Part shown: piece by piece, positions 1 to 64,000 of the stretch
Layout of the letters: each line of letters opens with the position of its first letter
How positions within the stretch are numbered: position 1 is the stretch's first letter
Made by a program: the position numbers and the translations under genes
Source of the DNA: Octopus vulgaris
Lineage: Eukaryota
Direction: 5' to 3'
Assembly (NCBI GenBank): GCA_951406725.2
Contig: OX597814.1
Span: 152,892,001 to 152,956,000, forward strand
Length of the DNA stretch: 64,000 bases
Notes under the pieces: generated by a model
The model's input: the letters and a program-made list of their open reading frames with translations, nothing else
Databases searched by the model: none
Told to the model about the DNA's origin: nothing

Positions 1-110
1 AAGTAGCATTCTGATTGACTAGCTCCCTTCCTCCGAATTTCAGGCTTTGTGCCTATAGTAGAAAGGAGTATTATTATTGGTGTTTTATGATTAAAATAGA
101 CCATTATTAA

Positions 111-281
<171 letters not shown>

Positions 282-1361
282 TGAATTGGATTGTCTTGCA
301 ATTAGAAGGGCACAAAGACAATCACTGTGCATAAATGCATGCTCCACCTCACACATCAGCATCAAGCATCACTTTAATGTTCACTTTTCCAAGTTCTCAT
401 GAATCAGGCAGAGTTTACTGAGGCCAGTTTTCTATGGCCAGATGCCCTTCCTGTCACCAACCCTTACTTTTTTCCATGCAAGGTAATATTTCTCCTAGGC
501 CAGATATGTTTCTACAGAATATTGGAAATGAACAACACTGCTTGTATGACAGTGGCACTCGTTTACAACTATCATGCAATGTCAAGACAAGGAGACACAA
601 ACATACACACACATATACATATGTGTGTACAACATATGTATATACATATAAATATGTGTGTACACATATACATATGTGTGTACAACAGACCTCTTTCAGT
701 TTTATCTTTGTATTTTTTTTTTTTAATAGGAATGCTTTGAGAGTGTTTGTGGACCGATGAGTGAATTTAATGTTGCTCAAAGGGGTACGGAACCATCATG
801 ATGCAGCAGGGGTAAACCAGATTATGCTTTTGGGCCCTGCTGCTGATACAATTACTTTTCCAATTACTGAGTTTTGTTCTTGTGGAATTATTCTCCTAGT
901 ACTAACTATCAAGCAGAATTAGTTATCTCTCTAGTTATTCATTTGATTCTATCTATTTAGTATCTGCAACACTATGAAAATATCCATTATTCACAGAGCA
1001 GAATAAGTTAGTGTACAGTGGTGAGGGACAAGAAACCTGGTATTCTGAGTACTCTGTGAATATCTTATACTTATTTTTCCCACATAGAGATTATCACTAG
1101 CTTCTTCAGATTCTGTTTGCTTTGATGTCTCCTAGAAGTGGGTCTTTGCAGTGAAGTTCAAACCTGAGGTTGTACTGGGAACATCTATCTGTTATATTCA
1201 CAATAAAAAACAAAATTCACTTAGATGAATAAAACCTTAAAACATCCTATTCTTTTTCTCCCTATTATATACAAACTTATTAAAACCTTTAATTTTTACT
1301 ATAGCTAGTTATTAGAAAGAGAGATTTCAAAGGAATAAGTGTCTGTCATATGAATTTCATT

Positions 1362-1442
1362 AGCTTACAGTTGTTTCTGCTATAAGATGCAGCGGACTCT
1401 TAGTTGAGTGCCTGTATAACACCTTATAACGTCACCAGAGCC
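1362..1442 (-). ncRNA. Degenerate type I hammerhead-ribozyme-like motif (Penelope-like element relic)
   Basis: Minus strand reads ggct-CTGGTGA-c-GTTATAAGGTG...CATCTTATAGC-a-GAAA-CAACTG-TA-agct: core boxes, an 11-bp stem II, near-palindromic stem III, GUA cleavage triplet and a 4-bp stem I. The core has G in place of the conserved A6. Confidence 0.5.
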
Positions 1443-1767
1443 TCGACTATAAGATAAATCATTTATTGCCCTGTCATCTCTCTTTCTTATTACTGCTATT
1501 TACTCAGCCAACACTTCGTTCTGAAACATATGTATATTGAGTTCTACACAGGGTTATTGATCTTGCAATACCCAAGCATAATATTAGCTAATCATATTTG
1601 TAAACTGAAGCTAATCAATGTGTGATAAATTGGCAGAAGAGATAATTTTGTTTCATTGTAAACTAATTAAAAATACACACACACAGTAAGATTAAATTAT
1701 AACACTAAAATATCACATTTATGTATTCATTTTGCAAGATTCTTGATGTGAAATCGTATGTTGAAAC

Positions 1768-2526
1768 AGATATTGTTGTATTTGGGGTGGTCATGATGCC
1801 AATTTAACCAATGAAAGCACACACACACACTATTTATTTAGTGTTCATTTGCTTCTGCTTATTTCATATTAGTTATATTTCAGTCAAAGTTCTTTCATCA
1901 CACTTCTGTGACCTCATCAGTGGTCCTTTGCTTTCTTCTTTCTTTTTTGTGTCTCTCCTTCCTGCATTATCAGTATTCCCTGTTTATTCACATTTATTTT
2001 ATTTTATTTATTTGTTTTTATCTACTTACTCATTCATTTTTTTGTATTAATTTATTATATTTTGTTTGTATTTAATTATTTAATTCCATTTATTTATTTA
2101 TTTATAAATAGATAAATAAATAAATGGAATTAAATAATTAAATACATAAACAAAATATAATAAATTAATAAAAAAAAATGCACAAGTAGATAAAAACAAA
2201 TAAATAAAATAAAATAAACATGAATAAACCAGGGATACTGATAATGCAGGTACCATACTCATTCCCATACACACACACAGGGATATACGTATGTGCAAAT
2301 AAAGACACATACAACAGGAATACAAAATAGCAGATCGTTAGGAAGGAGAGACACAAAGAAGAAAGCAAAGGACCACTGATGAGGTCACAGAAGAGTGATG
2401 AAAGAACTTTGGCTGACATATAATTAATATGAAATAAAGCTAAAGCAAGCAAACACCAAATAGATAGTGTGTGTGTTTTCATAGGCTAAATTGGTGACAT
2501 GACCATCCCCAAATACAACAATATCT
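1768..2526. repeat. Spacerless inverted repeat (foldback) in the last PECR intron, probably Penelope-like
   Basis: 1768-2104 is the diverged reverse complement of 2105-2526 (agatattgttgtatttgggg / ccccaaatacaacaatatct; acctcatcagtggtcctttgctttcttcttt / aaagaagaaagcaaaggaccactgatgaggt). The right arm carries an extra insert at about 2250-2340. Confidence 0.9.
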
Positions 2527-2572
2527 AAAATATCGTTTTTTAAACTAATGCTTTTTACTTTCTTGTTTGAAG

Positions 2573-2652
2573 ATCATAAAAATTGGCCAGAATATTCCTG
2601 TGGTTCTGAAGCAGACACTGATGAAGACAGTTCCCCCAAAAGCAAATTATAA
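2573..2652 (+). CDS. PECR: PECR last coding exon ending in PTS1 (SKL)
   Basis: Pyrimidine tract + gaag|AT CAT AAA AAT TGG CCA...AGC AAA TTA TAA. Phase-1 join to the previous exon gives ...VP-DHKNWPEYSCGSEADTDEDSSPKSKL*; DHxNWP is typical of PECR and SKL is the canonical peroxisomal targeting signal. Confidence 0.92.
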
Positions 2653-4289
2653 TAATGTGCTGAAGAAAATGGAAGAATACATAAAAGTGATTTATTTTTT
2701 AATATAAGATATTGAACCAACAAATTATTGCACTTAATTAAAATAATGCAAATATAATTGTTATATTTATATCTATTTTGCCATATTTAGAATAGCTTTT
2801 TGAAATGAAAAGGGGCTAAAGATTTTAATCATTTAAGATTATAAGTCAACTAAGAAGACTGAAGCAAGGGAGACTCAGAAACTAAATGTGAGAATGCAGT
2901 CTACAGGAGAATTTTAAAAGATTTAATAGCAATGTAGAAGCATGTGTTTTCAGTCAGCTTGCAAGAGATGGAAGGAGACATTGGATTTATGTAGTCCCTA
3001 ATGTACTTAGACAAGATAGTTATGACTTTTTTTGATCATAGTCAGTATGGATCTGGGGTGAAATAGCCTCACTTTAAAATTATTTTACGTCACCTTACTG
3101 TACACTGGATTAAGTGAAGCCAGTGCTTTGCAGAAGAGGTCTAATAAGAACAAAACATATCCAGAGTGATCTCTCTTGTTTGTTGAATTGATTAAAATAT
3201 CCCCTCTAGATTGTAGACTGATGTTGTCTCTTCTTTTTCTACATTAAATATGTTAACACTTACTTGACTAATATCATTGTCAAATAATCAGGTTGCTGAA
3301 ATAAAAGTACTTTGAAGGTATTGGTACCTCTTTTGTCATGCCATATAATTGTTTTCAGTGGACTTATACAGGTATTCCCCACATTTCAGCTACCTCAGGT
3401 TGAGATTTTATACTTATGAAGATTGTAAAATATAACCACTAACTTTAGTATATGGACTGTGATTTAGCCTAACAAAATTCAGATAAATTTTCAGAATTTA
3501 TCTGAAGTTTCAGCTCTGAGCTGAAACGTATTAAAAAAAAAAAAGAATTTAAAACCTACATACAATATCCTTGTTAGCCAAAAGACCACTTCTCAGTGAT
3601 TTTGTTAAGATCAAAGAAGTTATCAATTTGAGAAACTATAATCATGATACACATGCACATGTATGTATGTGTGTGTGTATGGCACAATAAACCCTTTCAT
3701 AGTGTAATATGAAATTTCTTATTGTATTTGTGTATGGTTTTGAGGGGTTAGTATCTGTTTAGTTATATATATAGAGAGCTATAAATAAAAATCAACCTTC
3801 ACCATCAACACCAACACCATTGGCATCAAACCAAAACCAATACAACCATCATTATCAACACACCTACTCCTTAATGACCAACACCCACAAGATTACGAAA
3901 TCCATCTAAAATAAATCACAATGGCATGAGATAATGTGGTATCTGAGTGTATTTTAAATGTTGAAGGGAATGTTTTTGATCTTAGGTCAATGAGGATTGA
4001 CTTGTGGCTAAACAATGACATCAATGCAATTATCAAAAATAAATGATCAATGCCAATCCCTATTATCACAGTCACCAACGCCAAAACAGCCAATGTTCCC
4101 CACATCTTCCTCTCTACCAACTTTTGAATAAGCAACTAGTAACAACAATAGTATCCACATGATAGTATCTGTAGCTGTATATGATGCATGTCAATACAAC
4201 AGTGTGTGGTGTGTATGAGTGTACAGTTATATGGTTCAAAGGGCAAAGTGTCTATAAACATGGTAGCCCTTCAACTAAATGTAATCATA

Positions 4290-4447
4290 CAGGAGTGGAT
4301 GTGTGGTAAGTAGCTTACTTACCAACCACATGGTTCTGGGTTCAGTCCCACTGCATGGCACCTTGGGCAAGTGTCTTCTACTATAGCCTTGGGCCGACCA
4401 AAGCCTTGTGAGTGGATTTGGTAGATGGAAACTGAAAGAAGCCCGTC

Positions 4448-4483
<36 letters not shown>

Positions 4484-4686
4484 CTGTATTTGTCCCCCCA
4501 ACAATGCTTGACAACTGATGCTGGTGTGTTTACATCCCCATAACTTAGGAGTTCGGCAAAAGAGACCGATAGAATAAGTACTAGGCTTACAAAGAATAAG
4601 TCCTGGGATCGATTTGCTCAACTAAAGACGGTGTTCCAGCATGGTCACAGTCAAATGACTGAAACAAGTAAAAGAGTAAAGAGAGT
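4290..4686 (+). mobile_element. tRNA-derived SINE, family A
   Basis: Head caggagtgg.tgtgtggtaag...ggttcagtcccactgc (A/B-box-like), conserved body, internal (TA)n(TG)n and gactgaaacaagtaaaagag tail; more than 10 related copies in the window. Confidence 0.85.
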
Positions 4687-4889
4687 ACTTTCTTCCACCT
4701 CACTCCTTCACCCTCTCATCAAATTTCCACTCTTACGTCCATAATAAGACACTAACTTTGTACTCTCACAAAATAGTTCTTTTGTGGTGTTATTTTTTGT
4801 TTTTATAATACATATTTGTTGTAGATAATTGTTGATTGTCACTGTTTGATTTATCGACAATACAAAATTTTTGGAAAGAACCCATCAAG

Positions 4890-6060
4890 TGAAATTGGAA
4901 GCAGTGGCACGAAAAGGAACCGTAGTAGGATTACATTGAATATTAATTTTGATATGTTAAAAGGGCTTGCTGCAAGAGAAAATAATTAGCCACGTTGCCG
5001 AAACATAATAGCTTGCAATGTCTAAAACGAGACCAATACATGCCATTAGAGAGAAAATTAAGTCAAGTGCTCAAGAAGCTACTCTGTTAACTGCTCAGAC
5101 CTTATCTGCTTAAAGTGTGACAGATCTTGAGAGTATTAATAAAGAGTCAGACTCCATGTGCTGATAAGCATGATGAAAATTTAAAAAGAAAAAAGCCAAA
5201 AAGTTTGTGTGACAATTTGTAAAAAAATAAAAAAGAAAGTGAAAGTTTTAAAAATCTTTTCTGCCTTGTAAAGGATGGTTTGATAGGTCTAAGAAGAATT
5301 TGAATTTACACAACTTAAAAATGACTGCTGAAGCTGCTAGTGCTGACACAGGGGTTACTGCTAATTATCCTCAGCAGCTGGAAAAAAAAACAAAAAAAAA
5401 CTGCAGCACAAGTATAGAATGCTGATGAACCTGCACTTTTTTGAAAGATCATGCCTGCTAGAATTTATATTTAAGAAAGAAAGAACAACACTAGGATTTA
5501 GAACCTCTAAAAATCATCTGGCGTTTCTTCTGGGAGAAAAAGCTGTTGGTGATTCTAACTTAGAGCCCTTACAGATGTACATGAAAATCCAAGGTCCTTT
5601 AAGAGTTATGCAAAGTTTAACATAACTGATTTGGCATTCAAATAAGACTTGGAGAACTAGGAATCTTTTCAAAGAGTAGTTTACAAACATTTTTGACATG
5701 ATGTAGAAAGGCACAGTGCCAGATACAAAGCATCACTCCTATTAGGTAACACACCAATCCATTCAGTAAACCTAAATGAACTTTCTGATAGTGTGGGAAT
5801 AGAATATATCCCCAAGAATATCTCTTTCTTACTCCAGTTAATGAATCAAGGTATGATAGCTAACTTCAAGATAATTACCAGAGAACTTTCAAACAACTGA
5901 CAGGAAAGATAAATCTACAGTTAGAGACTTCCTAAAGAATTTTCACACAATGGATACTGTGGATAACATAGCTGAGTCATGGGATGAAGTGAAACCCTCG
6001 ATTTTAAATGCTACTTGGAAAAAATATATAGCCAGACTGTATCCATGATTTCACAATTCA
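4890..6060 (+). mobile_element. Decayed Tigger/pogo-family transposase relic
   Basis: Broken-frame peptides GWFDR, NLHNLKMTAEAASAD, NADEPALF, FLLGEKAVGDSNLEPL, ENPRSFK, EYIPKNISFLLQLMNQGMIANFK, IAESWDEVKPSILNATWKK match the CENP-B/pogo DDE_1 pattern; many stops and frameshifts. Boundaries approximate. Confidence 0.8.
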
Positions 6061-6121
6061 ACACTTGCAAATGATGTAAATGTTTGAAGAAATCAGAGCT
6101 GCATGCGTCTCAGAGAATTTA

Positions 6122-6516
6122 TCTAAATCTCTCTATATATAAAGCTGAAGTTGTCTGTGTATGGCAGGTTTGGTAGCCTTCAACTAACACTATCTCCTCT
6201 GAGACCCTGTGGTGCAAGTTGACCAAAATTGAGAGTATGATAGAAGGCTTGCTCTTCCTTCTGTAGAAGGAAAAATTCAAATCAGACCATGTTAACACCA
6301 AAACTTATTTACATCAAAAAGGTGCTTTTTTTCTGTGAAAATCCCTATTTTTTACGATTTTTTTACTGCTCTGTCGCCATTTTTTGGTGTATTTCAACCA
6401 GAAAAATATTCACTTATAGAGAATAACAAGCTACACAATGCAAAATTTTTACTTTTCAAAAATTCCAATTCTAAAGGGTCGAAACAAACCCGAGCAATGC
6501 TAGGCGATACTGCTAG
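6122..6516 (+). mobile_element. Non-autonomous Helitron-like element
   Basis: Starts a|TC(taaatctctctatatataaa), ends with imperfect hairpin ccgagcaatgctagg followed by ctgCTAG|t, consistent with the A|T target and TC...CTAG termini of Helitrons. Confidence 0.65.
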
Positions 6517-6637
6517 TAGGTAATAATGTTAGAAAAACAAGCTGAGAATACAGATATTCCACTAACTCAGTTCAAGAAATGATGTGCTATGAACAAACAA
6601 TTTTGGATAAGCTTGTTGCTCCTCAAAATGATGAGTT

Positions 6638-6860
6638 CATCATCATCATTTAGCGTCTGCTTTCCATGCTAGCATGGGTTGGACGGTTCAACTGGGGTCT
6701 GGGAAGCCAGAAGGCTGCACCAGGTCCAGTCTGATCTGGCAATGTTTCTACGGCTGGATGTCCTTCCTAACGCCAACCACTCCGTGAGTGTAGTGGGTGC
6801 TTTTTACGTGCCACTGGCACGGCAAACAGCCATGGTCGAATGGTGCTTTTTACGTGCCAC
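6638..6860 (-). mobile_element. RTE-tail retroposon (family C)
   Basis: Minus strand has ggttggcgttaggaaggacatccagccgtagaaac...ccatgctagcatggaaagcagacgctaaatgatgatgatg; (GAT)n tail; related copies at 10925, 15553, 29375, 46455, 60440 and 61557. Confidence 0.75.
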
Positions 6861-6963
6861 CAAAAGTGTCCTTCATCCTCCCAGTTACATTCCACCTTCC
6901 TCATACAGTAGTCAGCTTCTTTTGCTGTAAGAATATATCCTATTAATATCTTTTCCTTATTTA

Positions 6964-7147
6964 ACACTTTAGCATTTAAACTGACCATATCCTACCAAAA
7001 TATGCTTTTATGTTTAAACTGCCAATATCTAAAAATTAGCAGTTACCTTATAAATATTTCAAAGCTATAAAATAATGCATGGTTAATTCAAAACATTGTG
7101 AATAAACAAGTATTAGATTTGATAGAATAATCTGAATGCTAAAGGGT
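6964..7147 (-). mobile_element. piggyBac-type MITE (family P1)
   Basis: ttaa-cactttagcatt...aatgctaaaggg-ttat; decayed CCCTTTAGCATT terminal inverted repeats with TTAA-like flanks; copies near 17150, 53036 and 53835. Confidence 0.6.
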
Positions 7148-7279
7148 TATGTTAATGGACTACAGCCATGATGAGACACCATCTCAAAGGGTTTAGCCAA
7201 ACAAGTCAATCCCAGTTCTTCCATTCCCAAGGTTTTGATTGATTTGAGGCGGGCTAACCATAAATCCCTTCAGGTAGAT

Positions 7280-8690
7280 GGCTCTGCTTGATCTGTAGGA
7301 AAGGCATAAGTGGAAACTCCAAAAGATGTACTCGGTGTAAGCTATGGATACATAAGAGGTGCAGCAATATCAAATAAAGGCTAAATGGGAAGATAGATTT
7401 TGTGTAACAAATGCTCAGGGGTATTGAACACTGAAAATGTACAGGAAATAGCCTACATCACATTCCAGAGGGGAAAACTAGAAGTAGTTGATAGCTTCTG
7501 TTACCTAGATGATCAAGTCAGTAGCAGGGGCTGTTGCTCTGAGAGTGTAGCTGCTAGAATAAGAATAGCCTGGGCAAAGTTCAGAGAGCTCCTACCTCTG
7601 CTGGTCTCAAAGGACCTCTCTCTCACAGTAAAAGGTAGACTGTATGTGGCATGTGCGCAGGAGTGGCTGTGTGGTAAGTAGCTTGCTTACCAACCACATG
7701 GTTCCGGATTCAGTCCCACTGCATGACACTCTGGGCAAGTGTCTTCCACTATAGCCTCAGGCTGATCAAAGCCTTGTGAGTGGATTTGGTAGGCAGAAAC
7801 TGAAAGAAGCCTGTTGTGTGTGTGTATATATATATATATATAAATGTGTGTGTGTATTTGCGTTTGTTCCTCCAACATCGCTTGACAACCGATGCTGGTG
7901 TGTTTACATCCCTGTAACTTAGCGGTTCAGCAAAAGAGACAGATAGAATAAGTATTAGGCTTACTAAAAATAAATCTTGGGGGTGATTTGACTAACGGCA
8001 GTGCTGCAGCATGGCCACAGTCAAATGACTGAAACAAGTAAAAAAAAAAATCCATGCTACATGACAGTGAAACATGGGCTGTGACTGCTGAGGACATGCG
8101 TAAGCTTGCAAGGAATGAAGCCAGTATGCTCTGCTGGATGTGTAATGTCAGTGTGCCTTGAAAGAAAAGTTGGACATAAGAAGCATCAGATGTGGTGTGC
8201 AAGAGAGACGACTGCGCTGGTATAATCATGTGTTGCATATGGATGAAGACAGCTGGGTGAAAAAGTGTCACACCCTAGCAGTAGAGGTAACCTGTGGAAG
8301 AAGTAGACCCAAGAAGACCTGGGATGAGGTGGTGAAGCACGACCTTTGAATGTTGGCCTCACCAAGGCGATGACAAATGACAGACCTTTAGAGAGATGCT
8401 GTGCTTGAGAAGACCCGGCAAGCCAAGTGAGACTGTAACCATAGCCTATGCCAGTGCAGCATAATCAGCCCATTTAAGAGTACCCTTCAATCATTGGGCA
8501 ATATATTGCACTTGCGAAGACCTGTTGAGGCAAGTGAAGTCATTGTCGCGGCTGATGACAGTGCCAATCAGATTGGCACTTGTATTAGTGGCACATAAAA
8601 AGTACCATTCGAGTGTGGTTGTTACTAGTGCTGCATAACTGGCCCTCGTGCTGGTGGTATGTAAAAAGCACCCACTACACTCTTGGAGTG
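7280..8690 (+). mobile_element. 5'-truncated RTE-clade LINE, interrupted by a SINE
   Basis: Peptides CKLWIHKRCS, KLEVVDSFCYL.DQVS...VAARIRIAWAKFRELLPLL, SETWAVTAEDMRKLARNEASML.WMC, RRLRWY.HVL.MDEDSWVKKC...R.RPKKTWDEVVKHDL are typical of the RTE ORF C-terminus; followed by family C-like 3' sequence. Confidence 0.85.
7654..8050 (+). mobile_element. SINE family A nested in the RTE LINE
   Basis: Full head-to-tail copy with A-tail splits the LINE frame between ...GRLYVAC and ...MLHDSETW. Confidence 0.85.
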
Positions 8691-8849
8691 TTGGCTAGAA
8701 ATCACATTGGTTGCTTGACCTACTAGAAGCAGCAGCTAAATTTTTATTACAGGCTGATTACCTTTTGATGCAAATTAACCAATTTAGTTATAGTGAAAAT
8801 TGTTAATGTTACTTGGAAAGAAGACAAAACAAAATATGAACTTATCTTT

Positions 8850-8855
8850 TTTATT
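8850..8855 (-). terminator. Candidate polyadenylation signal of the TIR-HEAT gene
   Basis: AATAAA on the minus strand followed by a U/GU-rich tract (attttgttttgtcttctttcc), about 1.44 kb past the stop codon. Other AATAAA hexamers exist in the interval. Confidence 0.35.
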
Positions 8856-10292
8856 AAAAAATACATAATTTATTATATAAAAAAAGTTGTAATTTGAAGT
8901 AATATTTTACATTTCACTGAAAAAACAAACATAAAAGTTGCCATCATTAAGTTTGTCCTTTGAAAATAAAAAAATCATGTAAAAATATATATATATACAT
9001 ATATAAAATGAATATTTTTGCTGGTTTTAGGCTAGTTCACATGGAATGTTAATATTTTCAAAATAAGAATCATAATAATTATGAGAAACTAAGAAATCTT
9101 ATTCTGACATCAGATAATCAATAAATTTGGGAGGGCCATTAAAAAATTTTTTTTCTCTTTTAAGAATATTTATTCTTATGGAATTAATCCCCCACCCCAT
9201 GATAATCCACCCTTCTAAAAATGAAATATATTTCATGAATGATGAATTGTTAAATTGTTAAGCAGGGCTATACAAGACTACACAGTTTTAGGGAGAGATT
9301 CAGTCAGTTATATTGACTACTGTTCTTTTCTGGTAATTTATTTAATCAATTCTGGACAAATGAAAGACAAAGTTAATTCTAGTGGAATTTGAACTCAGAA
9401 CATATACAGACAACTAAATACCGCAAGGCAGCATCTTATCCTCCATTTTAATTGATTCTGCTAATCCACAACTCTTGAGATTTAATGAAAAAATTTTTTA
9501 TTTTTATTTTTATATCGTATCTTCTACTGAAATATGCTAATATTTTTGTAGTATTTTTTACATCATTTTAATGAATATACTTAAACTGTTGCTTTAAGAA
9601 CACTTTTAGATTGTTAGAGATGTAGTAAAAAACATGTAGTTCCAGCACAGCTGGAATTTGGATTTACTATTTATATATACAAAATGTTAATTTTAATTAT
9701 TTACAGGACAAATAATAACAATAATGTTGACTTCTTTTAATGTCATTTCTTCCATTTTGTAAATAAAATAAATACAAAGAATGATCACATCATGTTTGTA
9801 GTTATATTTTTTCTACAAACTAAGAAATGAATTTAAAAAAAAAAAAATTTGTGTAAAAACACATACCATGAATAAAAAATTTCATTTTTCACACTACATC
9901 TAATTTCATCTTTATGAACTGATAATGTGAAAGGATATAAAAGATTTCCACTTTACCAGATGTAAAATATACAACTCTCACAACTTATAAGTTAATGCAG
10001 AGGTAATACTTTAAAAAAAGAAATAGAAATTTCTTGATTAAATTAAAAGTGATATATAACGCTTTAACATGTCTTCAGCCCCTTGCAGAGAATATTGAAT
10101 ATATTCCAATAAAGAAGTAAATTTTTGTAATGCGATTCAAGAGCTTATTTCATCCCTTTCTTTAAAATCCGACAGAAGTTTGCTCGAAATTTCTGAAGAT
10201 ATTTTTTTTCCTTGTGATTTCAAGGATTATTTACAAAAGATAAATAAATAAATAAATAAATGAGTTTTTATATATTTGGCAATTTAACTGTA

Positions 10293-10443
10293 TCATGCTT
10301 CTTTCTCAGCGAGTTTTGTAAGTTCATGTATTTCTCTCCCCAACATTTTTGTGACATGCATTGCTTGTTTTACTTCATCACCGCCAATCTGTTGCAAGGC
10401 CACTTCTGCAGCTGTTCGAACATCGGCAATGACATCATTCCGC
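10293..10443 (-). CDS. TIR-HEAT gene coding exon 9 (last HEAT repeat, stop)
   Basis: ttttcag|G CGG AAT GAT...GCA TGA; (W)RNDVIADVRTAAEVALQQIGGDEVKQAMHVTKMLGREIHELTKLAEKEA*. Confidence 0.9.
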
Positions 10444-13400
10444 CTGAAAATAAATAAATAAAACCTTATAATTTTCAAAGCATTGAAACAATTTAAAATT
10501 TTTTATTGTTTCAGTCATTATATTGAGGTCATTCTAGGACACTATGTTGAAGAGTTTTAGTCAAACAAACCAATCCTACTACCACTTAAGCACTGACTGG
10601 CCTGGAAATATAGTAGATGTGCCCAAGGTGCTACACTGTAGGACTGAACCCACAATGTGGATGCAAAATGATCTCCTTAACCACACCCAATCCTGCACCT
10701 GAATTTTTTTTTTTTTTTTATCAAATTTGAACTAGGAAAACCAGAAATCAATAATGGCCTGATTTTGAAAAATTCACCAATTACTTTGCAACAGCTCTGT
10801 ATAAGCATTGATTGAGAGGATAAAAAAAATTACCGGTGAACTAGGAGGCAGCAGAGAAATGAAGAAATATGATTTCATACACCTAGCAAACATCAGAAAT
10901 AAAAAATTCTGAACTCATGAAAATGAGTGTGCTGGTGGCACGTAAAAGACACCATTCGAGTGTGATCGTTACCAGCATCACCTTACTGGCACCTGTGCAA
11001 GTGGTATGTGTAAAAGATTCGAGTGAGGTCGTTGCCAGTACCACCTGACTGGCCCCGTGCCGGTGGCACGTAAAAGCACCCACTACACTCTCAGAGTGGT
11101 TGGCATTAGGAAGGGCATCCAGCTGTAGAAACTCTGCCAGATCAAGATTGAAGCCTGGTGCAGCCATCTGGCTTGCCAGCCCTCAGTCAAATCGTCCAAC
11201 CCATGCTACCATGGAAAGCGGATGTTAAACAATGATGATGATGATGAATAAGTAGAGGCATGCTAAAAAGTTTGCCTTTCAACCATGTGGTTGCCAGTAC
11301 AGTACAGCTCATTAGCACCTTGGGCAAGTGTCTTCTACTATAACCCCAGGCTGACCAAAGCCTTGTGAGTGGATCTGGTAGATGGAAAGCGAAAAGAAGT
11401 CTATAATGTAAATGTTATGTCTCCTTGCCTTCACATCATGCAAACAGTGTCTTCTGCGTTGAAAATATGTCTGTTCATAAGAAAATATTACCATACTTGG
11501 ATACAGGGCATTTGGCTATAGAAAATCTATCTCAACAAATACCACCTGACCCATGCATACATGGAAAAGTAGACATTAAAACGATGATGAATAGAGAAAT
11601 GCTTTAGCACTAACATTAAATTATTTTATAATCAGTTTTCAGATAAAGCTAAAAGACATCTCAATTATAGAAGTAATAAAAATGTAGTTGAAATATTTAC
11701 TCTTTTCAGTTTCTGTTTACCAAATCTCACAAGGGTTTACTTGGCCTGGGGTTACAGTAGAATACACTTGCCCAAAGTGCCATGCTTCAGGACTGAACCC
11801 AAGGCCACATGATTGGGAAGCAAGCTTCTTAACCACAGAGCCATGCTTACACAGTTTAAAAAGCTAAAAAATGCTTTTTTTTTTAAATCAAGAAAACCAA
11901 GAATAGCAATTTGAATAAAATGTAAAAGTTACCATAATTCTAATAGAGTTGGTACAGCTTTGTGTGCTTGTGAACGTCCAAGTGCCAAACATCCAGCTTC
12001 TCTCACTAAACGATCTTTGTCTTCGAGAACATCTATTAATGCTTGAATTGTTATATCATCATTAGCACCAGTCTGGGCAAGACAAATGGCTGCAACAGTA
12101 CGAACATTTGGTTCTTCATCGTTCGTTACTAAGTAGATTAAAGCATCAACAACTTCTCGGCTTTTGAATTTACCTTTAAAATAGAAGAAAAACAAACAAA
12201 ATTTAAAACATAATCAGGGTTTAGAACAGATGAAATCAGGTGTAGTCATTGGTAAACCGAAATGCACCTATTCCTACCATCTTAAATAGAATAGAAACAA
12301 TACCAAAATATCCTTAATTTTTAAATTAATGAATAGTTTTCTACAAATATCTTAACCCTAGATCTTCATTACCAAACTTTTGGCATTTGTGTTGTATTTA
12401 GTCAATATCAAACAGTTCGGAATTAATCTAAGAGACTTTTATATTTTAAATACATCTTGGCCTTCATTAGATCTGTACTAACTAGTTGATTTTTTTTATG
12501 CCTAATCAGTGAAGGAATGATAGTGTTTATGAACTTTGGCAGGGCACCCAAAACTGGTCATCCTCAAACTGGTGACCCAGTCTAAATTCTTTTTTTGTTT
12601 ACTATCACCGGAGAGTTTTTATCTTTTGTCTCAGTAAAAGGAAAAAAAAAAAAAAGCAGCAGCTATGGCCTTTTTATGGGATCTAAAGGGAAAGGTGAGG
12701 ATTAAATAGGAAGAAATCATGAATATAGAGGTCCTGCAGTAGGGAGCAGCACATCAAGAGATAGTTATCCTTGACCAGAGATCAGGTCCAAATACTTGTG
12801 AAGTTTAACACCATCCAAGAACAATCCATCCATTGTTTTTGTCTAGCCACTTTCTCCTCTCACAATCCAAGGCTACAGTTAAAAGCCCCTTCTTCAAGAT
12901 GTCACATAATGGGAATGAATCCAAATCATATTATTGAAAAACCATGTCTGCAACCATGACATATAAGAATTTATCAGTTTGCAAGACATTACCCAAACAT
13001 TTCTTCACAGCTGTGTTGTTATGGAGTGTGCTTTGTAACCATATGGTTTTGGGTTCTGTCTTGCTGCAAGGCACTTTAGGAAAAAGTGTCTTATAATATA
13101 ATCTCAGGTTAACCAATGTCTTGTGAGTAAAATTGCTAAATAGATACTATATAGAAGCCTTTTGTATACATTGTATAGCTGTGTGTGTCTAAACATTTAC
13201 TTTCTCTGTCTTTGCATGATGCTAGCTTAATAATTTCGATATGCCAAGACCAGAGGAAAAAAAAAAAGTACCATAATTGAGTAAGAATTGGTGATAGGAA
13301 TGGCATCTGGCCATAGTCTTGTTCTATCCATGCTAGCCATGGAAAGAATGGATGTAAAAATGACAATTATACATTTTCCATGCAAGATGATCTTTAACAC

Positions 13401-16400
13401 ATCGATACATTCAACTATTATGAAGTAATCTTGTTTATAATCAGTGAATTGTACCTATTCATGTGTTTTCTCGCTGCTAAGTGAACCAAACTGTTGAAAA
13501 TGAAATGTCTTTAAGAAACTATAGCTATAAGACTCAATATGCTTTAGAAATATAAAGAAATATTAGTAAATCAGTTTGGTTTGCTGTAAAGGAGAGTAAC
13601 CAAAGCAGAAAATTTACTTACTAAGATTTTCAATGGCTTCTACACGGACATGAGAATTTATGTTAAACACTTCTTTCATAGCATAACTTTCCCGTGCCTG
13701 CTCTTCTATCCTTTGCCACAAAGATGAAACTATTCCATCCACAGTGCAAAATTCTGATAAAAAATAAAAATAAACAAATAAGGAAATACAGTGATGATTA
13801 CAAAAGAATTTTATTGAAAGTTAGTTAACAACAGAAATCAAGAAATATATGCTCAGCATTTAATCAAAAATAAAACAAAAAATTTGTAATTAACTTTTGA
13901 TACTAATCTATGCCTTTGGCGTTTTTAAATAAAGCTGCCTGTTTTAAAGTGTTCAATGTTAAGGAATGTTACAGTCAACTGAATGTCAGTATATAACTGG
14001 TACTTGATTTATAGACCAAAATCCCTGCCAGCAGAGATACAAGTCAGCAACTCATTATGTAAATGGATGAATAAAAACTAATGCATTTAGTCACGTTGTT
14101 TCTGTCTCAGTTACCATCACTCTTTCAATAATGTAATATTACATTACACTGGTTGAAGGCTACACATTCTTAAGGTTGTAGAATAGTGAACTGAATGGAT
14201 ACCAATATTGTATCAATTCAATTGACATTTATTTTATTATTGAAGAGGGGTGAAACACAGGATATAGAGGAACACAAGACATTTGGTCTATCATTGCCAT
14301 TTCTGTTACTCTACCAAATGATGAAGAATCTTAAAGTGATATATAAAAGTTAATATAATATTAACATTTATATAATATTATATAAATATATTATATAATA
14401 TAAATATTAGTTATTTCTTTCACAGCTCTGGTCAAACAGAACAATAAACAAAAGTGTTTAAACTATAACAATTCCATCTAACTTTTAAGAAGTGCAACTC
14501 ATCAAAGTCTCTCTTTTTAAGATAGAAGGATGCGGTTTAAGGAAGATTTGGTTGCTATTTCTAGCAAATCCAGCAACCATGTAACATTTTTATGTTCATT
14601 AATGAGTAGATTAAGCTAGTATTTGAAACACAACTGAACAGAATAGTCATTGCACAAAGACAGGAGATTTTTATCAAATAACCCTTACGAGAACATTAGA
14701 TAATGTAGTCCTAAATATTTCATTAAAATTACAAGATCCATTGCTGGAATTTCTTTCATCGTAGGCCTGCCTAGTAAGGGTTAATCTGGAGGAGATAACT
14801 AACTGGAAATCAAAACCAAGATCTCGGGAATCAGAACTCCCTATCTGCATTAAGCCCAAGATACTAAATGAGATGCAGACCCTTTTTGACTGCTATTTAA
14901 TATAAAAAAAAGTCTGAAAAAAAATTGATTTCTGTTCACGTAATTTCTTTTCTTCACTTCTTAACAAATCAAGGTTGAACTCACCAATAAATTTATCTCG
15001 TTTAAGACACCCATCACGAGTTATATGCATCTCCCACCGAAGGATAGATTTCAGCCAGTTTTGATCATCAGGAGTGTAAGCGCTAAACAAGCCTTGATAA
15101 TCACAGGTCAAATCATACCAAAATCTGCATTGGAAATAAAAAAAATCAATTATAAATTGGAAGAATTAACCTATCACAGTTTCATTTACCTGTCTCACAA
15201 AACAATGTTGTGAAACCTCTGGTAGATTTAATTGAGAGTTGGAAGTTTAAATATGTCATAAGCAAACAAATTATTGACAGGGTAAGATGATTGGAGATAT
15301 ATTACAAAAACCATCCAACCCAACTGAAAATCAGGTTGTTACAACAAGTGCTTCAGTTGATCCAATCAATGGAACAGCCTGTTTGTGAAATCACAGGTAT
15401 ACCCTTAACGTAGTTCTCAGAGAGATTCAGCGTGACACAAAGTGACATGGCTGGCCCTTTGAAATACAGGTATAGCTCATTTTTGCCAGCCAGGTGGGCT
15501 GGAGTAATGAGAAATAAAATGTCTCGCTCAAAGACAACACAATATACTGCCAGAAGAGTGGTTGGCGTTAGGAAGGGCATCCAGCTGTAGAAACACCGCC
15601 AGATCTGACTGGCCTGGTGCAGCCTTCGAGCTCCCCAGACCCCAGTTGAACCGTCCAACCCATGCTAGCATGGAAAGCGGACGTTAAACGATGATGATGA
15701 TGATGATGATGAAATCAAACTCATCACCTTGCAACTGTGAGTCAAATACCCTAGCCACTAAGCCATGCACCTTGATGAAATGTGTTTAACTAAGAAGTAG
15801 ACTGATTTTTAAAGTAATGCCATTTAAAAATATAAACTCTCTTTACTCTTTTACTTGTTTCAGTCAATTGACTGTGGCCATGCTGGAGCACCGCTTTTAA
15901 TCGGGACTTATTCTTTTGTAAGCCCAGTACTTATTCTATCGGTCTCTTTTGCCGAACTGCTAAGTAACGGGGACATAAATACACCAGCATTGGTTGTCAA
16001 GCAATGCTAGGGGGACAAACACAGACACACGCATATATATATACACATATATGACAGGCTTCTTTCAGTTTCTGTCTACCAAATCCACTCACAAGGTTTG
16101 GTCGGCCCGAGGCTATAGTAGAAGACACTTGCCCAAGGTGCCACGCAGTGGGATTGAACCTGGAACCATGTGGTTGGTAAACAAGCTACTTACCACACAG
16201 CCACTCCTGCGCCTATAGATTGGACAGGTTTTCTGAGGCAGATTTTATGGCTGGATGCCTTAACTAGTTTAGCTGCCTCTTACAACACAAAAATGAGGAA
16301 TATCTAGGATATACATGAAAGTAGTAATGAAAATGGTGTTGACAAATAAAAATTCAAATTTGAGGAAACCAGTGGTGATCTTTCTAAAAAAGAAATTTAC

Positions 16401-18301
16401 TTGTAATATCAGGGTTCTTGTCTCCCCAAGCTATACAAACATTCAAATTTGTGAATTCTACTAAATATCATTAGTGCAATGCTTGAATAATATTGGTTTC
16501 AAATTTTGGCACAATGTCAGCAATTTCAGGGGAGGGGATAAGTTGATCACACTGAACTATGTTCAAATGGTACTAATTTAAAGAACAATGAAAGAATGAA
16601 AGGCAAAGTCGACCCCCTCCACAGCATTTGAACTCAGAAGAAATGCTGCTAAGCACTTTTCCCAGCTCACCGCCTTAAACACTAAAGTAATATTCCAAAA
16701 TAACTTACTGATTCCAATCTATTTGGTTTTCTGTATATTTTCTATCCCAATAATCAATAGGAGTTTCAAGGTTTTGTTTGTTGTAAATCTTAGTTGATCG
16801 CTGAGGTCTCTTCGATTCAGCATTCGACTTGTCTACGTAAAGAACACAGAAAAAAAAAAATCAATAAAGACAAAATAAAAAAAAACATGACACTCAAATC
16901 AAAACAGCTTGAGAAATTTTAACCCTAAGAAAAATATATTAAAATGGCTTCATTCATTTTCAGATTATGGAGTGCATAAAAGAATTCAAATTGTTTTGCA
17001 ATTTCAATTACAATTCAGAAATAGCTTAATCCTAATAAATTCCTACCAACTTAGTAAACCAATCATTTGTCTTCAATAATCTTTTTCTTTGAAGACATAA
17101 GTATTTTTCCTTATTATAGCAACAAGTTAAGGTTGTGATTAACTTTAATCCATTAGCATTCAGATTATTCTGTCATATATAATGCTTATTAATTCACATA
17201 GCTTTGGATTAATCATACTTATCTTGTACTTATGAGATTTTGATATGATTGTTTATATTAAGAACGACATTGTAGGGTAGGTGTGAAAGATCAGAGCCGG
17301 CCAGTTTGATCATAGAACAGAATATTTTGGCCTGATATGGCCAGCTAAAAGCAAAGGGTCAATGTATATACTAATGTCACTTGCCCAAAGAATCCAATTG
17401 AGACAGCATTTTATTTTCAAGAGTCAAGCTCTCATTAAAATCAAAGAAAGAATTCAGTTATGATGTACAAGTATAACTAATAATATGAGGCAAAGAAAAT
17501 ATCAAATCTGTCAACATCTATCTTTACTTTTTGATGTGAAACCATGTATTGAAAACTGTTGTACTTCAAAAAGGTCATTCTGCCAATACAACAAAAGCAT
17601 ACTGGCTGTAGTTTACTTTTTATTATTAATTTCAAAAATATAATATTAATAATATTGGTTTTTCAGTGATTTTCTCAGCAACAGTTTTTTTCCTTCTCCA
17701 TCAAAAATATTTATTGGTATATTCAGATTTGGTATTTGTTGTTGTCGACTAGCAATCCCTACACCAACTAAACTTACTTTAACTTAGAGGATCAGATTTA
17801 GTATCTCAGAGAAGAGACTGCATCGGTATGGGCATGTGATGCACAGATAAAGAAGTGCCAAGCAATCATTTGGAAGAAATTGATGGAAGAGAATGAACAA
17901 GGAACACCTGGAAGAAGTGGTAAATGCTAATCTCAGAGGGCTGAACTTTACAAAGGAGATAAAAGACCCATAACATGTGATGTGATAATGTTATATTAAA
18001 GAAAACTTAGTTAACCCATGCAAACATGGAAAAATAACATAAAATGATTATCATCCTCGGCTTGATGGCTATTTCTTTCCATGTGAGCATGAGTAGGAGA
18101 AAACTTTTTGAGGTAGCACTTAAATGAATGTCCTTCCTAACACCAACCCGTGTTTATAGCTAAGATATTGCATGCCATTGGTCTGCATGTGTTGAATTAA
18201 ACTGCAGGATACAGTGTTTATGCAGAACATACATAAGCAACACCAATAACTTAATATATGAATGCAAAGACAAATTCACACATACATGCCATGCATTTAT
18301 A

Positions 18302-18345
<44 letters not shown>

Positions 18346-21300
18346 CACACGTGGAGGTGCAATGGCCCAGTGGTTAGGGCAGCATACTCGCGGTCGTAGG
18401 ATCGCGACTTCGATTCCTAGACTGGGCATTGTGAGTGTTTATTGAACGAAAACACCTAAAGCTCCATGAGGTTCCGGCAGGGGGTGGTGGCGATCCCTGC
18501 TGTACTCTTTCACCGCAACTTTCTCTCACTCTTTCTTCTGTTGGCCTGCTCACTTAGCCAGCGGAGTGGCGTCATTTGAAGACTAAAACAATGTGAAGCG
18601 CATTGTGACCAGTGATGTGTAGCAACATCTGATAGCTTGGTCGGTCACGGTGATCACGGTAATACACACACACACCATATCTAATGGCTATATAAGATGT
18701 ATTTTTTTAAAACGTTTTTAAAAAATTACAAAAAAAAAAAAAAAAAGACTGGCACTCTAGCAATATTAATTACTTCAGCACGTGTCTAATACTGCTCGGG
18801 CATCTTTTATGCAATCAATTATATATTAAGGTATACAAGTTATAAGCTTGTCAAGATATCAATTGATTGATAAATTAAATTGCTATAAAAAGTAAGAACT
18901 AATTTGAAGAAAAAGAAAAAAAGACAAAGGAGAAACTTACTGTTAATGGAATTTAATACAGCTTTTATGTCCCTCAAAAGTTCGTTCATGGTTTCTGGAT
19001 ACCTCTCCTTATCAAGAAATTTATACCACTGCATACCTGCCAGCTTGAGTCTCCTGTGAATAAAAAAAAATATTTTGCTTTTATAAAAGAGAAAAGACAA
19101 ATTTCATAGTTATTTTTTTCTTTAGATATATTAGATGCATATTCATTATTTTCTGAAAATTTCTTCGAAACTATCAATTAATCTAAACTTCAGTTTCCTT
19201 CAATATGATTGCTTTGTCAGTTTTAACGTCCACATTTCCATGCTTGATTAAGTTGGACAGAATTCACTGAGGTAGATTTTCTATAGAGGGATGCCATTCC
19301 TGTCACCAACCATTATCTATTTTCAAGTAAGGTAATATTTCCCCTTGGTCAGACAGATTTCCACATAAGATTAGGAACCAAGAACACAGCTTGTATGACT
19401 ATGCACATTTACAAATATCACATGATGTCAAGAGAAGGGTACAAACACCTCTATGACAAGCTTCTTTTAGTTTCCATCAACCTAATCACTCATAAAGCTT
19501 TGGTTGGCCTGGGGCTATAGTAGAAGACACTTGCCCTAGGTGCCACACAATAGGACAGAAACTGAAACAATCTTGTTGCAAAGCAAACTTCTTAACTACA
19601 GACACACCTGTACACAGGTGTCACACCTGTACTACAGACACACCTGTACACAGGTGTCACACAAAGCTTCATATTAATAGAAGAAAATTAAATTGATATT
19701 CAGTCACTTACATCCCAGTATCCATAGCCGAAAGGAGATTTTCATCTGAAGAAATGCTAACAGGGAAAATGCTTTTGTTTGATATATATGCCAAGGACAA
19801 TTCATCTTTACAGAATTTGGAATGAATGGAAGTTTCGCTGACAATAGATATGAACACCTGTCATGAATAAAAAGATAGAAAAAATGTAAGAATAAATTTG
19901 ATTACTAAAATATGGAAAAAAATTTAACATTTAATAAGAATTCCTCATAATTATAAAATAATGAATTTCCTACATTGACCAGAGTGTTAAAAATTTATTG
20001 GAAAGCAGTGGTATTAAATAAATTAACCAAAGATATTTTATGGTATTTCTTCTTAGTATGGACTCTAGAGAGATAAACATTCAAAGTTGACACCAGCTGG
20101 ATTTGAACTCAAAGTCAGATAAGTAAATACCACAATGCATTTTTTTATCCAGCACTCTAGCAATTTTGCACATCTGTTTTGACAATACCTATATTTAACA
20201 GCTTTATATATTCTTCTACTTATTAAGATTTTGATGTCAGACAACCAAAAAATGTTTATGTAAAATGTGCAGTGTGTGTGTGTATGAAAGCTATGAGAGA
20301 ATACATGGATTAAAAATATTAAGAAATGTAAATGAAGTTGAAGGTTTTGCAAAGATCAGACTATTTTTGTAATAGTGAAGCAGTAGCATCTGAGAAAACA
20401 AGTGATGTCCTGTGTTGGCAAATAATAAATGGAAAAAAATTAAGTGGTACAAGTTAGTACAAAGAAGAGATTTGGCACTTCAGAAAGGAATCTTTATCAA
20501 TGCCTCAGGTTTGGCATGGCTTCTACAGCTGGATGTAGAACAACCACTTTACAGAACACACAGGATGCATTATTTCATGGCACCAGCACTAAAAAAATTG
20601 TCTTGCCCTTGGCAAAACTAAAAACCGTTTACAGCGTGTACTGGGTTTTTGTGCTGTTTTGTAGTAAGCACTTGTAACCAGCAAGATAAAACTAACTAAA
20701 AGAGAACAGATTTGGTGCAAAGAGATCTGTTATGGTAGTGGGAAGAGTTAACAGAAGCGATACTTTTTAGTGGAAGACAGGAAGAAGTAGTGTAAGGAGT
20801 TAGTGTGAAAGAGAGAGGATAAGTGGTGAGGAGGATGGGGCAAGTGAGTAAAGATGACCATATATACAAATACTTTAAACATTTTTATTTTCATTTTGAA
20901 TGTGCTTTTTGATGCTGGAAAGATCTGATCTTGCGATATTGTTATTATTTCTCTCAGTGAATGCAGAAGCTTTGTTGAAAAAAGGTCAGCATTCATAAAG
21001 ACAGAGATTTGACTCATATACTACTTGCAACATAATGGATGCTGCCTGAGGTACCAAGTGGCCAGGTGGTAGCACTGAATAGGCAACAAATTATGACGAA
21101 CACCCAACAATCTATCCATGCAGTTTCCATCAAGTTAATGTCACCCACATGGTTTGAATAACCCAAGCTATGTTAGAAGATATCATAGCTCAAAATACTA
21201 CTCGGTGAAATAACCAGGAACCACTTAATTGCAAAGCAAGTTTCATAACAACTCAGCTATGCTTGCACAAATTAATTCAGTAAATGTTTTTTCTTTAAGC

Positions 21301-24300
21301 TCAAATCTATATTCTTTACAACTGAATTTTATTGGACATTTTAATCCTTTTTTCGTGATAAGTAAATTAAGCAATAATGACAGGTAAATTGAGCAATAAA
21401 TGTTTTATAAAATTAAAAGAGAGTTGTGGTGGTGGAAAGCCTGAATAAAACTATATTAGTGTATACTCTGATGTTTATAATAACCTACTTTTCAAGTGAT
21501 ATCATTTGCAACAGCTATACAAGCACTCAAACAATAACATAACTTGTAAAAGCAAGTTTACATACACACACACACACACAATTATATATCATTACGCACA
21601 ATAAACACAATATAATAAGGCGCTGAATACTAAATGCTGCAACAAAGTACCATGATCATCATGCACATGTGAGAAAGTGTATATGTGCATATAAAGTAGA
21701 GTATGCATATGCATGAAAAGGAGTATGCATATGTAGAAAAATGAAGTATGCATATGCAGGAAAAGGAGTATGCATAAGCATGAAAAGGAGTATGCATATG
21801 CATGAAAAGGAGTATGCATATGCAGGAAAAGGAGTATGCATATACAGGAAAACAAAGTATGCATATGCAGGAAAAGGAGTATGCATATGCAGGAAAAGGA
21901 GTATGCATATGCAGAAAAAGGAGTATGTATATGCAGGAAAAGGAGTATGCATAAGCATGAAAAGGAGTATGCATATGCAGGAAAATGAAGTATGCATATG
22001 CAGGAAAAGCAGTATGCATAAGCATGAAAAGGAGTATGCATATGCATGAAAAGGAGTATGCATATGCAGGAAAACAAAGTATGCATAAGCAGGAAAAGGA
22101 GTATGCATAAGCATGAAAAGGAGTATGCATATGCATGAAAAGGAGTATGCATATGCAGGAAAACAAAGTATGCATAAGCAAGAAAAGGAGTATGCATAAG
22201 CATGAAAAGGAGTATGCATATGCAGGAAAACAAAGTATGCATATGCAGGAAAAGGAGTATGCATATGCATGAAAAGGAGTATGCATATGCAGAAAAAGGA
22301 GTATGTATATGCAGGAAAAGGAGTATGCATAAGCATGAAAAGGAGTATGCATAAGCATGAAAAGGAGTATGTATATGCATGAAAAGGAGTATGTATATGC
22401 ATGAAAAGGAGTATGCATATGCATGAAAAGGAGTATGCATATGCATGAAAAGGGGTATGCATATGCATGAAAAGGAGTATGCATAAGCATGAAAAGGAGT
22501 ATGCATAAGCATGAAAAGGAGTATGTATATGCAGGAAAAGGAGTATGCATATGCAGGAAAAGGAGTATGCATATACATGAAAAGGAGTATGCATATGCAT
22601 AAAAAGGAGTGTGCATATGCAGGAGACTATATATGCATGTGTGGTAGTGCATATAAAAATAGGTGCCTGCACAGAGTATGTGCACACATGAAAGAGCTGT
22701 ATGCTGGAATGTGTGAATGTGTATGTATGCAAGTGTGTGTGTGTGCGTGTGTGTGTGTGTATGCATGTGCATATTCATAGAAAAGAGAGCAGTACTAATT
22801 ACATAGCTGTACATTTAAGTAATTTACTCTTATAAAAAATACTGTTACACTTCATAAACAACATTTTGTTAAATGAAATGACTGGCCAAAATAGCTACTG
22901 ACCTTGAAATCAGTTGTCCTAAAAACCCATCCTTGAATGTTTACTTAGACAACTAACTACGTATGCAATAACAAAAATCATCTTTTTACACATTTTAAAT
23001 TAAGAGAGGTCATTTGAAGCAAGAAATTTTAACTTTCATGTAGCTTCTGCACTGCCCTTAATGCTTCTTAAACTTTTCAGCAAATATTCTTTACTTTGTG
23101 TGTGTGTGTGTGTATAAATACAAACACTCGAAATTATTCAAAAATAGTTAAAATTCCTTTGTAATAAATTCTGTTGCTTCCCTTCCCTGTCCTACAATTT
23201 CTAATCCCCACCCAGATTTTTTTTTTTTTTTTTTGCTGAAATAAAACAAAATATTAAAAACAATGAGAAAAAAACCTAAACACTTTCATCTGAATTGATA
23301 TATGTTGTGCTAGTATATATATATATATATTTTTCATGTCATTAACTATTCTCCAACAATAAGGTATGTTGAGAAAAATTCTCAAGAGAAATCAATATTA
23401 TGAAACAAGATTTTCCAGCACAGGAAACAAATTAAAAGATATTTACTTACTTTACTCTCAATGATAGCTTGTCCAATTTTTTTAAGGAAGTCAACACCAG
23501 CTCCTATATCAGCAGTGTCTACCCAAACACTAATGTTGTTCTTTTCCAGAGTATCTAAATAAGCATAAAAAGTTAAAAAATTGTTTAGATTTTTATATTA
23601 TTTATATGTATATATATATGAGAAACAATTTAGCAACTAATAACCATTCTAAAGCTCTTCATTCCTGCCAACCCAGTCTTATTTCTTATTTCTTTATTGC
23701 CCACAAGGGGCTACACACAGAGGGGACAAACAAGGACAGACAAACAAGGATGAAAGGCAAAGTCGACCTCGGTGGAATTTGAACTTAGAACGTAAAGACA
23801 TGAAATACCTATTTCTTTAGTACCCACAAGGGGCTAAACACAGAGAGGACAAACAAGGACAGACAAATGGATTAAGTCGATTATATCGACCCCAGTGTGT
23901 AACTGGTACTTAATTTATCGACCCCAAAAGGATGAAAAGCAAAGTTGACCTCAGCAGAATTTGAACTCAGAACGTAACGGCAGACGAAATACGGCTACAT
24001 ATTTTACCTGGTGTGCTAACATTTCTGCCAGCTCACCGCCTTATTTCTTTTAAGACTATTATTTATTCACTGTTTATCAGTAAATTAAAAACAAATATAA
24101 AATTCAGTGTTATTACAGAGGCATGCATACCAGACAAATGATTTTATCTGAGATAGTGCGTTGGAACAAAAATGATTTCAGTTTGGAAGATACCTGTTAG
24201 CCATTTGTCAATGTTTTCATTGCTCAAAACTGCAACATAGTCACTACTAGGTTACAGTTTGGGGCACCAAAAATTTTGACATCATACAACAAACAAATAT

Positions 24301-27300
24301 TAAAGAGAAGTTAACAGTCATTGTGTGTTTCTGAACAGCTAATGTGTTATCATCAATGTTAATTTAACCTATTTCTATTAAATACTGCACGTTGTCACCT
24401 TAACTTCACCACACATACACACAAACTATCCATTTATAGGCTGTTTCATTTTGTCATGTGAGAACTTAAATGATTGCTTTTTAAATGTGAGTCAACTATA
24501 CCAATAAATAAAATTCATTTGACTGAACTTCTCACTCTTAAGTGTTTTGGAATAATGGTCCAACATATACTGACAATCTATTCTTGTATAAAATAAGGTT
24601 AGTAAAAAAAAACCAAAAAAACTATGATAAATTAAACAAAGTCAAGATAGGCGCAGGAGTGGCTATGTGGTAAGTAGCTTGCTTACCAACCACATGGTTC
24701 TGGGTTCAGTCCCACTGCGTGGCACCTTGGGCAAGTGTCTTCTACTATAGCCTTGGGCTGATCAAAGCCTTGTGAGTGGATTTGGTAGATGGAAACTGAA
24801 AGAAGACCGTCGTATATATGTATATGTATGTTTGTGTCAGTAGTTGTCCCCCCAACATCGCTTGACAACCGATGCTGGTGTGTTTATGTCCCTGTAACTT
24901 AGCGGTTCAGCAAAAGAGACCAATAGAATAAGTCCTGGGGTCGATTTGCTCGACTAAAGGCGGTGCTCCAGCATGGCCACAGTCAAATGACTGAAACAAG
25001 TAAAAGAGTAAAAAGAGAAAAGAGTATAGAAAACTATAATCTTTATTCTCTTTCCTTTCAGTCATGTGTACACACACACAGTTTCAAAGTCATATTTTTG
25101 CAGGTTAAAACTATTGCCAGCAACATTTAAAGCAACCTGCATGTTCTACATTGTGAATATTTAGTTAGACGCCGAAAATTCTGGGTCATACTAATCTAAA
25201 TCATTGTAATTTATTCTCCATCTAATTACAATATTCACAGTATCGAGCCACCCTTCTTCATTAATATCACTGCAACACAAATGTATTTACTGTATGCCAC
25301 TGCACACCAACGAAGAAGCCTCTCTGTTGCTAGAAATAGCAACCAAATCTCCATGCACTACTGTCATTAAAAAAAAAAACCCAGATAGGAAGGAAGGACA
25401 AATTGTATAACATGATCCTAGATAAACCTTGCCCTGAAGGAGGAATGGGATAATAGCTGTAGCTTCTTGATCAAGGAATTGAATTCATGAGAGCAGATGG
25501 GCTAGACAACATCACCTGTAGCCAATGGTACTAATGATTATAGCTCTCGTAAGCCAAGATATTAACTTCCATATAGTTGCTAGACTTGAACTTAGTGAAT
25601 GTGACTGCTGGGTTTCTCTTGGGTTGCACCCTTCTATCTTAGATGGTAAGTGGAAACGTTTGGTTTTACATCTATTTTTCCATGCTAGCATGGGTCAGAT
25701 GATCAGGTTATTGAAGCATTGTTTTTCAGCTAGATGCCTTTCCTAGCCCTAACCTTCAACTGTGAGAGATCTCTTATTCCACACAACTTCAAAGACATGA
25801 AGAGTGAACGGACAAGTAATTAACAGAAGTACAAACAATGCTATTCAAATATCATGAGTTTCTAATATACAGACACATACATGTGCATACATAAATGATA
25901 GGGTTTTATTGGCCCAAGACTATAGCACAAAACACTCGCTCAACAACATACCATGCAGTGGAAGAGAACTTCTTAATCCACACATCCATGCTGCCCATCT
26001 AATCAAATTAAAATGGTTTTAAGCCTTTTAAACTTGCCCAACAGAATTACAGACAGAAAACTATACAAATGCAAATCTAAAGAGAGAAGGATCAAAAACA
26101 TTTTCCATTTCTCAGCAGAGATGGTATTTGTTACTTGAGAACCATTACATTATTGAATATAGCATGAGATACATCATGTACTGTTCTGACAGTTTTAAAT
26201 TTACACTGGTCTTTTTCCATATTACTAATGCATAGAGACTCTACTTTTCAAGCTATGAATGTCAGCTTTGAAGCTACAAATCACCAGGATTACCAGTTTC
26301 ATGATGGGAAATTCTAGAATATGGCATTTATGTTCTTCAGTTTCTCTTTGAATTTGTTCTCAAAACAGACATAAACCGATTAGGAAAGAGGTGTTGGCAT
26401 TCAGTATTTCCTTGTGCATGATAAGCTTCAGTATTTTAAACATCTCATATGTGCATATAGACATAGTTGACTCATTTGAACAGGCATGTGATGAGAAAGC
26501 TTTCACTTCCTTGTTTGTTCAAGATGATAGCAATATTTTTAATCTTGTTGCTCAAATTATCACATGCAAGGAACACAAAGTTCACAGAAGTAATGGTTTT
26601 CACTCAAAGAGAAGTCATTATACAGGATGTCCCAAAAGTCACTGATGGTTTTCAATTTTTAATAACTTCCTTAAATTTGCAAATAAATGCATGAAATTTT
26701 GATACAATAATGGAAATTAATATGCAAATTTTGCAACATCACTACATCACATATGAAAAATGACATCGCTTAAATGGCAGCCATTTTCAGCATCGCATGC
26801 CCGTATTCTTTCCTAAACTTGCACCTTAACACCCTTAAGAGTTTCAGACCTCACATCCCTGATTTCTCTATTAATGTTCTCCTTCAGTTGCACCAGGGTC
26901 TCTGGGCTTTTGATGTAAACCCTCTCTTTCAGGTATTCCCACATGAAAAAATCCTGGCTAGTCAAGTCTGGGTAAAGTGAAGGCCAGTTGACATTGCTGT
27001 AGCAGATTATTCTTTCTCCAAAGCACTGCCTTAACAACTGCATTCTCTTCTGGTATGAGCAGTTGTCCTATCTTGCTGGAACCATGTGAGAGGTCTTCTT
27101 TGAATGGCCTTCACATTACCTAGACTCGACTAGCCTGGATTTTTTCATGTGGGGATACCTGAAAGAGAGTTTACGTCAACAAACCGGAGACCCTGGTGCA
27201 ATTGAAGGAGAACATCAATAGAGAAATCCAAGAAGTGGTGTCTGAAACTCTTGGTGGGTGTTATGGTGTAAGTTTTAGAAAGAGCACAAGTGTGTGAAGC

Positions 27301-30300
27301 CAAAAATGGCTGCCATTTAAGCGATGTAGTGGTATGGCAAAATTTGACTTATGCATATTAATTTCCATTATGTCTTTTATATTGTATCAAAACATTTCAT
27401 GCATTTATTTGTAAAGTTACAGAAATTATTATAAACTGAAATCCATCAGTGAATATTGGGGCATCTTGTATCTGCACAGAAAGCAAGTCACAACATCCAT
27501 ATACAAAAGAATCATGACATTCACACAGAAAAGACAAATAAATTAAGTGTAGTCTTAGTTTGGATACACTGAATTTGACTCCCCCCCCACTTGTCTAATA
27601 GCTAGGTTGTAATGATAACTACATTAGGTAAACTTCATAAAAGGTTACAACTCTTTGTTATTTGCCAGTCTAAAGCTGTCCACTCCAATACTCTTATCCT
27701 ATTTCACAGTGACTGGTAAAAAGTTTATTGCAGCAACATAGTAACATCTGGCCTATAATACATTGGAATTTCAAATCAGTTGACCTTATATAGTAGCTAC
27801 AAAAATGTTCACATTTTACTAAAACAAGCAAAGAGCAGTACACTGCTTCTTCCAGAGACTAATTAATTCTACCCTATTAACTTAATACTCCAAGTATTAT
27901 ATTTATAGCGATGAGCTGAACAATAAAACGAAATGCAGCTACTATTGTGTAATACAAGTAACTGTAGTTGCTTCAGTTTATATTTTTGTATTCCCAGCCA
28001 TTTCAGTAAATGCAGTGAGATACCAGCTCAAAAAGGTCTTGAGTTCAAAATCTTTTATGGATATTTTCATTGTATTGAAATCCATATGCTTAAATTCTAC
28101 ATATCTCATATGATTTAATTTATGATTTCAGGTTCGAAACTAGAACCAAACACTTACCCTTAAAAATCCTCTTAAGGAAAAAGAGGAAGGGATCAAGAGA
28201 CATTTGCAATAATTTTCCACAATTTAAAAAAAATTAAACTGAAAATGCTTTTCCAGGTCAGTATCTTATAGAGCAGATGGGAATTTTAGTTCTCAAACTT
28301 TGCCAGGTACCATGATGTAATAAACGGACTGCTAATTTTACTCTGTAAGTTACACAGAATTCCTCAGAGGAAAGAAACATTGAAAGCTCACTATACAGAT
28401 CCAAGATAATTTTATTCATGAAAAGGAGTAATTAAATAATAACCTAATGTTTTCAAGACAGATGCTGGGGGGAATCTATTCGAAAGATCCATGTAACACT
28501 GCATTTCATAACTAGCATTTCAAGTGAAATACATTGTTTAAATTGCTTTTGAAAATAACAAGAATTTGGAGGTATTTATTAAAATAACTTAATTTATTAG
28601 TATATTAAGCTGGTGTTTGCAAAATGTAACTTCACTATATAAGTCTCTTACATAAAATGATGATTGAGAAGGTTTTAATTTAAGCCAGATTATTCCCTCA
28701 AATGTAACATACCTCTGCCTTCAGTCATGTTTGTCTGTTTGTGAACAAGATATCTCAAGAACCGCTAGATGGATTTGGATGAAACGTTCAGAGATGTTTA
28801 GCTTCATGACTGGCATGGGCTGATTAGATTTTGGGATCGATCTGGTACTGAACAAGGATTCTGGATTATTTTGCTTGTTTTTTTTTTAACTTAATTTTTG
28901 AAAGTGGTCAGGTTCATTTTCAGTATTCTTGTTTGTGAGAGCAGTCGAGTTTATTTCAGATATTCTCATTTTAAAAATCATCTCTGGCTAATCAGAGAGG
29001 ACGCTGGTGTTGCCTTGGCAGAGGTTTGCGCTCTCTGAGTGCTCTTGTTTACATGGTTTTGAATTAATCATAACTTATCTCACAGCCCCCAGACTTCAAT
29101 GATTTATGTATTTAAAATGACATTGTAGGGTAGGGGTGAGAGGCTGAATCTGGCTGGTTTGAACATAAAACAGGTAGAATATATGGGTCAGATATGGCCT
29201 GTTTAAGATAGTTTTGTATCTTAGAACCAGGAGAGTTATCAAGAGAGATGGCATCAAAAGGTCATTGAATACTCTTTGTTAGGAACCAAAAATTGCCAAT
29301 AATAGCTAACTTTCATTTTTCTTTTGTAACTTATTCTTCAAGACTACATCACTTCTGAGTTTAATGAACCCATACTGGCATCTGTGCTCATGGAACGTAA
29401 AAAACACCATTCAAACATGGCTGATGCCAGTGCCACCTGACTGGCTCCCATGCCGGTGGCACATAAAAAGCATCCACTACACTCTCGGAGTGGTTGATAT
29501 TAGGAAGGGCATCTAAGATGTAGAAACCTTGCCAAATCAGATTGGAGCCTGGTGCAGCCTTCTGGCTTGCCAGTCCTCAGTCAAACTGTCCATCTACACA
29601 TTTCAACCTTATCAAGTGTGTTATTAGTGCATGTGTACATATTTCCAGATTGGATTTGAACAACTGTTTCTAAACTAAATGCAGGAGCGTTCTTATCCAC
29701 TAAGTCATTGACACATGTGCACCCTCTATCATAGGTGAGGTGTCAGCTGGACGGTTACACACAATCACATAGGTTTGTCTCGTGATAAGCTGCACATAAC
29801 ATGAACCTGAGTAGCGATGGAATGTTAATCATCAGCTTCCAAAAAATACTAATAAACACAACAATATACATAAAGTACTCTTCCTATTGTTCGAGTGCTT
29901 TTATATAACACGCGGACCCACACATGCACTATTGTTTAAAAGCAAACCTACAGGTACATATATGCATGATTCATCCATTCATTTATTTAACTATCCTTTA
30001 AAACTGAAAATAAACAATCCGCTTTACTAAATATACAATTTAGCCATACTGTGAAGACTAAAAAAAGTAAAAAATTGTTACAACATAAGTTATATCTCTG
30101 GTTAGTTTCAGGCTTTGTTAAATCTTTACCCCATCATCTGTCGCTTTTAGCAACTTATATTCAATACAACTTTGCTTATTTCTCAGTGAGGCCGTCAACA
30201 AACAAACAAAAATGTATACCTTACATTTCAAATTATCCAAGAAAATGTGTCGTGTAGCACACATGCAAAAGCATGCTTATACATGTACAAAAACACATTA

Positions 30301-32789
30301 GCCTGACTCTAAATTTATAATTACGGCGAGGCAGCTGGTAAATTGTATGATAAAATTGTTTTCTTTTGACAAGAGTAAAAGATTTCGAATATCCCAGAGT
30401 TTAAGCTCCGTAACAAAACTTTCAGGATGGAAAAATAAAGTTGGTCGATTCCTTTCACATGAAAAACAAACATACCTTGTTTTAAAAAAAGTTACGAAGA
30501 AACGATGTACCGGAGGAATGCATGCACAAAAGAATTGATCGAATTAGCTTGCATTTTGAGAACGTTTTGTTTTGGAGCGTAACATTCCGGAATACAAGAA
30601 AAATTTACTAGTATGGTTTGATTCCACATTTAGAAGTACGGTGAGAAGCTTGCTTCCCAACCACATGGTTCCGGATTTAGTCCCACTGCGTGACACCTTG
30701 AGGCTACTATAGCCTCGAGCCGACCAAAGCCTTGTAAGTGGATTTGGTAGACGGAAACTGAAAGAAACCCGTCGTATATATGTATACATGTGTGTATGTC
30801 TTTGTTCTCCACTACCACCGCTTGACAACTGGTGTTGGTGTGTTTACCTCCGCATGACTTAGCGATTCGACAAAAAAGGATCGGTAGACTAAGTACCAGG
30901 CCTAAGTCCTGGGGTCGATTTTGTTCAACTAAAACAATTCAAGGCGATGGTGCAACATAGCCGCAGTCAAATGACTGAAACAAGATAAACGGTTTAATAG
31001 GCCTCAAAATATCAAGTATATTTGCAAAGCCTGTTTCATCATAGCTAAAAACATGCTGCAATAACAAGAAAATAAGAGAAAGAAAAAGCTGGTGATGGGA
31101 TAAGGGAAAATAGAAAGGGTGAGGAGAAAGTGGATGTGATAAGACATTTAGAAGTTAAATACACCGCAAGGAAGAAAAAACGAGGGAGGGAGGAAGTATA
31201 CAAAAAAAGAGGAAGATTACACAAATCGTTTAGAGAGGAGAAAGAAAGATTGTGAAAGAAGAAAGACAAAGAAAAAAGAATAGTGAAATGATTTTTCCCA
31301 CCCTACAGAAAGCTGAATGAAATTTAACAATTCAAGCTACTCCTCAAAAGTTGAATTTTTTTTTTTAACCCATAAAAGCTAGAAAGTTACTACTATTGCT
31401 ACTACTAATATTTAACACAGCTACTATTATGGTTGTTGTTAACTGCTTACATAAAATAATAAAACACATCCTACGTAAAAGAGTGAAGGTGGGGAGAGAT
31501 AGACAGAAGGAAAAAAAAAATTATAAGAGATCGAAACACTGAGGTGGGAAGAGTGCGAGCATGTTAGTGTGTTTTACGTACGAAAATTCCAGTTGCTAAT
31601 GAATTTAAGCTTTCTCCTTAAGACTTTTGAAAGTATATCCCTGGTACATTTTTTCTAAGGCACTAAATCAACTGCCTGTAAAAGGTTATAAGGAGCGAAG
31701 ATAGATCAGACAGATCTACCCGAAAAATTAAGACAAAAAAACACAAGAGGAAGTTTCGGAAGAAGTTCCATACCTCGTGGTAAAAAGGAAAACTAATGAT
31801 TTTTGTCATTTTTTTTTTATTATTCCTGTGTTTCATACAACGGAATTTACAAACCTGACCCCCCACCTCCACTATTATATTTTTCATTTTTGTCCCATCC
31901 CCTATTCCTTCTGTAACCGGTGGAATGGAATTCTGCTTCAAGCACCCCTCATAACTATTTTTAGAAAATTTTTGCGAATTTGTATTCCTTTCCCAGGAGG
32001 CCTGGGATTCCTAATCAAAATACGCCAAACATAGAGCAGTCACCAACAGTGTTCCAGCATGTTCTTGGTTGTAGTGACTAAACTGAACTAAAACAACTGG
32101 CTGTGTGAATGGAAGTCTGTGTCTGTGAATGAGTACACATGTATTATCACTAGGGGCAACAGTTGGTTGAAAGGCTGTCAGTTTGTGTTCGGAAGTCGGC
32201 TCAGAGATTTCAACTCAATCCGGCTAACCTACCCACTCGTAAATACAAATTGCTGATGTAAGCATTAATAGTATCGTAAACATTTACTTATTTCCTATCC
32301 GAACGAGTGAAGAATTTATATGATCGCTCAAGCGAATAACAATAACCAAATCACCTTAAAATCACTTCGTACCATTTTCATCTCTATAAAAGCTGGGAGA
32401 TCATCCGAAAGTAAGTTTGCTCGATAATAGTTAACCTGGAACTATACATCATTTTCTTCCTTCACTCAGAGACGAAAAAAGACAAGAGCTGAAATATTAA
32501 ATTCTATACCCCTCAGCAAAACAACTGTTTCTTTAGTTTTCGAGTGTAACCAGTGATTGAAGTCTCTTGGGAACTGCTAATTAGAATTGCAATAGAAGAT
32601 ACAAAAGGTAAGATGTGCTACAAAATCAATGGAAATAATATACTAACCTTTTAAGTATAGCATAAAATCCTTGTTGCTATGGCTGTAACTTATCATTAAA
32701 TCACGGCTGACTGGACGTATTGTAATTGGAGGGTGTTGAGATTTTTCTTTTCTGTACACAGGAGGACAACGGGATATTTTATGTCCCAT
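10293..32789 (-). CDS. Spliced gene: TIR domain + Cbl-type EF-hand-like region + HEAT repeats, 430 aa (9 coding exons)
   Basis: join(32648-32789, 23451-23554, 19712-19857, 18941-19053, 16709-16832, 14985-15124, 13622-13753, 11933-12173, 10293-10443) = 1293 nt, open from ATG to TGA; every intron is GT-AG and phases 1,0,2,1,2,1,1,2 all match. Confidence 0.92.
10925..11248 (+). mobile_element. RTE-tail retroposon (family C)
   Basis: Repeated ggtggcacgtaaaa units, gagtggttggcattaggaagggcatccagctgtagaaac, tail gcggatgttaaacaatgatgatgatg. Confidence 0.75.
11933..12173 (-). CDS. TIR-HEAT gene coding exon 8 (HEAT repeats)
   Basis: tttaaag|GT AAA...TTA TG|gtaact; (S)KFKSREVVDALIYLVTNDEEPNVRTVAAICLAQTGANDDITIQALIDVLEDKDRLVREAGCLALGRSQAHKAVPTLLEL with L..D....VR..A...L HEAT signatures. 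Confidence 0.93.
13622..13753 (-). CDS. TIR-HEAT gene coding exon 7
   Basis: ttatcag|AA TTT...CTT A|gtaagt; (E)FCTVDGIVSSLWQRIEEQARESYAMKEVFNINSHVRVEAIENL. Confidence 0.9.
14985..15124 (-). CDS. TIR-HEAT gene coding exon 6 (EF-hand-like)
   Basis: atgcag|A TTT TGG...ATT G|gtgagt; (Q)FWYDLTCDYQGLFSAYTPDDQNWLKSILRWEMHITRDGCLKRDKFI. Confidence 0.9.
15553..15711 (+). mobile_element. RTE-tail retroposon (family C), well preserved 3' part
   Basis: gagtggttggcgttaggaagggcatccagctgtagaaac...gcggacgttaaacgatgatgatgatgatgatgatg. Confidence 0.75.
15836..16215 (-). mobile_element. SINE family A
   Basis: Reverse complement of the 4290/24650 element, full length. Confidence 0.85.
16709..16832 (-). CDS. 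TIR-HEAT gene coding exon 5 (linker and start of EF-hand-like region)
   Basis: ttacgtag|AC AAG...AAT CA|gtaagt; (N)KSNAESKRPQRSTKIYNKQNLETPIDYWDRKYTENQIDWN. Confidence 0.88.
18351..18660 (+). mobile_element. tRNA-derived SINE, distinct family
   Basis: Head ggaggtgcaatggcccagtggttagggcagc..actcgcggtcgtaggatcgcgacttcgattcc has A-box/B-box similarity; tail ggtcacggtgatcacggt; a related decayed head lies near 61337. Confidence 0.65.
18941..19053 (-). CDS. TIR-HEAT gene coding exon 4 (end of TIR)
   Basis: ttcacag|G AGA CTC...AAC A|gtaagt; (M)RLKLAGMQWYKFLDKERYPETMNELLRDIKAVLNSIN, matching the TIR L...QW..F motif and last helix. Confidence 0.92.
19712..19857 (-). CDS. TIR-HEAT gene coding exon 3 (TIR catalytic helix)
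   Basis: atgacag|GTG TTC...GGG AT|gtaagt; VFISIVSETSIHSKFCKDELSLAYISNKSIFPVSISSDENLLSAMDTG; S..C..EL motif with the Glu codon at 19801-19803. Confidence 0.93.
21698..22622. repeat. Minisatellite, 22-23 bp unit (gagtatgcatatgcatgaaaag and variants), about 40 copies
   Basis: Directly visible tandem array with recurring variants (ataagc, gcagg, aaacaaa, aaatgaa); no unique spacers. Confidence 0.95.
23451..23554 (-). CDS. TIR-HEAT gene coding exon 2 (TIR BB-loop)
   Basis: tatttag|AT ACT...AGT AAA|gtaagt; (D)TLEKNNISVWVDTADIGAGVDFLKKIGQAIIESK, matching TIR V(W/F).D...I..G......I..AI..S. Confidence 0.93.
23680..24042 (-). mobile_element. SINE family B with a partial tandem duplicate
   Basis: Minus strand aaggcggtgagctggcagaaatgttagc...gagttcaaattc...ctttt/gcctttcatcc...ggggtcgataaattaagtaccag...cccttgtggg..ataaagaaata; 23680-23810 repeats part of 23810-24042. 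Confidence 0.8.
24650..25025 (+). mobile_element. SINE family A
   Basis: Full-length copy ggcgcaggagtggc...gactgaaacaagtaaaagagtaaaagag. Confidence 0.85.
26623..27468. mobile_element. Tc1/mariner-superfamily foldback derivative made of two inverted 3' ends
   Basis: TA|caggatgtcccaaaa...ttggggcatcttg|TA; arms of about 350 bp are reverse complements. The left arm (minus) encodes WFQQD..TAH and WPSLYPDLTSQDFFMWEYLKERVY; the right arm (plus) encodes LDFFMWGYLKE. Confidence 0.85.
28710..29049 (+). mobile_element. Helentron-associated (DINE/HINE-like) non-autonomous element
   Basis: Subterminal inverted repeats acctctgcc / ggcagaggt, tttgtctgtttgt microsatellite-like tract and 3' hairpin gcgctctctgagtgc followed by T-rich end. 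Confidence 0.6.
30640..30990 (+). mobile_element. SINE family A (diverged, CpG-retaining)
   Basis: Same body and tail as the other family A copies. Confidence 0.75.
32648..32789 (-). CDS. TIR-HEAT gene coding exon 1 (start, TIR box 1)
   Basis: tttttatttag|ATG GGA CAT...AAA G|gttagt; MGHKISRCPPVYRKEKSQHPPITIRPVSRDLMISYSHSNKDFMLYLK with TIR D..ISYSH motif. The ATG directly follows an acceptor, implying an upstream exon. Confidence 0.9.
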
Positions 32790-33669
32790 CTAAATAAAAA
32801 GATTTTTTAAAGAGAAAAAAAAAATTGTGATTATCAAGTAAAAAAAAAAAAAAAAGACTTGACAGAAAGAGAAAATTTCCTGAATGACTGGAAGAACGGG
32901 AAATAAGGTTAGACATACAGGAAGAGAAAAAGAAAAGAGGAAAGAAAAATATAGGAAGAGAAGAAAAGTTACACAAAAGAAGATAAGTTTTCTGTTTTCA
33001 AAATTTGGGATTCTCACTGAGAATAAGACTAATTACAAACATCGAAAGATTAAACACAAGTTTATAATGTAGAAAAAGTGATTATTATAATGTTATTGAA
33101 ACTTAAAAAGTACTTTTAAAACTAAAATCAAGCTTTCCTTTTAATCGATGTTGACTATCTTTCATTTTTCCGGGGCTGATAAAATAAATCAACAATTAGG
33201 GGTAAAATGACTAGAAGGAAATCATAAGTAAAAAAAAAAAAATTCATACTTTTTGTGCGTGTATACTCAGTAGATGACAAGCAGAATAACTGGGAAAATA
33301 CAATCGGGTTTTAAATAGAGAGAAAGTTTAAATAGAGAGAAAGTTTTGTGCCACCTACGCACAAAATTAAAATATGTGGCCAATGGTAAGTGGCCGGAAG
33401 CAGTAAGATAAACAAAAGGAAAGAACAACAAAAATGATAATGAACTAAGGTCGTCTATTGGACTAGAAAGTTGCGAGTTTTTCTACCTTACTATTTAAGT
33501 TTTATTGTCACGCCTTTATTGACAGCGATCCATTTTTACACTCGTCCATACGTCCAGCCACCTACGCATTCAGAAGAGCCCCCCTCTACAGAGGAAACCC
33601 ACATTAAATGAATAACATCCAAGTACATTGTTCAGCAAATATGCGGTATTTGTGGGGGAATAATAATTC

Positions 33670-34350
33670 TTTCTGTTGCAGGCACAAGTTCTGAAATTAT
33701 GGGGTAGGAGGTTAGTCGGTTTGATCAACTCCAGTGCTTGACTGTTACTTGTTTTATCGAACGCAAAATGATGAACGGCAAAGTGGACCTCGGCAGAATT
33801 TGAACTCAGAATGTAAAGACGGACAAAATGCCACTAAGCATTTTAACCGGCATGCTACTGGCAGAAACGTTAGCAGGCCGGGCGAAATGCGTAGCCGTAT
33901 TTCGTCTGCCGTTACGTTGTGAGTTTCAAATTCCGCCGAGGTCGACTTTGCCTTTCATCCTTTCGGGGTCGATAAATTAAGTACCAGTTACGCACTGGGG
34001 TCGATATAATCGACTTAATACTTCGTCCTTATTTGTCCCCTCTATGTTTAGCCCCTTGTGGGTAATAAAGAAATATATAATTTAGGCACAAAGCCCACGA
34101 TTTTTAGAGAATGAGGTGGGAGGGGGGGTCGATGTCATTAGGCCCAGTACTCGACTGGTACTGTACATTATCGAACCCTGGAAAGATTAAAAGGCAACAC
34201 TGACACCGGCGTGATTTGAACTCAGAACGCACAGCCGAGCACGAGATTTTCCCCGACGGACGTACAATTCTGCCAATCCATTACCTCTAAGTAATCCTTC
34301 CTATAACAGGCACACGGAGGGGAATCGTCGACTACATCGACCCCAATGCA
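33670..34350. mobile_element. Cluster of SINE family B copies in alternating orientation
   Basis: Minus copy about 33670-33855, plus copy 33858-34073, minus copy about 34085-34285, plus a further fragment. Confidence 0.75.
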
Positions 34351-34749
34351 CAACCAGTGGCGAAGCTAATTTAAGGGTACCGTTTAAAAAATGAATAATC
34401 AATAAGTTAAAAATTGTTTGGTATGTGTCACGACACCTGTTCTCTTTATATGCTCGCTCTCCATAACTTTAGAACCTGGTTAAGTCTTCATCGCCATCTT
34501 TTATCTCTTACTTAGTTTCATTCATCAGTCTGCGGCCACGCTAGGGCACCACCTTGAAGAATTTTAGTACTTTTTAAGCCTTATTCTATCGTCTCTTACA
34601 CCGAACCGCTAAGTTAAGGGGACGTAAACACACACACAATATATATATATATATATATACACTAGCGTAGCTAGAGTGTGTGTCACCCGGGGCGGACTGC
34701 CCTCACCCCCAGCTGCACAAGGGTGTGTGTGCATGTGTATATATATATA

Positions 34750-35115
34750 TTCTTTTATTTGTTTGTCATTTGACTGCAGCCGTGCTGGAGCACCATCTTT
34801 AGTCGAACAAATCGACCACAGGACTTATTCTTTGTAAGCCTTAGTACTTATTCTATCGGTCTTTTTTGCTGAACCGCTAAGTTGCGGGGACGTAAACACA
34901 CCAGCATCAGTTGTCAAGCGACGGGGGAACAAACACAAGCAAACAAACATATATATATACGACGGGCTTCTTTCAGTTTCCGCCTACCAAATCTACTCAC
35001 AAGGTTTTGGCCGGCCGAGGCTATAAGAAGATGCCCAAGGTGCCACGCAGTAGAACCGAACCCGGAACCATATAGTTGGGAAGCAAGCTACTTACCACAC
35101 AGTCAGTTAAGCTAG

Positions 35116-35149
<34 letters not shown>

Positions 35150-35285
35150 CATCTACCAAATCAGTTCACAAGGCTTTGGTCGGCCCGATGACATAGTAGA
35201 AGAAACTTGCCCAAGGTGCCACGCAGTGGGTCAGAACCCGGAAACATGTGACTGAGAAGCAAACTTCTTACCACACAGCCACGCT
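34750..35285 (-). mobile_element. Two SINE family A copies (one near full, one partial)
   Basis: Reverse-complement matches to the family A body and head, separated by (TA)n. Confidence 0.75.
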
Positions 35286-35960
35286 ACATACCTATAAATA
35301 ATTATAAGCGCCAGAAGGCGACGAGTCGGCAGTACGCCGGGCAAAATGCTTAGCAGCATTTCGTCCGTTTGCACGTTTTGAGTTCAAATTCCCCCGAGGT
35401 CGATAAAATAAGTACTAGTTGAACATTGAGGTCAATGTAATCGACTTATCCCCTCGCTCGCCCACCCCAAATTGCTGGTTTTGTGCCAAAATTTGAAACC
35501 ACTTCGGGAAAGAGTCTTCTAAGCATTGAGTCGACCAAAACCTTGAGTCGAAATTTTTCAGAAACCCTTTAGAAGGACCGTTTCTGTTTTCGAGTCGTAG
35601 GGCGATCCTTCGGTATAAGAACACACGTGGCTTTGTTTACATTTCTGAAGATAACAGAAACCCTTTTCTCCCACCCCTAACCGTAACCCTCGCCCCCATA
35701 TATATATATATATATATATAAAACACTTTCTTGAAATGTATACGGTACTTCCGGTACTTATACCGAAGTTACGCCGATGAGGCCTTTTCTTTTGCCACTC
35801 TCAGAGATCTTGAAAAGGTGTGGGTACTACCCAAACAGATAAAGACTTCTTTTTTTATGGCTTAAGGAAAAGCCGGACAAGAATGTCAGTTATGTCGAAT
35901 ATATCATTAATCAAAAGCAGAAAACCCGAGAGCGGAAGAAAAAAAAAGAATATCGCATAC

Positions 35961-36330
35961 CTAGAAGATAAGTGGACACATTCCTGAAATTTTTACAGCA
36001 ATGCTATCGAAGTCGATTTCTCATTTTCATTCAAACAATAGTTTGTTGAATATGAGCGGACTTCGGCGAGAGTTTAAAAAGAAGCACGAGAGTTTCAATC
36101 TGCGGAGTCGTGCTGTCGCTGTCTTACGAGCACATTTCTCAAAATGTATTTGCTTAAAAGCGCGCGCGCACACACATAATAGTAATATAGTGAGCTGCAA
36201 AACTTAACTTTAGTTCACAGAGATTATCAACTGAGCGTCGGCAAAACTCACCTTTAAAGCGTTTAAAATATACATTCTGTCAACTTAGTTTATTGGGGGT
36301 TATCTCCAGTTGTTTGTTTTCAACTTGAAG
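35961..36330 (-). promoter_or_regulatory. Candidate 5' UTR exon(s)/promoter of the TIR-HEAT gene
   Basis: Apparently non-repetitive, CpG-rich stretch with two minus-strand donors: CTAG|gtatgc (exon end 35961) and AAAG|gtgagt (exon end 36252). Inference only. Confidence 0.4.
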
Positions 36331-36664
36331 TATCTTTAAAAGCTTCAATTTACTCATTGTTGAAACACTTTATGCTATATATATATGGGACCCAAGTACT
36401 TGTATTTAGTGTAAAGTATGTGTCTCTGTGAGAGTGATTGTTCATATATAAGTGAAAATGGGCGAACGGAAACTGTGCAGAATTTCAAACGTTGCACTCT
36501 GTGACACGCTTGTTCTACCTGAGGATTCCGTTAAAGACACACCTGTCTGCGGAACATATAGTCACAGTCGTTCACATAGGAAGTAATTCAGTTAATCGGA
36601 TACCTAAATATTCATTGTCAAAACCGTCGGAAATACATTCACTTCATATGTTTATTGTGCGTGT

Positions 36665-36893
36665 AAGGCGGCGGAGCTGGCAGAATCGTTAGCACGCCGA
36701 GCGAAATGCGGTATTTCGTCTGCCGTTACGTTCTGAGTTCAAATTCCGCCGGGGTCAACTTTGCCTTTCATCCTTTCGGGGTCGATAAATTAAGTACCAG
36801 TTACGCACTAGGGGCGATGTAATCGACTTAACCCGTTTGTCTGTCCTTGTTTGTCCTCTCTGTGTTTAGCCCCTTGTGGGTAGTAAAGAAATA
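36665..36893 (+). mobile_element. SINE family B, well preserved
   Basis: aaggcggcggagctggcagaatcgttagc...gagttcaaattccgcc...ctttgcctttcatcctttcggggtcgataaattaagtaccag...ccccttgtgggtagtaaagaaata. Confidence 0.85.
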
Positions 36894-37020
36894 GATATTT
36901 ATTGTGCGTGTATTTGTGTATAGTATTTCCTTAACAGTTACTAACCAAACAATAACAGACAAATTAGCAAGGCATACCTATACATGTGTACCTGCAACAT
37001 TCGTCATAAAAATCGATATA

Positions 37021-38281
37021 CTGGGTCATCCCATAAATAATGCGTTTTTTTTTTTTAATTGCATGAACTAAAAGTCAGGGGTGGGGATAACTACCCGCAT
37101 CAACTTGCTATAGAAGCAGGTAGTTACTTTGTCCTTATTCTTGGTGCAAATTTTGAAGAGTGCAGTTCGATTTTAACAGTTATTTTTTCAAAGCTATAAT
37201 GGAAGTGACAAAGAGCATATTCGGCGTTTTGTTTTATGAGTTCAATAAAGGCAACAGCACAACGGGAAGTGCGAGGAATATTAACGCTGTGTATGGGGAT
37301 CGGACAATAAGCGTAAACCAGTGTCAAAGGTGGTTCCAGAAATTCCGAGCCGGAAACAACAGCCTAGAAAACGAGCCACGTCCTGAAAGATCTGTAGAGC
37401 TCGGCGAGCTCCTGCAAACCCTGCTGGAACAAAATCCCATCGAAACTGTTGATGAACTAGCAGAGAAGCTTGTATTTGGTCATTCAACTATTCATCGACA
37501 CCTGCGTGCCATTCGAAAAATCAGGCAAATTGGATCAATGGATTCCTTAAACTTGCCGAATCTATTCGCGCGGAGAGAGTGAATGTGTGCTCTTCTTTGG
37601 TCTCTTACGTCTCGCGAATGAACCTTTTTTTGAACCGAATAGTGACTGGTGATGAGAAATGGGTCTCTATAAAATGTCAAGTGCCGAAGACAATGGGTAG
37701 GGAAAGGAGAAACACCGGCACCCTAGGCTAAAGAAGGCCTTCACCCACGTAAGGTGTTGTTATCTGTTTGGTAGAATATGAAAGGTTTAATCCACTTTGA
37801 AATTTTAAACCCAAACCAAACGATAACACGGGAGATCTACTGCGAGTAGCTTGAGCGGCTTAAGTCTGCGCTAGAAGAAAAACAACCAACTTTACTTTCA
37901 AGACGAAAGGTGTTCTATCAGGACAACGCACGGCCACATACAGCGAGGATGACATTCCAAAGGCTGGAGCAGTTTGATGGAAAACGATGCCCCACCCACC
38001 ATAATCGCCGGACATTGACCCATCTGATTACTATTTATTCCGCAATCTTCAAAATCATTTGGGCGGAAAAAATATGAATTTTGTAAACGAGGTCAGAATA
38101 GTTCTAGAGGAGTGTTTTTCGTTACGGACAAGCGAATTTTGGAAGAGGGGCCTTGCAAGTCTACCAGATAGATGGAAGGGCATTGAAGAAAATGGAAGGA
38201 GAGTATATTTTAGATTAAAAAAAAAAAGAACTTTGTTTATCTTAATTTTGAAAAATAAAAGAAGTATATGGGATGACCCAA
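37021..38281 (+). mobile_element. Full-length, inactivated mariner transposon (1261 bp)
   Basis: TA|ctgggtcatcccata...tatgggatgacccaa|TA. Transposase remnants RNINAVYG...QRWFQKFR.G, IVTGDEKW, LHPRKVLLSVW, QDNARPH, HPP*SPDIDPSDYYLF, GLASLPDRW; several stops and frameshifts. Confidence 0.95.
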
Positions 38282-38495
38282 TATTGTAATGGAATTTTCT
38301 ACAATATACTTTTCAGATGGTGTAGATTGGAATTGGTCCGGAAAACTTTTTTCCGAGGGTGGAGAGAGCAGTTTCGGTAAATTCACACGAGTCAGCTTTG
38401 TTTTCTCATAACTTTCAGAAAAAGGGTTTTTTAGTGAAATTTTCTACAAATATTTTTCAGCTGGTGTACATTACGATTATATTTAATATATACTT

Positions 38496-38530
<35 letters not shown>

Positions 38531-38583
38531 CTTCGTGGCCTCGCATACATGCATCCATATTGATACACATCACATATTTACAT

Positions 38584-38736
38584 GGATGGTACCCAACCCT
38601 TTTATTTAAATAAGTTTTCCAACGGACCCCTTTTAATATGCTTATCCGTATATGAAATTTTGAATTTAGTTCACGGACCCCAGTACTACCTTCGCGGGCC
38701 ACCAGAGGTCTGCAGACCCCAGGTTGGGAACCACTG
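38584..38736. mobile_element. hAT (Charlie-like) MITE
   Basis: Ends tggtacccaacc ... ggttgggaaccactg (CAGTGGTTCCCAACC-type TIR), internal ggacccc motifs. Confidence 0.6.
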
Positions 38737-38859
38737 ATCTACATAATGAAATTTAAAATTTTGAAAAAAATTGTGATGTGTTAGTTGAAGGGTGAACCAA
38801 ACATCTGTACTACTTACTGTAGTGTATGCCTGTAAGACATGAGCAGTTTATGAACACCA

Positions 38860-39205
38860 CGTCAAAAACCGAAACTGCTTTCACATGAACTGTTGGAGAA
38901 AGCTGCTGAAAAGCACCTGGCATAACAAGGTCGCTTGCGCGAATGCCCGACACGTCTCCCCAAGAGGCTGTTTAATAGTGAACTGGCAGGAACCAAGCGC
39001 ACGCAAGGTGGACAGAAAAAGCATGTCAAGGACACACTCAAAACCTCACTAAAATGCTTTGAGATTAACCCCGGCACCTGGGAATTATAAACCCAAGACC
39101 ACCCTGCCTGGTGAAGCCGCACCAGCAGAGGTGCCGCCTCCTACGAACAGAACAGGACTGGAGGGACACAAAGAAAACGCAAACTGCGCAAGTCCAGAGA
39201 CACTG
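38860..39205 (+). mobile_element. RTE/BovB-like LINE 3' fragment
   Basis: Peptide RLPKRLFNSELAGTKRTQGGQKKHVKDTLKTSLKCFEINPGTWE...DHPAW...GAASYEQNR...RKRKLRKSR is characteristic of RTE-BovB C-termini; contains stops. Confidence 0.8.
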
Positions 39206-40897
39206 TTTATCTTCTTCCTGTAGACCACCTGTGTCAATTAGGACTTCAAGAATACAATGTTGAGTGAACGCCAGAAAGAAAAAGATGAAGACAGATATGC
39301 GGAGAGAAAGAGAGAGGGGAAGGAGAGCAATGAGCAAATATGAAAAAGTCAAATGAAAAAAAATGAGCCAGTCTTATATGTAATTTTAAAACTATACAGT
39401 TAATGTGTGTAAATTTATCTCCGATTGTTTACAAAGCGTTAACAACTATTCAAACTCAAGAACTAGCATATCTGAAACCTACTGGAGGCTTTCAAATTAA
39501 AAGGAATGCATATATACTGTGCAGTAATGAATCGCAGAGTATTTGCACACCTATACATGGAATGTTAGTAACTATAGACGAATTTGAAAAATGTCTGCCA
39601 CATACATACAAATATATAATGCATGAGGAAATTTGGGTTTGAGAAGATAAAACGAAATGTGTTTAAAACTATTGTATTGCCTAAATGTCTCTTAACTTTG
39701 TTGCAACTATTTAGCATTGAAAATAAATAGTAAAATAAAAAGAACTAAATGTAAATGAGGATTTGTATAATAAAAATTACTATACTCCATGATTTAATTG
39801 TTTGCATTCCATACTCCCTTGTTATTTGTAGAATATGTAGACCAGCCCCAGTTTCAAATTTTAAATCGAGATGTCAAAGAAATTTATGAATTTAAATCAA
39901 TTTTTGAAGAATTGGTGTTACAACATGATTGCCGAAGAATTCTGCATCTTTTATACATTTTGCACTGTAGTACATAATATTTACGTAGTTAATATTACAT
40001 GATACCAAGCTGGCGAGTTGGCAGCATTATTGGCACCCGGGCAAATTGCCTAACGATTTTTGGTTCGTTTTCACGAATGCTGCTGTGGTCGACTTTGCAT
40101 TTTTGCATTTCTTCCTTTCAACGTTGATAAAATAAGTACCAGTTGAGCAACGACATCGATTTAACCCCTCCCTCGAAAATTGCTGGCTTTGTGCCAACAT
40201 TTGAAACTAATATTACGTGATTGTAACTTAACTTTTGAAATTAAATTTACCACATTAAAACGTCAAGGATGGAATGTCTGATCATAGGCTCGCTCAGCTG
40301 AGGCTGAGCTGGGGCTAAACAACAATAACAGCTATAGATTTTGGAGAGGCATGGGGTAAGACGTGAAGTCGTTGTATTAGACACTCAGTACTAAACAAGA
40401 CAGGTTATCGACCCAAGAGGATTTGGAGTCGAAAAGCAACGAGACGAAACTAAATACTGCTTGTCTATCTCTCTCATTAACGAAAGGTATTATATTGAGA
40501 TTTACAAGTGGTTAGTTATGTTATGTTAGTTCAACTTGGTGGGGTTATTTTGGGGTTTTTTTTTCTTCTTTTTACTTGTACTCGACAACCATTTCTTGAC
40601 TGACTTTCTGTCTATTTTTGTTAGAAAACAACGCCTCCGCTTCCACCAAATAAAAACCATACGTTGCTGAAAATACCAACGTAATGCAAAATCAAGTTTA
40701 CTATTGATTTTCCTGTTATAAATTGAGGTGCAGTACGATGGATTTTTTCCGGAGGGAAAAATAAAGAAAAAACTCTGACGAACAGCAACACGACCGCTTG
40801 TATGCATGAAAATAACTTCTAAATGCACACTATACAACCACAAAAGATACTGACTACAGCGTGAGTACTATAGCGAAGCTAGAGTGTGTTGCCCGGG

Positions 40898-42838
40898 GCA
40901 CGAAATTTTTTTTCTTCCACGGAGTTCTGGACCCCAGTTATAAACTCATTTGCATACAGCCAATCAGAGCTCAACTATCAAACTAGTGTCTATCTAGTCA
41001 CGAAAATACTCTGGTTGAGTTCAGTGGAAAATGTGCGTTATAACAAACGGTTTAATAGGGGTGACAAATGTGAAATTTAGTATATAAAGTGAATGGAGAG
41101 CTGCTCACCTATGATGCCATAAGTGTTGCCAATTTGTGTAATTTACTAGAAAATGTAAATGAGTGTAGTTTCCTAATTTTTTGACTGATTTTGTACATTC
41201 CTAATTTAAAATGTTGGTGTTGATCCGGAAACATCGTAATCAATATGACGTTGTGTCATTTTGCGTCCTCTTTGTATGTATCAATGGGTAGATGCAGTAT
41301 CACTAATCTCAGTCTGAGCATAGGTACCTAATGTTAGCTCCATATAGAGATGGTGCTCAACTGATCTATGAGGATGGTGTGGGAGATGTGGTGCTTATGT
41401 GAGACCTGCTATGCTGTACTCACAGTGTGACATACACCATTCTATGCCCGACTGGCTGTACACAGTATGTGGATTTTCAAGGTGAGCTCCGATTGGTTGT
41501 ATGCAAATGAGTTCGTTACTGGAATCCAGAACCCTCGCGAGAAAAAAGTTTCGCGTCCCGGACCCCAGTAATGAACTCATTTGCATACAGCCAACCAGAA
41601 CAGAGCAACTTTTATCCTTTCTAGTCAGCACCGTACATTCCTTATTCTTTCCCTCTACTGGCAGACGGCAACCTTTTTGTCACTATTGAAAAAAATTTCA
41701 CTATCACTGCAAGTACTACTGTGTCTCTAACTACCTGTCAGGCAAACGAATAAATATATGTAAATAATATTTCTTCTTTCTTGGCATTGATCCTTCGATT
41801 GTTCACTGGTTACTCAGACGTTGGCACAATAATACATTTGCCCAAACTGAATTACTGGAATTATTTCATTTTTCTCAGAAAAGTGTTTTTAAAAAGTTAT
41901 AAAGCTTGATCATTTTCCAGACAGGAAACAGGATTTTGAAGCTGTCATTTTGTGCGAGACAAAATAGCACATGTCAATATTTGTGAATAACACGTGTTAT
42001 GGCTCCAGTAATTTTCTTTCATGTAAATAAATGTTTATGTTAATTTAAAAGAGAAAAACGTGGATGTGTCTGTGGCTTACGATTGACTAAAATTACCAAA
42101 ATGTTCAAACTTTAATTACTAATAGCTCTTTATTTATTGATTTATAGCGAAAATTACATTCACTTCATTAATTAGCCTATAAAAGCGTATCATTACACTG
42201 AATGTGACATCAATTTGAACAGAAAATTGACGCTGGCAACCAAACAGAAAAGATTTTTAAAAATAGTCACGAAAATGGGAGTACTAAAAAATTTTGCTGA
42301 GTACTATTATATTATTAGTAGTAAATTATAGATCTATTTATTATAACTAGCTGGACATGTGAAAAATTCACAGAAAATATTTAAAAAATGTAAGCATTTT
42401 AAGGATGTTGACAACAAAATGCAGTCATGCACAAAATCACAGCTTCCAAATCCTGTTTCCTGACTGGGTGAAAAAGATCAAACTATAAAGCTCTATAACT
42501 TTTTAAAGACATTTTTCTGGAAAAAATCAAATAACTCCAGCAATTCAGTTTGGGCAAGTGTATTATTGTGCCACCGTGGGAGTAACCAGTGAACATCGAA
42601 GGATCAACGCCAAGAAGGAAGAAATATTATTTACATATCTTTATTTGTTTGCCTGACAGGTAGAGAGACAGTAGCAAGACGGAGAAGTTGTTGTCTGCCA
42701 GTAGAGAGGGAAAGAATAAGGAATGCATGGTGCTGACTGGAAAGGAAGAAAGGATAAAAGGTGGCTCTGCTCTGATTGGCTGTATGCAAATGAGTTCATT
42801 ACTGGGGTCCGGAACACTCGTGGAAAAAAATTTTGTGC
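40898..42838. mobile_element. Composite foldback element with four octamer+CCAAT terminal modules
   Basis: Outer ends gcacgaaattttt...ggaccccag / ctggggtcc...aaaattttgtgc are inverted; sub-element A (40898-41555) has about 75-bp TIRs and sub-element B (41556-42838) has about 400-bp inverted arms. Confidence 0.8.
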
Positions 42839-43764
42839 TCAGTCCGGCCCTTCCGTTTGCTGCCCCCTGACCCCTCAGAAAGATCACTTCGCAATCACAT
42901 TGTTCGGTGTGTGGAAACTACATTTATTTTTCAGGCCAAGATTGGCTGACCAGGTGGGAAAACTTTCTTTGTCCTGTCAAAAGTGATGGATGAGTTTCCA
43001 CTTGACCTCCGACCTGGCTGTGTCATAGAAAGTTCAGATGGACAGCCAGTGACCTAAATAGGTAGGTACAAGCCACTTTTATAATGGTATATCCATCCTT
43101 CTAGCTAGAATGGGCCATTATAAATATGAGTTCCATAGGAGACACGGACAGTCAGCACTGATTTAGATGGTGAGCACTGTGAGCAGAGCAACATGCAAGA
43201 GTTAGCAGTTGCACATCACAGAACAGACAAGATAGTCTTGTCTTGTCTTGAGACAGCATTCACCCGGGGTGTGTTGAGCTGGCTTCATTCATCCTCAATG
43301 CTGCATCTCTCACAAATGCTGACCAGACCTGGCGATTTGAGGCTAACGACCGCGTGATCTCCAACCACTCCTTATTCCAGTGGTGAACGCCGTAGATAGG
43401 GTTCCAGATCAGCCTTGACTGTCATCAGCCAGGTTTTTCGCTGTCCACCACATCGCTTTCGCCAACCCTGAAGATAGAGAAACAACACAACAGAGGCTAA
43501 TGATGAATGCACACAGAGACACAAAATATGTCTTTGTACTATCTCGTCCCATCAACATTCTCTTTCCTCCATTTTTACTTTGCCAACTCAAAGTAGTTGG
43601 CTACATTATGTAGCAGCATATTTGTTTCAAATATCCAACAAAAGTGAATATACAGTGACCAAATAAATAATGTAAACTACATTCCTATTCTTACTTCATT
43701 GTTTTCCATCGATGCCGGTCCAGCACACCTAGCATTGTCTGCTACACCTGACAACTTCAATTTC

Positions 43765-44100
43765 ATTCATTGTTCGACCGTGGTCGAGACAATGGAATTT
43801 ACTATGTTACGCCAGATTTCACGGCCCATCATAGCATTATGGAGGTCCTGTTGCTGGATGCCTGTGTCCCTGGAGATTACATCAGGGTAGGAGAGTGTGC
43901 ACCCACTGGTATTGTGAGCAGATGGCTTCCAAATGAGTAGAAATTACCTGACAACTTACATTGATCCCTCAACGTCATATACCGCTACAGGTGTTCAATA
44001 TCTCTACAGAATACTGAAGGCAAATGCCTTTGAATAAATCTAAGCAGGCGAAAGTGCATGGAAACTTGCCAGATAGACTATAGTTGTTTCTAGTTAGTAG
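43765..44100 (-). mobile_element. RTE-like LINE 3' fragment
   Basis: Minus strand WKPSAHNTSGCTLSYPDVISRDTGIQQQDLHNAMMGREIWRNIV resembles RTE C-terminal GRP..TY.D.I..DTG...L...M.DR..WR. Confidence 0.6.
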
Positions 44101-45960
44101 ATTTGTTCCATCACCTGATTTAACACAATCACTTGGCCCTTGAGTGTAAGCATTCTGATCAAGACTAGTTTCAGGATAACTTGATAATTTGAAATGTTGC
44201 TTTTGGCTGCAGTAACTCACTGTCATGGCTTTCTATCTTCTACCTAACTAAGCAGAAGAAGGAAACTTCTCAAGAGTAAGATATTGCAAAAAAAAAAAAA
44301 AAAAAAAAAGAATACATGAGAAATGTATCAGTATTTTATAAATAGATAATGAGTGTAATACAACCTCATATATGAAAACTGAAGCAAACATTTGTTGGAA
44401 TAACCAAGATGGTATAAACGAAAGTAAAATGATAGAGGCAAGGAAACTACTTGATGGTCCAAGCTGGCAATTAGTAAGTACAAAATGTGCACAATATGGT
44501 ATATGTAAAGCTGAATATTAAATGCAGAAAACATTAAAAAAATCTTATCAGAAATACTAATGCTGTGAAGAGAAGAAAACATGCACTCAACATTATATGT
44601 TGCTTTGAAGAGGAGGAGCAATCTGATTTTGGTGTAGGGTTCTTCCTTGAAGATAATACAAACACTGATTGAATGCCACCACTTCTTTTATCAAGGAATA
44701 AACAATAACAAATCTAAGCATCTGTTGTAGTTAACATACAAAGAAATAAACTTAATCAGATAACATATGTCATACTGTACTGATAAAACCTGTGTTAGTT
44801 TATTTGTCAAATTCTGAAGTTTAAAAGATAAAAGCATTTGTTAAAGGAAATATATTGCAAACTACTTTAACATATTGTGTTATGAAAATCCAACAAATAG
44901 TTCTCTTTGCAATTAACTGGTTTCTGGTACAGTTCCACTGGGTTCCTGTTTTGTCTCAAGTCAGCCCTGATAACAAAACACCTATGAGCAAGACATTCCA
45001 GCCAGAATTATTACATCATATTTTCAAACTGTGTATTAAGGATTACATTATTCAAGGTGTCCTTTTCCTTAACCAACAAGCTTAGATATGATGAAGACTT
45101 GCCTACAATTTGTAGCAGGAAAAGCAACCATGTAGAGCAGGCACATGCTATCTAGGCAGTTGGTGATGTTTATGTTGTAAAACATGTAAAAAAAATAATA
45201 AAATAAGCGAAACACAGGCGTGCAACTGAGCTGGACATAAAATTACTTTTGCCTTTATAGCATGTAAAGAAAACGTAAGCATGTACACAGCACATGTACT
45301 ACAGCAGTACTATACATAGTTTTAATACTGAAATTGAAAGGTGAGGCAAATTATGTTTCCCTAATCCACAAAAACGTTTGCATAGTAATCAGAGCAACCT
45401 TCATAATTTTATTGAATTAGGCGCATATTTTGCCATAAAAGGAAAATGTTACTATCAATCTATTTCATTCAGGGTAAGCACTGCCTACCTTGCCTACTCA
45501 GGCAGCACATCCCTGATGTAGAAGCACTTTGTTGGCTAGTAATGCACTAAGGTAGGGTTAGATAGAAATGTAATAATTACACTGTTGTAGCAACATAGCA
45601 GTAGTAGAAAAGACAAAGGATAGACACAGCTTATTTGAGATAAGTGGTTGAATAATACACAATATCATTTTATATGAAAAGAGATGTAACAAACATGTAT
45701 GGTGTATTTCTATAACTTTTAAAATAACTAAACTACTTATTCTGTCAATAATTATATTTAGAAACAACTATATCATACAAAAATGCTGAGATATTAAAAA
45801 TCTTGCCTATCTCTCAATATCAATGATAGCAGCACTTGTAATAAACAACAGTTGTTTCAATTATTTATATCAGTGTTCCTATAAATTATGCATTCTTCAG
45901 TCACTTGCCCATTAGTAAGTTAGGGTTATGGCTAGAACACTTGATCATGGATCTGCTTAA

Positions 45961-46175
45961 CCCTTTCGTTACTGTATTTCTTTTGAGATGTTCTGTGTTT
46001 CTTTCAATTACTTTAAACATAACAAAGAATTTAGTAAATAACTTAGTTATCATCAAAGCTAATGTTAGGAACATAAATTGTGACTAAGGTTTGGTGGAAG
46101 ATTTTAATTCAGAACTTTTGGAAACAAGACATTTGTACTCCAGAGCCAGTTTCAGCCTGGTTGGTAACGAAAGGG
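45961..46175 (+). mobile_element. piggyBac-type MITE (family P2)
   Basis: TTAA|ccctttcgttac...gtaacgaaaggg|TTAA: perfect 12-bp TIR and TTAA duplication. Confidence 0.85.
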
Positions 46176-46272
46176 TTAACCTAAGTAACATTTAATTTTC
46201 CTAAACACTCACCATCCAATCTTATTACTTGTATTTTATTCCTCTTCTTTGTATCTAACTTAAGTCACAGCT

Positions 46273-46374
46273 GGCTTTATGCTAAGTGTTGAGAGGCTAA
46301 AAAGTACAGATGGGACAAGACAACTGTACCTGTCCCTCTGTCCTACTTCAGCCTCTCAATACCAGGCATAAACC
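46273..46374. other. About 100-nt imperfect hairpin
   Basis: tttatgct/ggcataaa, gtgttgagaggct/agcctctcaatac and acagatgggaca/tgtccctctgt are nested complementary pairs around a short loop. Confidence 0.75.
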
Positions 46375-48300
46375 CCTTACTACAAATCCACCCAGTTAAA
46401 AGGGTTTTTTTTTCTTTGTTTTATGAGCTACTTTGCAATTTTACTAGTGTCAGTGTCATGAAAAAAAATGCACCCGATACATTCTGTAAAGTAGTTGGCA
46501 TTAGGAAGAGCATCCAGCCTTAGAAACTATGCCAAAGTAGACATTGGAGCTTGGCACAGTCTTCTGGCTTGTTGGATCCTGTCAAACAATCCAACTCATG
46601 CTAGCATGGAAGATATATGTTAAAATATGATGATGTGTTTCAGTTACTGGACTGCAGCTATGCTGGGCCGCTATCTTCAGGAGTGTTAATCATATGAACT
46701 GAAATATATATTTCAGTCTAGTATTTATTTCATCAATCTCTAAAATTGAATCATTATGTTCTTGACATAACTTGGCTCACAGGTTTACACTTTTAAACAT
46801 AAATACACACACACACATAAACACACATGTATATGCATTTCGGAATACAAAGAGAAGTATTCAATATACATAGAATATATTTATTTACAGCTGTGACTTC
46901 ACTTCATCATACTCTGAGTGTCTATCTATGCATTTACTACAGATGACAAAAGGGAGTGGACCATCAGTTTCAAGTATATATTAGTATAAAGCTTAGTCCT
47001 GAGTAACACTGGACAAAGTTTAAAAACAATATATTAGTTTTTGTTTCCATCAGGCTATATATATCAACTAAAATTAATAAATATGACAATTATTTTTTTG
47101 ATGTGTTTATTCAATATTCTCCTCATGTACTAGAAACAGGGTGTGGTTTAGTATAATAAAGAATGGAGCTATTTTTATAAGTGGCTTTCATCTAAAATCC
47201 ACAGAGAAATACAAAATTAGCCCATCTTTTAACTTTTATTTGTTCCAGTCATTGGACTGTGGCCATGCTGGGATACTGCCTCAAGGGCTTCAGTCAAACA
47301 AATCAACCCCAGTACTTACCTAATTAGTTTCTTTTGCCTAACAGCTAAGTTACAGAGATATAAACAAACCAACACCAGTTAGGAGTGGGGACACACACAC
47401 CACATATGACTGGCTTTCATACAGTTTCCATCAACCAAATTCACTCATGATGTATTGCTCAGCCCAGGGGTGTAGTAGAAGACACTTGCTAAGGTTCCAT
47501 GGCTATATTGATACAGAATTTGTTTATAATTTAGGCAGAAGGTCAACAATTTTCATGGCAGGGAGTTAGTTGATTACTTCAAGTTCAGTACTTGACCAGT
47601 GCTTTTATTTTACTGACCCATGGGTGATGAAAGGCAAAGTTGATTTCAGCAGGACTTGAATTCAGAATGTAAAGAGTTATAACAAACACCGCAAAGCATC
47701 TTTTTTCCAAAGTTCTAATGACTGCCAATACCCCACCCTCATATCATTTATCCTTTGCTTATTTCACTCATTGGACTGCGGTCATGCTAGGGCACTGCCT
47801 TGAAGGGTTGAACCAAACAAACTTCCCCCAGTACTTATTTATTTCAAGTCCGATACTTATTTCTATTGGTCTCTGCCTCTTCTGCTAAACCCATAAATTA
47901 CAGAGATATAAACAAAATAGCACTACTTGTCAAGCAGTGGAGCAGGGACAGACAACACACACACAGTTTCCATGCATCAAATTCACTAACAAGGTACAGG
48001 TTGTCCCAAGGCTATTGTAGAAGACACTTGCCCAAGGTGGTACACAGTGGGACTGAACCCGAAACCACATGGTCACAGAGCAAACTTCTAAACAGCATAG
48101 CCATACCTCACCTATATATTAAATATAAGTCAAATATATAAATATAATGCTTATAAAACAGCTATTTTTAACCATAGATTTCATGCTCCATTGAAGTAGA
48201 CTGGAAAATATTTCTCCATAAATCTTTATGAAAACCATTCACAAAAATAGTTTTCTTCCTTCCCATGTTATAGCAAATCATATGAGTAAAAACTGATTAA

Positions 48301-48521
48301 CTCTTTTGTTACCAACCCAGCTGAAACCATCTCTGGCTCTGAGTACAAATGTCTTGTTTTCATAAGTTTTGAATTAAAAACATTCCACCAAACCTTAGTC
48401 TTAATTTATGTTCCTAACACTAGCTTAATGGTAACTAAGTTATTTTACTAAATTCTTTATTATATTTAAAGTAATTGAAAGAAACACAGAGCATCTCAAA
48501 ATAAATACAGTAATGAAAGGG
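48301..48521 (-). mobile_element. piggyBac-type MITE (family P2), inverted relative to the 45961 copy
   Basis: ttaa-ctcttttgttaccaacccagctgaaac...acagtaatgaaaggg-gtaa; reverse complement of 45961-46175 along its length. Confidence 0.8.
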
Positions 48522-50761
48522 GTAAATACAACAAAATATAATTGTTAGTTATTAGCAATTTAGGAAACAAAAACTATTTAGATTTTTTTTTCTCATATCA
48601 TCCAATGTTATCCAGACCAAACAATAAGTTAATAAGAGATGTCTACGTTATTACTCAACATTCTAAAAATAGCAGCGAAATTTCATCATACTACCTTAAA
48701 AAAAGGGACACATCAAATGTGGTACAAAAGCTGATACTACAGGATAATGCACCCTTAAAAAATTTCGTGTTCCCCCAAATTTACCTGATTCACCCTTTCC
48801 CCTTTATGGCTTTTTTTTTTACTATGTTCACTTCTCTGTCATTTTATATTTTATCCAGTGTGTTATGCATGCACTTTTAGATTTCATTGCTGTCTTTCTT
48901 TGTCTTACTGCTGGCTTCTATCCCTTCTTTTACTTTCTTCCAGCAAGTCGTAGTGCATCTGAACGCTAAGTTCAGTTCTGCTCAAATTATAGCTGGCCTA
49001 GAGCAAAACAACAACAACAATTTACTAATAAGGAAATTGTATGAAATTAACTCCTTTCCCCACAAAGGCCACAAGGGATAAAAAAAAAATGTAACCAATC
49101 ATGTAATGTTTCTTTTAACAGAAGAAAAAACAAATACATAATTACTAATGATACAGTTACCAACATTACATTTGCTAATGTCAACTTTATTAACAGGCGC
49201 AGAAATGCTTAATTACAATTTCTGGGTGTTTTCTAAAGACTAAATGTTACTAAATAATTTCTTCTAATTGATTTCAGCCATCAGCTTTGGATAATGAAGA
49301 GCTACTACACACACAGTCTAGAATTCTGTTTGCCATCTGTGTTCATTCACTGAGAGAATTGCTGTGAAAAGTCAATAAATACTAGTTATCTTAGATGACT
49401 GACTAACTAAAAGACTAATTAAACACCAATGTCAATGATGCTTCTTACAAATGTAAAAAAGACAAATTCCAATAAAAGCTGTGGAATTTAAAATTTTTAC
49501 ATAACATTTTTAAAACTATAGTTGTTTGTGTTTTTATTTTTTAAGTTTAAATTATTCAATTAGAAGAAAAGGTTTTCTTTCATTTTCTGACCCATGGAAA
49601 CAGCATAATTTCTCTATGAATACGAAAGTATTCAAATTTCTTTAGGAATGTTGGAGTATTAAAACTGTGTTTAGTTTCTCAGCTAAACTTTCTACCTGTC
49701 TCAAGCAGGAAACAAAGGATTATATTGTTGTTTGAAATTACTTGTTTTAATTAAGATGCCTTTCTGAATGTATTGTAAGATTTGCAGAAAGTTCCAGTCA
49801 ACCAATAGCAAAAACGAAAGAATTTGTCTATAATACTATGTGTACACTTAGCAATGCAAAAATGGGAACATTTAGACTATTTGTGTCTTAGTTTCGTCAG
49901 AGACCAATTGAATAGATAGGTATGTTGAAGTGAAGACATATTCTGAAAATTGTTACTTGAGAGGAAGAAGAACCTAAGATGATCTTCACAAACCACAGCA
50001 AAAACAATTCATCAAGGAGGAAAGAAGATTTCTTAGTTCTGGCTGACCTTCCATTACTGTGTACATGCACCCAGTGCACACTGTAATGTGGTTATGTGAC
50101 AGGAAGAAAACCTAACCATAATAACAATGCCAAAATCACAACATATGCAACAACGAAGACTGATGCTTCGTTCTGCTGTTAGGTGTATCAAAAGATTTTA
50201 ATCAGTGACAAGACATTGTTATCTTAATGCTAGCATGAAATAAAAACCCAGACATATGATGATGATGATGATTAGACTGAAAAACTTATCCTGGATGAAA
50301 TTTCTTCATTGTATACTATACAAACCTTTAGGCGTCACACAAGCATTAAAAAGCATAGAGTTGTTGATTGGGTAGAATTGCCTCATAATGGTCCAAGAAT
50401 ATTCCAGCTATTTTACTACCCAGTATAACTTTTTCCATTCAAAGGCATAGGTTGTGTCTCTCACTGAGCACCAACTACAATCATGTCATCAGTCTCCAGA
50501 CTGCAGAAGTCAGTGTCACTATTCTCATTCATTTTTTTATATATCTCTAAAGTGGCTAAAATGGCCATGGGAGGACAGTGCAAAAGTAGATTTAACAAAA
50601 CACTTACTAGGAAATAAGTGTTGGTCTTATTTTGATGCACTAAATGTGGATAATATTTTTCTTTCCTTCTGTAACATAACCTATCTTCGATTAAGGGTCA
50701 TTGTAAATGAAACACCATAAAAGAATAATTGTAAATAAGAAAATATCTATAGTTATATATA

Positions 50762-51538
50762 CGTGGTCTGATTAATAAGTATCTGGACTGTTACCATAGT
50801 AATGAAGCTAAAGCACACAGAGTAAAGAGATGCTTGGCACATATTGACCTTGAACTCTGTTGTGCATGTGCACTAAGTTTTAATGTTCTAACTCATTTCT
50901 GCTGTTTACAGCAGTGTTTGGAAGGAATGTGTCAAGCATGTGAGTGTCGCATTGACTATGACAGAGAAAGTTGAGCAGAGAATCTGCATCAAATTTTACC
51001 AAATGCTTGGTGATACCTGCTCAGAGGTTGACACAAAGTTTTCAAAAAGTCTTCACTGTTCTCAACACAATCAAGGAGATCTCGTGTAAACTGAAACCGG
51101 AGTGTCTTTTTGGTCAGCTGAAAGTAGTTTTGGCACAAACTTGGCAGACACGTGTCTCATACCCACATCTTCAGTGATAATGCTTTTCTCAATTCTGGTG
51201 GTCATGAGTTTCCTAGAACGTTTGTCACTATCAACATTTTTTCAGCCATCTTGGAAGCATCTGAACTGCTCATACACTCCTCTACACTTTCTGCAAGTTT
51301 GCATAGGCCTCTGAGCAGGTATCGCCATGATAACTTTCTGTCATGGTCAATGCAATGATCATGCACTACACATGTTCCTTCCAAGCTCTGCTGTAAACAG
51401 CAGAAGTGAGCTAGAATGTTAAAATTTAGTGCATATGTACAGCAGAATCCAAGGTCAGTCTGTGCAAAGCAACTTCACTCTGCATGCTTTAGCTTCCTTA
51501 TAATGGCAACAGTCCGGATACTTATTCATCAGACCTTG
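50762..51538. mobile_element. mariner foldback derivative made of two inverted 5' ends
   Basis: ta|cgtggtctgattaataagtatctggactgtt ... aacagtccggatacttattcatcagaccttg; arms of about 250 bp. The left arm encodes MTEKVEQRICIKFYQMLGDTCSE; the right arm (minus) encodes GDTCSEAYANLQKV and FQDG*KNVDSDKRS. Confidence 0.85.
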
Positions 51539-53035
51539 TGTGCGTGTGAGTGTGTGTGCATCTATATATAAATATAAATATATATATACACGCACGCACA
51601 CACACGCATAAAATTACATGTATATAATTATATATAGGTCAGACTATGTTTTCATGAGGAACAAAACACTGAGAAGAAATACACCTTCAATGAGTCATAA
51701 AATAGGCCAATAACAAATATAAAACCCTGTGACAGTAAAATCAGGTACAAAAATAACCTCAAACAAAATGCCTGCGAGAAGTATGTCTACTTATGAATAA
51801 CACAGGAGAAAAAAATAAAAATAAAAAAACTAAGTGCAATTCATCACGACACCTGTAGATACTAGAAACTAAATGAATTAAATGCAACAAAGAAAAGCAA
51901 GTCGTTTCAAGTGAGTCAATGAAGAAGCCTCTATATGGCTGCTCAAAATTGCTAGAAAAAGCAATCAAATCTACCTCAAATCACACATGCTGCTATTGTG
52001 TAAAAGATAATGTGGTCCTAGTTAAGCCAGGCTTAAAATGAATAAATAGATTACAAGATGGTCATGCCTGGAGTGCTTCTGGTTGCAAGTCTGCTTGGTT
52101 AGGATGTAACTGAGGTTAAGAAGCAACATGCTTCAAGTAAAACCATATAAATAAACATAATAGTGAGATTTGTGAATCAGAATGCAATGTATGTTTTAAT
52201 GGTATTAATAGTATTTAAGTGTATATGAGAAAAAGAGAGATGACTAGAAACTTGAAATTTAAATAACTAGATATATTAAGTGCTTTGTGCAATTATCATA
52301 CATTATTTACTTTTCACTTTTATTAAGCAAAGACTTCAGTTCATATGATAGGCTTTGGTGACTTGGTCCATTGTCCAAGGTTTATATTTTTTGTCATATT
52401 CATAAGTTTCCAGGCAATTAAGCCATCTTATCAAATCAAAGTTATAAGGAGAATAAAATATAAAGAAAATTAGTGTAACCACATTAGTTGTTTTTGTATG
52501 ACCAATACATTCAGGTAATCCATCTCCTCAACCCTTTCAATGCCAACCCAATTGAAACCACCTCTGGTTCAATAAAATAAATTGTTTTATTTTAATGTGT
52601 TTATGATATAAATCGAAGCCTTCTGTCATAATTCTATGCAAGAAACTCTTCAGATATGACCCGAACACCAGCCTAATAATGGTTTCAAATGTTGGCACAA
52701 GGCCAGCAATTTTAGGGGAGGGGTAAGTTGATTACATTGACCCCAGTGTTCAACAGGCACTTATTTTATCAACCCTAAAAGGATGAAAGGCAAAGCCAGC
52801 CTCAGTGGAATTTGAACTTAGAATATAAAAACTGACAAAATGCTAATGATCCCACCAGCTCACCACCTTCCATTAACCTAATAATGATATTTTATTAATC
52901 ACTGCCAGTTACTTCATCTTTTCATTTTAATTAATTTAAACACACGGATAGTTTAGTTCATTGAAAACATGTTCATGACAATGAAATTTCCTATTAAATA
53001 AAGGTGGTGGGGACACAGAAAAAAATTTAGTTTAA

Positions 53036-53251
53036 CCCTTTATCATTCAGATTGTCAAAATTGATGCTTATTTATTGATATTGTTTTGAATTAATCATGC
53101 ATTATCTTGTAGCTTCAAGATTTCAATCATGTGATTGCTTATTTTTACACTGACATTGTAGGGTAGGTGAGAAGGCCCAGATCTGACCAGTTTGAACATA
53201 GAACAGGTAGAATAATTTGGCTAGATTTGGCCAGTTTAAATTCTAAAAGTT
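53036..53251 (+). mobile_element. piggyBac-type MITE (family P1)
   Basis: ttaa-ccctttatcattcagatt...ggccagtttaaattctaaaagt-ttaa; same body as copies near 6964, 17150 and 53835. Confidence 0.6.
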
Positions 53252-56124
53252 TAATTAATGAGAATCCAATACATGTTAATAAGATAAGATATTCACCATT
53301 TCTCATAGAATTCAAGTCTACTGCATGTAACTTTTCATGAAGTAGACTAGCATTTGTTCCCACAGCTTTCTGGGGGTGACCTAAGGGAGCAATATAACAG
53401 ATTTAAACTAATGACCTATGAACCATTGGGAGTCACTTTGCCATATTTCTGAAGAGCTATTTCTGTTAATGTTTCAGCAATGACTATTTCAAGAACACTT
53501 TAAAAAGTAGGCAGAAGGTACAAATATTCTCATAACCAGCAGTAAATAAGCTTTTTTCTCACACATCCATACATGGCTTTACTTAATGCTATTCTCACCA
53601 ACAACACAACCACTTTCAAGACTATTAAGTGGAAGTGTTCACTCATCAAATTAGTTACAAATATCACAAGTTTCTTCTGATCTTATTCAAAATTATGACT
53701 GAACATTTTCTTAAAAAAAAAGAAAGAAAGAAAGAAAAAGAAAATTTATGCAAATAATCAGATAAACCAAAAAGCCTCTATGTGATTTCTTGATCTGCTA
53801 GAAATAGCAGCCAAATCTCCCTCAAATTGCATACCCTTTACCTTTTGATATTCAGATTACTCTGTCAAATGTAATGCTTATTTATATGCATCATTTTGAA
53901 TTAAGCATTTTGAATGACATTATAAAACAGGCATGAGAGGCTGAATCTGACCGATTTGAATACAAAACGGGTGAAATATTTTGGCCAGATATGATTGATC
54001 TAAATGCTAAAGGGTTAATGTCTTATAAAGATAGAACATATTAGATACATATGTCTGAAATATGTCTATAATGGATAAATAAATAAATAACCAATATTCA
54101 TAAAATGGCTCTACTTATTGTATTTATATTCTACAAAATAAACTAAACCAGTTTATTTTATATAAACCAACTGTTTAAACTAAGATACCAACGTGACTAG
54201 GATCAGGACTTCAGCAGAATCTTGCTAATCATAGATTTCTCAGATTCATTATAATTCCCACCAACAGGTCAAAGCAAGTACAAAAATGAAATAAATAGTA
54301 TCAATTTACTAAGGCAATAAAAACATTTTACGTGGGCGCTCAACATTCTATTTGATTGTGTTCCATCCATTCATATTTTAGTTTGTGAAACCTACTTTTG
54401 ACAGGAACAAACATTAAATGTTTCTCTCTATGACATCATGAAAAAGGGAATTTCTTGTTTAGTCTATTATTAGGAAATATTTACTTTTCAGAACACTTCT
54501 TTTAAAAAAGAAATGTGTCTAATTTACAGATGATAAATAACCTAAGTTTATCAGTATAAAACATATGTATTATCTGATGTCTGCTTTCTATACTTGGATG
54601 GGTTGTCATGACCCAAGTTAGCTACCAATTCAAGTTACTATCTTCCTAGGTGGCTTGAGTGGGAATGCATGTCTTACTTGTAGGTTTAGCTTTGGTATTG
54701 TTTCTATGATTGGAGGACATCCTAACACCAACCACTTTACAGAGCATACTTATTTAAAACTCTGTTCCTAATGGACCATAGCCCACTGGCAACTTTTCTC
54801 CAACATTCTTGACACCTGCTTCTCCTCAGTTAGATACATGCTACTTTTGGCTTTGCAGCTTCCTTTCAGATTTTGCTGCACCACATATGTATCTCCAACG
54901 AGAAAGCTTTCTTTTCCTAAGTCTTGTTGGTTCTGAATTGCCATCACTGCTTCTATTATAACTTTGCTTTTTTCTAGGTAGGGGTGCTGACCCTACTCAA
55001 ACCCATTTTTACTTGGTTTCTATCCTTTGATTTGTTCACCATGGGAGACCCTGCCAGGAGCCTGCACTCAACCAACATAGCTCTCAGGTTAATTTGAGAT
55101 ACCAGCACAAAAGACACTGATAAGTCTTCAACAAGACAAGACTAAAGGGCCCTCTCACCCCTACATTATCTTTTCTCATTTATCAATCACATTACAGAGT
55201 ACAGACTGAATTTTACCTCGACACCAGTACAAGCGAGGTTGCCTTGTTGTATGCAGCTACCCTGTTCATTGGAGCAACAAGACTATAATTAAAGTGGGCA
55301 ATCGCAGAAAATGAACTAAAGTGCCTGGGAGAAAGGGTGAAAATATAAAGGAAGAAACAGAATTATTTGATTACTTTTTTTTTTGTATGTTAAGTACAAC
55401 AGTTTCTCAAAATTCATTGATAAAAGAAGTGGTGGCATTCAACTAGTGTTTGCATTATCTCCAGTGAAGGAGCTTCCCCCAAATGTCATTCGTTTTTCTC
55501 ACAGCAACAATTCATTGAGGTAATGTTATCCATTTCCCACTGCACACATATTAGAATTTTTTTTAAAGCTTTCTGCATTAAACCACTTTAACACTAGTTT
55601 TATTTATACAACATTGTGAACATTTTCCACTTACTATTTACAAACCACACCATCAGTAGTTGCCTTACTTCTAATGATTTACTTTACTGTTTATAATATC
55701 TTGGTTACTTCAACAAATGTCTATTGTTTTAGTTTGTTTGCATCATTCATCTATGAAATAGAATTACACCCATTGATAAAATACTGACACATTTGTTATT
55801 TTTTCCACTTTCTTTCTTTTTATCAGTTAGTCAGAGACAGGGTAGCCTCCTTCTCCAAGCTGGTAGGAGACAGGAGGCAGGTATCACAACTAATGAGTTG
55901 CTGCAGTAAGAAATAACATATCAAAATATTGAGTTATCCTCAGACTTGTTTCCTTGTTAGAATGTTTGCAACAATGCTAAAAGCACCTAAGTGTTAGATG
56001 ATAGTGTAAAACCAAAAAGAACAGATTAAATCTATCAGACAAGAACAGCTACAGTTTATCTTCTATACCCTCTCTCTCTTTCGGAGAGGCACTGAGCAGT
56101 TATACGCACACATACACACACGGC

Positions 56125-56613
56125 AGTAACTTCCACCTACCGAATTCAATCACAAAGCTCCGGTCGGCTCGGGGCTATAGTGAAAGACACCTACCCAAAG
56201 TGCCACGCAGTGGGACTGAACCCGAAACCATGTAGCTAGGAAGCAAGCTCCCTAACCACACAGCCATGCCCGCGCCTACAAAAATGTATGCACATATACG
56301 CAGCGCTATGCGTGTGGCAAGTTTTCTACAGCCGGATGCCCTTCCTGACGCCAACCCCCACCTGTTGCCAAGCAAGGTAGTTTTTTCCCTACAGTTTCTT
56401 TATTGCCGACAAGGAGCTAAACACAGAGGGGACAAACAAGGGATTAAGTCAATTACATCGACCCAAGTGCGTAACTGGCACTTAATTTATCGACCCCGAA
56501 AGGATGAAAGGCAAAGTCAACCTCGGTGGAATTTGAACTCAGAACGTAATGGCCAATGAAATACCACTAAGCATTTCACACGGCATGCTAATGTTTCTGC
56601 CAGCTCGCCGCCT
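56125..56613 (-). mobile_element. Adjacent SINE A head, family C fragment and SINE B copy
   Basis: 56125-56277 family A, 56310-56375 family C core, 56395-56613 family B, all on the minus strand. Confidence 0.7.
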
Positions 56614-57551
56614 TGTATCTTCCATACAGTTTCTGCCTAACTCCACTTATAAGGCAAGATTCGACTTGAGGCTATAGTAGAAGCTTGCCCATAGTGCTTA
56701 TCAATGAAACTAAACCTAGAACAATGTAACTGTAAAATAAACTTAAGCACATGTCTGTGCTTTGTAAATAGTAGTCAAATCTCCATCAAACCAAACCAAC
56801 AGTCTTGAAAAGAAAAAAATGAGTCAGTTATAACTAGTGCTGGTCCTTAGCTAAACAACATCTCTCAAATCACAGAGCAGTGTCTTAAGAAAAGGGAAGG
56901 CTATAATGTAGTCCTTGAGAACGGGGTATGCAAAAACATATAGGGTGGACATTTTATATACATATATTCGCTGTAGTTGAAAGTATGTTACATGTAAAGA
57001 AATGGGTGACCAAAACCCCCACTATGCCACTGCCTTAATGCACTATGACTGAAAAAAAAAGTCCAAGGAATAAACAAAATGAAGCATCAGTTTACAAAAA
57101 AGAACCAGTAAGTTGAATGAATACTACTTGTAACTTGCAGATAAGTTGCACCAGAATTACAAACTAACAACTTTAACTACTTGAGATTTCACACTTCTTT
57201 ATCCTATGATGGTGATGTTTCATAATGTTTCCCATCACTAGAATTATATGAGTCAGTAGACCATTACTTATATATTTATCCAATAACTAAATCTTCACTA
57301 GTTATTCCAGTTAAATATCTTAGTAGGTAGAAAGTTCACAACTTAACTCTTGCAATATTCAGTTTGAACCAGTTTCTCTTATATTGCTAATATCCTTGAG
57401 AAGGTATGAAAGTTAAAACAGCTAATTTCCTCTTTCCTGAAATCTAAAGTTTCGTATGTAAACAATTTTTTTTCTTCCTTTTTTTAAAATTAATTTCATA
57501 TAATAGCAGAGAGAATATATATATATATATAGTGGATAACTCTCTAATAAT

Positions 57552-57552
<1 letters not shown>

Positions 57553-57592
<40 letters not shown>

Positions 57593-58145
57593 TATATATA
57601 TACACACACACATATACATATATACATACACACACATATACATATATACATACACATATACATATATACATACACACACATACATATACATATATATACA
57701 CACACACATACATATACATATATATACACACACACACATATACATATATATACACACACACATACATATACATATATATATACACACACACATACATATA
57801 CATATATATATACACACACACATACATATACATATATATACACACACACATATACATATATATATATACACACACATACATATATATATACACACACATA
57901 CATATATATATACACACACATACATATATATATACACACATACATATATACGTATATATATACACACACATACATATATATATATATATACACACACACA
58001 CATATATATACACACACACACACATATATATATACACACACACACACATATATATACACACACACACATATACATATATATATATACACACACACACATA
58101 TATATACACACATACACACATATATATATATACACACACACACAC
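57553..58145. repeat. Compound (TA)n/(CA)n microsatellite, about 600 bp
   Basis: Almost pure alternating purine-pyrimidine tract with a loose higher-order period of roughly 20-30 bp. Confidence 0.97.
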
Positions 58146-58778
58146 TTAACTATTAACTTCTTTAGCTTGATCTGGCAGCAGTATTCTTCATGTTTTTAAT
58201 AACTAAAATATTTTGATATCACTTACCAGCTGCATAGTTTATCTAATGACAGTTTTGTAAGGTAAATGATATTCAATTCCAATTAAGAAACGAACAGTAC
58301 ACCACAGACACCATTACAATTTACATGGAAGTTTCTATGTAGCTGTTCAACTGGCTAGAAACAGCAGTCAGTATCTTATGAGTTGCAAGGCAGCAAGCTG
58401 GCAGAATCATTGGCACCCCGGGCTAAATGCTTAGTGGCATTTTGTCAATCTTTATGTTCTGAGTTCAAACTCCACCAAGACCAGCTTTACCTTTTATCCT
58501 TTCAAGGTTGATAAAATAAGTACTAGTTATCTCTTCCTCCGAAAGGTTGATAAAACAAGTACTACTTATCCCCTCCCCTGAAATTGCTGGCCTTGTGCCA
58601 AAATTTGAAACCAATATCGTCAGAGCTGCCCTTTAATTCTTAGTCAACCCTGATCCAGTCAACCTTTCCAGCTATAACTGTTGTCCTTTTTTTTTTCCAG
58701 TGTATTCTGCTTTACTTAAAATGATATGGTGTAATTCAAAGGAGATTTAGCTGCAGTTTCTAAATCTAGCACTCACAT

Positions 58779-59171
58779 AGGTGCAGGAGTGGCTGTGTGG
58801 TAAGTAGCTTGTTTACCAACCATATGGTTCCGGGTTCAGTCCCACTGCATGGCACCTTGGGCAAATGTTTTCTACTATAGTCTCGGGCCGACCAAAGCCT
58901 TGTGAGTGGATTTGGTAGACGGAAACTGAAAGAACCCCGTCGCATATATGTATATATATATGCGTGTGTGAGTTTGTCCCCCTAGCATTGCTTGACAACC
59001 GATGCTGGTGTGTTTATGCCCCCGTTACTTAGCGGTTCGGCAAAAGAGACCGATAGAATAAGTACTGGGCTTACAAAAGAATAAGTCCCAGGGTCAAGTT
59101 GCTCGATTAAAGGCGGTGCTCCAGCATGGCCGCAGTCAAATGACTGAAACAAGTAAAAAAAAGTAAAGAGT
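58779..59171 (+). mobile_element. SINE family A
   Basis: Full-length, well preserved copy. Confidence 0.85.
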
Positions 59172-61556
59172 ACAGAGATTCAATCACTGGCTTTAGGATC
59201 TCTTTTTAGAAAATAATCAGCAACCTGAATTGAAAACGGAAAAAATTTGATGAATCACACGGTATCTATGCCAATGGTTTGTGCCAAAATGTATTTGACT
59301 TGCATGTACTGCATGACACACTCTAAATCTAGAACAGATGTAGTAACAAGCTAAAGCTAGGTGAGGGAGACAAATGACAACATGGTTTCTTTTGACATAT
59401 TTCCTACATACTGGCTGGGACAATCCCTAAAACTACAACCAACTACAAACTTCACTTCCATTATCAATTTAAAAGACAAGCCTGATAATTATACACTTAC
59501 CCTCCAACCGACTAACCAACTCTCTTCCCTCTTTCACACACACACACACTTGTGGTTTCCTCCCTGCTACAAAGTTTGAAACTAAATAATATGAAATCAA
59601 ATTAGTTTATTTTATGGTGTGCTTTGCTGATGTATTTTAAATAAGTTTCTAAAAGTAAGCACATTTGATAACAGCCAGTCTGTGGAGATCTATAACACAA
59701 AATTTAATTTTAGAAAGTATCCATTTTTAAAGTGAAACCTTACTTCATAAATATTCCAGATACCAACTTAAGGAAAAAGTTAAGCTTGCTATCACATGGT
59801 TTCAGGTTCAGTCCCACTGCACAGCAACTTAGGCGAAGTGTCTTCTACTGCAGCACTGGGCTAACCAAAGCATTGTAAATGGAAATAGAAGAAGCTTGTG
59901 TGTGTGTTTGCATGTGTGCATGTACACACATGCATTTGTGTATATTTATCTGTGTTTGTCTTACCACCACTGCTTGACAACCAGTATTGGTTTGTTTATG
60001 GCCCCAAAGCTTAGTGGTTCAGCAAAAGAGACCAGTAGAACAAGTGCCAAACTTAAAAAAAAAAGGACTGAAGCCAATTTGTTAACCTAAAACCCTTCAA
60101 GGCGATGCCCCAGTATGGCCACAGTCCAATGAGTGAAACAAGTTGAAGATAAAAGATTATTCTGAATTCTTGATTATCTTCTAAATTATTTAAATACATT
60201 AGAAAGCACCATCATCTTTTAATGTCCACTTTTCTATTTCTGTATGGGTTAAATGAAATTTGTTGAGGCATCTTTTCTACAGCCAGATGCCCTACCTGTC
60301 ACCAACCCTCACTTGTTTCCAAGTAAGGTAATATTCCACCAAGGAAGACAGGAAAGGAACCACATCACATGTACGATAGTGATGCTCATTTACAATCACC
60401 ACATGATGTCGAGGCAAGGACACACACACACTGTAAAGTAATGGCATTTGGAAGGGCATCCAGTTGTAAGAACCATGCCAAAATTAACCTCACCTGTGCT
60501 AGTGCCATGTAAAAAGCACCGAGTCCACTCTGCAGAGTGGTTGGTGTTAGGAAGGGCACCCAGCCTTAAAAATCCTGCCAAAGCAAACTCAGTAGCATAG
60601 GGTAGTTTTTCAACCTGGCCAGTTCCTATGTACTTTCCTACCCATGCATCCATGGAAGATAGACATTAAATGATGATGATACATACAACAGGCTTCAAGT
60701 TTCCATTTACCAAGACTTTAGTTGGCCCAGGGTTATAATAGTAAAAGACAGGTTTCAAGGTGTTGTACAATAGGACTGAACCCAAGACCATATGGTTGGG
60801 AAGCAAACTTCTTAACCACACAGCCACACTTGTGCCTATATATGGTCAAAAAACAAGTTCAAAAAATTCAATGGAAGACATTATTAGTTCAACTCATGCC
60901 AGCATAGAAAATAGACATTAAATGATGAGGAGGAGCCTGCAGCCAACAGGTGAATTACAGGTGTTCTCTGTGGGCTCAGAACCATTTAAAAAATTTTTCT
61001 AATTTTAAGTTATTTCTGGGGCATTGAGCAGCTGGTGGCTTTTGGGTAGCTTTTTTTTGTGTCAATATTTGTTTAATTTTTGCTTACATATAAGCATTGC
61101 CAATGATGGAAATGAGCGGGATAGACAGGGATATGTTTATATATAAGATATGTTCTAATCTAATACAGATGTAGGTTATGAGCAATAGCATAAAAAAATA
61201 AAGCAGGCCATTACACAAAAAAAAAAAGTTGCTAACCTCTGAACTAAAGCTAATAATTTCTTCGATTTCAACAATATAGATTTGTTAAAACCAATCAATA
61301 TGTTCAGTGTCACTACTAAGAAGCATGCATGTGTGTGCATGGCCTAGTGGTTAAGGTGCTGCATTCATGATCTAGCAGTAGTGGTTTCAGTTCCTAGACT
61401 GGGAGGTGCATAGTTTTCTTGAGCAAAACACTTCATCTTACAGGGCTCTGCGATCACTTCAACACCTGATGCATGGTACACAGTGCACCTGCTCAGATAA
61501 GGTCGATTTGATGGAGTGATGAAGGGAGTGAGCTAATGTGCAGCACAAACATTTGA

Positions 61557-61930
61557 TCATCATCATCATCATTTAACGTCCATTGTCCATGCTAGCATGG
61601 GTTGGATGGTTTGACCAGAGCTGGCAAGCTGGAAGGCTGCACCAGACTCCAGACTGATTTTGCATGGTTTCTATGGCTGGATGCCTTTCCTAACACCAAC
61701 CACTTAGAGAGTGTAATGGGTGCTTTTACATGATACCAGTATCTGCCATGACTGCAATTTTACTTGGCTTGATGGCTCTTCTTCTCAAGAACAGCATAAT
61801 GCCAAAGATCTTGGTTATTTGTCATTGCCTCTGTGAGGCCCAACACTCAAAGGGTGCTTTATACAGGCCACCAGCATCGGCCACCTTGCCTCTGTGAGGC
61901 CCAATGCTTGAAAGGTGCTTTTTACACACC
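61557..61930 (-). mobile_element. RTE-tail retroposon (family C)
   Basis: (CAT)n tail on +, ccatgctagcatgggttggatgg..., ggatgcctttcctaacaccaaccac, continuing into ttggcttgatggctcttcttctcaag (matches the RTE 3' region near 8400-8430). Confidence 0.7.
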
Positions 61931-62033
61931 AGTTATGTGACATCATTATAAACAAATCATTTGTGCAGGTCATTTAGCTAAAGCTGAATGCTCATCTGTC
62001 ATCTTTGACATGCAAGACCATCATATATATGTA

Positions 62034-62154
62034 CGAGGTCTGATCAATAAGTATCTGGACTGTTGCCTTAGTCATGAAGCTAAAGCACACAGATTGAATC
62101 TGCTTGGCACAGACTGACTTCAGATTCTGCTGTGCATGTGCACTAAGTTTTAAC
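62034..62154 (+). mobile_element. Solo end of the mariner family seen at 50762
   Basis: ta|cgaggtctgatcaataagtatctggactgttgcc...gcatgtgcactaagttttaac matches 50762-50885. Confidence 0.75.
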
Positions 62155-63369
62155 TTTGAAGCAAATTTTTGGCTGCTATTTCTAAAAGGTGAAGTGATCT
62201 TGCAGAAGCTCTTCCATTGGTTGAGAATGAAAACATGTCAATCACAACAGCAGGCTGGATCCAAACATAAGAAACAATTTAAGAAAAAGAATAAAAGCAA
62301 AATCTTAAATTGATGAATAAATTTGTTGAAGAAACTTCATAAATTGCAAATGGGGAAACTTTTACATGGTTGCTTGACCTTCTAGAAACAGTAGCAAAAT
62401 CTCCTTTCAAATCACCACATACCAATATGCATGTCTTGTATATAAAAAAAACAAAACACAGTTACAAGCAGAGTGCTCTTCCTCATAGGAGTGCTCAATT
62501 ACAGATGACCTAGGGTTAAACAGCAATTACACGGATATCTATAAGATTGTACTTTCCATTATATGTTCATAGTGATTGTATAAACAGAAATTTACTTTAA
62601 AGTCAGTTAATTATGGTGATATGTTATGATTCTGGAGCCAGATGACTCATTAGTCAACAATCAGATAAAACAAGAATGACCTCACATAGCCAGAGACAAC
62701 ACTGGTTACCATCATCACCACCACCACCTTGCTCCGCTGAGCTGTCTTTTGATGTCTGATTCATAAATCATATGAAGGAAAACCACAACTATTGTACACC
62801 CTAACTAAACTCCAGAAAAGGAATTTTATGTCAGTCCTTACATCATTTCCATCACTGCCATTGAAATTGTGTTCAGTGTATAAGAATATCAAGGGAATAA
62901 AACCAAAACTCTTCTATTCAATTACTTGTGAAGCAACAACAACTTACAAATTATTATTATATATTTATTCTTTTAATGGTTTCAGTCATCAGACTGCAGC
63001 CATGCTGGAGCACTGCCTTCAAAGGTTAGTCAATCATACTGATACCAGCACTTATTTCAGTTTGGCATTTATTGATCCTGTTTTATGGAATAGTTTTACT
63101 ACTTTGGAGTAAAAGGACATAAAAGATAAAGATGTATCTTAAGTTATCTTTTACTTGTTTCAGTCATTAGACTACACCCATGTTAGGGTAATGCCTCAAA
63201 GAACTTTTTGTCAAATGAATAGAATAGACCTGAGTACCTTTTTTTTTTAAGCCTAGCACTTATTCTGTTGGTCATTTTTGCAAAACTGTTAAGTTATAGG
63301 GATGTAAACATACTAACACTGGTTGTCATGTGGCAGTGGGAGATAAACACAGATGCAAACACACACACA

Positions 63370-63573
63370 CGAGGGGGTGCTGAAAAGTTCCTGGCTTTGG
63401 GTAAAAGAAAATACAGGAAGATCAGTTAATTATGATTTTATTTAAGATATTCCTCTCTCGAATTATTACACTTATTACAGTGATCCTTCAGCTTTTTTAA
63501 GAACTCAGAAGCTTGGGCTTCCAACCAGGCCTTCTGCAATACCCTTAATGTCAAGAACTTTTTAGCACCCTCT
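63370..63573. mobile_element. mariner-type MITE
   Basis: cgagggggtgctgaaaagttcctgg ... tcaagaactttttagcaccctct imperfect TIRs, about 200 bp. Confidence 0.6.
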
Positions 63574-63846
63574 TATTTGTGTATGTGATTCCACTTTGTG
63601 ATGTTTTTATGCAAATTATTTACTAAACCATAATTAGTTTTATGAGTCTACTATTCAGTGATAATATAGGTATGTTGTCATATGTAAGATAAACAAAAAA
63701 AAATCACATGTCCAAATCAAAAGTTTCATTTAGTTGGTTTTACAGTCAATTGTACTCAGAGACAGGCTAGACAAGAAACAATTTGAAAACTTAAAAAACC
63801 ATATTCTATCAATACTGATCTCTTCCATGTGTTATGAAAAACCTAT

Positions 63847-64000
63847 AGGTGCAGACATGGCTGTGTGGTAAGAAGCTTGCTTCTCAATCACATGGGTCCA
63901 GGTTCAGTCCCACTGCATGGTACCTTAGGCAAGTGTCTTTAACTCTAGCCGCATATTGAACAAAACCTTATAAGTGGATTTGGTAGGTGGAAACTGAAAG
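63847..64000 (+). mobile_element. SINE family A, cut by the window end
   Basis: aggtgcagacatggctgtgtggtaagaagcttgc...ggttcagtcccactgc...ggaaactgaaag. Confidence 0.8.

What the first reader, a model, noticed from the sequence alone, without database searches (positions are those of the whole stretch)
19712..19857. TIR catalytic glutamate (E101) is retained
Seen: SIHSKFCKDELSLA with the Glu codon at 19801-19803. Known: enzymatic TIRs (SARM1 E642, plant TNL TIRs, bacterial TIRs such as ThsB) use a Glu in the S.WC..EL helix to cleave NAD+. Inference: the protein could deplete NAD+ or make ADPR/cADPR-type messengers. The Glu is necessary but not sufficient, and the usual Trp is Phe here.
Basis: partly seen in the sequence, partly recalled or inferred. 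Interest (0 to 1): 0.7.

Follow-up and report, generated by a model that had tools for sequence, protein, structure and literature searches.

The report
Untested octopus TIR-HEAT candidate NADase

Summary
19712-19857 is coding exon 3 of a nine-exon minus-strand gene whose spliced product is identical to Octopus XP_029636231.1 (430 aa); codon 19803-19801 is Glu101. The protein is TIR, then a Cbl-type EF-hand, then HEAT repeats, with homologs from placozoans to amphioxus. E101 aligns with AbTir E208 and Cat1 E74. The Glu alone is weak evidence: over 70% of all TIRs carry it, TLR1/2/6/10 included. The Phe is no defect: the family has Tyr or Phe, never Trp (0 of 78), and known cyclases use both. 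Better evidence is the rest of the pocket (S34, D60, G67, F70, S95). Of 98 family members, 68 keep Glu and pocket, 16 lost both in five separate lineages, 14 keep Glu without pocket, none keeps pocket without Glu. Best reading: an oligomerisation-gated NAD+ glycohydrolase restrained by its HEAT arm (0.55); rival, a non-catalytic adaptor (0.3). The family is already catalogued as ARM-TIR, probably ecTIR-DC 11; I found no assay of it.

The parts
32648..32789 (-). Coding exon 1, aa 1-47: Met-Gly start (possible myristoylation site), TIR strand bA and AA loop (S34-H37 at 32690-32679)
   Evidence: myristoylation motif is recalled, not tested
23451..23554 (-). Coding exon 2, aa 48-82: TIR bB, BB loop, helix aB (W58, D60, G67, F70)
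19712..19857 (-). Coding exon 3, aa 83-130: TIR bC, helix aC, bD (the finding)
19801..19803 (-). Glu101 codon (GAA), equivalent of AbTir E208 and Cat1 E74
19813..19815 (-). Phe97 codon, equivalent of AbTir W204; Tyr in most homologs
18941..19053 (-). Coding exon 4, aa 131-168: end of TIR (aD, bE, aE)
16709..16832 (-). Coding exon 5, aa 169-209: flexible linker and start of the Cbl-type EF-hand domain
14985..15124 (-). Coding exon 6, aa 210-256: Cbl-type EF-hand domain
13622..13753 (-). Coding exon 7, aa 257-300: end of EF-hand domain, start of HEAT repeats (S290, R293, A296 invariant in the first alignment)
11933..12173 (-). Coding exon 8, aa 301-380: HEAT repeats
10293..10443 (-). Coding exon 9, aa 381-430 and stop: last HEAT repeat and C-terminal helix
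36252..36275 (-). Candidate short upstream coding exon (eight codons, in frame with exon 1), would give an alternative N-terminus; unverified
   Evidence: ATG to AAG|GTGAGT; 15 of 82 homologs begin MY[K/R/M] or MRF

Best explanation
A cytoplasmic, possibly membrane-tethered TIR-EF-HEAT protein whose TIR is an oligomerisation-dependent NAD+ glycohydrolase. Shown here: gene structure, three-domain architecture, position of E101, conservation of the pocket. Inferred: (1) E101 attacks the nicotinamide ribose in a pocket lined by S34-H37, D60, G67, F70, S95 and F97; (2) the site is completed by a second TIR in a head-to-tail assembly, as in SARM1, AbTir and Cat1; (3) the EF-hand and HEAT arm dock on helix aC and hold the TIR off until an unknown trigger, by analogy with the SARM1 ARM domain; (4) products are nicotinamide plus ADPR, with a cyclic isomer possible because position 97 is aromatic; (5) paralogs with a decayed pocket are non-catalytic partners or regulators.
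For: Four of the seven same-chain Cat1 active-site residues are identical (S34=S7, D60=D33, S95=S68, E101=E74). AbTir residues whose mutation cuts activity have identical or aromatic counterparts (S140=S34, D167=D60, G174=G67, W204=F97, E208=E101). The bA and BB-loop motifs match SARM1 (ISY, IDV..L.AG.KF). The best solved-structure sequence matches of a TIR-only ortholog fragment are enzymes: Cat1 E 5e-7, AbTir 6e-4, SARM1 3e-3, against TLR1 at 1.5. ESM Atlas neighbours are TIR_2 clusters at 0.95-0.97, mostly bacterial. Of 98 members, 68 have Glu plus at least 8 of 9 pocket residues, 16 lack both, 0 have pocket without Glu; Glu loss maps to five separate lineages on a tree built without the TIR, each with a decayed pocket. 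In decayed members 12 of 25 well-kept positions in aa 30-101 are lost, against 3 of 40 in HEAT (part of the 12 define the class). Helix aC, aD and first-HEAT residues (D100, L104, A105, L133, R293) stay fixed in both classes, as an interdomain contact would.
Against: No assay of any member was found. Glu is common in non-enzymatic TIRs and survives in 14 of 30 decayed members. Fold scores do not separate enzymes from scaffolds: SARM1 Z 15.9, Hydra TRR-2 15.9, MyD88 15.2, IL-1RAcPb 15.2; with the family profile TLR15 (E 1.2e-7) outranks AbTir and SARM1. AbTir R178, D182, Y207 (assembly) and K202 (diphosphate) are not kept: L71, G75, D100, S95. There is no recognisable oligomerisation domain (no SAM, NB-ARC or nucleotide sensor). 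The BB loop also serves TIR-TIR contact in scaffold TIRs, so its conservation need not mean catalysis. One tested set had 40 active against 70 inactive TIRs. The nine-residue pocket score was set from the family consensus and loosened once; the sample is mollusc-heavy.
Confidence: 0.55

Rival explanations
1. A non-catalytic scaffold or adaptor. The TIR binds other TIR proteins (TLRs, MyD88-like) through its BB loop, the HEAT arm recruits a partner, and E101 is kept for structural or binding reasons as in TLR1/2/6/10.
For: Glu above 90% in TLR1/2/6/10. Glu kept in 14 decayed paralogs. Scaffold TIRs score as well as enzymes by fold. The Aplysia ortholog is filed among TLR adaptors, by domain content only.
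Against: Closest sequence matches are enzymes rather than TLRs or adaptors. Buried pocket positions and Glu decay together in five lineages. An aromatic residue at position 97 is kept in 67 of 68 intact members (this position is part of the score).
Confidence: 0.3
2. The pocket is functional but does something other than bulk NAD+ hydrolysis: binds an NAD+- or ADPR-like ligand as a sensor, or acts on another substrate such as NAD-capped RNA or nucleic acids.
For: Pocket conservation shows constraint, not chemistry. Tyr or Phe in place of Trp throughout. TIR proteins with NAD-RNA decapping activity are reported (search listing only), and flax L7 TIR binds DNA and 2',3'-cAMP (passage).
Against: Such activities are reported in TIRs that also cleave NAD+ (listing; otherwise recalled). 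Nothing here points to a specific other substrate.
Confidence: 0.12
3. The octopus copy is a decaying member of an enzymatic family (Tyr to Phe at 97, Asp to Asn at 39).
For: F97 and N39 depart from the consensus Y and D.
Against: It scores 9 of 9 pocket residues; aa 29-116 are identical to Argonauta at 82 of 88 positions; Phe with Glu occurs in six lineages; N39 is shared with two other close homologs.
Confidence: 0.03

Closest known systems
ecTIR-DC 11 / ARM-TIR invertebrate TIR proteins
   Same: TIR followed by armadillo-type repeats, about 380-500 aa, present in Trichoplax (two neighbouring loci labelled ecTIR-DC 11; a Trichoplax member is in this family, P0074). The Aplysia ortholog LOC101851332 is listed as ARM-TIR and orphan TIR of unknown function.
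   Different: Those catalogues assume an adaptor role; in the passages seen they mention neither the EF-hand, the pocket nor the dead paralogs. Identity with family 11 rests on architecture and size, not on a sequence check.
SARM1 / C. elegans TIR-1
   Same: Animal TIR with matching bA and BB-loop motifs plus a helical-repeat domain; TIR fold Z 15.9-16.6.
   Different: Domain order is reversed (TIR first), repeats are short HEAT units, no SAM domains, no aC insertion, about 20% identity; not an ortholog.
Bacterial TIR_2 NADases Cat1 and AbTir
   Same: Best sequence matches among solved structures; ungapped alignment through the WxxxE helix with S, D, S/G and E pocket residues shared.
   Different: No CARF or coiled-coil activator; Tyr/Phe for Trp; AbTir interstrand residues not kept; no prokaryotic full-length relative was found by a pattern scan.
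Cbl tyrosine-kinase-binding domain, EF-hand subdomain
   Same: Middle domain's top fold match, Z 8.9, rmsd 3.2, 84 aligned, the only hit at Z 8 or more of 48161 chains; Pfam Cbl_N2 in 27 of 63 members at E up to 1, best 1.4e-4.
   Different: No four-helix bundle, SH2 or RING; the second loop lacks fixed acidic ligands, so calcium binding is doubtful.

Membership tests
TIR domain superfamily | TIR profile match and five-strand, five-helix fold | tested here: met
   TIR_2 E 3.6e-20; model and fold search Z 15-17
Enzymatic (NADase) TIRs | Glu at the aC catalytic position | tested here: met
   E101 = AbTir E208 = Cat1 E74
Enzymatic (NADase) TIRs | Pocket residues from bA, AA loop, BB loop, aB and aC | tested here: met
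   S34, D60, G67, F70, S95, F97 match AbTir, Cat1 or SARM1 positions; K202 of AbTir is not kept
Enzymatic (NADase) TIRs | Trp four residues before the Glu (strict WxxxE) | tested here: not met
   Phe here, Trp in 0 of 78 homologs; aromatic substitution is known in cyclases, so this lowers the motif match, not the mechanism
Enzymatic (NADase) TIRs | Self-assembly through BE plus AE or BCD interfaces | not tested
Enzymatic (NADase) TIRs | Glu-dependent NAD+ cleavage | not testable with these tools
   needs an assay
SARM1 orthologs | ARM-SAM-SAM-TIR order with tandem SAM domains | tested here: not met
   TIR is N-terminal; no SAM family among the 25 Pfam families shown for 63 members or the 8 for this protein; the model's middle domain is an EF-hand
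ecTIR-DC 11 | TIR plus armadillo-type repeats, invertebrate-wide, present in Trichoplax | tested here: met
ecTIR-DC 11 | Sequence orthology to the defining members | tested here: inconclusive
   the sequences of TrispH2_006850/006851 were not in the searchable supplements; the defining paper was not seen
TLR / IL-1R receptors and MyD88 adaptors | Transmembrane receptor with LRR or Ig, or death domain plus TIR | tested here: not met
   all 430 residues are accounted for by tail, TIR, linker, EF-hand and HEAT
Calcium-binding EF-hand proteins | Acidic ligands at loop positions 1, 3, 5 and 12 | tested here: inconclusive
   loop columns 243-254 are variable and position 12 is mostly N, S, K or A; register assigned by eye from the recalled consensus

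The most novel reading that the evidence does not exclude
An ancient animal family of membrane-tethered TIR enzymes, separate from SARM1 and TIR-STING, that makes a cyclic-ADPR-type messenger or drains NAD+ in marine invertebrate immunity, is gated by a HEAT arm and a Cbl-type EF-hand, and works in pairs with catalytically dead paralogs that arose at least five times; insects, nematodes and vertebrates appear to have lost it.
Probability: 0.2. Interest if true: 0.8.

Novelty: new variant of a known kind. Interest (0 to 1): 0.45.

Why it matters
Proven enzymatic TIR or TIR-like domains in animals are few: SARM1, oyster TIR-STING (passage) and TEP1 (abstract). A recent atlas notes that several eukaryotic TIR clades common in molluscs and cnidarians are uncharacterised. 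A compact 430-residue family, kept from placozoans to amphioxus with natural active-looking and dead-looking paralogs in the same scallop genomes, is a ready test of whether invertebrate animals use TIR chemistry more widely than thought. The finding as first written, a retained Glu, is ordinary.

Tried and rejected
No whole genome is held for this window. Exon 3 alone finds no solved structure (0 hits). RNA search: no RNA holder listed; 20 of 24 runs held the exon's words, none on record as RNA, and no reads could be laid, so splicing and A-to-I editing at the Glu codon are unchecked on reads. Names for the unnamed distant members could not be looked up, so the family's outer range is open. 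TIR region against proteins of 754-2150 aa: 1 hit of 158 candidates, a long-tailed family member; weak evidence. Prokaryote genome scan: 13 loci, 12 HEAT-only and 1 TIR-only, none with both. ESM Atlas gave only leads under 0.9 for the middle domain; Foldseek gave no match at E 0.001 for it. Paper searches for TIR plus HEAT in invertebrates, for TIR NADase in molluscs, for ARM-TIR names and for five gene identifiers found no functional study; the library lacks most subscription papers. Earlier scan notes: nothing. Candidate exons near 14689-14892 were rejected because exon 6 joins exon 7 in phase and the product matches the database protein. One search used a start one base off; its alignment counts stand, its window translation does not.

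Full report
Observation. The window is animal DNA (about 35% GC, few long ORFs, microsatellites). On the minus strand, 19857-19712 is an exon with AG and GTAAGT ends that reads VFISIVSETSIHSKFCKDELSLAY...; the codon at 19803-19801 is GAA. Splice-site scans gave nine coding exons from 32789 to 10293. Joined, they form a 1293-base ORF whose product equals P0001 (XP_029636231.1, Octopus LOC115211707 isoform X2) at all 430 residues, with F97 and E101.

What the protein is. Pfam gives TIR_2 at 32-156 (E 3.6e-20) and HEAT repeats. The AlphaFold2 model (mean pLDDT 87, pTM 0.71) shows a TIR, a loose linker, a helical middle domain and a HEAT solenoid. Folded alone (pLDDT 89), the middle domain's best match among 48161 chains is the EF-hand of Cbl (Z 8.9, rmsd 3.2, 84 aligned; next hit 7.1), in line with weak Cbl_N2 hits in 27 of 63 members at E up to 1 and a Cbl-b hit at E 0.0046. 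A Z of 8.9 is modest; the three lines agree but come from related alignments. Its second loop lacks fixed acidic residues, so calcium binding is doubtful. The protein starts Met-Gly with Ser at 6, as in the recalled myristoylation consensus; 37 of 68 intact members start Met-Gly.

Family. A search with P0001 gave 84 hits among 6092 candidates, 82 of them clear family members or fragments; named ones come from molluscs, annelids, brachiopods, nemerteans, bryozoans, hemichordates, echinoderms, amphioxus, tunicates, acoels and Trichoplax; no named hit is an insect, nematode or vertebrate. A profile search of 1.84 billion representatives added unnamed distant members. A pattern scan of prokaryote genomes gave 13 loci, each matching one domain only.

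Is E101 the catalytic position? P0186, an ortholog fragment that lines up with P0001 without gaps over this region, aligns without gaps in helix aC to Cat1 (SDWCWDE) and AbTir (KDWTNYE); P0001 itself hits the same chains over the same span. Counting along the printed sequences with the papers' numbers: E101 = AbTir E208 = Cat1 E74; F97 = W204; S34 = S140 and S7; D60 = D167 and D33; G67 = G174; F70 = L177; S95 = Cat1 S68. Cat1's site is lined by S7, H8, N9, N10, D33, S68 and E74 from one chain (PMC12162218, passages): four of seven are identical here. AbTir S140A, D167A, G174A, W204A and E208A reduce or abolish activity (10.1101/2022.05.07.491051, passages and one section; PMC11374754, passages). 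SARM1 matches in bA and the BB loop, but its aC insertion throws the sequence alignment off, and the fold tools give no residue pairs, so equivalence to SARM1 E642 is inferred through the motif.

How much does the Glu say? Little alone. It is present in over 70% of TIRs and over 90% of TLR1/2/6/10 (PMC7075850, passages and section 10). Dictyostelium TirB and TirD keep it and showed no NAD+ processing (10.64898/2026.04.30.722052, passages and section 5). The Phe is no sign of decay: among 78 of 82 homologs with a residue there, position 97 is Tyr 60, Phe 5, other 13, Trp 0, and cyclase TIRs carry Trp 9, Tyr 2, Phe 1 of 12.

The family as a natural experiment. 105 of 219 stored proteins carry all three domains; 7 with a truncated TIR were dropped. 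I scored nine pocket positions, not counting E101; the score was set from the consensus and loosened once. Of 98, 68 have Glu and at least 8 of 9; 14 have Glu and a decayed pocket; 16 lack Glu and all 16 are decayed; none has an intact pocket without Glu. On a FastTree tree of the EF-hand and HEAT parts only, midpoint-rooted, Glu changes at least five times and every Glu-less group is decayed. Mizuhopecten and Ylistrum each hold one intact and one Gln-bearing copy; Glandiceps holds an intact and a decayed one. Decay is concentrated in aa 30-101 (12 of 25 well-kept positions) and spares HEAT (3 of 40). This pattern fits a functional pocket under selection. It cuts both ways: the 14 Glu-plus-decayed members show that the Glu outlives the pocket, the BB loop also serves scaffold contacts (PMC8635717, passages), deep branches are weakly supported and molluscs dominate the sample.

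Mechanism. Most likely (0.55) an NAD+ glycohydrolase that needs TIR-TIR assembly, as SARM1, AbTir and Cat1 do. The trigger is unknown and no oligomerisation domain is evident. Residues fixed in intact and decayed members alike lie on aC, aD and the first HEAT repeat (D100, L104, A105, L133, S290, R293), and several repeat-protein superpositions on the model start at residues 94-107 and run on into the solenoid, hinting that aC packs against the HEAT arm. D100 matches AbTir Y207, an interstrand residue, so such docking could block assembly; this is inference from a model. Rivals: non-catalytic adaptor (0.3), supported by scaffold TIRs scoring as well as enzymes by fold and TLR15 ranking second among TIRs by profile; ligand sensor or other substrate (0.12); decaying octopus copy (0.03), against which aa 29-116 match Argonauta at 82 of 88.

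Known or new. The family is catalogued. The Aplysia ortholog is listed under ARM-TIR and orphan TIR adaptors of unknown function (PMC9334734, passages and one supplement row). Trichoplax has two 'TIR Armadillo' genes labelled ecTIR-DC 11 (PMC6321704, passages and supplement 1); the defining paper (recalled as Gerdol and colleagues 2017) was not seen, so the label is probable only. Seven searches found no functional study; subscription papers and bioRxiv supplements, including the TIR atlas table, were out of reach and may place this family. The EF-hand, the intact pocket and the repeated dead paralogs were not mentioned in what I read. Other animal enzymes of this fold are SARM1, oyster TIR-STING and TEP1 (10.64898/2026.05.01.722283, abstract and outline).

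Verdict. Observation confirmed; interpretation partly supported, for better reasons than the Glu. New variant of a known kind, interest 0.45. Left open: activity, assembly, read-level splicing and editing, and the family's outer range.

Noticed in passing
window 111-281 (+): Part of an exon of a short-chain reductase gene (Pfam adh_short_C2, E 2.7e-5), converging on the TIR gene's 3' end.
   Followed up: partly
window 37157-38286 (+): Mariner/Mos1-like transposase remnant in several short frames (HTH_48, E 3.4e-17 on the first piece), just upstream of the TIR gene.
   Followed up: partly
window 21699-22621: Minisatellite, 22-base unit, 41.7 copies, in intron 2; it produces the long low-complexity ORFs.
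   Followed up: partly
window 36252-36275 (-): Possible short upstream coding exon in frame with exon 1; 15 of 82 homologs have a similar Met-Tyr-basic start, suggesting a conserved isoform without the Met-Gly end.
   Followed up: partly
P0099, P0104, P0107 and about 25 others: Unnamed proteins of 800-2300 aa with three to seven tandem TIR domains, found by the family profile.
   Followed up: no
P0144, P0206: Unnamed proteins of about 1800 aa with an N-terminal TIR-like match and many HEAT repeats, without the EF-hand domain.
   Followed up: no
window 57450-58150: Long (TA/CA)-rich simple repeat giving open frames on both strands.
   Followed up: no
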